Shown here: one piece after another, positions 1 through 17,234 of the stretch
How the letters are laid out: each line of letters starts with the position of its first letter
Position numbering within the stretch: the stretch's first letter is position 1
Source: a virus
Taxonomy: Duplodnaviria > Heunggongvirae > Uroviricota > Caudoviricetes
Virus record (IMG/VR): IMGVR_UViG_2778261690_000005
Location: 1 to 17,234 of that record
Strand: one strand, 5' to 3'
Length of the DNA stretch: 17,234 nucleotides
The notes under the pieces: model-generated
Databases searched by the model: none
What the model was told of the DNA's origin: nothing
Seen by the model: only the letters and a program-made list of their open reading frames with translations
Made by a program: the position numbers and the translations under genes

Positions 1-351
1 TCACTTTAGCCGTTCACGGGCCGTCTTCGCCTTATGGCACGGCCAGCACAGGCTCTGCAGATTGCTGTCGGCATCTGTGCCGCCATGCGCTTTAGGAATG
101 ATGTGGTCAACGGTTTTCGCCTCACGCACCACACCGGCACGCAGACATAACTGACACAGGCCTTTGTCACGCTTGAGCACACGTTCACGGATAACATCCC
201 ATTTCGAACCATAACCGCGCTGGTGCCGGGACTGGCCTGGCTTGTATTGCTTCCAGCCTTCGCTTTTGTGGCTTTCACAATAGCCTGACGGATCTGTGGT
301 GGTATGGCGGCAACCGCGAACACGGCAGGCTTTTGGGATTCGTGGCGGCAT
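1..351 (-). CDS. HNH endonuclease (terminase-associated type)
   Basis: 116-aa ORF with stop at 1-3. Contains a Cys-rich N-terminus and an HNH motif (VDHIIPKAHGGTDADSNLQSLCWPCH). It lies downstream of the lysis genes, where lambdoid phages place an HNH gene next to terminase. Confidence 0.8.
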   Translation of the reverse strand: MPPRIPKACRVRGCRHTTTDPSGYCESHKSEGWKQYKPGQSRHQRGYGSKWDVIRERVLKRDKGLCQLCLRAGVVREAKTVDHIIPKAHGGTDADSNLQSLCWPCHKAKTARERLK

Positions 352-762
352 ATGTACTAATCTCCGATTTATCCAAATTTCACTGCCATAATGCCGACAT
401 TCTCTGCCATTATTGGCTCCGTTTATCCGTTAAAAGGGATATCAGTTAAGTTATCCCGTGCAGGGTATAAGCCATTGTCGAGACCACTCATTGAATGGCC
501 TCTGCAATAACCGATGTCTTTCCATCAGTCCGCCACCACAAAGAATCTTTTTTGCCATAAGGCAGGAGGTTCATCTTTCAGTGGCTGCCAGTGTTATTTC
601 CCCACTTTCTGGCTTGGGTTGTTTCGCTGTACTGCCGCAACTGGTGGTGCACAGATTTAGTTAAATCTGTTCTCGCCTGAACTATCTTTTACATACCCGG
701 ATTGTGGGGATGTAAATCACGGTTTCATTATCAAGCCCACCCGTAGATGGGCTTTGGAATGG

Positions 763-1281
763 TCACTTTGGCAGTCCGGGGATCGATATTTGCGCCTGCT
801 GCTCAAGCCTTTCGATTCTTGCTATGAGTTGCGGTTTTTTGATCCTGCCCCAGCGGTTCAGCAAGCGTCCTGACATACTGGCAACATCCTTTTCCTTCAT
901 GAACTCCAGCATTAACTCGTTGTGCTCTCTTTGGTATGAGTGAGCCATCTCCATCAGCCTGTCACGCATCCAATTAAATGCTTTGATAAACGCCTCTTTG
1001 ATGGCGGCAGCTTTTTTGCCGGTAAACGACATGATGATGTACATCGCGCCGTCTTTGGAAATTTCATATTCAACATACTGATTACCCTTGTGTTCATAGG
1101 TAACCCGCGAAAAGTTGCTGGTTAGAAATTCATCCGAACAGTCTAGCTTTTCGATTTTCTGAATGATGTGGTGATGCTGCTTGTCGAAGTAAGCTGCTAC
1201 CTTGCGGGAGGTTGTGATCACGCGATCACCAGAAACAACAACCATGTCCCGGAAATCGAGATTAGCCAATTGATGATTCAT
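763..1281 (-). CDS. Rha-family phage regulatory protein (antirepressor-like)
   Basis: Rha-like N-terminal motif (VITTSRKVAAYFDKQHHHIIQKIEKL) from the ATG at 1281. The six-frame ORF extends to 1494 but that extension reads through a terminator hairpin and overlaps the Rz stop, so the internal ATG is preferred. RBS is weak, so the start is uncertain. Confidence 0.65.
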   Translation of the reverse strand: MNHQLANLDFRDMVVVSGDRVITTSRKVAAYFDKQHHHIIQKIEKLDCSDEFLTSNFSRVTYEHKGNQYVEYEISKDGAMYIIMSFTGKKAAAIKEAFIKAFNWMRDRLMEMAHSYQREHNELMLEFMKEKDVASMSGRLLNRWGRIKKPQLIARIERLEQQAQISIPGLPK

Positions 1282-1423
1282 AGCGTCTTTACCTTTTAGA
1301 AAGTGAGCCTGTCTCACAGAAAAGCCGCCCGAGAGAGGTCGCCACCTATAACGGCATTTCTCAGGCTCGCTTACTGAAAGGCTCTCGTTAATATGCGCGT
1401 GAGATGCGCTGTGAAATTCAGAT

Positions 1424-1449
1424 ATAAAAAAGCCCCGCACCGCGAGGCT
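1424..1449 (-). terminator. Putative intrinsic terminator downstream of Rz
   Basis: Minus-strand reading GCCTCG-CGGTG-CGGGGC followed by TTTTTTAT (stem 1432-1449, A-run 1426-1431 on plus), about 30 nt after the Rz stop. Confidence 0.5.
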
Positions 1450-1481
1450 CATTAAATTGACTTTGTGATTTGCAAAAAAAT

Positions 1482-1943
1482 TTATTTCAGGCATTGCGTC
1501 CTGATGTACTCCTGCAGGTAGTTAACCTGCGCGGTTATCTTGTCGATTCCACTTCGGAGACGGTAATAATTGAGTTCAGCATCTGCTGTAAGTCCTGGGC
1601 TTTCTCCATCGCCCATGCCGCTGGCTCCGGTCGTTGACTTTGCACAGGTGGCGGCGACTTGCAGGCGCTTACGACCAGCAGAAACATCAGCACGGAGACT
1701 TTCGATAGTCGCGTTAGCATCAGCAAGCTCCTTTGTATATCTGGCATCGAGTTCTGCTACGTCACGTTGACGCTTCTGCATATCAGAGATCGTCGCCATA
1801 GCCGAATCTAATGCCATAGCGTTTTCGTCGCGCTGTTTTTTGTATTCAATGGCTTTATTGTGGTAATGATTAGCTGACCAGACGAGAGAACCGAATAAAG
1901 TCAGGAGGAAAGCAGAAATAACCAGCTTATAGCGAAGTTTCAT
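1482..1943 (-). CDS. Rz: Rz i-spanin (inner-membrane spanin subunit)
   Basis: Aligns with lambda Rz as recalled: N-terminal TM segment, WSANHY, AIEYKKQRD, RQRDVAELDARYTKELADA. ATG at 1943 matches the lambda Rz N-terminus and overlaps the R 3' end; the six-frame start at 1976 is a likely over-extension. Confidence 0.85.
   Translation of the reverse strand: MKLRYKLVISAFLLTLFGSLVWSANHYHNKAIEYKKQRDENAMALDSAMATISDMQKRQRDVAELDARYTKELADANATIESLRADVSAGRKRLQVAATCAKSTTGASGMGDGESPGLTADAELNYYRLRSGIDKITAQVNYLQEYIRTQCLK
1535..1720 (-). CDS. Rz1: Rz1 o-spanin lipoprotein, embedded in the +1 frame of Rz
   Basis: ORF lies wholly inside Rz in another frame. It has a signal peptide with lipobox LVVSAC and a proline-rich mature part (KSPPPVQSQRPEPAAW), as in lambda Rz1. 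The exact start (1720 versus 1747 or an internal Met) is uncertain. Confidence 0.75.
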   Translation of the reverse strand: MLTRLSKVSVLMFLLVVSACKSPPPVQSQRPEPAAWAMEKAQDLQQMLNSIITVSEVESTR

Positions 1944-2403
1944 TAACCACCCCGCCAGCTTCTTTGAATTTGGCAATCAGACTATCGATCTTGTGTTCAT
2001 ACTGACCGTAGCCAGCACCGGGCAATGAAGCCCAAATATTACTGCAACGATCAATAGCCTGACGAATATCACCACGATCAATCATCGGTAAAGCGCCACG
2101 CTCTTTAATCTGCTGCAATGCCACTGCATCCTGGCTTTTGGGAGAGAAGTCTTTCAGGCCAAGCTGCTTACGGTAAGCATCCCACCAACGGGAAAGAAGC
2201 TGGTAACGTCCTGCTGCTGTTGATTTGAGTTTGGGGTTTAGCGTGACAAGTTTGCGAGGGTGATCGGAGTAATCAGTGAATAGCTCTCCGCCTACAATGA
2301 CGTCATAACCATGATTTCTGGTTTTCTGCCGTCCGTTATCAGTTCCCTCTGACCACGCCAGCATATCGAGGAACGCCTTACGTTGATTATTGATTTCCAC
2401 CAT
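1927..2403 (-). CDS. R: Endolysin R (lytic transglycosylase)
   Basis: 158 aa, near-identical to lambda R as recalled ([53 protein letters not shown]...). Overlaps S by 17 nt as in lambda. Confidence 0.95.
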
Positions 2404-2710
2404 CTTCTACTCCGGCTTTTTTAGCAGCGAAGCGTTTGATAAGCGAACAAATCGTGTCAGTACCGATGTAGCCGATGAACACGCTCGTTATATAAGCGAG
2501 ATTGCTACTTAGTCCGGCGAAGTCGAGAAGGTCACGAATGAACCAGGCGATAATGGCGCACATCGTTGCGTCGATTACTGTTTTTGTAAACGCACCGCCA
2601 TTATATCTGCCGCGAAGGTACGCCATTGCAAACGCAAGGATTGCCCCGATGCCTTGTTCCTTTGCCGCGAGAATGGCGGCTAACAGGTCATGTTTTTCTG
2701 GCATCTTCAT
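2387..2710 (-). CDS. S: Holin S (class I, Met1-Lys2-Met3 dual start)
   Basis: 107 aa, near-identical to lambda S107 ([39 protein letters not shown]...) with three TM segments. Confidence 0.95.
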
Positions 2711-2829
2711 GTCTTACCCCCAATAAGGGGATTTGCTCTATTTAATTAGTAATAAGGTCGATTACTGATAGAACAAATCCAGGCTACTGTGTTTAGTAAT
2801 CAGATTTGTTCGTGACCGATATGCACGGG

Positions 2830-2865
2830 CAAAACGGCAGGAGGTTGTTAGCGCGACCTCCTGCC
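2830..2865 (-). terminator. Putative intrinsic terminator between the tRNA genes and S (tR'-like)
   Basis: Perfect 10-bp GC-rich stem (GGCAGGAGGT 2836-2845 with ACCTCCTGCC 2856-2865, 10-nt loop), followed on the minus strand by GTTTTG. Confidence 0.5.
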
Positions 2866-2952
2866 ACCCGCTTTCACGAAGATCATGTGTAGAAGGCCGC
2901 AGCGTAACTATCACTGATGAATTCAGGATAGCCAGTGGCTACGGCTCAGTTA

Positions 2953-3028
2953 TGGTGCTGGTTAACGGACTTGAACCGCTACCCATTCGCTTACAAGGCG
3001 ACTGCTCTACCATTGGAGCTAAACCAGC
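2953..3028 (-). tRNA. tRNA-Thr (anticodon UGU)
   Basis: Hand-folded 76-nt cloverleaf on the minus strand: 7-bp acceptor stem GCTGGTT/AACCAGC, D-stem GCTC/GAGC, anticodon loop CTTGTAA (U33, anticodon TGT, A37), T-arm AGCGG-TTCAAGT-CCGTT, discriminator A, encoded CCA. Confidence 0.7.
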
Positions 3029-3033
3029 ATGTT

Positions 3034-3108
3034 TGGCGGGACAGCGTGGGCTCGAACCACGATAAGAAGGTTAACAGCCTTCCGTAATGACCTTTATACG
3101 ACTGACCC
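3034..3108 (-). tRNA. tRNA-Asn (anticodon GUU), somewhat divergent
   Basis: Hand-folded 75-nt cloverleaf: perfect anticodon stem GAAGG/CCTTC with loop CTGTTAA, T-arm CGTGG-TTCGAGC-CCACG, encoded CCA. The acceptor stem GGGTCAG/CTGTCCC has one T-T mismatch and the D-stem is weak. Confidence 0.6.
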
Positions 3109-3111
3109 AAA

Positions 3112-3156
3112 TAAAAAAAGCCACCGTTGCAACTTAAGAGTCACTAACGGCAGCTT
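3112..3156 (-). terminator. Candidate early terminator of the pR' transcript
   Basis: Minus-strand imperfect 9-bp stem (GCTGCCGTT / AACGGTGGC, two G-U pairs, 17-nt loop) followed by TTTTTTTATTT, immediately upstream of the tRNA-Asn 5' end. Confidence 0.35.
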
Positions 3157-3164
3157 ACCTTCTA

Positions 3165-3194
3165 ATTATGGCTAAATGGATAATTGCATGTCAA
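3165..3194 (-). promoter_or_regulatory. Candidate late promoter pR' overlapping the 3' end of Q
   Basis: Minus-strand consensus -35 TTGACA (plus 3189-3194), 18-bp spacer, -10 CATAAT (plus 3165-3170). The Q stop codon lies in the spacer. Confidence 0.45.
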
Positions 3195-3690
3195 GGCTTT
3201 TAACAGCAACATGCTTAACTTTCTCAACACGTTTACGCATTTTGAAAGCATTTTGCATTGGCTGGTACAAAACAAATAACGACGCTTTCAGGATGTCGTC
3301 AATTTCGTTTCTACAGGTTGCCAGTGAAGGTTTTCTACATCCCTCGCCACCACGTCCACACATCTTGCGTGGCTTTGCAGTCGCGTGATAGTAGGATGCA
3401 ATTGCTCGCTTAGATGAACCATGAGCGTAGTAGCTGAGGAGGATGCCAAAGGCTTTCTTGTCAATGTACATGACGGAATCGACGACCTGAGAAATCAACA
3501 TTCCATCATCATCATTGCACATTGGCCTTGTCATAACTCTTCCCGGCTCTACGCTCTCCATGAACTTCGCTATTACGCTGCTCATGCGCTTTTCCAGACG
3601 ACCTGAATAAACCCATGCGCCCCACAGTTCAAGCCAGCCATTCAGCCACTCATGCTGTTCTTTGGTGAGGTTTAGTTCTCTTATGCCCAC
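3172..3690 (-). CDS. Q: Late antiterminator Q, phage 82 / QuuD type (not lambda-Q type)
   Basis: 172 aa between the nin region and the lysis genes. Motifs [29 protein letters not shown] resemble DLP12 QuuD / phage-82 Q as recalled; a Cys cluster (CGRGGEGC...C) is present. Confidence 0.75.
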
Positions 3691-4352
3691 GCGCCTTCTC
3701 CCTGTACCTGAATCAATGTGAGATTTCCGCAGAACACTGCGCCGGTATCGATATACATCTGGTTGGCAAATTTGAGTGGTTTCACTGCTGGCGTATGACC
3801 AAAGATGAACGTGTCCGCGCCTTTAATTTCTTTCACGATCCCGTTTTGTGAGTTGCTGATTCGTTCGCGGTTCCAGATTACCTGCTGATGATCAACTGGC
3901 TTTCCAAATTCGTATTCGTCACAAGGATAATCGGCGTGGCAGATGACATATTTTTTATCTTTGCTCACCAGTTCGATGATTAACGGAAGTTCATCTGCTT
4001 TATGGGCAAGAGCTTTAGCCAGAATTTCTTTGTCGTAATCGAGATTAAAGAACCAGCCACCGCCATTAAGCAGCCAGTGATTAACGTTTCCACGCTCTGA
4101 TAAGCCATCAATCATCATTTGCTCATGGTTTCCACGTACAGCTCTGAACCAGGGGAATGTGATTAATTCCAGGCATTCGACGTTCTCTGTACCGCGATCA
4201 ACCAAATCGCCCACTGAGATAAGCAGGTCTTTTTTGGTGTCGAATCCTATCGTCTCCAGTTTTTTCATCAGGTTCGTGTAGCATCCGTGCAGATCGCCAA
4301 CTACCAAAATATTTCGGTATTTGCTGCCATCAATTTTTTCGTAATAGCGCAT
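3681..4352 (-). CDS. ninI: Ser/Thr protein phosphatase NinI (lambda PPase, orf221)
   Basis: Near-identical to lambda phosphatase from [15 protein letters not shown]...; metallophosphatase motifs GDLHG, GDLVDRG, GNHE. The six-frame ORF start at 4427 is an upstream extension. Confidence 0.9.
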
Positions 4353-4536
4353 CTCTTTCACTCCATCCGCGATGAACCATGAGAACGTCGTTGACGATGG
4401 CGTGCATTTTCCCGTCTTTATCATCAACGTATTTTCTGACCGTACCGCGACTACATTTCAGTCTGCGTGCTACTTCTGTCTGGTTTCCGTATGCTTCAAC
4501 GAGCATGTCTGGAATGGTTTTTACTGAGAACGTCAT
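4330..4536 (-). CDS. ninH: NinH
   Basis: 68 aa ([37 protein letters not shown]...), matching lambda NinH as recalled; 23-nt overlap with ninI as in lambda. Confidence 0.9.
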
Positions 4537-5144
4537 GCGGCCTCACTTCTGCTATTTCGCAGGTCTTTGAGTTTCCGTTGGTACTCTGCCTTAATCGCCT
4601 TGCACTCTTCGATAGTCCAGCGATGGCGGTTATGGTTTGATTCGATTTCGTCTACTGCTTCCTGCCCGATGCGGCTAATCAGTTCGACGCGATACGGAAC
4701 GAGATTTCCGCTTTTGTGCTGGTTGCACACCACGCATTGCTTGTGAATATTGCGTTCATCAAATCGGAGTTGAGGTGCCGCAGCAGTTGTCCGGTAATGT
4801 CCGGCATCCCACTGAGCAGACGTGAGCGTTCCGCACGAGATACATGGTAAGTCGCGGTCTCTTTCTCTGATGAAGGCGTTTACGGCTTGTTGGGCTTGTT
4901 TAATCCAGTAACTGCGGGGCTTTAAGGCGAGTTTTCGAATCTTAAGTTTATCTTTCTGTTTCTGCTCCTCTCGTCGTCGTTTCTTCTCTGCTGCCTTTTC
5001 CGCTTTTTCGCGTTCTTTGCTTCGTCGTTCGAGTGCTATCTTGGTTCCACACTCTGGAGAGCACCACCACTGATTGGCGAATGCAGGGTGAAACCATTCC
5101 CGACATTCATCGTTTTTACATCGTCTTCGCGCTGGTTTAGCCAT
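4533..5144 (-). CDS. ninG: NinG (Rap recombination endonuclease)
   Basis: 203 aa ([33 protein letters not shown]...), lambda NinG-like; ATGA overlap with ninH. Confidence 0.9.
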
Positions 5145-5307
5145 CGTCTTCTTCCTCGTGCATCGAGCTATTCGGATCGCTCATCAGTTCTGCGCAGCAG
5201 TGCTCACACACGTGAACTTACAGCACATGCAGCTTCTGACCGCAATTAGCGCACGTTAAAGCCCGCTCGACGCTTTCTTGTTCGTAACTTCGATTTGGGT
5301 CAATCAC
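5137..5307 (-). pseudogene. ninF: ninF homolog interrupted by an in-frame TAA at codon 30, with a GTG start
   Basis: 171-nt frame from GTG at 5307 (overlapping the ninE stop) reads [29 protein letters not shown], then TAA at 5218-5220, then continues in frame as [26 protein letters not shown] to a TAA overlapping the ninG start. The CxxC...CxHCC motif is split by the stop. Confidence 0.55.
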
Positions 5308-5486
5308 CTTGTATTCCTCGCACGATGTCTTAGCCACCGGATATCCCACAGGTGAGCCGTGTAGTTGAAGGTTTTTACGTCAGATTCTTTTGGGATTGGC
5401 TTGCGTTTATTTCTGGAGCGTTTCGTTGGAAGGTATTTGCAGTTTTCGCAGATTATGTCGGTGATACTTCGTCGCTGTCTCGCCAC
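5304..5486 (-). CDS. ninE: NinE
   Basis: 60 aa ([51 protein letters not shown]...), lambda NinE-like as recalled. Confidence 0.85.
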
Positions 5487-5626
5487 ACGTCCTCCTTTTC
5501 CTGCGGTAGTGGTAACACCCCTGTTGGTGTTCTTTCACATCGGAGACACCATCGATTCCAGTAAGGTTGATTTGGTCGGAAGCGGTTATCTTCTTTGCAT
5601 TCACCGCACCGATAACATCGCATCAT
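5453..5626 (-). CDS. ninD: NinD (Cys-rich small protein)
   Basis: 57 aa from the ATG at 5626 ([31 protein letters not shown]...). ATGA overlap with the ninB stop and 34-nt overlap with ninE, the same geometry I recall for lambda. Confidence 0.7.
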
Positions 5627-6063
5627 GCTGCCCGATCTCCCCATCTCGCTTTCCACTCCAGAGCCAGTCGCGCTTCGTCTGACCACTTAACGCCACGCTC
5701 TGTACCGAATGCCTGTATAAGCTCTAATAGCTCCGCAAATTCGCTTACACGCATCCTGCTGGTTGACTGGCCTATTACCACAAAGCCATTCCCGGCAAGG
5801 TTAGGAACAACGTCCTGCTGCTTTAATGCTGCGGTAAACACACACTTCCAGCTTTCTGCATCCAGCCAGCGACCATGCCATTCAACCTGACGAGAGACGT
5901 CACCAAGGCAAGCCCAAAGCTTTCGGTTTTGGTCTAAGCTGCGGTTGCGTTCCTGAATGGTTACTACGATTGGTTTGGTTGGGTCTGGAAGAATTTGCTG
6001 TACTGCGTGAATAGCGTTTTGCTGATGTGCTGGAGATCGAATTTCAAAGGTTAGTTTTTTCAT
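5623..6063 (-). CDS. ninB: NinB (Orf recombination mediator)
   Basis: Near-identical to lambda NinB from [55 protein letters not shown]...; RBS GGGGAGAGGGAAG. ninC is absent between ninB and ninD. Confidence 0.9.
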
Positions 6064-6140
6064 GACTTCCCTCTCCCCCAAATAAAAAGGCCTGCGATTA
6101 CCAGCAGGCCTGTTATTAGCTCAGTGATGTAGATGGTCAT
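6060..6140 (-). CDS. Candidate 26-aa hydrophobic micro-protein ([26 protein letters not shown])
   Basis: Below the six-frame length cutoff. ATG overlaps the helicase stop (TGATGA), the stop overlaps the ninB ATG (ATGA), and AAGGAGGA sits 5 nt upstream of the ATG. One predicted TM helix followed by a basic tail. Confidence 0.4.
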   Translation of the reverse strand: MTIYITELITGLLVIAGLFIWGRGKS

Positions 6141-7576
6141 CAGAATCCTCCTTTCTTCTTGGACTGCGGTTCCTCGCGTTCACGTCGGCGCATTTCAGCA
6201 GACTGTTGGTCTGTGTCATAAATAGCGCCATTTGCCTGAATGCAATACACCGTGCCGGTATTGCCATGACGATTGAGACGAAGGATTAGTTCAGTTTCAC
6301 CAGGTGGAACACTGTCATCAAAAGCGCCTTCACGATGGATCCCGACCCAATAATCGCAATCCTGTTCAATCTGCCCTGTATCTCGTGAGTCACTTGGTAA
6401 TGGGCGTTTATTGGTTCTGCTTTCCAGTGCGCGGTTAAGCTGCGTCAGAAGCACAACAACGCAATCAAGCTCTTTGGCAAGGTTCTTCAGTCCTTTGGTG
6501 ATCATGCCGTAAGCAAGGTCGTTGCGATCGGCCTTCTCAGCGGTCATTAGTGTCAGGTAATCGACCAGAATCATGCCAACACATCCTTTTTCTCGCTTGA
6601 TTCGACGGCTTTCGCTGACGATTTGAGCCAGAGATAATCCCGGCGTGTCGTCGATGTAAAGCAGGTCTATTTCACTCAAGCGATTGGCTGTTTCTATCGC
6701 CCTGTTGAAGTCACCATCGTAATCACCCTGATAGCCGTCATCGGCGTCATTTGTCGCCGGAAGGTAAAAAATATTCGGGTTAACACCAGACTTCTGCCCT
6801 ACCAGTTTTTCCAGTATCTGATCACCTGGCATTTCAAGGCTGAACATCAATGCGGGCTTTTTCTCATGCACTGCGCAATTGATTGCCATCTGGCTGTATA
6901 GCGTCGTTTTCCCCATCTTAGGGCGAGCGCCAATGACAAACAGAGAGCCTTTCACCAGACCTTTCGGTGACAGCATCCTGTCCAACGATGGGATCCCTGT
7001 GCTCATTCCCCGTTGTTCTCCTGATGGGTCAAATCTCTTCTCAAGGTCGCTAACCCAGTCTTCCATGACCTCACCAAATGAACGAAGGCCGCGACGCGAT
7101 CCGGTTTTTGCATGGTCTGTCAGTTGCGTGAAAATCGACTGAATAGCTTCGTACTTCTGCGTCGCAGTCATTCCGTTGCGGGAATAGAGCAATTCCGTCG
7201 CTTCAGTCATGCGGTTGATGGCGTAGCGTTCCATTGCGGTTTCACGAACCTGCATTGCATAGGCAACGATGTTTGCTGCGCTTGGCGTGTTCTTTGCGAT
7301 CTCAGCGATATAAGCAAAACCGCCAACAGACACCGTTAACGATTTACGCTCCAGTTCATCGAAAAGCGTCAGGCCATCTACTGGCTTTTGCTCCCAGTGC
7401 ATTCTGGTTATTTCTTCGAAAAGGATTTTGTGTGGTCGGCTGTAAAATGAATCGGGCTTCAGCATCGCCAGAACTTTCTGGACGCGCTCACTGCTGTCAT
7501 CATCCAGAAGCAATCCACCAATCACCGCCTGCTCTGCCTCGATGCTATGGGGCGGCGCATAAAAATTATCGGTCAT
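6140..7576 (-). CDS. Replicative DNA helicase, DnaB family (phage-encoded, P22 gene 12-like)
   Basis: DnaB N-terminal motif (SIEAEQAVIGGLLLD), Walker A GARPKMGKT, RecA-like C-terminal domain. ATG at 7576 is preceded by GAGGGTG; the six-frame start at 7591 is GTG. Confidence 0.9.
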   Translation of the reverse strand: MTDNFYAPPHSIEAEQAVIGGLLLDDDSSERVQKVLAMLKPDSFYSRPHKILFEEITRMHWEQKPVDGLTLFDELERKSLTVSVGGFAYIAEIAKNTPSAANIVAYAMQVRETAMERYAINRMTEATELLYSRNGMTATQKYEAIQSIFTQLTDHAKTGSRRGLRSFGEVMEDWVSDLEKRFDPSGEQRGMSTGIPSLDRMLSPKGLVKGSLFVIGARPKMGKTTLYSQMAINCAVHEKKPALMFSLEMPGDQILEKLVGQKSGVNPNIFYLPATNDADDGYQGDYDGDFNRAIETANRLSEIDLLYIDDTPGLSLAQIVSESRRIKREKGCVGMILVDYLTLMTAEKADRNDLAYGMITKGLKNLAKELDCVVVLLTQLNRALESRTNKRPLPSDSRDTGQIEQDCDYWVGIHREGAFDDSVPPGETELILRLNRHGNTGTVYCIQANGAIYDTDQQSAEMRRREREEPQSKKKGGF

Positions 7577-8456
7577 CGTGTTCACCCTCACGAACTTTCA
7601 GGTAGGTATTGTCGTTAAGCAGGAAATCAAATCCCTTTTTGTGCCAGACGGTTCCGCGTTGATGGTTTGGGCGTTCTTCGAACATCCATCGGCAATTTTC
7701 GCCTACGTAGCTCAAATAATTTCTCCAGTCCTGCATCGTGAACCCATGCCCGTCAAGCTGGCGGGTTATCACTCCGGCTTTGCGCCAGAACGTTCGGATC
7801 TGGTTTTTACGCTTGTCATTCAGTGCGCGGATTCTTGGCGCTTCAGGAAGGATTTCGTGGTAAGCATCGACAACATCCTGACAGCTAACGGAAGGTTTTT
7901 TCTTGTCAGACTTTTTGTCTGCTGTGGCACTCTCTAATACGTCAGTATTAGAGATATTATTTATATTATTGTTTATGGACAACCGTTGGACAACCGTTGG
8001 ACAATCTCCGCTGAGAGCCGCGCCATTACTGGTGTTTGCGTTGGACAACCGTTGGACAACCGTTGGACAATTTTTTGCCTGAAAATCGTCATATTTAACG
8101 ATTGTAAACAGGCTAAATTTCTTCCCCATCGAGCAAATATTAAGCATCCCTTTCGACTCAAAAGTCCGTAATAAGCTCCGAACTTTGTTGTCGGGGATGA
8201 ATGTTTCTCTGACCAGCGACGGGCGTCCAGTTATCATCTGACCGCGATCAACAGTTATCGGACCGATATCCGTATTGACGACAGTAGATTCGTGATTAGC
8301 CTTGAGGATTAAGTGAAGCCAAAGATGTACTGCCTGAGAGTCCTTATAGAGCCTGCTGTCCATAAACTGGCGGTGTATAGAGACATACCCCATACTGGAT
8401 GCCTCCTGATGTTGTACAGGGTTATGCCTGTAATCAGCTAACTTAACGACGCCCAT
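7566..8456 (-). CDS. Replication initiator, lambda O / P22 gp18-like, with ori iterons inside the gene
   Basis: 296-aa ORF immediately upstream of the helicase, in the cII-proximal position of lambda O. The central part encodes the repeated peptide CPTVVQRLS twice, mirroring the DNA iterons, and an Asn/Ile-rich linker follows the AT-rich DNA segment. Confidence 0.8.
   Translation of the reverse strand: MGVVKLADYRHNPVQHQEASSMGYVSIHRQFMDSRLYKDSQAVHLWLHLILKANHESTVVNTDIGPITVDRGQMITGRPSLVRETFIPDNKVRSLLRTFESKGMLNICSMGKKFSLFTIVKYDDFQAKNCPTVVQRLSNANTSNGAALSGDCPTVVQRLSINNNINNISNTDVLESATADKKSDKKKPSVSCQDVVDAYHEILPEAPRIRALNDKRKNQIRTFWRKAGVITRQLDGHGFTMQDWRNYLSYVGENCRWMFEERPNHQRGTVWHKKGFDFLLNDNTYLKVREGEHDDR
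7946..8075. repeat. Candidate origin of replication: two clusters of three 11-bp iterons (GGACAACCGTT) plus a flanking AT-rich segment
   Basis: GGACAA cores at 7977, 7988, 7999 and at 8043, 8054, 8065 with exact 11-bp periodicity, about 34 bp between clusters, and an AT-rich stretch at 7946-7976. Architecture resembles lambda ori inside O. Confidence 0.7.
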
Positions 8457-8604
8457 GTTTCACTCCTGCTTTGGCTAGTCTGTAAACACCAACAAGGCGC
8501 TCTGCGAACGCCCTGTTATTTGCTGCGGCTACCACTAATCCCTCAGGTGAATCAGGGTGTCGAATCTCTTCTTTTTCCTGGTATTTCTTACGACGTTTTG
8601 TCAT
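8443..8604 (-). CDS. Small basic hypothetical protein (53 aa) between cII and the initiator gene
   Basis: ATG at 8604 preceded by AGGAG with a 5-nt spacer; reads MTKRRKKYQEKEEIRHPDSPEGLVVAAANNRAFAERLVGVYRLAKAGVKHGRR; 3' end overlaps the initiator start. Below the six-frame cutoff. Confidence 0.4.
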   Translation of the reverse strand: MTKRRKKYQEKEEIRHPDSPEGLVVAAANNRAFAERLVGVYRLAKAGVKHGRR

Positions 8605-8613
8605 AATTACTCC

Positions 8614-8681
8614 TGTGGATTGATCCAGTCTTTCTACATCAGGCCTCGAAGAATTCGCCGTTCTTCGGGGCTTTTTCTTTT
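8614..8681 (+). ncRNA. OOP-like antisense RNA candidate (antisense to the cII 3' end)
   Basis: Plus-strand extended -10 (TG-t-CATAAT, 8599-8607) followed about 70 nt later by a strong terminator. Position and orientation match lambda OOP RNA as recalled. The promoter call is sequence-only. Confidence 0.5.
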
Positions 8682-8917
8682 GTCAGCATTCTGGCTACTT
8701 TCTTAGCCAGTTCCGCCAACTCCTCGTCTTCAACACCCCATTCAAGAACAGCCAGAAGCATTCCCATTTTGGGGATGAAGCTATCTTTCCATCGCGAAAT
8801 TTGCGATTCATTAATCCCTAACGCGTCGGCAACCTTTCGCTGACCACGTACAGCAATTCGATTCAGGATGTTGCTTGTAATTGCATTCGCTTTCTTGCGA
8901 GTACTTGTAAGTTGCAT
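8639..8917 (-). CDS. cII: CII transcriptional activator
   Basis: 92 aa from the ATG at 8917. Motif QISRWK...IPK...MLLAVLEWGV matches lambda CII as recalled. The six-frame ORF start at 9004 would overlap nutR. Confidence 0.85.
   Translation of the reverse strand: MQLTSTRKKANAITSNILNRIAVRGQRKVADALGINESQISRWKDSFIPKMGMLLAVLEWGVEDEELAELAKKVARMLTKEKAPKNGEFFEA
8643..8681 (+). terminator. Intrinsic terminator on the plus strand inside the cII 3' end (tO-like)
   Basis: 11-bp stem (GCCTCGAAGAA 8643-8653 with TTCTTCGGGGC 8661-8671, one G-U pair, 7-nt loop) followed by TTTTTCTTTT. No T-run in the opposite orientation. Confidence 0.7.
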
Positions 8918-8975
8918 ATGTAAGTATTTCCTTAACAAATAAGAAGTTATGCGCATCAAATTATGCGCGTTGTAT

Positions 8976-9018
8976 TCCCGCATTTCGGCGGGAATGAGGA
9001 CCATGACTGTTAAAGAGC
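8976..9018 (-). promoter_or_regulatory. nutR: boxA (GCTCTTTAAC) plus boxB hairpin (TCCCGCCGAAATGCGGGA)
   Basis: Located 8 nt downstream of the cro stop on the minus strand. Same boxA and boxB sequences recur at nutL (10650-10690). A palindromic hairpin at 8951-8968 (GCGCAT-CAAATT-ATGCGC) follows, as a possible tR1-like element. Confidence 0.7.
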
Positions 9019-9025
9019 GGTGTTA

Positions 9026-9220
9026 CTATTTGTTTTTCTTGTTGCTTGGGAAAGGACGAACTTCCTCTCCAATCACACTGCCATCAGGCTTTACCGTAAC
9101 CATGATGTTACGGCCTGCCAGAATGGCCTTGCTGATAGCGCACTGGATTACACCAAAGTCACTGGCTGCTTTAGCCTGTCCATGGATTTTGGCGTAATCG
9201 GCAAGTGTCATTCGAATCAT
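9026..9220 (-). CDS. cro: Cro repressor
   Basis: Lambda Cro-like (ITLKDYA versus MTLADYA; C-terminal [11 protein letters not shown]). ATG at 9220 is preceded by GGAGAG with a 5-nt spacer; the six-frame start at 9226 is GTG. Confidence 0.85.
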
Positions 9221-9249
9221 ATGCACTCTCCGTTATTAACCATGAACAA

Positions 9250-9320
9250 AGAATACTACAGGTATTCAAAGCAATCAATACTCAGGGTATTTTTAGTTTA
9301 AGTACCTTAGCTATTAGAAT
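9250..9320. promoter_or_regulatory. OR operator region with divergent pR and pRM candidates
   Basis: Three 15-bp dyad sites: AATACTACAGGTATT (9252-9266), AATACTCAGGGTATT (9278-9292), degenerate AGTACCTTAGCTATT (9301-9315). pR candidate on minus strand: -35 TTGATT (9273-9278), 17-bp spacer, -10 TATTCT (9250-9255). pRM candidate on plus strand: -10 TAGAAT (9315-9320), placing the start at the cI AUG (leaderless, as in lambda). Confidence 0.55.
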
Positions 9321-9326
9321 TAAGCT

Positions 9327-10043
9327 ATGGAAAATAAAAAATCACTGACGACAGAACAGCTAGAAGACGCTAAGCGGCTTAAGGCTTTGTATGAGTCAAA
9401 AAAGAAAGAATTGGGAATAACCCAATACTCAATCGCTGATGAACTGGGTATCACCCAAGGAGCGGTAGGGCATTATCTTAATGGCAGAAACGCGCTAAAC
9501 GTTGAGGTTGCATCTGGTTTTGCACGACTGTTGCAAGTCTCAATTGCTGATTTTAGCCAGTCAATTGCTGCCAAGGTTGCAGAACAGGCAGAAAGCCTTA
9601 AGAGCGATGCCAACGTAAGGTATGCAGGAGAATACAGAGCAGGAAAGAGGTATCCGGTGTTAAGCAGTATCCAGGCTGGCTCGTGGTGTGAAGCATGCGA
9701 ACCATACACCATTAAAGACATAGATGTTTGGCTTGAGTCTGACGCGCATATTCAAGGTAATGCGTTCTGGCTTAAAGTGGAAGGTGATTCAATGACGGCA
9801 CCGGTTGGGTTAAGCATTCCAGAGGGAACATTCGTTCTTTTCGATACCGGAAGGGAGGCGATCAACGGCAGCTTGGTCATAGCAAAACTTTCTGACTCTA
9901 ACGAAGCAACATTCAAGAAGCTGATAATCGACGGCGGAAATAAATACCTCAAGGGACTTAATCCTGCATGGCCTCTCGTGCCAATCAATGGAAACTGCAA
10001 GATTATAGGCGTTGCAATTGAGACAAAACTCAGACTGGTTTGA
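9327..10043 (+). CDS. cI: CI repressor (HTH N-domain plus S24 LexA-like autocleavage domain)
   Basis: 238 aa. N-terminus LTTEQLEDAKRLKALYESKKKELGITQ matches lambda CI ([27 protein letters not shown]) as recalled; Ala-Gly cleavage-site candidate; C-terminal GDSM...FKKLI...LNP motif. Confidence 0.9.
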   Translation: MENKKSLTTEQLEDAKRLKALYESKKKELGITQYSIADELGITQGAVGHYLNGRNALNVEVASGFARLLQVSIADFSQSIAAKVAEQAESLKSDANVRYAGEYRAGKRYPVLSSIQAGSWCEACEPYTIKDIDVWLESDAHIQGNAFWLKVEGDSMTAPVGLSIPEGTFVLFDTGREAINGSLVIAKLSDSNEATFKKLIIDGGNKYLKGLNPAWPLVPINGNCKIIGVAIETKLRLV

Positions 10044-10061
10044 TCACGCAAGGGGGCGCTT

Positions 10062-10430
10062 ATGGTTGGAACCGCTATAGCAAGCTTTTTGGGGATGTTG
10101 GCAATCTCAACAATTTACGGCTTAGCGCATGCTTTTATTGCGAAATCTCTATCAGAAAAAATAAGCCAGGCTTGGGCGCATAGATCAGCTCGTTTCATGA
10201 TTCTGGTGATCATAGCAATACAAGGGATATCTGCATTTATCATCTATGGATCAAGCTTATACCTATTGTATCAAGGCGCGACATTTACGCCTTACACCAG
10301 TGATTACGGAACTCTATACGATGGTAGTGAAGACATCTCTATGGCTTGGATCGTCTTTGGTTTATCTATGGCCGTGTCTGTTGTAGCAGACATCATTAAG
10401 GTAATTCTCGTCTTAACCTTCGCTGACTAA
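10062..10430 (+). CDS. Small integral membrane protein (122 aa, about 3 TM helices) at the rex position downstream of cI
   Basis: ATG preceded by AAGGGGG with a 5-nt spacer, 19 nt after the cI stop. Three hydrophobic helices (residues about 4-26, 45-69, 95-120). No resemblance to lambda RexA or RexB as recalled. Confidence 0.6.
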   Translation: MVGTAIASFLGMLAISTIYGLAHAFIAKSLSEKISQAWAHRSARFMILVIIAIQGISAFIIYGSSLYLLYQGATFTPYTSDYGTLYDGSEDISMAWIVFGLSMAVSVVADIIKVILVLTFAD

Positions 10431-10516
10431 CCCATAATCCCGGCAGCAATAGCTATCGGGATCAACTTCACATATCCCGCATAAAAAGCACTGAACAAGC
10501 AGACGACGAAAAAATA

Positions 10517-10603
10517 AATATCCTTTGTATTCATTTGCTTATCATTATTTCACCAAAAATAAATACCTTGGGTATTTACACAATAAAATACCTACAGTAT
10601 TCT
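10517..10603 (+). promoter_or_regulatory. OL operator region with pL candidate
   Basis: Three dyad sites of the same family as OR: AATATCCTTTGTATT (10517-10531), AATACCTTGGGTATT (10562-10576), AATACCTACAGTATT (10587-10601). pL candidate: -35 TTTACA (10575-10580), 17-bp spacer, -10 TATTCT (10598-10603), the same -10 hexamer as the pR candidate. Confidence 0.55.
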
Positions 10604-10649
10604 TTAGCCATCAGCAGGACGCTGGTAGCCAAACGGAACAGATTGGCAG

Positions 10650-10690
10650 GCTCTTTAACATTGATGGGATTGTCCCGCCGAAATGCGGGA
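10650..10690 (+). promoter_or_regulatory. nutL: boxA (GCTCTTTAAC) plus boxB hairpin (TCCCGCCGAAATGCGGGA)
   Basis: Exact copy of the nutR boxA and boxB on the opposite strand, downstream of pL and upstream of N. boxA resembles the rrn-type boxA (GCTCTTTAACAA). Confidence 0.7.
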
Positions 10691-11048
10691 ACTGAGTTTA
10701 ACCAAACAGGAGGTGCCGTAATGGTGCACTAACGCGGTTAGACCGCAGCCGAAAGGCAATGCAGCAGTAATGATGCTGCCCCGAGTCGCGTAATGGCGAG
10801 CAGGTTTAGCAGACCGATGTGAGGGTAAATAAGGGAACATGCTCCGGAAAGGCAGCGCGAATGCCAGACGCGCACCGGTTATCAGCGGCTAATAAGCGAC
10901 AGAGACTCAAGGGCATGAGCGCGCTCACTGCGAGAGTGTGAGTCAAAGAGTAGTTGGCTTTGGGGTGACGTGAAGTGCAGCTGCACGACGGCAACCGGAA
11001 GATAAGCACCCGGCGCGTCACCGCCAAAGTCAATCATCGGAGGTCAAC

Positions 11049-11348
11049 ATGACAGTAGTCATTACATATCTGGCTGACGATAACGCCAGAAATCGCCGCA
11101 GAGCACGCAGACAGGCTCAACGTGAACAGGCAATGCAAGAACAGCGATTGGCGCGAAAGATTGCGCTAAAGCTCTCTGGTTGCGTCAGAGCAGATAAAGC
11201 AGCATCACTCGGAAGCCTTCGCTGCAAGAAGGCAGAAGAAGTCGAGCGTAAACAGAACCGTATTTACTACCGCAAGCCACGCAGTGAAATGGGTGTGACT
11301 TGTGTTGGTCGCCAGAAAATGAAATTAGGCAGCAAACCACTTATTTGA
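11049..11348 (+). CDS. N: N antiterminator
   Basis: 99 aa with an N-terminal Arg-rich motif (DDNARNRRRARRQAQREQ) and a C-terminus resembling lambda N (YYRKPRSEMGVTCVGRQKMKLGSKPLI versus WYSKPGERGITCSGRQKIKGKSIPLI, from memory). RBS GGAGG with a 5-nt spacer; nutL and nutR are present. Confidence 0.85.
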   Translation: MTVVITYLADDNARNRRRARRQAQREQAMQEQRLARKIALKLSGCVRADKAASLGSLRCKKAEEVERKQNRIYYRKPRSEMGVTCVGRQKMKLGSKPLI

Positions 11349-11359
11349 GAGGAATTAAT

Positions 11360-11983
11360 ATGTCATCAATCCGCTTAACTACGAGAATGAAAGAGGAAAT
11401 CGCTCGTAACGCTTTAATTAAGTCTGGGGTTTTCACTGAACTTGAAGAAGTAACAAAGTTAAAGAACCAGCTTGCACTTGACGCCAGAGTTATTGCGTTT
11501 GGCGGGAAAAAGAAAACCGAAGAAGTGGACCAGCTGGCATCAAAGTTAATGGCTGCAAGTGAGGAACTTCAAAAGCTTGGATGTTCATTTTACTCACGCG
11601 ATGTCAGTTCAAGTTCGATTTATCTGACTGTATCTGGAAGAAGGGTTGGCTGGCATTCATACGGAAAAGACGGCAACGGTGAAGATATATTTCTCCCTAC
11701 CCCCAACAAAGATAAATGCATGTTTGACGCAGAACACAAAATAACAAAAAGGTTTGATGAAATCTGCGAATTGCAACAAAAACTTGAAGCCAGGAAAAAG
11801 GATATCGAATCAAATGTATGGGCTGCTTTGAACTCAGTCACAACAGTTAAGCGACTTATTGAGGTCTGGCCTGAAAGCAAAGAGTTGCTACCAAAAGAAG
11901 CAGATAAAGCAAGTGCAGCACTTCCTGCTTTACGGGTAGAAGATTTGAATAAGATGATTGGACTTCCTTCCGAGGCCGCATAG
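11360..11983 (+). CDS. Hypothetical protein (207 aa), first gene after N; function unknown
   Basis: ATG at 11360 preceded by GAGAGGAA, 12 nt after the N stop; stop codon embedded in a terminator hairpin. Predicted soluble, charged, partly coiled-coil. The six-frame start at 11300 overlaps N and is a likely over-extension. Confidence 0.65.
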   Translation: MSSIRLTTRMKEEIARNALIKSGVFTELEEVTKLKNQLALDARVIAFGGKKKTEEVDQLASKLMAASEELQKLGCSFYSRDVSSSSIYLTVSGRRVGWHSYGKDGNGEDIFLPTPNKDKCMFDAEHKITKRFDEICELQQKLEARKKDIESNVWAALNSVTTVKRLIEVWPESKELLPKEADKASAALPALRVEDLNKMIGLPSEAA

Positions 11984-12000
11984 TCGGCCTTTATTTTTGG
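11973..12000 (+). terminator. Intrinsic terminator (tL1-like) at the end of the 207-aa gene
   Basis: AGGCCG-CATAGT-CGGCCT stem-loop followed by TTTATTTTTGG; the gene's TAG stop sits in the loop. Confidence 0.6.
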
Positions 12001-12127
12001 CATAAACAACAGAATAAACACTGCACTGTGTATTCATTCCAACGAGTGAATACACGGAGCAATGTCGCTCGTAACTAAACAGGAGCCGACTTGTTCTGAT
12101 TATTGGAAATCTTCTTTGCCCTCCAGT

Positions 12128-12153
12128 GTGAGGGCTTTTTTATATGCATACCA
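12128..12153 (+). terminator. Intrinsic terminator (tL2-like) upstream of cIII
   Basis: GCCCTC-CAGTGT-GAGGGC followed by TTTTTTAT. Confidence 0.7.
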
Positions 12154-12207
12154 ATAACGCTTCACTCGAGGCGTTTTCGTTATGCAATCAAATATAAGGA
12201 GTTACCC

Positions 12208-12342
12208 ATGATGCACTTTCAGCTCGCGGGTAGCGGCGTCATGTCCGCTTTCTACCCGCACGAATCTGAATTATCACGCCGAGTTAAACAATTAATCAGA
12301 GCAGCAAAGAAACAACTGGAGGCGTTATGCGCAATGAAATAG
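12208..12342 (+). CDS. cIII: CIII (FtsH/HflB inhibitor) homolog
   Basis: 44 aa from ATG-ATG at 12208 (AAGGAG RBS, 6-nt spacer): MMHFQLAGSGVMSAFYPHESELSRRVKQLIRAAKK... resembles lambda CIII (MQYAIAGWPVAGCPSESLLERITRKLRDGWKRL) as recalled. The six-frame ORF start at 12103 is an extension. Confidence 0.7.
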   Translation: MMHFQLAGSGVMSAFYPHESELSRRVKQLIRAAKKQLEALCAMK

Positions 12343-12478
12343 CCATTAATCACCAGATGCTTCGTGCTGCACAGAACAAAGCAGTAATAGCCCGATTTAT
12401 TGGTGATTCAAAAATGTGGCTTGAAGCAAATAAAGCGATGAAATCAGCTATCAACCTTCCGTGGTATCGCAGGAAATG
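12327..12478 (+). CDS. Kil-like small protein (host division inhibitor candidate)
   Basis: 50-aa ORF overlapping the cIII 3' end, with GGAGG RBS. Central motif ARFIGDSKMW resembles lambda Kil (TFIGDEKMF) as I recall it; that recall is uncertain. Confidence 0.45.
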
Positions 12479-12560
12479 AGTTTTACAGATAACTGGTCAG
12501 ACGAAGAATTCATTCGTCAGATGAAAGAAATGCTCAATCAGCACAAAGAACAGGAGAAAG

Positions 12561-12872
12561 ATGATGATTCTGACTCTGAATGATAAGCGTGAAATATCGC
12601 AAATAATCGCAAGTTTTACTGATGAAGATTACGAACGAATCAACAGTGAAGTTGATCGCCTCTGCAAACGTTGCGACCCAATAAGCGAAATGCTTCGCTC
12701 ATATAAACCAGATGAACACACTAAGGACGCTATCGACTGGCTGGAAGATGATGACTGTAACTATCAGGAAAAAGCCGCTGAATGGTTCTGGGATGCAATA
12801 ACCGAAAGAGTTAAGGCTGAATATGCCTTCGCAATATTCAAACGCAGACACATTTTTGGAGAAGCTGCATGA
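12561..12872 (+). CDS. Hypothetical acidic protein (103 aa)
   Basis: ATG preceded by AGGAG; stop overlaps the recT start (ATGA). Acidic, with 4 Cys. No family recognised. Confidence 0.6.
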   Translation: MMILTLNDKREISQIIASFTDEDYERINSEVDRLCKRCDPISEMLRSYKPDEHTKDAIDWLEDDDCNYQEKAAEWFWDAITERVKAEYAFAIFKRRHIFGEAA

Positions 12873-13780
12873 GCAATATCGTTGAATTCGTTAAACAGCA
12901 GGAGCAGTTATTCTGCGGAGCATTGACTAAACAGACGGTGACATGGGCTAAGGAAAGCCAGTTTGCAATTCAGTATTTCCAGAAAAACGATTACCTGGCT
13001 AAAACAGCACTGGCAAATCCAACCAGCGCACAGAACGCCATCATCAATGTTGCGGCGATCGGCATCACCTTAAACCCGGCCAGCAAACTGGCTTATCTGG
13101 TTCCGCGCGACGGCATGGTGTGCCTTGATATCAGTTATATGGGATTGCTCCATATTGCAATGGAGTCTGGTGTTATCTCATGGGGTCAGGCAAAACTTGT
13201 TCATGCTAACGATACCTATGAGTCAAACGGGCTTGATAAAGCACCAACCCATAAATACAACGCCTTCGGTGATCGTGGTGATATCGTTGGCGTTTACTGC
13301 ACAGTTAAGACGCCAGCAGGTGATTATCTAACGGAAGAGATGAGTCTGGCTGAAATTGAGGCTGTAAGGAAAACAAGCAAGGCGGCCTTCAGCGATAAAG
13401 GACCATGGGTAAATCACTGGAATGAGATGGCGCGAAAGACGGTCGTAAAGCGTGCAAGCAAGTATTGGCCTAAGGCATCACGTCTTGATAGTGCTATTCA
13501 CGTACTAAACGAAGAAGAAGGTGTGTGGACTGAACCAGTTATGCCGCACAAATCAGAGGAAGATATCCGCGAAGATGAACGGAAACGCCAGCAGGAAATA
13601 ACGGATAAAGCACAACTTCTTTGTGATGAAATGGCTCAGGCAGAAAACATGGATGATTTGAAGCGATATTTTGCAGAAGCATATCGCCTGACATCTGGAA
13701 TGAAATTGCAGCAGAACGTACAAGCCATTTACGCAGAATGCAAAGCGAAACTGGAGGTTGCCAGTGAGCAAACTGTATGA
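12869..13780 (+). CDS. recT: RecT-family single-strand annealing recombinase
   Basis: 303 aa. Motif FSDKGPWVNHWNEMARKTVVKRASKYWPKAS matches the E. coli RecT region GPWVTHWEEMAKKTAIRRLFKYLP as recalled. Confidence 0.85.
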   Translation: MSNIVEFVKQQEQLFCGALTKQTVTWAKESQFAIQYFQKNDYLAKTALANPTSAQNAIINVAAIGITLNPASKLAYLVPRDGMVCLDISYMGLLHIAMESGVISWGQAKLVHANDTYESNGLDKAPTHKYNAFGDRGDIVGVYCTVKTPAGDYLTEEMSLAEIEAVRKTSKAAFSDKGPWVNHWNEMARKTVVKRASKYWPKASRLDSAIHVLNEEEGVWTEPVMPHKSEEDIREDERKRQQEITDKAQLLCDEMAQAENMDDLKRYFAEAYRLTSGMKLQQNVQAIYAECKAKLEVASEQTV

Positions 13781-14246
13781 AATTGCCAATGAATACGCAA
13801 AGCTGATGGATTCAGATTTAGAACCAGAGATGATTGCTGACACAATAGAAGGCATGGAAGGAGAATTTACCGATAAAATAGAGCAACTTCTTGCCATTAT
13901 TAAAAATGAATCTGGTTATGCTGAATGCCTCAAGGAAGAGGCAAAGTCACTAAATGAACGAGCCGCAGTAATTCAAAATAAGATTGACAACATTATGGCG
14001 TATATAGCGTCATCGCTTGAAATGGTTGGCAAGAAAAAGATTCGAGCAGGTATTCACCAGGTAACAATCCGCAAACCGTCAGAAACTGTAGAAATCATCG
14101 ACTCAAGCGCCATTCCTCCTGAATACGTTGAGTTTGAAACGACAATTAAAGCCGACAAGTTGGCAATCAAACACCAACTAAAAGCAGGAATAAATATCCC
14201 CGGCGCTCAACTCAAAGTTGGGAAACCTTCACTTCTTATCAAATAA
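13764..14246 (+). CDS. Gp157-like (Sipho_Gp157 family) protein associated with the recombinase
   Basis: About 160 aa, coiled-coil rich, N-terminus MSKLYEIANEYAKLM. GTG start with GGAGG RBS overlaps the recT 3' end. Family assignment is from memory. Confidence 0.55.
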   Translation: MSKLYEIANEYAKLMDSDLEPEMIADTIEGMEGEFTDKIEQLLAIIKNESGYAECLKEEAKSLNERAAVIQNKIDNIMAYIASSLEMVGKKKIRAGIHQVTIRKPSETVEIIDSSAIPPEYVEFETTIKADKLAIKHQLKAGINIPGAQLKVGKPSLLIK

Positions 14247-14257
14247 CGGTATCGCCT

Positions 14258-14572
14258 ATGAAAAAGACTCCATGGGAGAAATGGGAAGTCGATTTCTTAC
14301 GCGAAGTAGCGGCGACAATGCCAGTTGAAGTTATCGCTGAAAAACTGGAAAGGACTGAAAAAGCAGTAATGGCGAAAGCAACAAGGATTGGCGCTGACAT
14401 TGTTAGCCGACTTCGTGGAAGACGATGGACAAGAGCCGAAGTATCACTTTTCGGTAAGTTCTCCGCAGAAGAAATAGCAATTGCAACCTGCCGCTCAATT
14501 TATTCAGTAAGAGCTATGCGATACAAGCTAAAAAAACTCGATGAAGAAAGAGCAGGCATACGAATAAATTAA
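14258..14572 (+). CDS. Hypothetical protein with an internal tandem repeat (possible helix-turn-helix DNA binding)
   Basis: 104 aa. Two related ~45-aa halves (PWEKWEVDFLREV...VEVIAEKLERTEKAVMAKATRIG and RWTRAEVSLFGKF...AEEIAIATCRSIYSVRAMRYKL). Confidence 0.55.
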   Translation: MKKTPWEKWEVDFLREVAATMPVEVIAEKLERTEKAVMAKATRIGADIVSRLRGRRWTRAEVSLFGKFSAEEIAIATCRSIYSVRAMRYKLKKLDEERAGIRIN

Positions 14573-14588
14573 CATGGAGTAATTAACA

Positions 14589-14870
14589 ATGAAGCTAAAC
14601 ATAGACCTAGGCAAATATGTTATTACCGGAACAAAACACGATCTGATTCTTAGCGAAAGAGGAATTCTCAAAGAAGGCGAGAATGCAGGGAAAGAAACAC
14701 TAAGCCGTATCGGTTATTACAGCAAGTTTGAGCATCTGGTTAAAGAATTATGCAACCGTGAAATCCTGTTATCTCAGGCGCAGACACTACAGGATATTCA
14801 GCAACATATCGAGACTTTAGGTGTGTCACTTAGCATGGCTATTGACCAGTTAGTGGAGAGTAAATCATGA
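14589..14870 (+). CDS. Hypothetical protein (93 aa)
   Basis: ATG with GGAG RBS, co-directional with its neighbours; stop overlaps the next start (ATGA). Confidence 0.55.
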
Positions 14871-15034
14871 GAGGACTTGCATACAATCCCGGCATTCTTC
14901 CGGCAGAAATGATTATTCGCCAACGCGTAAAGCCAATGCCATCGAGAGAGGAATTGCTTAAGAGAAATTCTTTTCCATCAGTGAATCAAAACAAATATCT
15001 GAATGCGATGTGGCGCAAAGGAGGCAACCAGTGA
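14867..15034 (+). CDS. Hypothetical small protein (55 aa)
   Basis: ATG with GGAGAG RBS (7-nt spacer); start and stop both overlap neighbouring genes (ATGA, GTGA). Below the six-frame cutoff. Confidence 0.4.
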
Positions 15035-15300
15035 GTGAGTCAAAATGCCAAATTAATGGCAATAAGATAGAACCGTGCGCGGTGTTGGCAAAATCTCTCG
15101 AATATGGAAATCCAACATTCAAGAGTAAAGGCATATTTATCCCGGAGCGTGTGAACATAAACACCGGCGAGTCAGGCATAGATATTGCTCAAATTCACTC
15201 GGGGAAATATATCGGTCGTGGCGTTGCAATGTGCTTTTGCCCGTTCTGTGGTGAAAGTTTGAAAACGTGGGAAGCGGAGGCAGCCAGTGAGCAAAATTGA
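15031..15300 (+). CDS. Hypothetical Cys-containing protein (89 aa, possible zinc ribbon)
   Basis: GTG at 15031 preceded by AAGGAGG (6-nt spacer). Cys pairs C6/C16 and [10 protein letters not shown] near the C-terminus. The six-frame ORF from 15010 is the same frame with an earlier GTG. Confidence 0.5.
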
Positions 15301-15781
15301 CCATCAGGCACTGCGTGAGGTGGCGGAACGTGCAATTCCAGCAATGGAACGCCTGTTAATGTTGCCAGCTGATGATGATTTGTTAAGTGAACAGGAACTT
15401 AAAGATTACGGTGTGGATATTGATGCGCTCAACGCCTTCAAATTTCTGACCGGACCAGAAACCGTGCTGGCACTACTTGATGAACGGGAAGCAGACAAAA
15501 AGCGCATTGCAGAACTGGAAGCTCGGGAAATAAAACCAGCCAAAGGTGAAGTTCTTGTCGTTGTTTCTGGTTTTACTGGTTGCGGAAAAAGCGCCATTGC
15601 CGGGGAAATAGAAATCGCGATGAAGGCTATTGGTGTACCGGTTCAGTGGACTAATGGCGATGCGGAAAAGCGCATGACAGGAGCTGACTGGCTGACAGCG
15701 ATTGAGATGTACAAACCAACAGTGCGCATCATGGAAGTTAATGTGCCACGCGCCGCTGGCATTCGCATCAAAGGAGAGTGA
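15287..15781 (+). CDS. Hypothetical protein (164 aa), possibly Ead/Ea22-like
   Basis: GTG start with GGAGG RBS. N-terminus [19 protein letters not shown]; central coiled-coil. Family assignment is from memory and weak. Confidence 0.5.
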   Translation: MSKIDHQALREVAERAIPAMERLLMLPADDDLLSEQELKDYGVDIDALNAFKFLTGPETVLALLDEREADKKRIAELEAREIKPAKGEVLVVVSGFTGCGKSAIAGEIEIAMKAIGVPVQWTNGDAEKRMTGADWLTAIEMYKPTVRIMEVNVPRAAGIRIKGE

Positions 15782-15782
15782 T

Positions 15783-15992
15783 ATGGCTATCGCTGCAAGT
15801 TACACCATGCATCTCTATTGTGATTTCCTCCAGTGTACAGATGGCAAATATAAGTCGCCAGACTTCGGTGAGTATATAGGTACGTCATGGGCTGGCTGTG
15901 CAAAAAAGGAGCGCAAGGATGGCTGGCGAATAAGCAAAGACAAAACGCGTGCTTTTGCGCCCGGGCATAAAGTTTTGAGGATTAACAAATGA
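15783..15992 (+). CDS. Hypothetical small Cys-rich protein (69 aa)
   Basis: ATG preceded by AAGGAGAG; sequence MAIAASYTMHLYCDFLQCTDGKYKSPDFGEYIGTSWAGC.... The six-frame ORF from 15702 is an upstream extension overlapping the previous gene. Confidence 0.5.
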   Translation: MAIAASYTMHLYCDFLQCTDGKYKSPDFGEYIGTSWAGCAKKERKDGWRISKDKTRAFAPGHKVLRINK

Positions 15993-16708
15993 CCACTATA
16001 ACCAAAGAGCGACTGCTGACAATCAAGCAGTGGCGCGAAACATACGGACCGGGTAGCAACGTTGTACTGCCAGCAGAAGAAGCGGAAGAACTGGCGCGGA
16101 TTGCACTGACATCGCTGGAAGCAGAGCCGGTGGCTTATATTTTCAAACATCCGGCCGGGAAATTATTCTGGGCTTTAACGGATGAAAGCAATAAAGAGCA
16201 AGCGGACGTTATTCCTGTTTATGCTGCCGCGCCTGCGTCGGTTGTGCCGGATAATGCATCAGAGCCTCTTGCTTATGCTTACAAAGAGCTTACGCCTGAG
16301 ATTATGCGCAACCATTTAGCTGTATTCGAGCGATATGGAATAGCCCCAAACGATAGCTCTACCACAATTCAGGCACTGCGAATCGCGCTGGATGGTATAG
16401 AGCGGAGCGACGCCATGCTTCATGGTGCCGAACCTGTAAGCCAAACTTACAAGTTGAACGAGCTGTCGGGCAACTCTCCGGTAACTCCGGATGGTTGGAT
16501 AAGCTGTAGTGAGCAGATGCCGGAAGACACCAAAATGTTACTGGCATTTAGTCAAGGTGAAATCGTGGCCGCATATTGGAACTGGGTTGTAAATCCAATT
16601 GATTACAAAAAATATAGAGCTTTCACGTATTTATCAGGATATATCTTGGATGACGTAACCCACTGGATGCCTCTACCAGAACCGCCGCAGGAGGTTAACC
16701 GTGGCTAA
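15989..16708 (+). CDS. Hypothetical protein with a DUF551-like C-terminus
   Basis: 239 aa. C-terminal WMPLPEPP motif is typical of DUF551 phage proteins as recalled; ATGA overlap with the upstream gene. Confidence 0.6.
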   Translation: MTTITKERLLTIKQWRETYGPGSNVVLPAEEAEELARIALTSLEAEPVAYIFKHPAGKLFWALTDESNKEQADVIPVYAAAPASVVPDNASEPLAYAYKELTPEIMRNHLAVFERYGIAPNDSSTTIQALRIALDGIERSDAMLHGAEPVSQTYKLNELSGNSPVTPDGWISCSEQMPEDTKMLLAFSQGEIVAAYWNWVVNPIDYKKYRAFTYLSGYILDDVTHWMPLPEPPQEVNRG

Positions 16709-16740
16709 CCTGCAACTTGTCGTCAAAGGTGAATAACAAT

Positions 16741-16768
16741 CCTCGCACTCGCGGGGATTTCTTTTATC
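16741..16768 (+). terminator. Possible weak terminator after the DUF551 gene
   Basis: CCTCGC-ACTC-GCGGGG stem (one G-U pair) followed by ATTTCTTTTATC. Confidence 0.35.
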
Positions 16769-16808
16769 TGAACTCGCTACTGCGGGTTTTGTTTTATGGA
16801 GATGATAA

Positions 16809-16976
16809 ATGCACTTCCGAGTCACAGGTGAATGGAATGGAGAACCATTCAACAGAGTTATCGAAGCAGAGAACATCAACGACTGCTATGACCACTGGAT
16901 GATATGGGCGCAGATAGCACATGCAGACGTAACCAATATTCGAATTGAAGAACTGAAAGAACACCAAGCCGCCTGA
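16809..16976 (+). CDS. Hypothetical small protein (55 aa)
   Basis: ATG with GGAG RBS (7-nt spacer), reads MHFRVTGEWNGEPFNRVIEAENINDCYDHWMIWAQIAHADVTNIRIEELKEHQAA; stop lies inside a strong terminator. The opposite-strand ORF 16794-17042 is rejected. Confidence 0.45.
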   Translation: MHFRVTGEWNGEPFNRVIEAENINDCYDHWMIWAQIAHADVTNIRIEELKEHQAA

Positions 16977-16990
16977 TGGCGGTTTTTTCT
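16964..16990 (+). terminator. Intrinsic terminator
   Basis: GCCGCC-TGAT-GGCGG followed by TTTTTTCTT. Confidence 0.6.
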
Positions 16991-17033
16991 TGCCTGATTT
17001 GCAGGTTCGATTCCCTATTCGGAGATAGCACTC

Positions 17034-17234
17034 ATGCAACACGAACTACAACCTGATTCACTGGTTGATTTGAAATTCATCATGGCCGATACTGGCTTCG
17101 GTAAAACCTTCATCTATGACCGGATTAAGTCCGGCGACCTGCCAAAAGCCAAAGTTATCCACGGGCGAGCAAGATGGTTATATCGTGACCATTGTGAATT
17201 CAAAAATAAGCTCTTAAGCCGCGCCAATGGGTAA
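17034..17234 (+). CDS. AlpA/Xis-family DNA-binding protein (excisionase-like)
   Basis: 66 aa including stop at the window edge. Motif LKFIMADTGFGKTFIYDRIKSGDLPKAKVIHGRARWLYRD is typical of the AlpA/Vis-type excisionase family; an integrase is expected just beyond the window. Confidence 0.7.
   Translation: MQHELQPDSLVDLKFIMADTGFGKTFIYDRIKSGDLPKAKVIHGRARWLYRDHCEFKNKLLSRANG

Follow-up and report, generated by a model that had tools for sequence, protein, structure and literature searches.

A phage 21-type tRNA-Asn/tRNA-Thr cassette in the late leader of a mosaic lambdoid phage and its proposed role against tRNA-cleaving defences

Related cassettes and the nucleases that cut tRNAs

The original phage 21 paper is said to be that of Guo, Kainz and Roberts from 1991. 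A tRNA-Asn and tRNA-Thr pair at the site considered here has been on record in phage 21, Sf6, ST64T and SfI for years, and finding the pair as such matters little. The SfI genome paper already lists it downstream of Q in SfI, Sf6, ST64T, PS3, and phage 21, and the cassette is also annotated in BTP1, SPN9CC, and SfI. In the Sf6 record (AF547987), the order is pR', qut, tR', tRNA-Asn, tRNA-Thr, and holin, with each element noted as 'similar to phage 21'. The cassette described below is of this phage 21/Sf6 type and is effectively the same allele, and the function of its tRNA-Thr was published in 2025. What is left as new is what is predicted, from sequence, about the modular hotspot and about the tRNA-Asn, which may be nuclease resistant as well.

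One nuclease acting on these isoacceptors is OLD, a Toprim protein of the P2 prophage that executes P2-lambda interference (Govande et al., NAR 2025, PMC12445682). Phage tRNA-Thr(UGU) genes rescue cells from it by replacing the destroyed host tRNA and restoring ACA decoding, and the gene from phage 21, tRNA-Thr21, shields cells expressing OLD together with Gam; the gene was assayed from a plasmid, and rescue was partial with small colonies (PMC12445682). Site 1 of tRNA-Thr21 almost completely resists purified P2-OLD. This tRNA carries a shorter anticodon stem along with the changes C28U/G42A, and in engineered thrU both changes, alteration of the CNG and shortening of the stem, were required for protection, the CNG change alone being insufficient (PMC12445682). 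In the OLD assay, the phage alleles protected cells, whereas additional copies of the host tRNA-ThrU helped little or not at all. Host tRNA-Asn(GUU) is a further substrate of P2-OLD, one that is cut more slowly than ThrU (PMC12445682).

[quoted passage not shown] Work with tRNA-Lys mutants showed that cleavage by AriB is abolished by U39 to A and weakened by A41 to C and by U16 to C, and the tRNA-Lys of phage T5 was necessary against the PARIS of E. coli B185. Host tRNA-Asn(GUU) is thus named as a substrate, of P2-OLD and of PARIS AriB, by two independent studies from 2025. If the phage tRNA-Asn also proves resistant, then something that very many prophages carry would have to be read as a counter-defence module directed against rival prophages and satellites, and the variable tRNAs found at the hotspot could predict the targets of uncharacterised tRNA nucleases. 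HepS, the HEPN anticodon nuclease of Gifsy-1, was considered as a relevant defence and rejected, as its targets are tRNAs for Thr, Ile, and Ser and not Asn; it is triggered by siphovirus tail tips, and the HepS paper draws no link to phage tRNAs.

The pair as a discrete cassette of the late leader

The window, meaning the whole stretch of 17,234 bp that was analysed, is a mosaic lambdoid genome, of which no more than 51% is covered by Sf6, the best phage match. Two tRNAs and no others are called by ARAGORN in the window, and each lies on the minus strand, which is the late strand. The first is a tRNA-Thr(UGU) of 76 nt at 2953..3028 (Rfam RF00005 61.5 bits, E=1.9e-11), and the second is a tRNA-Asn(GUU) of 75 nt at 3034..3108 (53.0 bits, E=4e-9). 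Both encode their CCA and both score above the RF00005 gathering score of 29. An earlier note on this DNA had placed two adjacent tRNA genes at 2953-3108 and given them the anticodons UGU and GUU; ARAGORN and Rfam agree on these coordinates, and ARAGORN returned the same two identities. In the transcript, the tRNA-Asn comes first and is followed by a 5-nt spacer and then the tRNA-Thr.

The pair is flanked upstream by Q, pR', and tR' and downstream by the holin gene S, as the same note had it when it put the genes on the late strand between a pR' candidate and S. The late antiterminator Q (3172..3690, minus strand) is an ORF of 172 aa of the phage 21 type, with 83% identity to phage 21 Q (E=1e-100), and the annotation of its homologue in Sf6, gene 59, likewise notes a similarity to phage 21 Q. 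The promoter pR' (TTGACA-18-CATAAT, 3165..3194, minus strand; 11/12 matches in a promoter scan) overlaps the 3' end of Q, shares its sequence with a stretch of Sf6 whose annotation reads 'nearly identical to phage 21 late promoter', and is followed by the qut region. Next comes tR', the intrinsic terminator of the late leader (3109..3156, minus strand), made up of a hairpin at 3156..3118 and then UUUUUUUAUUU. It was detected by RNA folding (-21.5 kcal/mol, z=-4.7, with 0/200 shuffles equally stable), while a consensus terminator scan with a strict loop rule passed over it, and a tR' is annotated at the equivalent place in both Sf6 and HK75. Its U-tract (U7AUUU) stops at 3109, one base ahead of G1 of the tRNA-Asn. 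From this placement we infer that the cassette would be transcribed mainly when RNA polymerase that has been modified by Q, and so made resistant to terminators, reads through tR'. The tRNAs would then be made alongside the late mRNAs and presumably be cut out by normal tRNA processing.

Downstream of the cassette, the first late gene is S (2387..2710, minus strand), an ORF of 107 aa with the dual start MKM of a holin/antiholin, which matching records describe as a lambda-family holin. The ORFs around the pair on the same strand are Q, holin S, endolysin R, and Rz. Between the tRNA-Thr and S lies a GC-rich, terminator-like hairpin, GGCAGGAGGU...ACCUCCUGCC followed by GUUUUG (2825..2871, minus strand; RNA fold -29.9 kcal/mol, z=-2.7). 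This element is common to the tRNA-bearing phages and to HK75, which has no tRNAs, and it is therefore part of the leader rather than of the cassette.

HK75 also defines the limits of the cassette, as Q, pR', tR', and the holin are the same in this phage and tRNAs are absent. The alignment shows a clean substitution that runs from just after the U-tract of tR' to just after the CCA of the tRNA-Thr, so the tRNA pair is a discrete cassette at a mosaic hotspot. The segment that replaces it in HK75 gives no canonical tRNA with the ARAGORN defaults, and Rfam finds a T-arm fragment only; loosened ARAGORN settings give inconsistent calls there (either Ala with a forced 38-nt intron or Arg). The segment is a tRNA-like RNA of 130 nt with acceptor, D, and T arms and a bulky centre.

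Over its 156 bp, the cassette is identical to that of phage 21 (AJ237660.1) at 155/156 positions (99.4%). For a region of 601 bp around the tRNAs, identity is 98.0% with E. coli phage HF4s and 97.7% with Shigella phage Sf6, and it is 96.5-97.6%, over 96% of the query, with SPN9CC, BTP1, and many other P22-like or lambdoid Salmonella phages. The same region matches many E. coli chromosomes, and the cassette is carried by 369 of 5426 complete E. coli genomes (about 7%). Recent capture of the host tRNA genes was considered as an origin and rejected, with identities of only 72% between the tRNA-Thr and thrU and 62% between the tRNA-Asn and asnT.

Public collections were probed with the D-arm of the tRNA-Asn, and this retrieved 125 further loci, or 126 with the window; a cassette with Thr and without Asn would escape such a probe. 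The Asn-Thr arrangement accounts for 100 of the 126, and the remaining loci are modular variants, in which Phe(GAA), Arg(UCU), or Gly(UCC) is present or Asn stands alone. Arg(UCU) is confined to the expanded cassettes of the Klebsiella type, and no tRNA-Lys occurs in the cassette variants among the 126 loci. Spacing is almost constant, with 5 nt between Asn and Thr in 102 of 103 loci, and the tRNA-Asn starts directly after the U-tract of an intrinsic terminator in at least three unrelated leader types, which were classed by eye, many leaders of the Q21 type carrying 1-nt indels. A single locus, L117, has a chimeric tRNA-Thr whose 3' half and anticodon arm are like those of host thrU, followed by Gly(UCC).

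Anticodon arms, codon supply and maintenance of the two tRNAs

Both tRNAs carry the sequence features expected of a canonical elongator tRNA. The ThrRS identity elements G1-C72, C2-G71, G35, and U36 are all present in the tRNA-Thr, as are the AsnRS identity elements G34, U35, U36, and G73 in the tRNA-Asn. Each has an anticodon loop of 7 nt with U33 and A37, a GTTC T-loop, and a 3' CCA.

The tRNA-Thr is identical at 76/76 positions to the phage 21 tRNA-Thr in AJ237660.1, which is the tRNA-Thr21 of PMC12445682. Its anticodon arm (GUCGC-CUUGUAA-GCGAA) contains a G27.A43 mismatch in the stem, and position 14 of the D-loop is C in place of the near-universal A, as it is in 18 of 20 alleles; neither feature was mentioned in the earlier note. 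The CNG positions 28-30/40-42 read UCG/CGA with G39, where host thrU has CUG/CAG with U39, and the U28-A42 pair that takes the place of host C28-G42 matches the C28U/G42A of tRNA-Thr21. Positions 36-41 are UAAGCG against UAAUCA in the host, and position 16 of the D-loop is A against U. All of the traits published for resistance to P2-OLD, namely the UGU anticodon, an altered CNG, and a stem shortened by the unpaired 27-43, are found in this tRNA. The G27.A43 mismatch, which is an oddity akin to those taken as possible signs of decay in the tRNA-Asn, is thus actually a published resistance determinant.

The proposed mechanism begins with the host. Toprim nucleases, P2-OLD foremost and also PARIS AriB, cut the anticodon stem of host thrU, leaving ribosomes stalled at ACA. 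The phage tRNA-Thr would escape because the change from C28-G42 to U-A breaks the paired CNG and G27.A43 shortens the stem, as experiments on the phage 21 tRNA, whose sequence is identical, have shown. We regard it as very probable that the window's tRNA-Thr withstands the nucleases and stands in for host tRNA-Thr(UGU). A weakness for the triggering of P2-OLD by this particular phage is that the window encodes a Mu-Gam-like end-binding protein, along with RecT, in place of lambda Gam.

The strongest competing explanation is that the tRNAs merely boost decoding of ACA and AAC/AAU and have no link to defence. Codon usage, which the earlier note had singled out for comparison with the host, bears this out for ACA and not for the Asn codons. 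ACA makes up 13.9 per 1000 codons in 24 ORFs of the window against 8.1 in 51 MG1655 genes, a 1.7-fold enrichment for which the late genes supply only 788 codons, and its share of Thr codons is 29% against 15%. The SfI paper reports the same bias (ACA 17.3 vs 7.1), and host thrU is a single-copy gene. Given the ACA enrichment, simple supply of a decoding tRNA might be enough to keep the Thr gene in place. The Asn codons stand at 40.1 per 1000 in the window ORFs and 39.9 in the MG1655 sample, again with only 788 codons from late genes, and the SfI authors likewise saw 'no obvious bias' for them. Nor does supply account for the failure of additional host ThrU to give the protection that the phage alleles gave, or for the pattern among Thr alleles, in which the acceptor stem co-varies while the unusual anticodon arm, needless for pure supply, is nearly invariant. 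Codon supplementation was rejected as a full explanation on the Asn figures, and as the sole role of the pair it is unlikely. It is compatible with resistance in the case of Thr, where the same tRNA would also meet a real decoding demand from ACA-rich phage genes, and it fails for Asn. Since codon supply accounts for Thr but not for Asn, the tRNA-Asn is proposed as a second resistant tRNA.

The tRNA-Asn allele of the window is the second commonest (9/124) and has a single difference from that of phage 21, at position 60 of the T-loop (U60 to C). Its anticodon arm is GAAGG-CUGUUAA-CCUUC. At the CNG positions it reads AAG/CUU with C39, where the host tRNA-Asn has a paired CNG (CGG/CCG) with U39 and A37. 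The A28-U42 pair stands in place of host C28-G42, and C39/U41 in place of U39/C41, giving UAACCU at positions 36-41 against UAAUCC in the host, and D-loop position 16 is again A against U. Substitutions at the cleavage sites of both nucleases (the CNG for OLD; U39, position 41, and U16 for AriB) are therefore present. The tRNA-Asn would most likely do the same job as the tRNA-Thr, in this case for host tRNA-Asn(GUU), the slower substrate of both nucleases. That it is a second nuclease-resistant replacement is a close call which we leave just on the doubtful side. One weakness of reading it as OLD resistant is that its anticodon stem is a full 5 bp and not shortened (G27-C43 is paired in 17 of 18 alleles and is G-U in one), set beside the published two-factor rule. 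The Klebsiella-type alleles also count against evasion of OLD, as C28-G42 is restored in these (7/18), and Klebsiella/Mulock-type alleles combine C28-G42 with a perfect paired CNG (CAG/CUG). The phage 21 tRNA-Asn is not mentioned in PMC12445682, and a literature search for any nuclease test of it found none.

Alternatively, the selective agent may be not P2-OLD but a PARIS-type AriB, or another, uncharacterised nuclease with Thr(UGU) and Asn(GUU) as its main targets, and the pair would be tuned to that nuclease. Of the three main AriB targets, two are represented in the cassette; neither phage tRNA has U39, and in both position 41 is altered and D-loop position 16 is A where the host has U. 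Loss of U39 extends to 6/6 phage tRNA-Thr genes and 5/6 phage tRNA-Asn genes sampled, and it is seen as well in Asn alleles of the Klebsiella type, in which the CNG motif of OLD is kept. Against an anti-PARIS role, the cassette is without tRNA-Lys(UUU), the prime target of AriB and the tRNA that T5 needed against the B185 system, and the loss of U39 may be plain inheritance within a phage tRNA lineage and not an adaptation. We consider this alternative improbable, somewhat more so than codon supply.

The possibility that the tRNA-Asn is a decaying or non-functional passenger of the Thr gene is largely refuted. Its acceptor-stem mismatch and weak D-stem, both pointed out in the earlier note, are real: U4.U69 lies in the acceptor stem, and U13.U22 leaves a D-stem of 3 bp, and the Rfam score of the gene is lower than that of its neighbour (53 vs 61.5 bits). 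In a comparison of 18 Asn alleles (126 loci) and 20 Thr alleles, these features turn out to be fixed, with U13.U22 unpaired in 18/18 Asn alleles and U4.U69 in 16/18, just as G27.A43 is unpaired in 20/20 Thr alleles. U4.U69 is kept even where the adjacent acceptor pairs have co-varied, for example in L120 and in the Mulock type. Elsewhere in the molecule, six pairs in Asn and four in Thr have changed on both sides with pairing kept, and for both tRNAs 0/500 shuffles reach the observed covariation score. The paired fraction is 90-94% for the true structures (90% of cells for Asn) against 21-53% for slid controls. The anticodon GUU, the U33-G34-U35 context, A37, the discriminator G73, the T-loop, and the CCA are all intact, and among the loci found with the Asn D-arm probe the gene is retained where Thr has been lost or replaced (ST64T type, Asn-Gly, and Asn alone). 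As the mismatches are fixed and other pairs carry compensatory changes, they are features of a gene under selection and not of one in decay; of the two descriptions that had been offered for it, 'functional-divergent' is closer to the truth, and 'decaying' does not hold. Decay is confined to the ST64T side lineage and to the second gene only, a tRNA whose anticodon arm is shortened, whose Rfam score is 42 bits, and which ARAGORN does not call.

Least probable of all is that the tRNA structures are processing signals in cis, through which cuts by RNase P and RNase E would free the lysis mRNA of the pR' leader and determine its 5' end and its stability, decoding being secondary: the cassette does always come immediately behind the leader terminator, with the lysis genes downstream, and HK75 has a tRNA-like structure that is no tRNA at exactly the same site, but a processing signal has no need of the conserved anticodons and synthetase identity elements, the Thr gene acts in trans from a plasmid, and close relatives such as HK75 manage without canonical tRNAs there.

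The proposed role of the pair and its place among known systems

Taking both genes together, we think it reasonably probable that the cassette provides a resistant replacement for tRNA-Thr and, likely, a second one for tRNA-Asn from within the late operon. A stronger version of this account, in which the Asn and Thr pair is a dedicated, Q-gated counter-defence module against the Toprim tRNases of OLD and PARIS that has been assembled at least twice, is put forward tentatively and is somewhat more doubtful than resistance of the tRNA-Asn on its own. The module would have been built from unrelated Asn genes, one of the lambdoid/P22-like type and one of the P1/N4/Cyrano type, and its repeated assembly would follow from the preference for Thr(UGU) and Asn(GUU) that the OLD and PARIS nucleases share. 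The fixed oddities of the tRNA-Asn (A28-U42, C39, U4.U69, and U13.U22) would then be adaptations for evasion, and the addition of Phe, Arg(UCU), and Gly(UCC) would signal further tRNA-targeting defences in Klebsiella and Escherichia.

A comparison that bears on this stronger version is with P1, Cyrano, and N4. P1, with trnA(Asn)-trnT(Thr), and Cyrano have adjacent Asn(GUU) and Thr(UGU) genes in the same order as the window, and in N4 the two are neighbours. The Asn gene of these phages is unrelated in sequence to that of the window (GATGGTGTAGCTCAG...) and sits in a different genomic context, and since the pair recurs although its Asn gene differs in origin, a selective pressure common to these phages and acting on these two isoacceptors is indicated. 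The Thr genes of all three share C31-G39 with the window Thr. However, those of P1 and Cyrano keep a paired CNG and the full 5-bp stem, unlike the window Thr, and the P1 Asn keeps U39, unlike the window Asn.

The anti-PARIS set of phage T5 resembles the cassette in having Thr and Asn isoacceptors, both of which carry substitutions at the AriB site. In T5 the site reads UAAGCA in Thr and UAAGUU in Asn, compared with UAAGCG and UAACCU in the window and UAAUCA and UAAUCC in the host. The tRNAs of the two phages are only 60-66% identical, and whereas T5 is lytic and has a cluster of 24 tRNAs, the window belongs to a temperate phage with a cassette in its late operon. A complete set of the T5 type needs a resistant tRNA-Lys(UUU), and the cassette, with two tRNAs and no tRNA-Lys, falls short of it.

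Phages of the Stx (933W) type carry ileZ-argN-argO in what we take to be the equivalent lambdoid slot, between the late promoter and terminator and the downstream late genes. These tRNAs, of the Ile(CAU-type) and Arg isoacceptors, are readers of rare codons and lie behind a Q of a different type from that of the window, and to our knowledge no role in evading nucleases has been published for them. The SfI paper, for its part, cites an ileX tRNA next to stx2. No isoacceptor is shared between the Stx-phage set and the window, whose anticodons are GUU and UGU, so the difference in identities that the earlier note had remarked on is borne out. It reflects a different Q and late-leader module and is not an anomaly, and the cassette has no direct bearing on Stx phages.

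The closest system is the phage 21/Sf6 cassette itself. The likeness extends to the genes, their order, the 5-nt spacer, and the position within pR'-qut-tR'-Asn-Thr-holin. The difference comes down to one base in the T-loop of the tRNA-Asn, with the remainder of the window forming another mosaic.

Variant cassettes at the tRNA slot

The slot occupied by the Asn-Thr cassette in the window behaves as a modular tRNA hotspot. In 8 loci the Asn-Thr pair is replaced by Asn-Gly(UCC). Expanded cassettes made up of Asn-Phe(GAA)-Thr-Arg(UCU), followed in one case by Gly(UCC), are found at the equivalent site of Klebsiella phage Mulock (locus L008, 401-720) and likewise in loci L015, L057, L073, L097, and L101. 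In an IMG/VR contig (L117, 1359-1434), the tRNA-Thr(UGU) is a chimera: nucleotides 1 to 26 are those of the phage allele, and from there on, anticodon arm (ACUGA/UCAGU) included, the gene matches E. coli thrU exactly. A tRNA-Gly(UCC) resembling glyT lies 3 nt past this gene. The chimera has the appearance of a product of recombination between the phage cassette and tRNA genes of the host type; going by the published resistance rules (PMC12445682), it would be predicted to be nuclease-sensitive.

Other occupants of the slot are degenerate or tRNA-like. The second tRNA of the ST64T-type cassette (phage ST64T, L007, 481-549) scores 42 bits with Rfam and is given no call by ARAGORN; its anticodon arm is shortened and the normal 7-nt loop is absent. 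The tRNA-Asn upstream of it is intact, which suggests that tRNA-Asn can be kept alone. Exactly at the Asn-Thr site, phage HK75 (HM173637.1; L002, 1754-1883, minus strand) carries a 130-nt tRNA-like RNA with a 7-bp acceptor stem (UGUGGUG/CGCCACA), a D-arm, and a GGUUCGAUUCC T-arm. Roughly 75 nt of structured sequence replaces the anticodon and variable arms, and the RNA has a minimum free energy of -45.7 kcal/mol. Neither ARAGORN nor Rfam at default settings calls a tRNA in this segment. It could be a tRNA that has degenerated or been interrupted, or else some other tRNA-like RNA.

The cassette, or a part of it, also appears in two contigs assigned to gut anaerobes. These short contigs from a Segatella copri MAG (L132) and a Collinsella MAG (L136) contain the exact enterobacterial phage tRNA-Asn D-arm, and in L136 the complete Asn-Thr cassette lies downstream of an enterobacterial-type terminator. 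Both contigs most likely come from Enterobacteriaceae prophages and were placed in these MAGs by a binning error.

The hairpin ahead of the holin gene

Between tRNA-Thr and the holin start sits a GC-rich hairpin (2825-2871, minus strand; -29.9 kcal/mol), GGCAGGAGGU...ACCUCCUGCC, followed by GUUUUG. HK75, which is without the tRNAs, has the hairpin too. It is tempting to speculate that this element could halt tR' read-through transcripts ahead of the lysis genes; such a halt, equally speculatively, would let lysogens express the tRNAs at a low level and not lyse.

Comparison with known tRNAs and phages

Almost all tRNAs have A14, which pairs with U8. Position 14 of the window tRNA-Thr (3015), within a D-loop reading CAAUGGUA, is instead C, and across alleles it is C in 18 of 20 and U in the other 2. 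T5 tRNA-Thr likewise lacks A14 and has U, and the phage 21 tRNA-Thr is reported to be functional (PMC12445682) despite a non-A position 14. Every sampled phage tRNA-Thr(UGU) gene has C31-G39, whereas the host has A31-U39.

The window also encodes, at 13758-14246 and 12869-13780 on the plus strand, a recombination module made up of a RecT-like annealase and a Mu-Gam-like (Ku-type) end-protection protein, where lambda has Exo/Bet/Gam. This recombination module bears on whether the window phage triggers RecBCD-sensing defences such as P2-OLD.

Asn(GUU) and Thr(UGU) genes are paired elsewhere. In P1 (L009, 1425-1578) and Cyrano (L011, 1473-1625) they directly adjoin, Asn first, while in N4 (L010, 1337-1586) both are present with about 100 nt between them; the Asn gene of all three phages is unrelated in sequence to the window tRNA-Asn.

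Follow-up and report, generated by a model that had tools for sequence, protein, structure and literature searches.

Names and annotations for the ninA open reading frame (ORF) and the transcription terminator tR2 go back decades in lambda-like and P22-like phages. In genome papers, ninA appears in the lists of lambda and P22 nin genes (PMC8022706, PMC2629481, PMC3349717). The ATGA chains of the nin region are also known, and PMC8022706 credits them, by citation, to Kroger & Hobom 1982. Without N, pR transcription past tR1 "completely stops at tR2" (PMC7084815). According to Li et al., 16 bp separate tR2 from the NinA stop codon downstream of it, and tR2 has an efficiency of ~0.9 when a stop codon lies at least 30 bp upstream and of <0.1 when it lies at 5 bp (PMC4824070).

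In the P22 RefSeq record, an 81-nt ninA CDS (34673..34753; YP_063725.1; UniRef Q38675) lies between gene 12 (helicase) and ninB, and a terminator feature inside it (34703..34728) is labeled "L2; similar to phage lambda". The ORF is also called NinA in mEp234, Sf101, SE1Spa, PhiR12_2, and X78401. Labels for ninA, the terminator, or tR2 are carried at this place by X78401, AM072972 (ninA and tR2), and SE1Spa, and X78401 and AM072972 carry both. In the lambda RefSeq record and in PGAP genomes the ORF is unannotated. Some records carry other names. Phage ECP1 (KY979108.1; L002 1..1078) has product names that are off by one gene, such that the helicase is "NinA protein", the 81-nt ninA is "NinB protein", and ninB is labeled Dam methyltransferase. 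A 32-aa NinA-like peptide of the HK97 gp56 type (MTIYITELITGAIYTVALFYWIKNEGDPDGHR) is widely named "histone H1" in NCBI (E. coli, Salmonella, Shigella), which is evidently a propagated annotation error.

The ninA/tR2 segment of a mosaic lambdoid prophage

The window (the whole stretch of DNA analyzed, 17,234 nt) is a mosaic lambdoid prophage whose best phage matches span about half of it at ~97% identity. Read along the minus strand, the genes in order are cro, cII, an O-like initiator, a DnaB-like helicase, ninA/tR2, ninB, NinG, a NinI-like phosphatase, a Q-like antiterminator, a holin, and an endolysin; the plus strand carries cI and an N-like antiterminator. The tR2 of lambda works in a setting of this kind. 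The gap from the Q-like antiterminator to the holin holds two tRNA genes (2956..3108, minus strand; 61.5 and 53 bits to Rfam RF00005), an arrangement also found in several Stx-type lambdoid phages. Directly downstream of cI, a 122-aa ORF (10062..10430, plus strand) matches only phrog_6534 (unknown function, E=3.4e-78); its position would be compatible with an accessory or exclusion gene expressed from the prophage. The features considered here are as follows.

11049..11348, plus strand: N-like antitermination protein of the leftward operon (phrog_271, E=4.8e-37)
6140..7591, minus strand: DnaB-like replicative helicase of the P22 gene 12 / HK022 P type (phrog_19, E=1.7e-135)
6146..6153, minus strand: ninA Shine-Dalgarno (SD) sequence AAGGAGGA, within the last helicase codons, 5-nt spacer (TTCTG) to the ATG
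6060..6140, minus strand: ninA ORF, 26 codons plus stop (ATG 6140..6138, stop TGA 6062..6060)
6112..6140, minus strand: 29-nt 5' part of ninA (MTIYITELI-T), spacer from the upstream stop codon to the hairpin, with coding-like variation
6088..6111, minus strand: tR2 hairpin AGGCCTGC-tggtaatc-GCAGGCCT from the terminator scan, 8-bp stem with 6 G-C pairs and 8-nt loop
6080..6087, minus strand: tR2 T-tract TTTTATTT, the RNA release region, 18 nt 5' of the ninA stop codon
6066..6079, minus strand: purine-rich ninB ribosome-binding region GGGGGAGAGGGAAG, read from the sequence
5623..6063, minus strand: ninB (Orf recombination mediator; phrog_72, E=1.5e-58), aligning with the lambda NinB start MKKLTFEI
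3172..3690, minus strand: Q-like late antiterminator (phrog_943, E=1.3e-92), sharing the rightward operon with tR2 and located downstream of it

A preliminary description of this DNA, which gave no strand, had reported a hydrophobic micro-ORF of 26 codons with a strong SD sequence and overlaps with both neighboring genes. The ORF is real and lies on the minus strand, and the reported signals can be read directly from the sequence: AAGGAGGA at 6153..6146 is followed by TTCTG and the ATG, the helicase stop TGA (6142..6140) and the ninA ATG have base 6140 in common (TGATG), and the ninA stop TGA overlaps the ninB ATG (6063..6061) as ATGA. The anti-SD duplex of this upstream context has a predicted energy of -10.0 kcal/mol, and residues 3-21 of the peptide have a mean Kyte-Doolittle hydropathy of 2.03. 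The same layout is present in P22, mEp234, Sf101, and ECP1. On the minus strand, the start AUGAC (6136..6140) reverse-complements GUCAU at the start region of ninB (6062..6066); this 5-bp helix is paired in both the minimum free energy and centroid folds and encloses the whole ninA ORF, possibly by chance.

The exact peptide is deposited as "NinA protein" (NCBI AFM76324.1 and others; UniRef K7PHM1), and residues 1-26 match phrog_5907 (E=1.6e-19), a PHROGs family of unknown function. The peptide had no significant match in Pfam, NCBIfam, PADLOC, or PDB, and a search of the published literature for the peptide string gave no match. Its position is that of NinA, whose ORF starts on the stop codon of the last replication gene (the helicase here) or of ren (in lambda) and ends on the start codon of the gene that follows, either ninB or another nin gene.

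At 40567..40647, in the interval from ren to ninB, lambda has the same 81 nt as the window except for one synonymous C/T difference. The hairpin, T-tract, ninB ribosome-binding region, and ATGA overlap with ninB are all as in the window, so by sequence the ORF is the lambda ren-ninB "intergenic" region containing tR2. The upstream gene differs. It is ren in lambda, with an ATGA overlap and a GGAG SD, whereas in the window it is the DnaB-like helicase, with the TGATG overlap and the AAGGAGGA SD. In a megablast search with the junction, similarity to ren-carrying lambdoid phages starts at query 260 (window 6141), one base before the ATG. The preliminary description had also placed the ORF in the slot that ren occupies in lambda, and this does not hold. 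Lambda carries ren and, directly downstream, the same 81-nt ORF, whose ATG overlaps the ren stop; the same order of ren followed directly by ninA is present in O276, SfI, and HK140. The ORF therefore does not replace ren, and neither ren homology nor mutually exclusive occupancy was found.

P22 shares the architecture of the window. The P22 hairpin is identical, and ninA differs at 6 nt, four of them synonymous, with the others giving I>V and S>T. The helicase class and the SD of P22 are unlike those of the window.

Terminator tR2 and its alleles

Intrinsic terminators combine a GC-rich stem-loop with a U-rich tract directly after it on the transcribed strand, and this is the arrangement at 6111..6080. 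The stem is a perfect 8 bp, with a fold energy of -15.7 kcal/mol (z=-3.6); none of 200 shuffled sequences was as stable, and no other terminator-like site was found across the scanned 2-kb region. Hairpin and T-tract have the same sequence in lambda and in phage O276, where they are labeled "TR2 Rho-independent transcription terminator", and they occupy the same place in the pR operon, between the replication genes and ninB. The terminator starts 30 nt past the ninA AUG, and the helicase stop is 28 nt ahead of the hairpin. The preliminary description overlooked this terminator within the ORF. tR2 is the established function of the segment, and it also fixes the sequence behind about half of the hydrophobic stretch.

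By identity with lambda, where this function is established, the center of the segment as RNA would halt rightward pR transcripts that are not modified by an N-type antiterminator, through the hairpin and its U-tract. The nin genes and Q would therefore depend on N, and the N-like protein of the window is expected to be the factor that overrides tR2.

Among loci with the hairpin in canonical register, 260 of 270 have no pair-breaking change, and the other 10 lose one pair each. A recurrent variant, C52>A (peptide L>I; loci L347, L348, L349, L363, L367, and relatives), loses the second pair of the stem, counted from its foot, and RNAfold predicts a 6-bp stem (-11.6 kcal/mol) followed by ATTTTTATTT. 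This variant may be a weaker terminator allele.

Besides tR2, at least three more terminator hairpins are found at this place in the ORF. HK97 gp56 and its relatives (32 aa) have the same first 31 nt as the window (MTIYITELITG), a terminator-like hairpin and T-run at the same position, an 18-nt core of the same length, and a short ORF that overlaps the next gene. They differ in the hairpin itself (AGGGGCTATT/AGTAGCCCTT, -12.6 kcal/mol, peptide TGAIYTVALFYW), in the C-terminal tail, and in the downstream gene, which is gp60 instead of ninB. A derivative of this HK97-type hairpin has a compensatory T-A to C-G stem change. Because the canonical and HK97-type alleles both have a variable core of 18 nt (6 codons), the frame is kept. 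The L382-type hairpin (AGGCCTACT/AGTAGGCCT, -14.6 kcal/mol) encodes the peptide TGLLITVGLFI. Compensatory G-C to A-T stem changes are also present in other hairpin alleles; in the L382 type, stem pair 36-47 has changed in this way, and the ORF reads CTG>CTA (silent) and GCA>GTA (Ala>Val). Scans anchored on the two rare hairpins returned only loci with the conserved N-terminus (4/4).

Stx phages of the SH2026Stx1 type carry an HNH endonuclease gene whose insertion point within ninA is exactly the 5' edge of the hairpin. The 5' part of ninA runs on for 25 codons into another hydrophobic helix and a basic tail (MTIYITELIAGLSLLMVLTVYIIKYILYANKKTN). The resulting 34-aa allele keeps MTIYITELI and has no stable hairpin (z=-0.76) and no T-tract. 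An 8/8 pairing in canonical register can be drawn for this allele, mostly with G-U pairs, but at this z-score it was rejected as a terminator and the allele was treated as terminator-less. The canonical tR2 hairpin of these loci is located directly after the HNH stop codon. The HNH endonuclease is free-standing, has 203 aa (L054, L120, L190, L218, L352, L373; MG986485.1 15656..16349, corresponding to L343 1857..2550), and has a start that overlaps the 34-aa hydrophobic ORF left by truncation of ninA. Its TAA stop abuts the tR2 hairpin with 0-nt spacing, and tR2 should therefore be strongly weakened under the distance rule of Li et al. This arrangement suggests that the protein is a homing endonuclease targeting the ninA/tR2 sequence.

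Distribution and variation of the reading frame

About 380 related loci were gathered, anchored on NinB, on the hairpin, or on the 5' part of ninA, and divergent copies were sought with DNA patterns. The ORF has 20-35 aa in 325 of 326 loci. The exception, L244, has lost 1 nt after the hairpin, and its ninA-like ORF thereby continues in frame into the downstream gene as a fusion. Two other loci have small length changes: a 1-nt deletion ahead of the ninB ATG in L037 gives an ORF of 31 aa, and an extra T in the T-tract of L061 cuts the ORF to 22 aa. The ORF was found in 421 phage records by tblastn, and the 111-nt region is present in 2083 of 5426 complete E. coli genomes. The earlier opinion that the ORF is not due to chance is borne out by these counts. 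The 81-mer is identical in 39 of the first 87 related loci examined, and of 207 loci with the hairpin, 114 have an identical 29-nt 5' part. In the NinB contig scan, many contigs (L007-L020, L024, L027-L034) are 99-100% identical to lambda ninB, several at ~48.4 kb, and occur in assemblies labeled Pseudomonas, Oceanobacillus, Bradyrhizobium, Shewanella, Nocardioides, Veillonella, and others. These are most likely contamination with lambda control DNA, and the informative loci of that scan were L025, L026, and L029 only.

Nine unrelated upstream sequences, among them ren, helicases of two types, and several hypothetical genes, meet ninA in every case exactly at its ATG, with a stop codon that usually overlaps or abuts it. 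An anti-SD duplex of -5.9 kcal/mol or stronger is present in 8 of the 9 upstream classes, whereas the share among control ATGs of these loci is 14-20% (P=1.6e-5).

Synonymous bias was tested only with loci that had not been selected on the 29-nt 5' segment; loci found with the back-translated pattern were left out because this pattern selects for synonymous change. Twelve distinct variants occur in the 29 nt, of which 8 are synonymous and 8 are at codon position 3, and the four that change a residue give T>I, I>L, I>V, and I>M (binomial P=0.0016; mutation-type-preserving permutation P=0.005; the number of independent substitutions in this sample is small). The preliminary description had proposed conservation of the frame, with synonymous-site variation, as a check on the ORF, and the related loci agree with it on both points.

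The hairpin region is hydrophobic in the ninA frame alone; in both major alleles, its two remaining frames are either polar or interrupted by stop codons. The idea that the terminator alone forces the hydrophobicity was rejected on these grounds. All forms of the peptide have ~20 hydrophobic residues and then a charged end. The C-terminal tail falls into 22 different classes, and a mid-helix L>Q change occurs in ~10 loci.

The element is dispensable. NinB loci at ~81% identity have no ninA/tR2 element at all. Thirteen loci and L067, all with identical NinB, have neither hairpin nor ORF directly upstream, and many of them have an HK97-type copy further upstream. Some loci keep the hairpin without the 5' part of ninA. 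The ninB ribosome-binding region GGGGGAGAGGGAAG stays with ninB even in hairpin-less loci.

These data bear on whether the ORF could be a meaningless by-product, namely a tR2 region that happens to be stop-free in one frame and is neither translated nor selected. The hairpin and T-tract do force part of its composition, PGAP and the lambda RefSeq record leave it unannotated, some loci have the hairpin without the ORF 5' part, and others lack both with ninB identical. Against this stand the SD sequences in 8 of 9 unrelated contexts, the placement of every junction exactly at the ATG, the synonymous bias (P about 0.002-0.005), the intact ORF in all but one locus with its frame kept across different hairpin alleles, and a published reporter that responds to mutation of the NinA RBS or AUG (PMC4824070). 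We consider a by-product very improbable. Taken together, the intact ORF, the junctions and SD sequences, the synonymous bias, the hairpin alleles, the terminator-less form, and the frames argue that the start codon is in use and that selection acts, at a minimum, on the N-terminal residues and on the hydrophobic nature of the peptide.

Translation, coupling, and possible roles of the peptide

The 81-nt segment is quite likely the lambdoid ninA/tR2 module put to two uses, as the terminator tR2 and as an ORF that is very probably translated. On antiterminated transcripts, ninA would be one more link in the stop/start-coupled chain of the nin genes and would hand ribosomes to ninB. We infer this coupling role toward ninB from the overlaps only, and coupling may be dispensable because ninB has its own strong purine-rich ribosome-binding site, which is kept in ninA-less loci. 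Upstream, the first 29 nt would hold the terminating ribosome of the preceding gene ~28 nt from the hairpin, near the distance for full tR2 efficiency. With the helicase stop 28 nt before the hairpin, the 5' part of ninA would thus act at least as an insulating spacer. When a transcript ends at tR2, a ribosome from the ninA start would find no stop codon before the 3' end. In the constructs of Li et al., the NinA initiation site was "not weak", transcripts ended at tR2 without the NinA stop codon behaved as non-stop mRNAs and halved the output of the upstream reporter, mutation of the RBS or AUG restored that output, and NinA translation cut tR2 efficiency by only ~10% (PMC4824070).

Attenuators of the pyrBI type also have a short ORF that encloses an intrinsic terminator and can suppress it by ribosome proximity (PMC4824070). 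They differ from ninA, which has no known pause-dependent coupling and whose terminator is controlled by the N antiterminator. If ninA were a leader peptide of this kind, a ribosome re-initiating at the ATG on the upstream stop would trail RNA polymerase closely and block the tR2 hairpin, and translation of the replication gene would tune read-through into the nin genes and Q. The terminator does lie inside the ORF, with only 30 nt between its start and the AUG, and ribosomes near tR2 abolish termination (PMC4824070). In every class, the native ATG and the upstream stop overlap, an arrangement absent from the published W48 construct, in which 48 bp separate the upstream stop from the terminator (PMC4824070). 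However, NinA translation reduced tR2 efficiency by just ~10%, and Li et al. argue that a ribosome cannot catch the polymerase in the first 100 bp (PMC4824070). No alternative antiterminator structure or regulatory codon run is visible, and an Rfam search gave no significant leader match; the Trp_leader score of 16 bits (gathering score 41, E=0.96) is at chance level. Leader-peptide attenuation is thus an unlikely explanation for ninA, and tuning of nin and Q expression by replication-gene translation is likewise improbable, with the qualification that the ~10% effect comes from a construct without the native overlapping start.

A role of ninA purely as a bridge between genes leaves the amino-acid conservation and the terminator-less allele unexplained. 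The N-terminus is conserved at the amino-acid level and a terminator-less allele has a hydrophobic tail, which together suggest that the peptide sequence matters. NinA could be a functional single-pass membrane micro-protein (regulator, exclusion factor, or toxin) with the terminator encoded within its transmembrane segment, and we hold this only tentatively. It is compatible with a functional tR2. The synonymous bias and conservative replacements are in the N-terminal 9 codons, outside the hairpin. Frame and 6-codon hairpin core are kept across TGLLVIAGLFIW, TGAIYTVALFYW, and TGLLITVGLFI, and ninA is the sole hydrophobic frame of the hairpin. The 34-aa allele combines MTIYITELI with a different hydrophobic helix and basic tail in a form without stable hairpin or T-tract, and charged residues end every form after its ~20 hydrophobic ones.

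Several observations weigh against a functional membrane peptide. The viable lambda nin5 deletion removes the nin region including ninA (PMC3349717), and a P22 lysogen with a ninA-ninH deletion has been constructed. The mid-helix L>Q change is present in ~10 loci, the C-terminal tail varies freely, the ORF is absent from divergent NinB loci, and family, defense-system, and structure searches gave no match. Terminated transcripts cannot yield the full-length peptide, and the sample contains few independent substitutions. We know of no NinA phenotype.

By its ~20 hydrophobic residues and the basic tail after them, and by its length of 26-34 aa, NinA may resemble small hydrophobic bacterial and prophage peptides such as the type I toxins Hok, Ldr, and TisB. 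Unlike these toxins, ninA has no evident promoter or antisense RNA of its own and sits in a co-translated operon. The only promoter-like site in 5000-7000 is at 5481..5452, and none is adjacent to ninA. Its hydrophobicity would also fit small membrane toxins in general; the PADLOC, Pfam, and NCBIfam searches gave no match. The toxin or regulator role that had been suggested for the peptide is only putative. The ORF itself is real and coupled, and it is probably translated.

The finding is in itself ordinary, with ninA and tR2 long named and tR2 a standard model terminator. It carries a caution for the analysis of small genes, since the composition of a hydrophobic micro-ORF can stem largely from a terminator hairpin and T-tract. 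ninA is missing from the lambda RefSeq and PGAP annotation, though comparative signals indicate that it is translated and constrained at the amino-acid level. It is possible, if doubtful, that ~38% of complete E. coli genomes encode NinA as a functional single-pass membrane micro-protein whose coding sequence has co-evolved with an embedded intrinsic terminator. In this reading, the compensatory stem changes are also silent or conservative in the protein, and one lineage would have kept the protein after terminator loss. If the peptide is functional, it would be a very widespread and unstudied phage micro-protein. If the co-evolution is also true, the ninA/tR2 segment would be a clean natural example of a protein code and an RNA-structure code that overlap, and it would point to an undiscovered phage function.

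Follow-up and report, generated by a model that had tools for sequence, protein, structure and literature searches.

The stretch of DNA analysed here (17,234 nt, called the window below) carries, with a probability of about 0.88, an oop gene from a lambdoid prophage, of the short form found in phages P22, Sf6 and BTP1, which would be an orthologue of the lambda OOP RNA acting as it does in lambda. Judged by its sequence, the copy in the window is a homologue of lambda pO-oop and goes beyond a mere look-alike, and by analogy with the studied phages we infer that it would be transcribed and would lower the expression of cII. The OOP RNA has been known since the 1970s. Knowledge of the short P22 form dates from 1984 (Backhaus and Petri 1984, as given in PMC13397905), and the cII-oop-orf-O-P layout together with a 33-bp conserved block was published in 2012 (Hayes et al. 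2012, PMC3349717). The oop gene described here is thus of a known kind, with the element, the short form and the layout all on record in the literature. As a discovery, this copy matters little; its practical point is a gap in annotation, which a covariance model of the kind built here could close, and in this prophage oop is a marker of a complete lysis-lysogeny control region.

The window represents, in reverse, the early region of a mosaic prophage of the lambdoid group, with its genes in the lambda order (Table 1). Any one phage record covers about half of it at most, and the best ones are Sf6, IME10 and mEpX2, at about 97%. OOP lies antisense to the 3′ end of cII, with the replication genes of the early right operon on its other side. 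The final cII codons read ...LTKEKAPKNGEFFEA*, and OOP covers the last 42 nt of the gene; by construction, the RNA is fully complementary to these 42 nt and to the 24-nt spacer that comes after cII, which makes 66 nt altogether. Within cII, the hairpin of the terminator tO falls in the last 11 codons and the hairpin plus T-run in the last 14 or so, where the T-run encodes the residues K-E-K of CII. The 53-aa ORF between cII and the O-like gene, for which the Pfam search gave no match, contains the -35 region of the promoter pO and shares its start codon with the pO -10. Moreover, the 5′ end of OOP abuts the ribosome-binding site of this ORF, and the CTCCT at 8610-8614 is the complement of AGGAG. 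The iteron clusters inside the O-like gene are presumably the replication origin; a promoter scan called them as promoters, which was a mistaken call. Just downstream of the gene for the Q antiterminator, tRNA-Thr(tgt) and tRNA-Asn(gtt) genes were found at 2953-3108 and 3165-3194, both on the minus strand, and both come after TTGACA-18-CATAAT, probably the late promoter pR′, which ranks best among the sigma-70-like sites of the window.

Table 1. Position and strand of oop, its signals and the neighbouring genes in the window
Feature	Position	Strand	Remarks
Gene for Q antiterminator	3172-3690	-	
DnaB-like helicase gene	6140-7591	-	Pfam match
O-like initiator gene	7566-8456	-	No Pfam match; named from homologous phage records
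Iterons TGGACAACCGT, two clusters of three 11-bp copies	7976-8008 and 8042-8074		Inside the O-like gene
NinG gene		-	
53-aa ORF between cII and the O-like gene	8443-8604	-	Homologue of HK97 gene 53 and Sf6 gene 42
Candidate -35 of pO, TGGTAT	8579-8584	+	17-bp spacer; weak against TTGACA; in position equal to the TGGTCA annotated in P22
33-bp pO/oop block TTTGTCATAATTACTCCTGTGGATTGATCCAGT	8597-8629	+	Common to lambdoid phages; 30/33 identical to lambda
Extended -10 of pO, TG-T-CATAAT	8599-8607	+	CAT at 8602-8604 complements the start ATG of the 53-aa ORF (minus strand)
LexA-box-like palindrome TCCTGTGGATTGATCCAGTC, CTG-N10-CAG	8611-8630		CTG-CAG at 8613-8628; spans the transcription start; degenerate in the window
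Predicted OOP RNA, about 66 nt	8615-8680	+	Covariance model match 8615-8682 (+), 99.1 bits
5′ stem-loop of OOP	8615-8637	+	Stem 8615-8619 with 8633-8637
cII gene, 92 aa	8639-8917	-	ATG at 8917, TGA at 8639-8641; Pfam Phage_CII 1-91 of 91, E = 1.8e-42
Intrinsic terminator tO	8641-8681	+	Hairpin 8641-8673 and U-run 8674-8681
cro	9026-9226	-	Pfam Cro
CI-type repressor gene	9327-10043	+	Pfam HTH_3 and Peptidase_S24

A functional sigma-70 promoter pO is predicted at the locus, with a conserved -10 and TG and a weak -35. The extended -10 that the sequence-only reading had pointed out on the plus strand is present to the letter, with TG at 8599-8600 and CATAAT at 8602-8607, and both parts are retained in lambda, P22, BTP1 and most of the diverged copies described below. 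The -35 is poor, matching the consensus at two to three of six positions, and it may also be read as CTGGTA at 18 bp; for this reason, pO is missing from the sites called when the whole window was scanned for promoters with a generic consensus. The motif TGNCATAAT on its own occurs twice in the window against 0.8 expected, no more rarely than by chance, and was set aside as evidence. Because of the weak -35, the missing scan call and the chance frequency of the motif, the case for the promoter is built on homology. In alignment with lambda, the 33-bp block corresponds to the -10 of lambda pO together with the initial 15 nt of OOP; the reverse complement of 8597-8629 is the lambdoid consensus ACTGGATCaATCcACAGGAGTaATTATGaCAAA given in PMC3349717, and the Sf6 record has an annotated ‘boundary sequence’ (bsq5) that overlaps the block. 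It was also observed that CCTGGTA, CCTGGTC or CCTGGAA stands at the position of the pO -35 (8578-8584 in the window) in three small ORFs that follow cII and are unrelated to one another. This forces Tyr/Phe-Gln at codons 8-9 of each small ORF, and so the promoter seems, from these sequences, to constrain the protein of the ORF that overlaps it.

Homology with the 5′ pppG of lambda OOP sets the 5′ end of the predicted RNA at G8615, since the alignment with the lambda block (30/33) gives a homologous start at this position, and its 3′ end is placed near 8680 from the 3′ end of the P22 RNA obtained by RNA-seq (...GGCUUUUCUUU). The 5′ stem shows compensatory changes among the copies, such as GUGGA/UCUAC, GUGAA/UUCGC and GUAUG/CAUAC. 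About 35 nt downstream of the -10 begins the tO hairpin, made of AGGCCTCGAAGAAT, the loop TCGCC and GTTCTTCGGGGCTT, and followed by the T-run TTTCTTTT up to 8681 (in summary form, UUUUUCUUUU). A strong plus-strand terminator inside the last codons of the minus-strand cII gene had been proposed from the letters, and its position and its T-run stand. A consensus scan ranks tO first among the terminator-like sites of the window; the stem has 14 pairs when G·U is counted (three G·U and six G-C), instead of the 11 that had been claimed. The fold of the 70-nt RNA reaches -27.7 kcal/mol, where 200 dinucleotide shuffles gave -14.4 ± 2.5 and none was as good (z = -5.4), and z is -4.8 for the tO hairpin alone. 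The two strands differ here in two ways. A U-run follows the hairpin on the plus strand only and is lacking on the cII strand, so that transcription from pR would not be terminated at this place. In addition, G·U pairs of the hairpin turn into A·C mismatches on the cII mRNA strand, and for this reason 12 of 15 variants have a hairpin that is 2-9 kcal/mol more stable on the OOP strand. A plus-strand ORF with a GTG start (8557-8706, 49 aa) spans promoter, RNA and terminator; it is without support and was rejected as a by-product of the antisense frame.

The likeness to the lambda OOP RNA, which had been noticed from the letters, proves to be homology, with 30/33 identity to the lambda block and with relatives in P22 and BTP1 whose RNA has been detected. 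The 77-nt OOP of lambda (pO-oop-tO) occupies the same place in the same orientation, being antisense, lying between a cII-like gene and the replication genes and ending inside cII. The stretch in which lambda and the window agree at 30 of 33 positions comprises the promoter and the 5′ block, including TGT-CATAAT and a start G within CTCCTG-; in either case the start codon of the following gene is overlapped by the -10, and each has two stem-loops with an intrinsic terminator, as well as CTG-N10-CAG as a palindrome at the start. The RNA of the window, with its length of about 66 nt, falls about 11 nt short of that of lambda, owing to a 5-bp stem that takes the place of the long first stem-loop (AUCCAG.../...CUGGAU). 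Moreover, the sequence of the terminator hairpin is unrelated to that of lambda, the overlap with cII is 42 nt against 55 nt, the gene under the promoter is the 53-aa ORF where lambda has O, and the -35 is TGGTAT against TTGAGT, that of the window being the weaker. Since the long first stem-loop is absent and the overlap with cII is 42 instead of 55 nt, the RNase III sites of lambda are not transferable to the window. The short-form (class-B) covariance model located the OOP of lambda correctly, though with a weak score (16.5 bits, E 0.12).

The closest described relatives are those of the short form. The oop of P22 was recovered as a 63-nt RNA by RNA-seq, as reported in PMC13397905, and its first 30 nt are equal to 8618-8647 of the window; the first 33 nt of the predicted RNA and the U-run with the tail are identical in the two. 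The P22 record OQ031658 annotates an ‘oop promoter’ and an ‘oop terminator’ at the homologous place. P22 has the same short architecture, opposite a C1/CII gene of the same family and with a small ORF after it. The upper stem and the loop of the terminator are different (CAAAACUGUUCCCGCAGUCUUG against CGAAGAAUUCGCCGUUCUUCG) with the pairing retained, and consequently the tail of CII is PQDCGNSFEA in P22 and APKNGEFFEA in the window. The upstream ORF of P22 is of the orf48/hkaW type, and its -35 region is therefore different (TGGTCA). On the model R1, which was built without P22-type sequences, P22 oop scored 69.4 bits (E about 1e-14). In the Salmonella phage BTP1, OOP(BTP1) was detected in the lysogen transcriptome, according to Owen et al. 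2020 (PMC7067206); the supplements of this paper were searched for the coordinates of the transcript and did not yield them. The body of the BTP1 RNA is that predicted for the window except for G8617 to U, with the same terminator and the same position opposite cII, while the -35 context is of the P22 type and there is a further change just before the start (ACCCC for ACTCC). Because the upstream context differs in this way (the 53-aa ORF in one case, an ORF of the orf48/hkaW type in the other), the transcript evidence from P22 and BTP1 bears on the RNA body and the -10 but not on the -35 of the window. Sf6, HK620, mEpX2, mEp213, IME10 and E. coli prophages are 98-100% identical to the window over 8590-8690, and no RNA is annotated at the homologous place in their records. 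Sf6, HK620, ES18 and P22 are among the phages for which PMC3349717 reports the cII-oop-orf-O-P layout. The records of Sf6, HK620, ES18 and lambda (NC_001416/J02459) hold no oop feature, P22 being the only one with such a feature among the records checked. Furthermore, roughly a sixth of the complete genomes of E. coli (965 of 5426) match the window at 8560-8700, where among the matches listed the annotated features are only genes of the cII family and for hypothetical proteins. Rfam 15 gave nothing relevant in the window at gathering or at permissive thresholds, and its weak matches, ctRNA_p42d and sX13 (E 0.14 and 0.23), were rejected as generic terminator resemblance. As controls, lambda, P22 and BTP1 gave no OOP match either; thus there is no OOP family in Rfam 15, and membership cannot be tested with it. 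The lack of a curated RNA family is the reason why OOP goes unlabelled in genome annotations.

When viral contigs were scanned with the conserved block, 124 copies proved usable; 29 different RNAs occur among them, all with the 5′ hairpin and the terminator. They fall into two classes, lambda-like RNAs of 77-82 nt and P22-like RNAs of 67 nt, and the commonest RNA is exactly that of the window (29 of the 124 copies). Diverged copies were sought via the cII protein, independently of the DNA block pattern; an alignment of four proteins gave 12 loci, several of them lambda contamination. Copies found in this way come from seven other enterobacterial genera, namely Rahnella, Enterobacter, Tatumella, Yersinia, Dryocola, Pantoea and Lonsdalea. 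On the antisense strand, these copies have CATAAT or TATAAT over the start codon of the next gene and a -35-like hexamer at 16-18 bp, then the 5′ hairpin, and then a hairpin with a U-run inside the end of cII. As for the contamination, the contigs of Pseudoxanthomonas kalamensis (L135, 1286 bp, coverage 1.4) and Bradyrhizobium sp. (L138, 754 bp) match lambda cII-oop-O over the stretch compared and are most likely lambda DNA in the assemblies; L139 (Enterococcus) and L140 (Colwellia) look similar to these two.

All of the 14 short-form variants share one fold. A covariance model built from six short-form sequences had one match in the window and scored about 69 bits on the P22-type copies. RNAalifold on a MAFFT alignment of the diverged copies predicted no pairs, the 3′ arms being out of register, and this alignment was replaced by one made with the covariance model. 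In the latter, with 16 distinct short-form RNAs, 89% of the cells pair against 28-54% with slid partners, as read from an alignment that is fitted to the structure and so favours pairing; in the same structure-fitted alignment, 9 of the 18 pairs change on both sides, and none of 500 shuffles reaches the covariation score. The residues of CII encoded by the hairpin vary while the pairing holds (APKNGEFFEA, PQDCGNSFEA, APGCLEHFEA, APSCSNSIDA and others). The kept pairing, the asymmetry between the strands and the variable CII residues together speak for selection on the plus-strand RNA, as against the protein or the mRNA.

On the lambda model, the element would work as follows. From G8615, pO would read against the early rightward operon and stop at tO inside the last codons of cII, giving a predicted RNA of about 66 nt with two stem-loops. 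This RNA would pair with the pR transcript (the cII-O mRNA), the duplex would be cut in an RNase III-dependent manner, and the cII mRNA would be lost, leaving less CII, so that the phage would lean toward lytic growth. Besides, the firing of pO against pR would, as has been shown for lambda, tune the amount of rightward transcription that arrives at the origin inside the O-like gene. In lambda, the OOP/cII duplex leads to RNase III-dependent decay of cII mRNA (Krinke and Wulff, as cited in PMC7067206, PMC2327240 and PMC5869508; further sources on the mechanism are PMC3985674 and PMC12197685), and after SOS induction the role of OOP is described as minor (PMC2327240). An RNase III-dependent lowering of cII by the OOP of the window is inferred by analogy, this being known for lambda only. 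It is also conceivable, if rather doubtful, that the promoter is what matters and the RNA is a by-product, with collision or interference between pO and pR setting the transcription that reaches the iterons and with the terminator sparing pRE and cI. In lambda, a mutation of the pO -10 is reported to increase read-through from pR and to impair replication, and a change in the level of oop RNA has no such effect (PMC3985674); the layout in the window is the same as in lambda, with pO about 530-630 bp from the iterons (7976-8074). However, the 5′ hairpin and the terminator stem keep their pairing by compensatory changes across genera, which points to selection on the RNA itself, and lambda OOP supplied in trans suppresses the activities of CII, as stated in PMC5869508. 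The promoter-only role and the antisense role can coexist.

Similarly tentative, and in our view unlikely, is the idea that pO is under SOS control, with LexA bound to the CTG-N10-CAG at the start, so that OOP would rise only after DNA damage and aid the lysis of the induced prophage. PMC5869508 cites a LexA-binding sequence that lies in lambda oop-pO, and eight of the nine distinct copies found via the cII protein, hence independently of this motif, keep CTG and CAG ten bases apart around a variable centre; the copy of Rahnella rivi (L129) even has a perfect CTGT-N8-ACAG at the start site, with TATAAT as the -10. On an approximate position weight matrix made from SOS boxes, lambda scored 15.6 bits and Rahnella 17.2. 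Against this, the box of the window scored 10.4 bits, less than the 13.0 of the weakest training box, and in 60% of shuffled windows the best site was at least as good; the ribosome-binding site of the opposite strand also puts a constraint on CTCCTG, and according to PMC2327240 the activity of CII was not restored after UV in pO and oop mutants of lambda. Since the matrix did not lift the box of the window above chance, we leave SOS control as a minor hypothesis.

The first 15 nt of OOP (GUnGAUnGAUCCAGU) are kept across the lambda-type and P22-type RNAs and across genera, though the pairing partner differs or is missing. Another observation concerns the last 16-20 codons of cII (8639-8690 of the window, minus strand; loci L004, L022, L039, L045, L116 and others), which travel with the type of oop and apart from the remaining cII: the tail TNKKRPAATERSEQIQMEF is found on CII bodies of both the lambda type and the 933W type, TKEKAPKNGEFFEA on two different bodies, and in one contig a P22-type N-terminus of CII is joined to a lambda C-terminus. 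With the tail moving together with the oop type, the proteolysis tail of CII, oop and pO look like one mosaic cassette. Whether the short OOP does more than antisense control of cII, its conserved 5′ segment being an SOS operator and/or a seed for a second target, is a matter on which we lean clearly toward no; as second targets, the mRNA of the downstream ORF and the O-like gene or a host RNA could be considered. If it were true, one portable cassette would set the stability of CII, the decay of cII mRNA and the output of the replication genes together.

It is highly improbable that the conservation comes from the needs of the minus strand alone (ribosome-binding site and start of the 53-aa ORF, coding of the CII tail and perhaps a protective hairpin at the cII mRNA's 3′ end) with the plus-strand signals being incidental, for although CTCCT at 8610-8614 complements AGGAG, the CAT is the start codon of the ORF, the T-run encodes K-E-K and the tail of CII is a known proteolysis signal in lambda (a statement in PMC3349717), the amino acids of CII under the hairpin vary with the pairing kept, the hairpin is weakened on the mRNA strand by the change of G·U to A·C, the U-run belongs to the plus strand only, and plus-strand RNAs with such ends have been sequenced in P22 and seen in BTP1.

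On the repressor side of the control region, two further ORFs were noted. A hydrophobic ORF of 122 aa (10062-10430, plus strand) stands directly after the repressor gene and is a possible lysogen-expressed accessory gene, and the ORF at 11300-11983 (plus strand) contains a full-length Nmad5 (nucleotide modification associated) domain with an E of 8e-70.

Follow-up and report, generated by a model that had tools for sequence, protein, structure and literature searches.

In lambdoid prophages the interval between the repressor gene cI and the antiterminator gene N is a mosaic hotspot of accessory and defence genes expressed in the lysogen, including rexAB of lambda, stk of 933W, hex of 434 and bstA of BTP1 (PMC8585504, PMC3564112). 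BstA and Stk are abortive-infection proteins that are encoded immediately downstream of the prophage repressor and are made in lysogens (PMC8585504, PMC3564112). Genes in this slot do not always serve defence, however, as the Hex protein of phage 434 protects the repressor from RecA-mediated cleavage (PMC3564112). The original prediction placed in this slot a membrane protein that it called unrecognised, and proposed for it a role as a lysogen-expressed exclusion or abortive-infection factor different from Rex; the gene concerned, its neighbourhood and the explanations for its presence are considered here.

Layout of the immunity region and identity of hkaS

The stretch of DNA analysed (17,234 nucleotides; hereafter the window) contains a lambdoid immunity region, oriented here with cI on the plus strand (Table 1). 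The window cI is 99.6–100% identical to the cI proteins of HK620, mEpX2, HK140 and HK630, and megablast of positions 9300–11100 returned the immunity regions of HK620, HK140, mEpX2, HK630, HF4s, two Stx2c-converting phages and others at 97.5–99% identity; the immunity module aside, the closest overall relative of the window is Shigella phage Sf6. The HK620 record gives the order cI, hkaS and then features annotated as tIMM, OL3, OL2, pL, OL1 and nutL. On mapping these to the window, OL2 and OL1 match exactly and OL3 with one mismatch, and pL is found as TTTACA-17-TATTCT at 10575–10603, the sole promoter-like site on the plus strand of 9000–11400. The OR block is the divergent pR/pRM control region and the boundary of the immunity region toward cro, and the cI-to-N slot is bounded at its other end by N, which heads the pL operon. 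The mapped operators thus bear out the position first proposed for hkaS, ahead of OL/pL and inside the OR...OL block, where lambda has rexA-rexB.

Table 1. Features of the immunity region in window coordinates.
Feature	Position	Strand	Remarks
O-like replication gene	7566..8456	-	
cII-like gene	8639..9004	-	
cro	9026..9226	-	
Right operators	9251..9316		OR1 9251-9267, OR2 9276-9292, OR3 9300-9316; HK620's annotated operators found unchanged
cI repressor	9327..10043	+	238 aa; HTH_3 and Peptidase_S24 (Pfam); first gene of the lysogenic transcript
Shine-Dalgarno sequence of hkaS	10050..10056	+	AAGGGGG, 5 nt before the ATG, within the cI-hkaS spacer
hkaS	10062..10430	+	122 aa, ATG start; predicted three-pass inner-membrane protein, PHROG 6534
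TM1 (aa 4-27)	10071..10142	+	hydropathy; AlphaFold2 helix 2-29; N-terminus predicted periplasmic (positive-inside rule)
Basic loop (aa 28-44)	10143..10193	+	K28, K33, R41, R44; predicted cytoplasmic; AlphaFold2 short helix aa 31-38
TM2 (aa 45-69)	10194..10268	+	invariant Q54 and S65
Acidic Tyr/Gly-rich loop (aa 70-92)	10269..10337	+	predicted periplasmic; predicted beta-hairpin
TM3 (aa 93-120)	10338..10421	+	invariant S106, D110 and K113 on one helical face
Stable hairpin	10437..10462	+	-13.7 kcal/mol (RNAfold), no U tract; 7 nt after the hkaS stop
tIMM, cI-transcript terminator per HK620 annotation (offset +6300)	10512..10542	+	putative; weak AT-rich hairpin, -1.7 kcal/mol
Left operators with pL	10539..10610	+	OL3 10539-10555, OL2 10561-10577, OL1 10586-10602; HK620 annotation mapped
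nutL	10649..10690	+	mapped from HK620 annotation
Antiterminator N	11049..11348	+	PHROG 271, E = 4.8e-37; weak Pfam N_peptide match

Beyond this region, a gene for a 227-aa Nmad5 (nucleotide modification associated domain 5) protein (11300–11983, plus strand; Pfam E = 7.7e-70) directly follows N, overlapping its 3' end when called from the first TTG, a position occupied by hkaQ in HK620. Two tRNA genes (2956–3108, minus strand; Rfam tRNA, 61.5 and 53 bits) lie downstream of a Q-like region, a layout typical of Stx-like and Sf6-like late leaders.

The open reading frame behind cI is hkaS of coliphage HK620 (AF335538; AAK28867.1), entered in 2001 with the product "unknown"; the window and HK620 proteins are 95.9% identical, and the window protein belongs to PHROG 6534 ("unknown function"), which it matches over residues 1–122 of 122 with E = 3.4e-78. 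All public sources label the product "hypothetical protein", and a literature search found no paper on the gene. The description "unrecognised" therefore holds for the function but not for the reading frame, which already bears a name in the HK620 record. hkaS is a genuine gene, a well-defined conserved hypothetical protein rather than a discovery; having been catalogued as a reading frame since 2001, it would, if its function were established, constitute a new protein family within the known logic of repressor-linked accessory genes. The spacer between the cI stop and the hkaS ATG is 18 nt (10044–10061) and not 19 nt as first given, and the strong ribosome-binding site expected there is present; loci of Salmonella, Hafnia and a metagenome have the similar sequences AAGGA or CAGGGA at the equivalent position. 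Neither a promoter-like nor a terminator-like site was found at the cI-hkaS junction.

Two hairpins follow hkaS, of which the nearer (10437–10462) could be the 3' end or a stabiliser of the cI-hkaS transcript; its place is taken in the Salmonella loci by an inverted repeat of another sequence (CCATTAG...CTAATGG; read from the alignment, not folded). Since tIMM folds weakly and the nearer hairpin is stable, the true 3' end of this transcript is uncertain. A very hydrophobic 35-aa reading frame on the minus strand (MNTKDIYFFVVCLFSAFYAGYVKLIPIAIAAGIMG, 10427..10534), convergent with hkaS and overlapping its stop codon, was considered as a partner of hkaS or a type I toxin; it is not conserved and is probably not a gene, as the Salmonella loci have unrelated sequence in its place and a 1-nt insertion breaks its frame in an Stx2c phage. 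It is presumably this frame that appears as the second hypothetical protein under the match in the HK140 and mEpX2 (JQ182726) records.

In the pL leader, between nutL and N, the window carries a discrete block of about 235–253 nt (10692–10944, plus strand; core about 10709–10943) that is absent from HK620. The block is carried, unannotated, by mEp213 (99%), Stx2c phages (89%), Hafnia phage yong1 (83%, where it follows rexB), E. coli phages vB_EcoS-733R5 and vB_EcoS-716R3 (78%), a Providencia phage (83%) and Klebsiella phages RothC and RothD (80%, after antiterminator Q and before tRNA genes). A 27-nt pattern taken from it was found in at least 120 IMG/VR contigs, giving 90 unique sequences and 66 representatives below 93% identity. 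The element starts with a conserved GGAGG, a start codon, 0–3 codons and a stop (in the window GGAGG at 10709–10713 and the mini-ORF ATG GTG CAC TAA at 10721–10732), followed by several hairpins that show strong covariation. RNAalifold on 67 sequences gave a structure of 35 pairs, in which 98.2% of cells form a standard pair (93.0% after shuffling; 23–38% when partners are slid), 17 pairs are changed on both sides (7.7 ± 1.9 after shuffling, with 0 of 500 reaching 17; 5–11 with slid partners) and the covariation score is 0.211 (0.112 and 0.014–0.042, respectively). Frequent alternation of G-U and G-C points to an RNA made from the plus strand. Rfam 15 gave no match at gathering thresholds (best E = 2.5 in a permissive scan), and a literature search by the element's sequence found nothing relevant. 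The flanks of the IMG/VR loci, read by eye, hold Q, N, cI, HkaS, endolysin and spanin genes upstream and N, holins and assorted cargo downstream, which would place the element within operons controlled by antitermination, either in a leader or at an intergenic junction. It is a candidate for an undescribed structured RNA module of lambdoid phages, unrelated to hkaS.

Predicted structure of HkaS and searches for relatives

The three hydrophobic helices originally predicted for the 122-aa protein are recovered both by hydropathy and by structure prediction. Kyte-Doolittle analysis finds three hydrophobic segments above 1.6 (aa 4–27, 45–69 and 93–120), and AlphaFold2, using a six-sequence alignment, predicts three long membrane helices with a mean pLDDT of 88 and a pTM of 0.74 (helices at aa 2–29, 31–38, 41–74 and 89–121, with a small beta-hairpin in the 75–88 loop). 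As the loop at 28–44 is basic and that at 70–92 is acidic (D81, D87, E90, D91), the positive-inside rule predicts an N-out, C-in topology. Conservation is concentrated in the cytoplasmic loop, which carries KISQAWAHRxARF, in the periplasmic loop with its motif YLLYQGATFxPYxSxYGxxYxG, and in TM3 and the C-terminus with an invariant ILVLT-A motif, whereas the lipid-facing parts of TM1 and TM2 vary. A reading of TM1 as a cleavable signal peptide (AHA-F) was rejected: the segment lacks a basic n-region, homologues do not keep the motif, and the positive-inside rule would put the site in the cytoplasm.

Searches with HkaS against Pfam, NCBIfam, PADLOC and PDB sequences, together with the exhaustive profile search and fold searches, gave nothing informative. 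No family of the PADLOC-DB v2 defence-protein models was matched at E <= 1, and at the same limit Pfam gave no RexB, Imm, SieB or holin match; the sub-threshold Pfam matches Cation_ATPase_C (E = 5e-4, 20.3 bits against a cut-off of 27.3) and TssN were taken as hydrophobic-helix composition. Pairwise hhalign probabilities are 0.3% with lambda RexB, 0.25% with P22 SieA and 0.05% with 434 Hex, and a search for a rexA-type partner found no other conserved reading frame between cI and OL. The protein is thus unlike RexA and RexB, as had been supposed.

The predicted fold invites comparison with membrane pores. Class I holins have three transmembrane segments in an N-out/C-in arrangement, like that predicted for HkaS. 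An HkaS oligomer might accordingly act as a channel of the RexB or holin type, depolarising the membrane when an infecting phage disturbs it, the cell dying before progeny are made, and the invariant polar residues Q54, S65, S106, D110 and K113 inside TM2 and TM3 (those of TM3 on one face, by helical-wheel reasoning) are consistent with such a channel, as is occupation of rexB's slot. The BstA study likewise describes abortive-infection systems as sharing a position next to cI (PMC8585504). However, no RexA-like sensor or partner is encoded, neither RexB similarity nor a Pfam holin match is present, the loops are too short for sensing cytoplasmic events, and none of the tight control that a constitutive pore would need is visible; we consider a pore of this kind quite improbable.

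E1-type colicin immunity proteins are also three-TM proteins, and resemble HkaS in size and layout. hkaS might on this analogy be a host-fitness gene, a lysogenic-conversion membrane protein acting in immunity against pore-forming bacteriocins, in envelope-stress or acid tolerance or in transporter modulation. In keeping with this, selection on hkaS is purifying and not diversifying (see below), the gene is present in gut Enterobacterales from many hosts, and the record of phage Huey lists a PagP-like gene with the repressor under the cI match, a co-listing and not a mapped position. Searches of Pfam and NCBIfam, however, gave no immunity match of the colicin or any other type and no transporter or stress-family match, the ORF list has no bacteriocin genes nearby (the neighbours being cI and OL/pL), and a benefit to the host gives no reason for the strict coupling to one repressor lineage described next. 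This explanation is unlikely, although less so than the other rivals of the exclusion reading.

Linkage to the cI repressor and selection on hkaS

Among 5,426 complete E. coli genomes, the window-type cI is found in 146 and hkaS also in 146, each at 147 places, all of them chromosomal, and the coordinates of the two genes adjoin in the E. coli records present in both listings. All 16 phage records that have the window-type cI at 99% identity or more carry hkaS, and among the E. coli genomes and phage records searched hkaS was never found away from the HK620-type cI lineage. In the five lineages examined (Escherichia, Hafnia, Salmonella, Enterobacter-type and Buttiauxella), as well as in a short metagenome contig, hkaS follows cI by 18–23 nt; in the window, in HK620 and in the Salmonella, Hafnia, Enterobacter-type and Buttiauxella loci, the cI that precedes the PHROG 6534 protein has an HK620-type C-terminal domain.

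By sequence comparison, cI and hkaS co-diverge. Relative to the window, identities for cI and HkaS are 99.6% and 95.9% in HK620, 95.8% and 81% in Hafnia, and 86% and 60% in Salmonella; between Salmonella and the Enterobacter-type locus they are 98% and 67%. The last pair (L003 and L144) was considered as a swap of hkaS alleles behind one cI, and this was rejected since the cI genes have a dS of about 1.06, which points to old co-divergence with an extremely constrained cI. In Buttiauxella (L145 1333–2369, compared with window 9327–10430) cI is chimeric: the N-terminal DNA-binding domain is unrelated and cro is different, identity reaches about 90% in the C-terminal S24 domain, and HkaS follows 20 nt on at 54% identity, with a domain-boundary recombination junction lying inside cI. 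The conserved unit would therefore be the C-terminal half of cI together with hkaS. The carriers are of different kinds and include the P22-like HK620 (Lederbergvirus), Stx-converting phages, and HK140, mEpX2 and HK630, which we take to have lambda-like long tails. The cI-hkaS pair thus appears to move as an immunity module whatever the virion type, and this fits a function that is not tied to the carrier's own virion.

As a separate observation, the non-coding OL/pL/nutL block (10520–10660) is about 95% identical between E. coli and Salmonella (L003/L005), and cI and hkaS beside it show saturated synonymous divergence (pS about 0.8) between the same hosts. Recombination may therefore have recently set a boundary immediately behind hkaS, or else the control region may be very strongly constrained.

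The survey of the slot in related phages that was proposed with the original prediction found varied occupants. Among more distant cI relatives, the slot is empty in Serratia phage OS31 and holds soluble proteins of 201 aa in Erwinia phage 49 and 98 aa in Fostie and Hex in phage 434 (cI 52% identical); CharmingMan, another of these relatives, with a cI C-terminal domain 77% identical, has no hkaS behind it.

Such strict linkage raises the question of whether HkaS acts on lysogeny itself, tuning the cleavage or stability of the repressor or the activity of FtsH/HflKC on CII-type regulators, in a manner comparable to 434 Hex. The failure to find hkaS apart from its cI lineage, the retention in Buttiauxella of the cI cleavage/dimerisation domain along with hkaS, and the conserved motif of the cytoplasmic loop are consistent with this, and in the equivalent slot Hex guards its repressor from RecA-mediated autocleavage (PMC3564112). 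Adjacency alone, however, explains co-inheritance with the 3' half of cI, and CharmingMan does without hkaS despite its similar C-terminal domain. Moreover, HkaS has no similarity to Hex and is nearly all membrane-buried, with a 17-residue cytoplasmic loop, which makes it an unlikely ligand of RecA or cI. A modulator of lysogeny or induction is thus distinctly unlikely.

No relatives of HkaS beyond its own family were detected. A word-indexed search of 5.8 billion proteins gave 11 clusters with identities of 54–98%, nearly all of 122 aa. An exhaustive profile search over the 1.84 billion 50%-representatives recovered a single full-length cluster, along with a truncated copy and a spurious match to a repeat protein. 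This last, a protein of 5,949 aa (P0014, E = 2.9e-7), was set aside as chance and not homology: a 27-residue motif resembling the periplasmic loop occurs in it nine times without change, and these copies, at about 7 bits apiece, make up the score. Among 185,579 species-representative genomes, one, a Buttiauxella, has hkaS. Six sequences at 54–98% identity to the window protein share 57 invariant positions and a fixed length of 122 aa. Intact clusters have sizes of 525, 53 and 45, against 1–2 for the few frameshifted or truncated forms (P0005, P0008, P0009, P0013).

Selection was quantified by the Nei-Gojobori method for E. coli and Hafnia. For cI, dS is 0.74, dN 0.024 and dN/dS 0.03; for hkaS the values are 0.66, 0.10 and 0.15. 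The equal dS of the two genes points to a shared history. Overall, dN/dS is about 0.15–0.2 for hkaS and 0.01–0.03 for cI; in deeper comparisons both genes have reached synonymous saturation, with pN of 0.27 for hkaS and 0.08 for cI. On these estimates purifying selection acts clearly on hkaS, at about one-fifth of its strength on cI, with no sign of an arms race. Homologues that keep the frame at 54–98% identity, with dN/dS of about 0.15 where dS is unsaturated, indicate that the reading frame is more than chance. This bears on whether hkaS might be a functionless hitch-hiker kept merely by its position between cI and OL, as the few broken variants and the lack of a known function could suggest: constraint of this order at near-saturated synonymous divergence, the fixed length, the invariant positions and the great excess of intact over broken copies largely refute such an origin, which is hardly credible.

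Proposed function of HkaS and comparison with known systems

The best explanation of these data, held tentatively and at somewhat less than an even chance, is that HkaS, an inner-membrane protein transcribed along with the repressor, serves to exclude other phages, as its genomic context would suggest. By analogy with lambda, and from the HK620 annotation, hkaS would be made together with cI from the lysogenic transcript, initiated at pRM in lysogens and at pRE during establishment, and would be off during lytic growth. HkaS would span the inner membrane, exposing a short conserved loop to either side, and act in superinfection exclusion at the cytoplasmic membrane, where delivery of heterologous phage genomes may be hindered by the conserved Tyr/Gly-rich loop on the periplasmic side and by the polar residues along one face of TM3. 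Its target might be the ejection or tape-measure proteins of the incoming phage, or an inner-membrane host factor that such a phage needs, and its manner of exclusion could be like that of P22 SieA, T4 Imm and HK97 gp15. Co-transcription, topology and anti-phage role alike we infer.

Several observations argue for exclusion. The 18-nt spacer with its strong Shine-Dalgarno sequence, the position within OR...OL and the placement of tIMM after hkaS by HK620's authors are consistent with expression alongside the repressor; the obligatory linkage to cI, the purifying selection and the invariant motifs in both loops and TM3 point the same way, as does the confident three-helix membrane model (pLDDT 88), with which hydropathy agrees. 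Precedents are provided in the slot itself by rexAB, stk and bstA (PMC8585504, PMC3564112) and elsewhere by SieA (PMC10883804). Single small inner-membrane proteins are, in addition, the usual form of such systems, and since HkaS is single, small and without a cytoplasmic domain such as could sense replication, a block at entry fits better than an intracellular sensor. The hairpin predicted to face the periplasm, aromatic and acidic in character, is moreover conserved. Carriage by phages of different kinds also suits an exclusion role. On the other hand, there is no match to PADLOC models, to SieA or to the Pfam Imm, SieB or RexB families, evolution is purifying with none of the marks of an arms race, and Hex of 434 shows that the slot can hold a non-defence protein. 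The strict tie to one repressor lineage, with no shuffling among immunities, would be unusual for a free-standing defence gene, and the cytoplasmic loop, which is not obviously needed for an entry block, is as conserved as the periplasmic one. Of the exclusion or abortive-infection role first proposed, what stands is that it is plausible from position, in a slot that is a hotspot for such genes; no PADLOC defence model lends it a match, and a defence reading of hkaS is a reading of its position and not a finding.

More doubtful is the broader proposal that HkaS founds a new family of prophage immunity proteins, minimal in size (122 aa, three TM helices) and working alone, which act from within the inner membrane to block or abort heterologous phage infection, the gene being welded to the C-terminal half of the repressor so that immunity and exclusion move as one. 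hkaS occurs in about 2.7% of complete E. coli genomes, Shiga-toxin phages included, and also in Salmonella, Enterobacter, Hafnia and Buttiauxella prophages, and the cI-to-N slot of lambdoid prophages has been a repeated source of phage-defence systems (Rex, Stk, BstA). If HkaS excludes phages, it would represent a new minimal membrane-level mechanism with a bearing on phage-therapy host range and on the ecology of Stx phages; a role in tuning induction would instead have consequences for the release of Stx.

HkaS shares its genomic position with RexB, Hex, Stk and BstA and belongs to none of these families. Lambda RexB is likewise a small polytopic inner-membrane protein encoded on the cI strand in the slot between cI and OL/pL, with pRM/pRE co-transcription with cI presumed for hkaS as well; unlike HkaS, for which three TM helices are predicted in 122 aa and no partner is encoded, RexB has four TM helices in 144 aa and acts with RexA. 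The hex gene of 434 also lies directly after a related cI (52% identity) and on the same transcript (PMC3564112), but its product has a hydrophobic N-terminal leader and is otherwise hydrophilic, in contrast to the three TM helices of HkaS. To BstA and Stk the likeness is that of a gene immediately downstream of a prophage repressor. P22 SieA, a protein of 162–164 aa with three predicted TM helices, is alone sufficient to block DNA delivery (PMC10883804). Its gene differs from hkaS in lying in immI beside the ejection-protein gene 16 under its own promoter, whereas hkaS follows the repressor; the two proteins are nevertheless alike as single small prophage inner-membrane proteins with three predicted TM helices (for HkaS by hydropathy and AlphaFold2), and SieA is proposed, by analogy, as the best functional counterpart for the mechanism suggested here.

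Follow-up and report, generated by a model that had tools for sequence, protein, structure and literature searches.

The spacer between nutL and the N gene in the window (the whole 17,234-nt stretch of Caudoviricetes DNA analysed here) houses an RNA module with a covarying pseudoknotted fold preceded by a ribosome-binding start-stop frame. Judged from its homologs, this module is an undescribed RNA family of temperate phages and conjugative plasmids of Enterobacterales (a host range drawn from phage and plasmid collections), and we found no description of it in the searchable literature. Viral contigs and phage records supply 126 distinct full-length members of the family, plasmids add further copies, and the window copy scores 229 bits against a family covariance model built on a trimmed alignment.

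The first-pass annotation had read the interval as one long structured leader, richer in GC than its flanks, in which some 360 nt separate nutL from N. Length and composition hold, since alignment to the annotated nutL of phage HK620 puts about 357 nt between the end of nutL and the N start at 11049, and GC content is 53-57% over 10600-11100 vs 36-44% in the flanks. The single leader does not hold, the spacer being made of two parts, that is, an insertion of 251 nt (10693-10943) followed by a standard HK620-type N leader of 105 nt (10944-11048). The insert has no counterpart in HK620, mEpX2, HK630, HF4s and others, all of which carry the same nutL, leader and N, and many phages match only its flanks. 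Comparison with HK620 gives the empty site as GGGAAC/CAAAGAG (the slash marks the insertion point). The core of the module covers 10709-10943 (~235 nt), of which the fold takes up ~210 nt (Table 1).

Table 1. Features of the nutL-N region in the window (positions are those of the window).
Feature	Position	Strand	Evidence and remarks
pL-like promoter TTTACA-17-TATTCT	10575..10603	+	Promoter scan; coincides with annotated HK620 pL by alignment; candidate source of the transcript
nutL: boxA GGCTCTTTAACA (~10649-60), boxB hairpin CCCGCCGAAATGCGGG (10674-89)	10649..10692	+	Alignment to annotated HK620 nutL
251-nt insertion relative to HK620-type phages, containing the whole RNA module	10693..10943	+	Three-way alignment with mEp213 (present) and HK620 (absent)
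Module Shine-Dalgarno AGGAGG	10708..10713	+	GGAGG, GGAG or GAGG in 103/121 homologs
Mini-ORF AUG GUG CAC UAA (Met-Val-His-stop)	10721..10732	+	ATG in one alignment column in 120/126 copies; TTG in 3 more
P1, putative hairpin CGG-UUAGA-CCG	10735..10745	+	97% paired; nearly invariant, hence covariation uninformative; first paired base at +15 from the A of AUG
P2, hairpin GCC-GAAA-GGC, variable and peripheral	10748..10757	+	3/3 pairs change on both sides; longer or missing depending on subfamily
P3, hairpin GCAGCA-GUAAUGA-UGCUGC, conserved 7-nt loop	10761..10779	+	6/6 pairs change on both sides; 96% paired
Junction helix CCC (10780-82) / GGG (10823-25), around conserved GAGUC, P4 and P5	10780..10825	+	Covariation of the innermost pair
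P4	10786-89/10796-99	+	3/4 pairs covary
P5, variant form with 2-nt bulge	10800-05/10813-20	+	2/5 pairs covary
Pseudoknot: P5 loop AGCA (10808-11) with UGCU (10840-43), directly 5' of P6	10808..10843	+	98.7% paired; 3/3 pairs change on both sides
P6, CCGG/CCGG (10844-47/10875-78), enclosing P7	10844..10878	+	3/4 pairs covary
P7, GCGCG/CGCGC; conserved 9-nt loop AAUGCCAGA	10855-59/10869-73	+	5/5 pairs covary; 100% paired
P8, short hairpin GCU-AAUA-AGC, the weakest helix	10888..10897	+	77-80% paired; third pair covaries; two subfamilies have a larger insert in its place
P9, hairpin CUCA-AGGGCA-UGAG, near-invariant loop	10906..10919	+	99% paired
P10, hairpin CUCACU-GCGAGA-G(U)GUGAG, which closes the module at its 3' end	10924..10942	+	98-99% paired; both sides change at 3 pairs
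Ordinary pL/N leader: long imperfect hairpin	10953..11034	+	MFE -43.5 kcal/mol, z = -3.7
N-like antiterminator gene, 99 aa	11049..11348	+	PHROG 271 (anti-termination protein N-like), E = 7e-37; aligns to HK620 N

Support for the fold, which consists of ~11 helices and a pseudoknot, comes from the comparison of homologs, since the MFE fold of the insert alone is no better than that of shuffled sequences (z = -0.8) and thermodynamic folding would not have flagged it. Two alignments have 96.1% and 96.6% of their cells paired, where shifted controls give 31-40% (31-36% for the first). Changes on both sides are seen at 32 of 49 pairs in the first and at 31 of 46 in the second, and none of 500 shuffles reaches the observed values. 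The covariance analysis proposed beforehand thus finds a conserved structure, and two elements picked out by eye are part of it: the 6-bp hairpin (10761-66/10774-79, every pair of which covaries) and one of the GNRA-like loops (GAAA at 10751-54). The innermost pair of the junction helix swaps between C-G and U-A without exception (28:13 in A3, 29:19 in A4 and 73:24 in A5). Alignment is poor at this point for the variant subfamily that includes the window copy, and the coordinates given for P5 and for the 3' strand of the junction are therefore inferred. Variants of the pseudoknot can be recognised by eye among the copies (CAUAC/GUAUG, CACAU/AUGUG and UGC/GCA), and compensatory forms of P9 (CUCG/CGAG and CCCA/UGGG) occur only in copies retrieved by a pattern lying outside P9. 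As for P1, the MFE fold offers a long-range alternative (10743-46 with 10885-88), which covariation neither favours nor disfavours. Candidate tertiary contacts, all between invariant bases, would be a kissing interaction of GCC in the P7 loop with GGC in the P9 loop, and GAG 10783-85 with CUC 10906-08. Automated approaches fared less well: RNAalifold on a MAFFT alignment recovered only part of the fold, a simple scan for stacks of compatible columns gave too much noise, and column pairs singled out by MI with APC (such as 213-244 and 298-313) were subfamily signatures mixed among real helices, which we did not accept as pairs.

The fold does not travel alone. The SD and the mini-ORF reported earlier are both present, AGGAGGTG at 10708-10715 and ATG-GTG-CAC-TAA downstream, with a gap of 5 nt between them rather than 6. 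The GGAGG core of the window SD ends 7 nt before the AUG (8 nt is the commonest spacing across homologs). Chance accounts neither for this arrangement, kept as SD plus ORF in 120 of 126 distinct homologs, nor for the fully covarying P3. Every copy reaches a stop codon 0-5 sense codons after the AUG, and the AUG frame is closed within 6 codons in 100% of copies vs 61% and 21% for the other two frames. The ORF occurs in 49 different sequences, among which no residue beyond Met is shared, and in all of these variants 15-16 nt separate the AUG from the first P1 pair; SD and mini-ORF accompany the fold into every context found. By this pattern of variation, what is conserved in the mini-ORF is the device rather than the peptide, and a fold starting at +15/+16 from the AUG would lie at the leading edge of an initiating ribosome. 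The window copy and its homologs thus have the SD, the AUG and the early stop by which a bar-type minigene or start-stop ORF is defined. The profile of a leader-peptide attenuator or regulatory uORF is different: there is no conserved peptide, the downstream genes are unrelated, and no terminator follows the window copy on the + strand.

As the first-pass annotation had held, no protein ORF is apparent, the entropy being 0.719, 0.712 and 0.706 in the three codon phases (no 3-nt periodicity). A small protein gene on either strand was rejected because of these equal entropies, and because the open stretches on the minus strand, which exist because the + strand is purine-rich, start and end at inconsistent columns between homologs. 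The Rfam search also suggested beforehand matches the element to no Rfam 15 family: at gathering thresholds the whole window yields two tRNAs only, at E up to 10 nothing meaningful appears over 10450-11150, and in 8 diverse homologous loci no match overlaps the element. As for tRNA- or tmRNA-like elements, ARAGORN and Rfam find only tRNA-Thr and tRNA-Asn (2953-3108) in the window, and neither ARAGORN nor Rfam at E up to 10 detects similarity to any host RNA family. Short motifs reminiscent of 16S/23S segments and of the sarcin-ricin loop were put down to chance, since their order differs, they vary among homologs and no Rfam rRNA model matches; likewise, 120 genome-contig loci matching the 16-mer CTCAAGGGCATRRGCG were discarded as chance matches, nhmmer giving a single hit of 14.7 bits. 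The label given to the element by PGAP in E. coli genomes is 'none'.

In size, in its pseudoknot and multi-helix junction, and in its invariant unpaired nucleotides, the module resembles large riboswitch aptamers. It might then be a switch, in which an aptamer-like sensor of a metabolite, a signalling nucleotide or translation capacity tunes elongation or downstream operon expression together with the mini-ORF, whose translation must open P1 and may couple ribosome traffic to the fold. We consider this improbable, since the order is inverted relative to riboswitches (SD and AUG lie 5' of the fold), the downstream genes vary, none being conserved, no terminator or sequestered start site is conserved either, and there is no covariation for an alternative pairing with the SD.

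The genomic distribution of the module is wide and patchy. The 139 phage loci fall into (i) the pL leader or operon (53), (ii) the late leader after or near Q (38), (iii) the stretch from lysis cassette to structural genes (18) and (iv) an unclassified remainder (30). The Q genes concerned belong to three unrelated families, and elsewhere the module precedes tRNAs or unrelated genes, or follows lysis cassettes. On plasmids, copies lie between traA/traB (a NusG paralog)/traC and the operon for a type IVb pilus and transfer and, on another plasmid, ahead of a virB-like type IV secretion operon. Homology between copies from different contexts ends at P10. An intrinsic terminator lies directly upstream in 38 of 126 copies, in many of them ~10 nt before the SD, and a terminator comes after the module in 22 of 126, as does an annotated one in phiKO2; a promoter scan found no promoter belonging to the module itself. 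These pL, late and plasmid-operon placements suggest that the module repeatedly heads very long mobile-element operons or lies inside them, often beside the site where a processive antiterminator (N, Q or a NusG paralog) is loaded.

Given this distribution, the module is not N-specific. That all 357 nt serve N as a dedicated leader for processing and translational control, as their position between nutL and N would suggest, is barely credible, because the insert is missing from phages with the same N and leader, an N-like gene follows only about 14 of the 49 copies in a pL context, and most copies lie in contexts unrelated to N, plasmids included. What does point to N is the 3' third. The N leader of lambda has a hairpin that is sensitive to RNase III, and 10944-11048 likewise contains a long, predicted double-stranded hairpin (10953-11034) between nutL and the ribosome-binding site of N, which stops 4 nt 5' of the N SD (11039-43) and folds better than any of 200 shuffles. 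It is also found in HK620, which has no insert, and again in L112, where the changes in its stem compensate each other and the gene that follows is not N. The 12-bp palindrome noticed earlier (GTGCAGCTGCAC, 10975-86) is there, as a small side branch of this hairpin. By analogy with lambda, 10944-11048 fits a lambda-type N-leader element for processing and translational control, where RNase III would cleave. The earlier proposal of an RNA element for N therefore stands as regards a noncoding structured RNA, a genuine and conserved mini-ORF, and the 3' 105 nt, and falls as regards the insert (10693-10943), which does not co-occur with N in every such leader, has no counterpart in lambda or HK620 and is found before unrelated genes.

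Genomes that are otherwise near-identical differ in the precise presence or absence of the module at an intergenic site, several loci have HNH or homing endonuclease genes 0.4-1.5 kb away, and some partial copies consist of the 3' domain only. These could be the marks of a selfish or remnant element that does nothing for its carrier, such as an insertion, ribozyme-based or homing-associated, spreading between intergenic sites of mobile elements. This reading is highly improbable in our view. The insert has neither terminal repeats nor target duplications, and no recombinase is linked to it; the element is intergenic, matches no intron model and has an empty site without the 5'-exon U expected for a group I or other mobile intron. 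Moreover, as judged from covariation and from the retained start-stop frame, structure and device are under strong purifying selection in at least 10 genera.

Our tentative proposal, which we hold to be quite possible, is that the module is a portable ribosome-loading leader RNA that aids the expression of long mobile-element operons. Transcribed within the pL transcript, directly behind nutL, it would let a ribosome dock on the nascent RNA, flush with the fold, to run a futile start-stop cycle only. Close to the 5' end of the long operon transcript, ribosome and fold would together make up a stable particle, acting in cis to favour full-length expression of the operon, possibly by (i) blocking Rho, (ii) blocking 5'-end-dependent entry of RNase E or (iii) setting up early coupling between ribosome and RNA polymerase. 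The docked ribosome could also shield the fold from mispairing with upstream sequence, and this would account for a single module working in so many settings.

Several observations argue against cis docking. The module is optional, being absent from close relatives such as HK620 and, in a search with filters off for a divergent copy, from the E. coli IncI-gamma/K1, Mixta and Y. ruckeri plasmids. Operons endowed with N, Q or a NusG paralog should need no added protection from Rho, and a simple barrier would need neither ~11 helices nor a pseudoknot and invariant loops, a complexity that suggests a specific partner or ligand. P1, the very helix that would abut the ribosome, is invariant and its pairing thus unproven, and the terminator behind the module in phiKO2 looks like the 3' end of a product. 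A bolder version of the docking proposal, in which the module founds a new class of cis-acting 'operon booster' common to phages and conjugative plasmids, is in our opinion unlikely; there, the fold would park a ribosome at the start-stop frame behind RNA polymerase, and the particle, working beside antiterminators of the N, Q or NusG-paralog kind, would protect the transcription of very long mobile-element operons, or their transcript, from Rho, premature termination or decay. If true, it would be the first natural RNA conserved for docking a ribosome without making protein.

Some of the same observations suit a trans-acting accessory RNA (an 'RNA moron'), that is, a stable noncoding RNA, possibly excised, with a host or phage factor that it binds or imitates (anti-defence, translation takeover or decoy), the ribosome on the mini-ORF serving only to protect or insulate its 5' end. 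The module would then be sited where strong lytic or transfer transcription passes. Accessory cargo typically has the patchy, optional distribution that the module shows (it is present in 113 of 5426 complete E. coli genomes), terminators do follow some copies, and the complex fold with invariant loops again suggests a specific partner; other large phage-associated RNAs without assigned function, GOLLD and ROOL, provide precedents (PMC12286853). The sites after Q beside tRNAs and after lysis genes are classic places for phage cargo, and location by itself cannot tell a cis from a trans role. We nonetheless hold a trans-acting RNA to be possible but less likely than not, because the module appears to lack a promoter of its own, many copies have a terminator a mere ~10 nt upstream of the SD, no partner is known, host RNA families offer no likeness, and both independent plasmid contexts are operon leaders.

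Among the closest known systems are the putL/putR RNAs of phage HK022 and the B. subtilis EAR, which are likewise structured RNAs in the leader of, or inside, long operons of mobile or accessory elements, on which they act in cis (as we propose for the module); putL even occupies the same place, just downstream of pL. However, put RNAs are ~70 nt long, with two stem-loops and no ribosome-binding site, whereas the module is larger, pseudoknotted, equipped with a mini-ORF and coexistent with N, Q or a NusG paralog. The family model finds no match in HK022 20000-40751 (early and late regions), and no Rfam model, EAR included, matches the module. The bar minigenes of lambda are isolated two-codon ORFs that are toxic in peptidyl-tRNA hydrolase mutants. 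The mechanism behind this toxicity is treated elsewhere (PMC2490762). Bar minigenes and start-stop ORFs share with the module an SD, an AUG and a stop after 0-2 sense codons (up to 5 in the module), transcription from pL and a product too short to be a functional protein, but they have no attached conserved fold, whereas in the module the codons are free to vary and it is the spacing between AUG and fold that is conserved. GOLLD and ROOL are also complex, covariation-supported folds of phages and prophages, sometimes beside tRNA genes (PMC12286853), but are 2-4 times larger, come from other phyla and have no described conserved start-stop frame. Lastly, the plasmid modules, in a transfer-operon leader downstream of a NusG-paralog gene, recall the ops/JUMPstart element of RfaH and the dfn leader hairpin of LoaP. 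The module is far from either in size, ops being a 12-nt DNA element and the LoaP hairpin small; besides, plasmids with the same NusG paralog are often without the module, and phage copies have no NusG paralog nearby.

If real, the module adds a pseudoknotted RNA of ~235 nt to the well-studied lambdoid phages and to IncI-like plasmids, where it was previously unannotated. Its defining trait would be a fold at a fixed distance from a ribosome-binding start-stop frame, a combination absent from all families compared. Its recurrence beside three unrelated kinds of antiterminator makes it testable how long mobile-element operons secure full-length expression and recruit ribosomes, all the more so as cultivable carriers exist (mEp213, Hafnia yong1 and phiKO2), together with a natural insert-free relative (HK620). 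On a more practical note, the module accounts for recurrent calls of a 'hypothetical protein' on the opposite strand.

The window comes from a lambdoid prophage and covers its immunity and early-left region, in which the repressor gene, pL-like promoter, nutL and N-like gene align to annotated features of phage HK620 (see table). What the first-pass annotation had described as a single leader between nutL and N is real as leader sequence but consists of two parts. When the window is aligned with mEp213 and HK620, the latter is continuous from ...GCGGGAAC into CAAAGAGTAG..., and at this junction both the window and mEp213 have 251 additional bases (10693-10943). HK620, mEpX2, HK630, HF4s, HK140, CUS-3 and other phages match only the window's two flanks, and since the insert is missing from so many of them, the remaining 105 nt (10944-11048) are the ordinary leader of this N type. 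This part folds as one long imperfect hairpin of roughly 20 bp (10953-11034; -43.5 kcal/mol, z = -3.7), which stops 4 nt upstream of the N Shine-Dalgarno (SD) sequence, and of which the palindrome noted earlier, confirmed at 10975-86, is a small side branch. The same hairpin follows the insert in a contig from a related phage (L112), with compensating stem changes and with its apical part CAACCGGAAGATAAGCACCCGG kept. Its recurrence there, before a gene unrelated to N, suggests that it may be a general pL-leader element rather than an N-specific one, and by analogy with the lambda N leader it is plausibly an RNase III and translational-control element.

The insert itself is a portable, optional and strongly conserved RNA module. 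Homologs of 77-89% identity are found at unrelated genomic places (see table), and two exact-pattern scans of viral contigs followed by nhmmer filtering yielded 126 distinct full-length copies. When 100 loci are searched with a covariance model (R1), each yields exactly one full-length copy, and the window likewise yields only one (10709-10943, 229 bits). Among complete E. coli genomes, 113 of 5426 also have the element, which is always chromosomal there and receives no annotation from PGAP; its hosts include Escherichia, Klebsiella, Enterobacter, Hafnia, Providencia, Edwardsiella, Pectobacterium, Pantoea, Rahnella, Yersinia and Erwinia. The Rfam match that the first-pass annotation had proposed looking for did not materialise (no Rfam 15 family for the window copy or diverse homologs, up to E = 10), ARAGORN reports nothing at the element, and the RNA family is described nowhere in the literature searched, the coverage of which is incomplete.

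The module is not N-specific. Of 139 phage loci, there are 53 where it has cI upstream and lies in the pL leader or operon, 38 where it belongs to a late leader and either directly follows Q, from any of three unrelated families, or precedes the lysis cassette, and 18 where it lies between the lysis cassette and structural genes, with 30 unclassified. An intrinsic terminator, which is a tR'-like terminator after Q, abuts the SD in 38 of 126 copies, and a terminator lies downstream of the element in 22. In the pL context, an N-like gene follows only about 14 of 49 copies, the lambda-type N motif is missing from most, and boxA occurs within 200 nt in only 12 of 45; no N gene is recognisable before rdgC in Edwardsiella phage EPP-1 (2820-3896). 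The earlier suggestion of a regulatory RNA thus stands as regards a conserved structured RNA but not as regards N, homologs being in unrelated contexts, and it is very improbable that the insert is a dedicated N leader. In mEp213, the left operon has two annotated N-like antiterminator genes (1891-2223 and 3376-3648), the second of which is preceded by the module, with a remnant boxB directly upstream of it.

The fold was modelled from inspection and mutual information, its helices being numbered P1-P10 from the 5' end, and then tested by counting pairs. With 50 representatives aligned by MAFFT, standard pairs make up 96.1% of cells, versus 31-36% with partners slid by 1-3 columns, none of 500 shuffles reaches the observed values, and both sides change in 32 of 49 pairs, which is the covariation across homologs that had been proposed as a check. 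A model-fitted alignment of 100 copies gives 96.6% and 31 of 46, but the MAFFT result is the more independent because the model-fitted alignment is biased towards the model. The 6-bp hairpin reported earlier corresponds to P3, and a GNRA-like loop is indeed found (GAAA, 10751-54). Compensatory variants in P9 emerged only among copies retrieved by a pattern outside it, and the junction helix invariably has C-G or U-A as its innermost pair (29:19 and 73:24 in the MAFFT and model-fitted sets, respectively). P1 (10735-37 with 10743-45), like part of P8, is nearly invariant or weak, and in an alternative model the P1 bases may pair long-range instead. P5 and junction coordinates are inferred in the window, because its copy belongs to a subfamily with a variant P5 region.

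Features of the window (first ten rows) and of related loci
Feature	Coordinates	Remarks
cI-like repressor gene	9327-10043	
pL-like promoter	10575-10603	
nutL	boxA about 10649-60; boxB hairpin 10674-89	
N-like gene	11049-11348	PHROG 271, E = 7e-37
P3	10761-66 with 10774-79	6/6 pairs covary
P4; P6	10786-89 with 10796-99; 10844-47 with 10875-78	among best-supported helices
P7	10855-59 with 10869-73	5/5 covary; 100% paired
P9; P10	10906-09 with 10916-19; 10924-29 with 10936-42	among best-supported helices
Pseudoknot	P5 loop 10808-11 with 10840-43	four bases 5' of P6; 98.7% paired; 3/3 covary
AGGAGGTG with SD; mini-ORF	10708-15; 10721-32	
Stx2c phages; Hafnia phage yong1		module after pL
Providencia PSTCR7lys		module downstream of cI repressor
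Klebsiella RothC		module directly after Q, just ahead of tRNA-Ile and tRNA-Arg
E. coli mEp237		module directly after Q
E. coli 733R5		module after lysis genes
Klebsiella phiKO2		module after lysis genes, followed by a terminator
Edwardsiella EPP-1 (L342)	3480-3729	within unannotated ~1 kb after repressor region
Plasmids of Pectobacterium, Rahnella, Pantoea, Yersinia	L343 4984-5219; L345 4970-5206; L344 4984-5233; L351 4001-4232	full-length copies

As the first-pass annotation had it, the stretch is GC-enriched (53-57%, versus 36-44% in the flanks) and devoid of a protein ORF: there is no 3-nt periodicity in the module (0.719/0.712/0.706 by codon phase). Coding on the minus strand was rejected, its long open stretches lying at columns that are inconsistent among homologs and being a consequence of the purine-rich plus strand. 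'Hypothetical protein' genes occasionally annotated opposite the RNA (RothC, L005 2916-3252; E. coli RefSeq matches H107 and H117) most likely arise artefactually, because the minus strand is pyrimidine-rich and poor in stops.

The most unusual feature of the module is the one already flagged in the first reading, the mini-ORF AUG GUG CAC UAA behind AGGAGGTG, both of which are present where they had been placed. An ATG occupies one alignment column in 120 of 126 distinct copies (TTG in 3 more), GGAGG, GGAG or GAGG precedes the start in 103 of 121, most commonly at a spacing of 8 nt, and the frame closes in every copy after 0-5 additional sense codons (three codons, n = 81; two, n = 19; bare start-stop, n = 17; six, n = 4), whereas within six codons the other two frames close in just 61% and 21% of copies. 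Among 49 different sequences, Met is the sole conserved residue. Whatever the stop position, pairing in the fold begins at +15/+16 from the A of AUG, where an initiating ribosome has its leading edge (toeprint). An initiation complex can therefore form without melting the fold, while any translocation must open P1. Since homology between copies of different contexts extends from about 10 nt upstream of the SD to P10, the ribosome-binding device is part of the module and not of its surroundings. The module thus combines a ribosome-binding start-stop frame with a pseudoknotted fold that begins at a fixed distance from it.

The family is also found on plasmids that are conjugative or mobilizable, where full-length copies precede pilus or type IV secretion operons. 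Between traA/traB/traC and a type IVb pilus and transfer operon, it is found on IncI-like (MPF_I) plasmids from Pectobacterium (238 bits), Rahnella (231 bits) and Pantoea (179 bits), and in Yersinia frederiksenii it precedes a virB-like type IV secretion operon. On the Pectobacterium plasmid, where traA encodes a LuxR-type HTH protein, the module is downstream of traB, which encodes a NusG paralog (PF02357); the proteins that occupy the traB position in Pantoea and Rahnella have no Pfam match. Two more plasmid copies sit inside prophages, (i) between lysis genes and terminase and (ii) two genes downstream of Q, before the lysis cassette. An unfiltered model search detects no module on plasmids of E. 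coli (IncI-gamma/K1), Mixta and Yersinia ruckeri (L346-L348), which share the traB-traC-pil layout; on the E. coli plasmid, a gap of 953 nt separates traC from pilI.

The module is hence found repeatedly in very long mobile-element operons, either at their head or within them, often right after the site where a processive antiterminator loads (N at nutL, Q at pR'/tR', the NusG paralog on plasmids), which favours a role in cis on its operon, our tentative first choice. A ribosome would park against the fold on nascent RNA, insulating it from upstream sequence, and the resulting particle would promote full-length operon expression, either by barring the way to Rho or 5'-end-dependent RNase E, or by establishing early ribosome-polymerase coupling. 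The main rival, which we regard as possible though less probable, is a trans-acting accessory RNA with a putative partner. It would fit the patchiness of the distribution, insertion at cargo-type sites, the terminator after the phiKO2 copy and a fold more elaborate than a barrier requires. Less likely than either are a sensor or switch, which we think unlikely, and a selfish element, which seems quite improbable, as well as the N leader discussed earlier.

Known systems offer only partial parallels. The module is at most alike in its way of working to the put and EAR leader RNAs, differing from put in homology and architecture and having no Rfam match, EAR model included. Lambda bar minigenes resemble its start-stop frame but are without an attached fold and depend on particular codons, and GOLLD and ROOL are alike only as phage-borne structured RNAs lacking an assigned function. 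No family that pairs a ribosome-docking frame with a tertiary-type fold, both of them conserved, was found in a literature search of incomplete coverage.

Several neighbouring features are worth recording. The window has adjacent tRNA genes, Thr-TGT and Asn-GTT (2953-3108, minus strand), in what looks like a prophage late-leader region, a pair comparable to that directly downstream of the RothC module. In viral contig L114, three regularly spaced matches to the CRISPR-DR4 model (2241-2351, minus strand; 31, 30 and 22 bits, just below the gathering score of 35) lie ~1 kb from the module. Finally, partial copies with the 3' domain only (about P6-P10, 80-120 nt) occur on plasmids of Klebsiella aerogenes and Erwinia tasmaniensis (H160-H163) and in four viral contigs (L026, L069, L092, L109), and may either have decayed from longer copies or represent a shorter variant that stands alone.

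Follow-up and report, generated by a model that had tools for sequence, protein, structure and literature searches.

The locus described here is best compared with the pL-nutL-N-tL1 unit of phage lambda, in which tL1 lies directly after N and accessory genes such as ral are N-dependent. It also has to be compared with the Nmad5 family (PF18757; PHROG 1965), which was named from the neighbourhood of its genes in hypermodifying phages. The only experimental data on this family come from Dhillonvirus phages: escape from the Tmn defence is obtained by the Nmad5 change K216E in PhiSMA8 or K296E in PhiSMS22, and sensitivity to Tmn returns when the change is reverted (PMC11846954). In the same study, deletion of nmad5 neither sensitised the phage nor gave Tmn escape; the missense change alone mattered, and the Dhillonvirus gene could not be cloned owing to apparent toxicity (PMC11846954). 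Furthermore, the reported trigger of Tmn in phage T2 is RIIB, a protein called an early replisome component by the authors (PMC13001434, 2026 preprint).

The window, i.e. the whole stretch of 17,234 nucleotides that was analysed, is the immunity and early region of a lambdoid prophage, lambda's leftward direction being the + strand. It carries the following features:

genes on the - strand, in order: Rha, Rz, holin, Q, two tRNAs, NinI-like phosphatase, NinG, NinB, DnaB-like helicase, unassigned 296-aa ORF, cII and cro
2956-3028 and 3037-3108, - strand: two tRNA genes, downstream of the Q antiterminator gene
9252-9315: oR, three operator sites matching those of oL
9327-10043: cI-type repressor gene
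10062-10430, + strand: ORF for a 122-aa hydrophobic, membrane-like protein (phrog_6534), directly after cI, at the position of lambda rexA/rexB
10517-10531, 10562-10576 and 10587-10601, + strand: oL, three operator sites AATACC-N3-GGTATT, from a pattern search
10575-10603, + strand: candidate pL, TTTACA-17-TATTCT, a promoter-like pattern overlapped by the oL operators
10649-10690, + strand: nutL, boxA-like GGCTCTTTAAC and boxB-like hairpin TCCCGC-CGAAAT-GCGGGA
11049-11348, + strand: N antiterminator gene, 99 aa (phrog_271, E 4.8e-37)
11317-11973, + strand: cargo slot, from the 3' end of N to the backbone terminator, delimited by comparison with E. coli 266917_2 (L104)
11349-11353, + strand: Shine-Dalgarno sequence GAGGA, 6 nt ahead of the ATG
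11360-11983, + strand: Nmad5-family gene, 207 aa (PF18757, phrog_1965)
11972-11999, + strand: t1, tL1-like, first intrinsic terminator of the pL transcript; hairpin 11972-11991 followed by TTTATTTTT, dG -11 kcal/mol
12023-12060, + strand: 14-bp hairpin in the backbone leader of cIII, between t1 and t2; dG -20.2 kcal/mol, z -6.45
12118-12141, + strand: t2, terminator-like hairpin (12118-12135) and T-run; dG -11.1, z -3.3
12156-12182, + strand: t3, weaker terminator-like hairpin (12156-12175)
12208-12342, + strand: cIII (phrog_550, E 1.3e-12)
12327-12479, + strand: kil (phrog_2055, E 1.2e-35)
+ strand genes after kil: a phrog_3486 ORF, RecT, a Gam/Gp157-like gene, and Ea22- and DUF551-type genes

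The leftward early genes have the organisation of a lambda-type pL unit: a tripartite oL controls pL, a nut site and N come next, and an intrinsic terminator closes the unit, with a variable region before cIII and kil. The difference is one cargo gene intervening between N and the terminator. The operator pattern has nine matches in the whole window against 5.7 in shuffled sequences, which is not above chance. The six best matches split into a triplet beside cI/cro and a triplet beside pL. An inverted 44-nt copy of nutL with 82% identity is found at about 8975-9018 on the - strand, between cro and cII, and is presumably nutR. The N protein scores 20.2 bits with the Pfam N_peptide profile, under the cut-off of 27.9, besides its PHROG match. 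At the position of cIII, one other locus (L098) has a 135-nt hypothetical CDS just before kil, and CIII is annotated in mEp235.

The gene of interest runs from an ATG at 11360 to a TAG at 11981-11983, and the stop codon of N lies 11 bp upstream. Its own stop codon sits within the loop of the t1 hairpin, as the earlier note had reported. The full hairpin is kept in about 85% of the ~80 copies compared, in which the loop carries either TAG or TAA, and its fold energy is only modestly better than that of shuffled sequences (z -1.5). The terminator scan of the window returned six sites against 3.8 +/- 2.2 in shuffles, i.e. not far above chance, so that t1 and t2 are supported by where they lie and how well they are conserved, and t2 also by its fold z-score, rather than by the number of sites. 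The second terminator announced by the same note at 12128-12153 does correspond to a terminator-like site, but the hairpin is located at 12118-12135 and its T-run extends to about 12141.

The description of the gene as bracketed by terminators has to be abandoned, since t1 and t2 both lie downstream of it and the scan detected no terminator-like site on the + strand between pL (10575-10603) and position 11972. Because no intrinsic terminator separates pL, N and the gene, the latter would be co-transcribed with N before N acts. We thus consider with fair confidence that the Nmad5 gene is probably immediate-early and N-independent, a conclusion drawn from the absence of intrinsic terminators by a scan that is blind to Rho-dependent termination inside N or the gene. 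It is probably not the first N-dependent gene, as had been proposed, being upstream of the first intrinsic terminator, which is a backbone element shared with E. coli 266917_2; the first gene requiring read-through of t1-t3 is cIII.

The comparison with E. coli 266917_2 delimits the slot that harbors the gene. The immunity region of this strain is 98.4% identical to the window as far as position 11317, which lies within the 3' end of N, and is so again beyond position 11973. Nmad5 is missing between these two points (L104 2554-3225), where the strain carries a 45-aa Cys-rich DUF5484 ORF and the gene of a 156-aa phrog_1636 protein; the stop codon of this other cargo abuts the same t1 hairpin. 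Since t1 is common to a locus with another cargo, it belongs to the backbone and is the equivalent of lambda tL1. This comparison of sequences shows that Nmad5 is one of several alternative cargoes between N and tL1. Whereas tL1 directly follows N in lambda, the cargo slot lies here between N and the first terminator; cargo carried ahead of this terminator should therefore be N-independent, unlike lambda ral.

The upstream junction is variable in 80 IMG/VR loci, different N alleles being joined 64-104 bp before the ATG. Many of these loci (L007-L086) match the window only over these last 64-104 bp, the rest of N being different, and the last codons of the present N allele seem to travel with the Nmad5 cassette. 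In some of the IMG/VR loci, Nun or another small ORF precedes Nmad5, and some have an extra insertion of ~540 bp after t1. More broadly, the N-to-cIII region of relatives carries sieB, ral, DUF2528 and phrog_2471 genes and other unassigned cargo, and the gene of the window sits in this variable accessory region.

A prophage can be carried without the Nmad5 gene, which most lambdoid prophages lack and which gives way to other cargo in sister prophages. In the one Stx2a-phage record examined, that of the converting phage Stx2_716 (L111 1196-2504), a 1309-bp element of the IS3 family (orfA HTH_Tnp_1, orfB rve) interrupts the gene near codon 35, at a point corresponding to ~11463-11466 of the window. 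The same truncated match pattern (residues 34-207, at two places in each of the records listed) is found in 47 other Stx2a records.

The 207-aa ORF was regarded in the earlier note as an unrecognised gene matching no lambda early-left function. The ORF is real and is indeed absent from lambda's own early-left set, but its family is known. It matches the Pfam Nmad5 profile with 236 bits against a cut-off of 27 (E 5.5e-70) and from end to end (residues 4-203 on profile positions 1-206 of 206), and it matches phrog_1965 (E 3.4e-81), a group whose function label in PHROGs is unknown. Close relatives are named 'Nmad5 family putative nucleotide modification protein' by NCBI/PGAP. RefSeq names an Nmad5 gene in 211 of 5426 complete E. 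coli genomes, and the gene with its flanks is matched in 333 phage records, including mEp235, HK542, Kapi1 and Stx1a-converting phages; it is also carried by HK244, and an identical copy is present in IMG/VR (L007). At a larger scale, a profile search gave 2653 clusters (50% identity), of which the best 150 consist almost entirely of stand-alone proteins of about 200 aa (190-230 aa), and a search for multidomain Nmad5 fusions found none. All 82 copies compared are intact and pairwise dN/dS is ~0.2 in every protein region, which bears out the conservation across relatives. The Nmad5 gene studied here is thus an intact, already catalogued member of its family and is under purifying selection.

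The copy of the window shares with the family its stand-alone format, the N-terminal residues R5-L6, I14, A18, R43 and G48, and the invariant C-terminal T162, L166, WPE, L176, P178, L196-N197 and G201. Among 195 cluster representatives, the best conserved positions on the N-terminal side are R5, L6, I14, A18, R43, G48 and G93, and the C-terminal module comprises T162, K164, R/K165, L166, W170-P171-E172, E175-L176-(L/I)-P178, L188-P189-A190, L196-N197 and I200-G201-L202-P203. The motif set of the family (RL..I..NA, R43, GG, G93, T162.K[RK]L, WPE..EL[LI]P, LPA, LN..IGLP) occurs with frequencies of 0.9-0.99 over these representatives, and every position is present here. Judged from this alignment, the C-terminal module is the most conserved part of the protein. 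The aligned members show no conserved Cys, His or acidic catalytic set, and the pI, which is 7.65 here, ranges from 5.2 to 9.6 across members, with no DNA-mimic charge. The absence of a catalytic set together with a varying pI leads us to read Nmad5 as a binding protein, and not as an enzyme or a DNA mimic.

An AlphaFold2 model built on a 25-sequence alignment has a mean pLDDT of 83. Residues 8-72 form three helices at the N-terminus, 86-122 a small beta region and 127-158 a long helix, after which come short C-terminal helices; pLDDT falls below 50 at residues 182-192 and 201-207. Foldseek gave no match in the PDB, and only other Nmad5 or anonymous phage proteins in BFVD. The homology search proposed in the earlier note returned a full-length family match, whereas the structure prediction yielded no fold relative in the PDB. 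PADLOC (a chance-level match only), NCBIfam and PDB-sequence searches were negative, and no similarity to Ral, Ocr, ArdA, Gam/Abc or proteins of that kind appeared in Pfam, PHROGs or PADLOC, Nmad5 being the sole Pfam/PHROG family matched. Residues 182-207, highly conserved yet mostly predicted with low pLDDT, look like a docking motif. The C-terminal peptide may resemble hexapeptide sliding-clamp-binding motifs, such as QLVLGL and QPLLIP.

The genomic contexts of the family differ between temperate and virulent phages. In the temperate phages examined, Nmad5 is always located at the promoter-proximal end of the early-left operon. For instance, in prophages of Klebsiella (L002-L005) and Serratia (L089), the early-left operon opens with Nmad5, behind the repressor and a pL-like promoter and ~380 bp from the repressor gene, and the scan of these prophages found neither an N-like ORF before Nmad5 nor a terminator after it. 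In a Morganella prophage (L109), it directly follows the repressor gene, with a 385-bp gap devoid of an N-like ORF. In prophages of Shimwellia, Dryocola, Izhakiella, Providencia and Pantoea and in a JGI contig, Nmad5 is preceded by N, Nun, an HNH gene or small ORFs; it is found either no more than ~1.1 kb past the repressor gene or immediately after N/Nun. The Providencia prophage has the order Nmad5, DUF2800, Enc34 ssDNA-binding protein and PolA.

In virulent phages, Nmad5 is found, with exceptions, inside replication and nucleotide-metabolism modules. The N4-like phage Pollock (L091) has the order DNA polymerase, thymidylate synthase, Nmad5, exonuclease, primase, Sak4 and SSB; PolA comes immediately after Nmad5 in Acinetobacter phage Scuro, a helicase/primase precedes it in eiAU and a helicase precedes it in the Jilinvirus ECO1230-10. 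In Vibrio phage PvVp04, RecE-like and replication-initiator genes are near Nmad5, and a metagenomic contig (L088) has the order ThyX, Nmad5 and HAD/PNKP. In YuA/M6-like phages (L096, L102 and L103), Nmad5 lies directly before an annotated thymidylate synthase gene and upstream of PolA, and downstream of genes annotated as threonine dehydratase, DNA repair photolyase and small terminase subunit. The products of this cassette are named pyrimidine hydroxymethylase, PLP enzyme, rSAM, nucleotide kinase and aGPT-Pplase in the SN1 paper, and this hypermodification context explains the name of the family. Two Vibrio phages carry Nmad5 among anonymous small genes and are uninformative, and in Dhillonvirus it is a core gene of 253 aa (146 records) that lies on the opposite strand, with head genes and spanins around it. 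A ThyA-like gene adjoins Nmad5, or is one small ORF away, in two unrelated phage lineages, and the non-homologous ThyX does so in a third one. Altogether, the neighbourhood link of Nmad5 to DNA-metabolism genes is circumstantial.

The Dhillonvirus protein belongs to the same Pfam family and has the same C-terminal module, but it shows only ~22% identity to the protein of the window, contains a large mid-protein insert in its 253 aa and is encoded by a core gene of virulent phages. In two divergent Dhillonvirus alleles, which were used for this mapping in place of the sequence of PhiSMA8 itself, the motif T-(D/T)-K-K/T-K216-L-I-K-A-W-P-E places K216 opposite R165 of the window copy. R165 stands just before the invariant L166 and WPE, and 157 of 195 representatives have R or K at this position. 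We infer from this alignment that the Tmn-escape change probably falls within the conserved C-terminal module. With RIIB as a trigger of Tmn, an action of Nmad5 at the same stage and place is at least consistent. Nmad5 and T-even RIIB are alike as early phage proteins with a link to replication, for Nmad5 a predicted one, and in that a single missense change in either of them allows escape from Tmn. They are unlike in that RIIB is unrelated to Nmad5 in sequence and fold, deletion of Nmad5 gave no escape, and the link between Nmad5 and Tmn is genetic only.

Our best overall explanation, to which we give about an even chance, is that the gene of the window is a stand-alone Nmad5 cargo inserted in the N-tL1 slot, expressed as an immediate-early gene and encoding a non-enzymatic DNA-metabolism adaptor. 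On induction or infection, pL (10575-10603) would fire and yield a transcript covering nutL, N and the Nmad5 gene. Without N, this transcript would end at t1 (11972-11999), so that the Nmad5 protein would be made together with N, whereas cIII, kil, recT and later genes would need N to pass t1-t3. The protein, of ~200 aa, would be a helical, non-enzymatic adaptor. Early in infection, its C-terminal module would dock onto a conserved partner, most likely one that serves DNA replication, recombination or nucleotide-precursor metabolism. Nmad5 would then act as a replisome-associated or host-takeover factor and not as a base-modifying enzyme. That Nmad5 binds a conserved DNA-metabolism partner through its C-terminal module as a non-enzymatic adaptor is a proposal made from conservation and the model, in which we have low to moderate confidence. 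A bolder version, which we consider rather unlikely, is that the family is misnamed and consists of widespread early adaptors whose invariant C-terminal LPA..V.DLN.[LM]IGLP docks a host replisome or repair component and redirects or shuts off host DNA metabolism, an action sensed by membrane NTPase defences such as Tmn. If true, lambdoid Nmad5 would be a second immediate-early function beside N.

The most serious competitor is a dedicated counter-defence protein, made on entry and inhibiting or evading host restriction or abortive infection as Ral and Ocr do. This role, the one suggested in the earlier note, is possible, though clearly less probable than the adaptor. The variable N-to-cIII hot spot is also home to ral and sieB in relatives, the gene is an exchangeable cargo of patchy distribution whose position predicts immediate-early expression, and the Dhillonvirus homologue is genetically tied to Tmn escape (PMC11846954). 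However, the nmad5 deletion of that same study neither sensitised nor freed the phage (PMC11846954), and the protein has neither similarity to known anti-defence families or PADLOC models nor the charge of a DNA mimic. Moreover, the gene is conserved within replication modules of unrelated virulent phages, and a near-invariant C-terminal motif across Proteobacteria-infecting phages, with a dN/dS of 0.2, is unlike fast-evolving defence-specific inhibitors. Conservation and contexts fit a dedicated anti-defence role less well than a DNA-metabolism adaptor. The name of the family, 'nucleotide modification associated domain 5', suggests instead an accessory subunit of a DNA base-hypermodification pathway. 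Indeed, the YuA/M6-like Nmad5 gene lies within the thymidine cassette, between genes annotated as hypothetical protein and thymidylate synthase (aGPT-Pplase1 and pyrimidine hydroxymethylase under the SN1 names), and ThyA or ThyX adjoins Nmad5 in two other lineages. Such a role is quite improbable here, since the fold is not enzyme-like and no base-hypermodification cassette was found in the window or in the lambdoid, N4-like, eiAU, Jilinvirus and Dhillonvirus contexts examined. The ORFs scanned in the window include no thymidylate-synthase-like, kinase, aGPT-Pplase, radical-SAM or methyltransferase gene; the copy lacking such neighbours, it is the functional label that is affected and not the homology.

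Two further readings start from the position of the gene, and both appear very unlikely to us. A prophage-expressed moron that protects the lysogen, for instance by superinfection exclusion, would fit with sieB adjoining Nmad5 in some relatives and with the reported toxicity of homologues. However, the scan found no promoter-like site between pL and the Nmad5 gene, and the downstream terminator is that of the backbone, so that the gene has neither the promoter nor the terminator of its own that characterise a moron. It lies in sense orientation in the repressed pL operon, and virulent phages, which never form lysogens, commonly carry the family. An early transcription regulator, either antiterminator or Rho antagonist, replacing N in N-less lambdoids would account for the occupation of the N position, as first gene of the pL operon, in Klebsiella, Serratia and Morganella prophages. 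Against it, N (or N together with Nun) is present alongside Nmad5 both here and in many relatives, the N-less prophages scanned have no terminator after Nmad5, and the protein has neither an arginine-rich motif nor a nucleic-acid-binding fold. Its presence in the replication modules of virulent phages is also hard to reconcile with such a function.

The finding is ordinary in kind, i.e. a known family in a known mosaic hot spot, and has some value in the corrected transcriptional logic of the locus and in an accessible lambdoid system for a large orphan family. Nmad5 is a very large phage-specific family, which includes a core gene of Dhillonvirus and is found in some N4-like and YuA-like phages and in many lambdoid phages, including Stx1- and Stx2-converting ones. 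The N-independent slot would offer a simple genetic system for the function of the family, by comparing lambda-like phages with and without the cassette. Furthermore, the replication-module contexts suggest that the annotation 'nucleotide modification protein' should not be taken as evidence of modified DNA in these prophages.

Some other elements of the region deserve mention. The tRNA pair downstream of Q is a common arrangement in Stx-type lambdoid late regions. The strong hairpin at 12023-12060, for which an Rfam search returned nothing, is also found in a sister prophage that lacks Nmad5 and may be a processing or regulatory element for cIII. Lastly, the 122-aa ORF located directly after cI (10062-10430) is a candidate for expression in the lysogen.

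Follow-up and report, generated by a model that had tools for sequence, protein, structure and literature searches.

The distal part of the pL operon, just before xis, is known in phage lambda and the Stx phages as the exo-xis region (orf60a, orf63, orf61, orf73, ea22, ea8.5 and orf55), where small early genes, none of them essential, form a mosaic. Ea22 proteins combine a conserved N-terminal segment, a central coiled coil that varies in length and a variable C-terminal domain (PMC10834534). Tetramerisation and a pro-lysogenic phenotype are on record for lambda and Stx-phage Ea22, and the phenotypes published for the Ea22 family and for the rest of the exo-xis region are effects on lysogenisation and induction, including altered induction of Stx prophages. 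Orf55 has been modelled as similar to T7 Gp2, a likeness that the authors of the model themselves term speculative (PMC8614690). In the P22-like phages, the corresponding genes are the ea region of P22 (orf56, eaE, orf45, eaF, eaD, eaI, eaA, eaG and eaC), genes 19-24 of Sf6 and the hka genes of HK620; P22 further carries abc1, whose product is associated with anti-RecBCD activity, directly 3' of erf. A defined activity comes from HK446, whose Oad2 (gp27) inhibits the P2 OLD defence; the same preprint proposes a reservoir of anti-immunity genes in loci linked to recombination (bioRxiv 10.64898/2026.07.10.737580). Finally, Escherichia coli K-12 carries the remnant prophage CPS-53/KplE1 (yfdP-yfdQ-yfdR-yfdS-yfdT-ypdJ-torI).

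Here we compare these systems with a locus in a 17,234-nucleotide stretch of a Caudoviricetes virus (the window; IMG/VR record IMGVR_UViG_2778261690_000005). The region is of a known kind, an ordinary, highly shuffled accessory block of lambda-/P22-like prophages. We consider it probable that the interval is the distal, non-essential end of the pL operon of a P22-like (Sf6/HK620-type) prophage, mosaic in its make-up and dependent on N for its expression, and that the proteins of its most variable part are directed at the host.

Gene content and layout

Eight co-directional genes, g1 to g8, fill the interval between Gp157 and xis (Table 1). The original prediction had counted seven; its size range of 55-239 aa matches the ORFs, and the tight co-directional run that it described is there, with all ORFs on the + strand. 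The overlapping start and stop codons were also found (ATGA at g2/g3 and g6/g7, GTGA at g3/g4); in addition, g4 and g5 overlap by 14 nt and a 1-nt gap separates g5 from g6. Tight packing describes the junctions from g2 to g7 well but not g8, which lies 100 nt from g7 beyond two terminator-like hairpins. SD-like motifs stand 6-9 nt 5' of seven of the eight starts, the exception being g1, in which no SD is recognisable. Profile alignments begin at residue 8 (phrog_4030) and residue 28 (phrog_926) of longer ORFs, and we therefore place the start of g4 at 15031, a GTG inside the GTGA overlap, and that of g6 at the ATG at 15783. Independent gene calls on the source contig return the same genes, and family searches gave no meaningful support for antisense ORFs of the cluster.

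Table 1. Coordinates of the cluster, its parts and its surroundings within the window
Feature	Position	Strand	Length (aa)	Assignment and match
N-like gene	11049-11348	+		antiterminator
Hairpin region	11972-12175	+		terminator-like
cIII	12103-12342	+
kil	12327-12479	+
RecT	12869-13780	+
Gp157	13758-14246	+
Cluster	14258-16976	+		g1 to g8
g1	14258-14572	+	104	Abc1-family HTH-like protein; phrog_323, E=2.8e-20
g2	14589-14870	+	93	DUF5405 (P2 orf83 family); PF17399, 25.9 bits (cut-off 21.6); phrog_154, E=7.6e-31
g3	14867-15034	+	55	DUF2737; PF10930, E=9e-32, 109.2 bits (cut-off 25)
g4	15031-15300	+	89	DUF7446 (PGAP name of homologue); phrog_4030, E=5.5e-32
g5	15287-15781	+	164	Ead/Ea22 family; PF13935, residues 2-80, E=6.3e-20, 72.6 bits (cut-off 27)
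g5, conserved N-terminal and coiled-coil part	15290-15526	+
g5, portable C-terminal domain	15539-15757	+	about 72	Walker-A-like GxTGxGKS, strand ending in E
g6	15783-15992	+	69	Cys3-His protein; phrog_926, E=2.5e-32
g7	15989-16708	+	239	EaA-like mosaic
g7, DUF551	16493-16690	+		PF04448, residues 169-234, E=5.6e-21, 75.6 bits (cut-off 22)
Lambda-like DNA	16733-17000			about 98% identical to lambda, hairpins included
Tandem hairpins, g7-g8 gap	16738-16759, 16770-16789	+		intrinsic-terminator-like (pattern scan)
g8	16809-16976	+	55	lambda Orf55 (lambdap35), 55/55 residues identical
Hairpin directly 3' of g8	16966-16985	+		intrinsic-terminator-like (pattern scan)
xis	17034-17234	+		TorI/HkaC-type excisionase; distal cluster boundary, beside prophage end

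All eight genes fall into catalogued phage families (Pfam, PHROG, PGAP naming), and g8 is lambda Orf55, so the earlier statement that none is assignable does not hold at the level of families. It does hold, for nearly all of them, at the level of biochemical function: beyond family-level links (Abc1, Ea22), none of g1 to g8 has homology to a protein of demonstrated activity. An internal tandem repeat, which had also been proposed, reached significance in no protein; the best score was that of g7 (z=2.3, a short EP[VL]AY motif), and g1 scored z=-0.5, though both of its halves match the same phrog_323 segment.

The cluster was correctly predicted to lie between the recombination module and xis, in the variable early-left region of a lambdoid element, here a P22-like prophage. 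A repressor gene also lies upstream on the same strand. Neither pL nor nutL was located, a boxA-like sequence turned up only on the minus strand near cII, and a scan for sigma-70-like promoters returned none anywhere on the + strand of the cluster. Transcription would start at pL, 5' of the gene for the N-like antiterminator. Since the terminator-like hairpins must be passed, expression of g1 to g8 should need N-type antitermination, and the proteins would be made only while it is active, i.e. soon after the prophage is induced or a cell is infected. By way of the overlapping stop and start codons, translation may be coupled from g2 to g7.

The prophage resides in E. coli assembly GCA_002225885.1 at argW, adjoining dsdC, and its best matches are of the Lederbergvirus type. 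Its xis protein is 100% identical to Sf6 gp18 and to K-12 TorI, and the flank downstream of xis on the source contig matches the attR-dsdC junction of CPS-53. The two prophages thus share the integration site, the right prophage end and an identical TorI, and in CPS-53/KplE1 the DUF551 protein YfdS sits in the equivalent region (PMC4776307). With torI set aside, no gene of the K-12 remnant has a BLASTP match among g1 to g8.

Conserved genes next to the recombination module

To compare the locus with its relatives, we used 80 loci picked through near-identical Gp157, which are not phylogenetically independent; g1 occurs in 80 of them, g3 in 78, g8 in 46, g2 in 33, g6 in 4 and g4 in 1. The copies of g1 are 91-100% identical across two RecT alleles (87% and 99%), and three are shortened, two of these by a contig end. 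From its presence in every Gp157-anchored locus we conclude that g1 travels with the recombination module and not with the variable part.

P22 Abc1 is the closest described relative of g1. Both match phrog_323 strongly (E=1.3e-23 for Abc1 in a profile search), and both lie just downstream of genes for ssDNA annealing or end protection, g1 directly 3' of Gp157. Residues 2-48 of g1 align with the profile segment that is matched by the C-terminal half of Abc1, the two matched segments overlapping at 145-190, and a g1 relative in phage Gally is annotated as 'Anti-RecBCD protein 1'. Pairwise BLASTP of g1 against Abc1 gave no alignment at E<=100. The two also differ in that g1 appears to carry two copies of the motif found in the C-terminal half of Abc1, and in that Abc1 is partnered with Erf and Abc2, g1 with RecT and Gp157. 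Most likely, g1 would assist phage recombination or protect it against RecBCD.

The next two genes, g2 and g3, are a semi-conserved pair that ends the recombination module in many lambdoid phages. The protein g2 is 95% identical to Sf6 gp24 and 98% to HK446 gp29 and is found in 158 phage records, P2-like phages included; g3 is 77% identical to P22 orf56, 98% to Sf6 gp23 and 94% to HK446 gp28.

A hypervariable slot

Beyond g3 the picture changes. Among 35 loci with identical flanks, the slot occupied here by g4 to g7 ranges from 1.6 to 4.6 kb and holds 91 ORF clusters. These four are the only truly hypervariable genes, g1 and g3 being near-constant with RecT-Gp157, and the early view of the run as accessory genes holds overall. 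The cluster is a mosaic of independently exchanging cassettes: no phage or E. coli record covers at least 80% of the 3-kb region, pieces of it occur in 568 phage records and in 3967 of 5426 genomes, and the combination of genes is absent from every phage and E. coli record searched.

With P22 and Sf6, phages of the same virus group, the cluster shares g3 (orf56/gp23), g2 (Sf6 gp24), the EaD/Ea22-family g5, the EaA-like g7 and xis (Sf6 gp18); g4, g6 and g8 are without counterpart in either phage, and EaC, EaE, EaF, EaG and EaI of P22 are without counterpart here. With lambda it shares position, an Ead/Ea22-family gene and Orf55 with its flanking hairpins, whereas orf60a, orf63, orf61, orf73 and ea8.5 have no homologues in the cluster, RecT-Gp157-g1 stands in place of Exo-Bet-Gam, and the C-terminal domain of lambda Ea22 is unrelated to that of g5.

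The two Cys-motif proteins that had been predicted are g4 and g6, and their motif residues are conserved across homologues. In g4 the cysteines are C6, C16, C70 and C73; over the 65 clusters of its family the first two never change and the last two, in the motif CPFC, hardly do. This small Cys4 protein probably binds zinc. It is known from 19 phage records, including P7 and Rac-SA53, and the named clusters of its family are all from Enterobacteriaceae. The conserved residues of g6 are C13, C18, C39 and H62, and the protein recurs in 401 phage records, at 85-96% identity in Stx phages and about 42% in virulent Ackermannviridae. The predicted DUF551-like protein is g7, which is itself a mosaic: its N-terminus (41% identity, E=4e-8) and C-terminus (43%, E=7e-14) resemble P22 EaA, and residues 142-171, its linker, share 83% identity with a stretch of the Ead/Ea22 protein Sf6 gp21. 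An Ea22/EaA-type protein occurs in 35 of the 35 loci that share flanks with this one.

What might the slot proteins do? We infer that they are small host-directed binders. Both g5 and g7 would follow the Ea22 design, in which a conserved oligomerising N-terminal part carries an exchangeable C-terminal domain, and by analogy with the lambda/Stx exo-xis region and with HK446 Oad2, the slot proteins would tune the lysis-lysogeny decision and/or neutralise host defence or repair proteins.

A sharper version of this idea, in which the slot is mainly a counter-defence hotspot where each protein inhibits a particular immunity or repair protein and lysis-lysogeny regulation plays no main part, seems to us possible though rather unlikely. 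It has precedents in Oad2 acting against OLD and in Abc2 and Gam acting against RecBCD. In HK446, Oad2 holds exactly the position of g4 to g7: the counterparts of g2 (DUF5405, 98% identical) and g3 (DUF2737, 94%) immediately precede it and xis lies beyond, and the preprint's proposal of an anti-immunity reservoir extends to loci of this kind. The extreme turnover within identical flanks fits such a role, as do the relatives of g6 in strictly virulent Ackermannviridae, phages without a lysogeny decision to regulate. However, this support is one of position. Oad2, a relative of EaE, resembles none of g1 to g8 in sequence, and EaE has no relative in the cluster; the whole window holds no homologue of Oad2 or of another characterised anti-defence protein. 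BLASTP and tblastn found no match inside the interval for Oad2 or Abc2 (P22, Sf6, HK446), lambda Gam and Ral likewise had none there, and a PADLOC search with the eight proteins gave no match at E<=0.01. Moreover, the phenotypes published for the Ea22 family and the exo-xis genes are of lysogenisation and induction. We therefore retain the broader reading of host-directed slot proteins.

A Walker-A motif on an Ea22 scaffold

The exact g5 protein is held by NCBI as an 'ead/Ea22-like family protein'. Its variants, 164-250 aa long, have an identical N-terminus and C-terminal domain and differ in alignment by central inserts of 28-85 aa, and the C-terminal tail AGIRIKGE is common to g5 and lambda Ea22 and nearly the same in P22 EaD (AGIKVKGE). 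An AF2 model of full-length g5 places helices at residues 6-79, at low confidence (pLDDT 47.8).

The C-terminal domain is the only item of the cluster for which we found no described family. There, GFTGCGKS is preceded by VLVVVS and matches the Walker A pattern GxxxxGK[ST] after a beta strand. The G, G, K and S of the motif are invariant in 34 diverse sequences of the domain, and across 442 cluster representatives the motif never varies. The domain falls in no Pfam or PDB family, a PDB sequence search gave no match to 8DSX, the domain of lambda Ea22, and we came across no paper connecting Ea22 with a Walker motif. A normal P-loop NTPase was considered and rejected, for the complete three-layer alpha/beta fold (at least five strands) and the Walker B motif are missing.

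Could the domain be something smaller? It would run from a strand through the Walker-A loop and a helix to an acidic strand, a minimal P-loop module below the size of a normal NTPase. Such a module may be a portable cassette that rides not only on the oligomerising Ea22 scaffold but also on numerous unrelated phage proteins. Once oligomerised, the module could bind nucleotides or phosphorylated ligands such as nucleic-acid ends or nucleotide second messengers; alternatively, it could act as a mimic of a host P-loop protein and poison it. That such a module, whether oligomer-borne ligand binder or mimic, represents an undescribed class of effector is speculative, and we would bet against it.

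The orf55 cassette and the reality of the genes

At the distal end, g8 differs from lambda orf55 by four nucleotides within the ORF, all synonymous. The two hairpins in the gap before it have folding energies of -13.1 and -10.3 kcal/mol (z about -4) and are conserved in lambda except for two changes, of which one falls in a U tract and the other in a loop. The hairpin that follows, AAGCCGCC-TGAT-GGCGGTTT and then TTTCTT, has a folding energy of -13.0 kcal/mol and is identical in lambda.

This arrangement raises the question of whether some of the genes, g8 especially, are morons, expressed from the repressed prophage to the benefit of the lysogen through superinfection exclusion, defence or physiology. 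The gene forms a discrete cassette, about 270 bp long and closed by a terminator at its 3' side, that is 98% identical to an otherwise different phage; it sits right at the prophage end beside the host gene dsdC, and its neighbour TorI is, according to the K-12 annotation, a host-directed inhibitor of a response regulator. Yet the consensus scan, which weak or activated promoters may escape, placed no sigma-70 promoter upstream of g8, the hairpins 5' of it would stop read-through and not drive expression, the PADLOC search was without a match, and all genes are co-oriented with pL and joined by operon-type junctions. We judge moron function improbable, and take g8 with the other genes as part of the pL operon.

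It is scarcely credible that a number of the ORFs are functionless, whether through decay or as chance reading frames. In favour of that view, laboratory phages can do without the region, pseudogenised DUF551 and hypothetical genes occur in related E. coli loci, and g1 is without an SD motif; against it, all eight ORFs are intact with end-to-end PHROG or Pfam profile matches, pN/pS against related loci (a crude measure, counted on non-independent variants) is low at 0.06-0.19 for g1, g2, g3, g6 and g8 (0.06 for g1, 0.09 for g2, 0.16 for g3), functional-looking motifs are kept in homologues down to 30-45% identity, and every change relative to lambda orf55 is silent.

Implications

By itself, the cluster opens no long-standing question, and its biological weight is that of its category. 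For annotation, there are several gains: the gene count is corrected to eight, g1 is an Abc1-family protein that belongs to the recombination module, g8 can be named lambda orf55, and the prophage is a complete relative, at the same site, of the CPS-53/KplE1 remnant of K-12. Novelty in kind is conceivable for one element alone, the Walker-A mini-domain of g5. Because the slot between the DUF2737 gene and xis has yielded the proven oad2, and because exo-xis genes alter the induction of Stx prophages, g4 to g7 are reasonable candidates for screens for counter-defence or for modulation of lysogeny.

Gene layout

Eight plus-strand ORFs, which we number g1 to g8 in order, occupy the interval between the genes for Gp157 and the excisionase Xis; the original prediction had placed the cluster correctly but counted seven genes. 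The starts of g4 and g6 were set by PHROG profile alignments, whose first aligned positions in the longest ORFs are residues 8 and 28, respectively. There are ATGA junctions at g2/g3 and g6/g7, a GTGA junction at g3/g4, an overlap of 14 nt at g4/g5, and gaps of 1 nt at g5/g6 and 100 nt at g7/g8, and an SD-like motif lies 6–9 nt 5' of the start in seven of the eight. Gene calls made independently for the publicly available source contig recover the same eight genes. Crude pN/pS values against variants in related loci are 0.06 for g1, 0.09 for g2, 0.16 for g3, 0.18 for g6 and 0.19 for g8, and are indicative only, as the variants are not phylogenetically independent; the protein families that include g4, g5 and g7 have conserved motifs. 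Antisense ORFs (63–111 aa) are without family support except for one marginal 21-residue match. Rfam places no RNA family inside the interval; outside it are two tRNA genes only (RF00005, 61.5 and 53 bits), both within the rightward late-regulatory part of the prophage. A predicted internal tandem repeat fails a shuffle test, the internal-repeat test is negative for all eight proteins, and TRF returns only a trivial 9-bp, two-copy repeat.

Features of the cluster and its surroundings (window positions)
Feature	Position	Strand	Remark
tRNA gene	2956-3028	-	
tRNA gene	3037-3108	-	
boxA-like site	9011-9019	-	just upstream of cII ORF
Gene after N	11300-11983	+	between N-like antiterminator and cIII
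Terminator-like hairpin	11972-11991	+	between gene after N and cIII
Terminator-like hairpin	12118-12135	+	between gene after N and cIII
Terminator-like hairpin	12156-12175	+	between gene after N and cIII
Small ORF	12476-12583	+	35 aa, between kil and 103-aa ORF
Gp157	13758-14246	+	flanking gene
g1	14258-14572	+	104 aa
g2	14589-14870	+	93 aa
g3	14867-15034	+	55 aa
g4	15031-15300	+	89 aa, GTG start
g5	15287-15781	+	164 aa, GTG start
g5 tail and putative exchange junction	15757-15800		
g6	15783-15992	+	69 aa
g7	15989-16708	+	239 aa
Lambda-like segment	16733-17000		~98% identical to lambda
g8	16809-16976	+	55 aa
xis	17034-17234		flanking gene

Prophage setting

The exact g5 protein is present on E. 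coli contig NLHD01000040.1 (assembly GCA_002225885.1), on which xis is followed 3' by dsdC-dsdX-dsdA, emrYK and evgAS. Upstream of the cluster, the plus strand carries genes for a cI-type repressor, an N-like antiterminator, cIII, kil, a 103-aa ORF, RecT and Gp157, and the minus strand carries cro, cII, O and a DnaB-type helicase gene. The best DNA matches of the region are Lederbergvirus phages. The excisionase shares 100% identity with both K-12 TorI and Sf6 gp18, and the sequence beyond xis matches the K-12 CPS-53 attR junction; these matches identify the region as the right arm of a prophage that is P22-like (Sf6/HK620-type) and sits at argW. In the part of the source contig past the window (11949-20495), the prophage ends ~100 bp from the window end and abuts dsdC, as does the CPS-53/KplE1 remnant in K-12. 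The prophage of the window appears to be related to this cryptic element and to be full-length.

The gene that follows N has a precomputed Pfam match to PF18757 (Nmad5) and a further match to phrog_1965, a family without assigned function. The 35-aa ORF after kil is 86% identical over its first 21 residues to HK446 Gp33, a reported trigger of the P2 OLD defence (bioRxiv 10.64898/2026.07.10.737580); its remainder differs.

Core and accessory content

We scanned 80 IMG/VR loci, anchored on Gp157, for the proteins of the window. The g1 protein is found in all 80, at 91–100% identity and across two RecT alleles (three copies are shortened), and g3 in 78, whereas g8 occurs in 46, g2 in 33, g6 in four and g4 in one. 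Exact counterparts of g5 and g7 are rare, but every locus has some Ea22/EaA-type protein. In the 35 loci in which the DUF2737 gene (g3) is the same and the TorI gene identical, the intervening slot spans 1.6–4.6 kb and holds 91 ORF clusters. Thus, the interval consists of four parts, namely the module-linked g1, the semi-conserved pair g2/g3, the hypervariable slot g4–g7 and the orf55 cassette. Pieces of the 3-kb interval are present in 3967 of 5426 genomes, and no record among the phage or complete E. coli genome records searched covers at least 80% of it.

Protein families of the cluster

The original view that none of these genes is assignable was overstated, as all eight can be placed in known families. 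NCBIfam and PADLOC yielded no usable match for the cluster proteins, nor did PDB sequence searches with g1, g2, g4, g5, g7, g8 and the g6 profile.

Adjoining Gp157 (PHROGs label "Mu Gam-like end protection"), g1 matches phrog_323 (E=2.8e-20), as does P22 Abc1 (E=1.3e-23). The first half of g1 aligns to profile positions 145–192, where the C-terminal half of Abc1 also matches, and the second half of g1 has a weak match to the profile (E=0.024); pairwise BLASTP of g1 against P22 Abc1 finds no similarity. The phage Gally annotators already label the g1 protein "Anti-RecBCD protein 1", and the most plausible role of g1 is within the recombination and anti-RecBCD machinery. Next to it, g2 is a DUF5405 protein (95% identical to Sf6 gp24) and g3 a DUF2737 protein (98% identical to Sf6 gp23, 77% to P22 orf56). 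We did not adopt the phrog_154/DUF5405 label "replication initiation protein" for g2, which we could trace only to an Sf6 note, "similar to phage P2 gene Orf83", with no functional evidence found.

The g4 family, DUF7446 in PGAP naming, comprises 65 clusters, all named ones from Enterobacteriaceae. Since C6 and C16 are invariant and C70 and C73 nearly so, the family pattern suggests a putative Cys4 zinc site. The g4 profile gives one weak match to the archaeal RpoM-2/TFS4 zinc ribbon 7oqy_Y (whole-sequence E=9e-4, per-stretch E=0.4 and 53); we reject homology, as the match rests on the fCPxCG knuckle only, which may still hint at a zinc-ribbon-type site. Also rejected is the identification of g4 as the Sf6 "Lar-like restriction alleviation protein": that RefSeq label belongs to gp20, which has only a CPFCG motif in common with g4 (8 residues, E=0.11). 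The g6 protein belongs to phrog_926, a family conserving C13, C18, C39 and H62; relatives occur in 401 phage records, among them virulent Ackermannviridae (~42% identity). In one relative, P0360, an N-terminal module common to HK446 Oad2 and K-12 YfdS (MKQM.LIEMDGFLKGKCIPRDLKVNETNAEY) is joined to a g6-family C-terminal half, an apparent fusion that shows mosaic exchange within genes. The g7 protein is P22 EaA-like at both ends and has a C-terminal DUF551 and a linker with 83% identity to part of Sf6 gp21.

The g5 protein is an Ead/Ea22 protein (PF13935, residues 2–80). Its variants, of 164–250 aa, have the same N-terminus and the same C-terminal domain, with inserts in the central region setting them apart, an arrangement that matches the reported Ea22 layout of N-terminus, coiled-coil and exchangeable C-terminal domain (PMC10834534). 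The C-terminal domains of g5 and lambda Ea22 are unrelated. With residues 82–164 as query, a full HMMER search found 442 cluster representatives at E<=1e-3, in which this type of domain occurs at either end of proteins of 110–623 aa; none of the 10 carriers scanned has a Pfam domain over it. Its conserved core reads GEVLVxVSGxTGxGKSAxAGEIEI...W..EK..T..DW..A.E.YxPxVxIxExN, with an invariant Walker A motif, an invariant final acidic residue and near-invariance at most other core positions. A Foldseek comparison of a model of this domain with PDB and BFVD found nothing at E<=1e-3, and an AF2 model of full-length g5 was discarded as too poor (pLDDT 47.8). Despite their unrelated C-terminal domains, g5 and lambda Ea22 share the terminal tail AGIRIKGE, nearly the same as that of P22 EaD (AGIKVKGE). 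The tail-encoding DNA of g5 also holds the SD sequence of the next gene (AAAGGAGAG), and this stretch looks like a conserved junction for cassette exchange.

Finally, g8 is 100% identical to lambda Orf55, with four nucleotide differences from lambda orf55, all synonymous, and lies in a lambda-like segment with sharp boundaries. Lambda Orf55 has been modelled with high confidence and speculatively likened to the RNA polymerase inhibitor T7 Gp2 (PMC8614690).

Transcription and possible roles

Within the lambda-like segment, two tandem hairpins with U tracts (-13.1 and -10.3 kcal/mol) lie 5' of orf55 and a third (-13.0 kcal/mol) directly 3' of it; a pattern scan detected no sigma-70 consensus promoter 5' of g8. 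Three more plus-strand hairpins precede cIII in a position analogous to the lambda tL terminators, an analogy implying that everything downstream would depend on antitermination. Given these terminator-like hairpins and no promoter found 5' of g8, we infer that the cluster would be transcribed only under N-type antitermination, i.e. early. A nutL search for a boxA pattern found no plus-strand site upstream of the N-like gene; the boxA-like CGCTCTTTA on the minus strand is a candidate nutR.

Position, orientation, coupling, mosaic structure and family memberships of the cluster are established; the proteins themselves would act as small host-directed binders. Two precedents guide these proposed roles. 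[quoted passage not shown] The oad2 gene directly follows gp29 and gp28 (98% and 94% identical to g2 and g3) and precedes xis, i.e. it occupies the slot of g4–g7, and the slot genes may likewise serve in counter-defence. As the window holds no Oad2 homologue, it is position that suggests this role; the g6 relatives in virulent phages strengthen the case, since such phages make no lysogeny decision.

The cluster is the P22-type counterpart of the lambda exo-xis region. The region is of a known kind and built from known families, and its gene combination occurs in no record searched. Only one part, the g5 mini-domain with its Walker-A motif, might be of a new kind.
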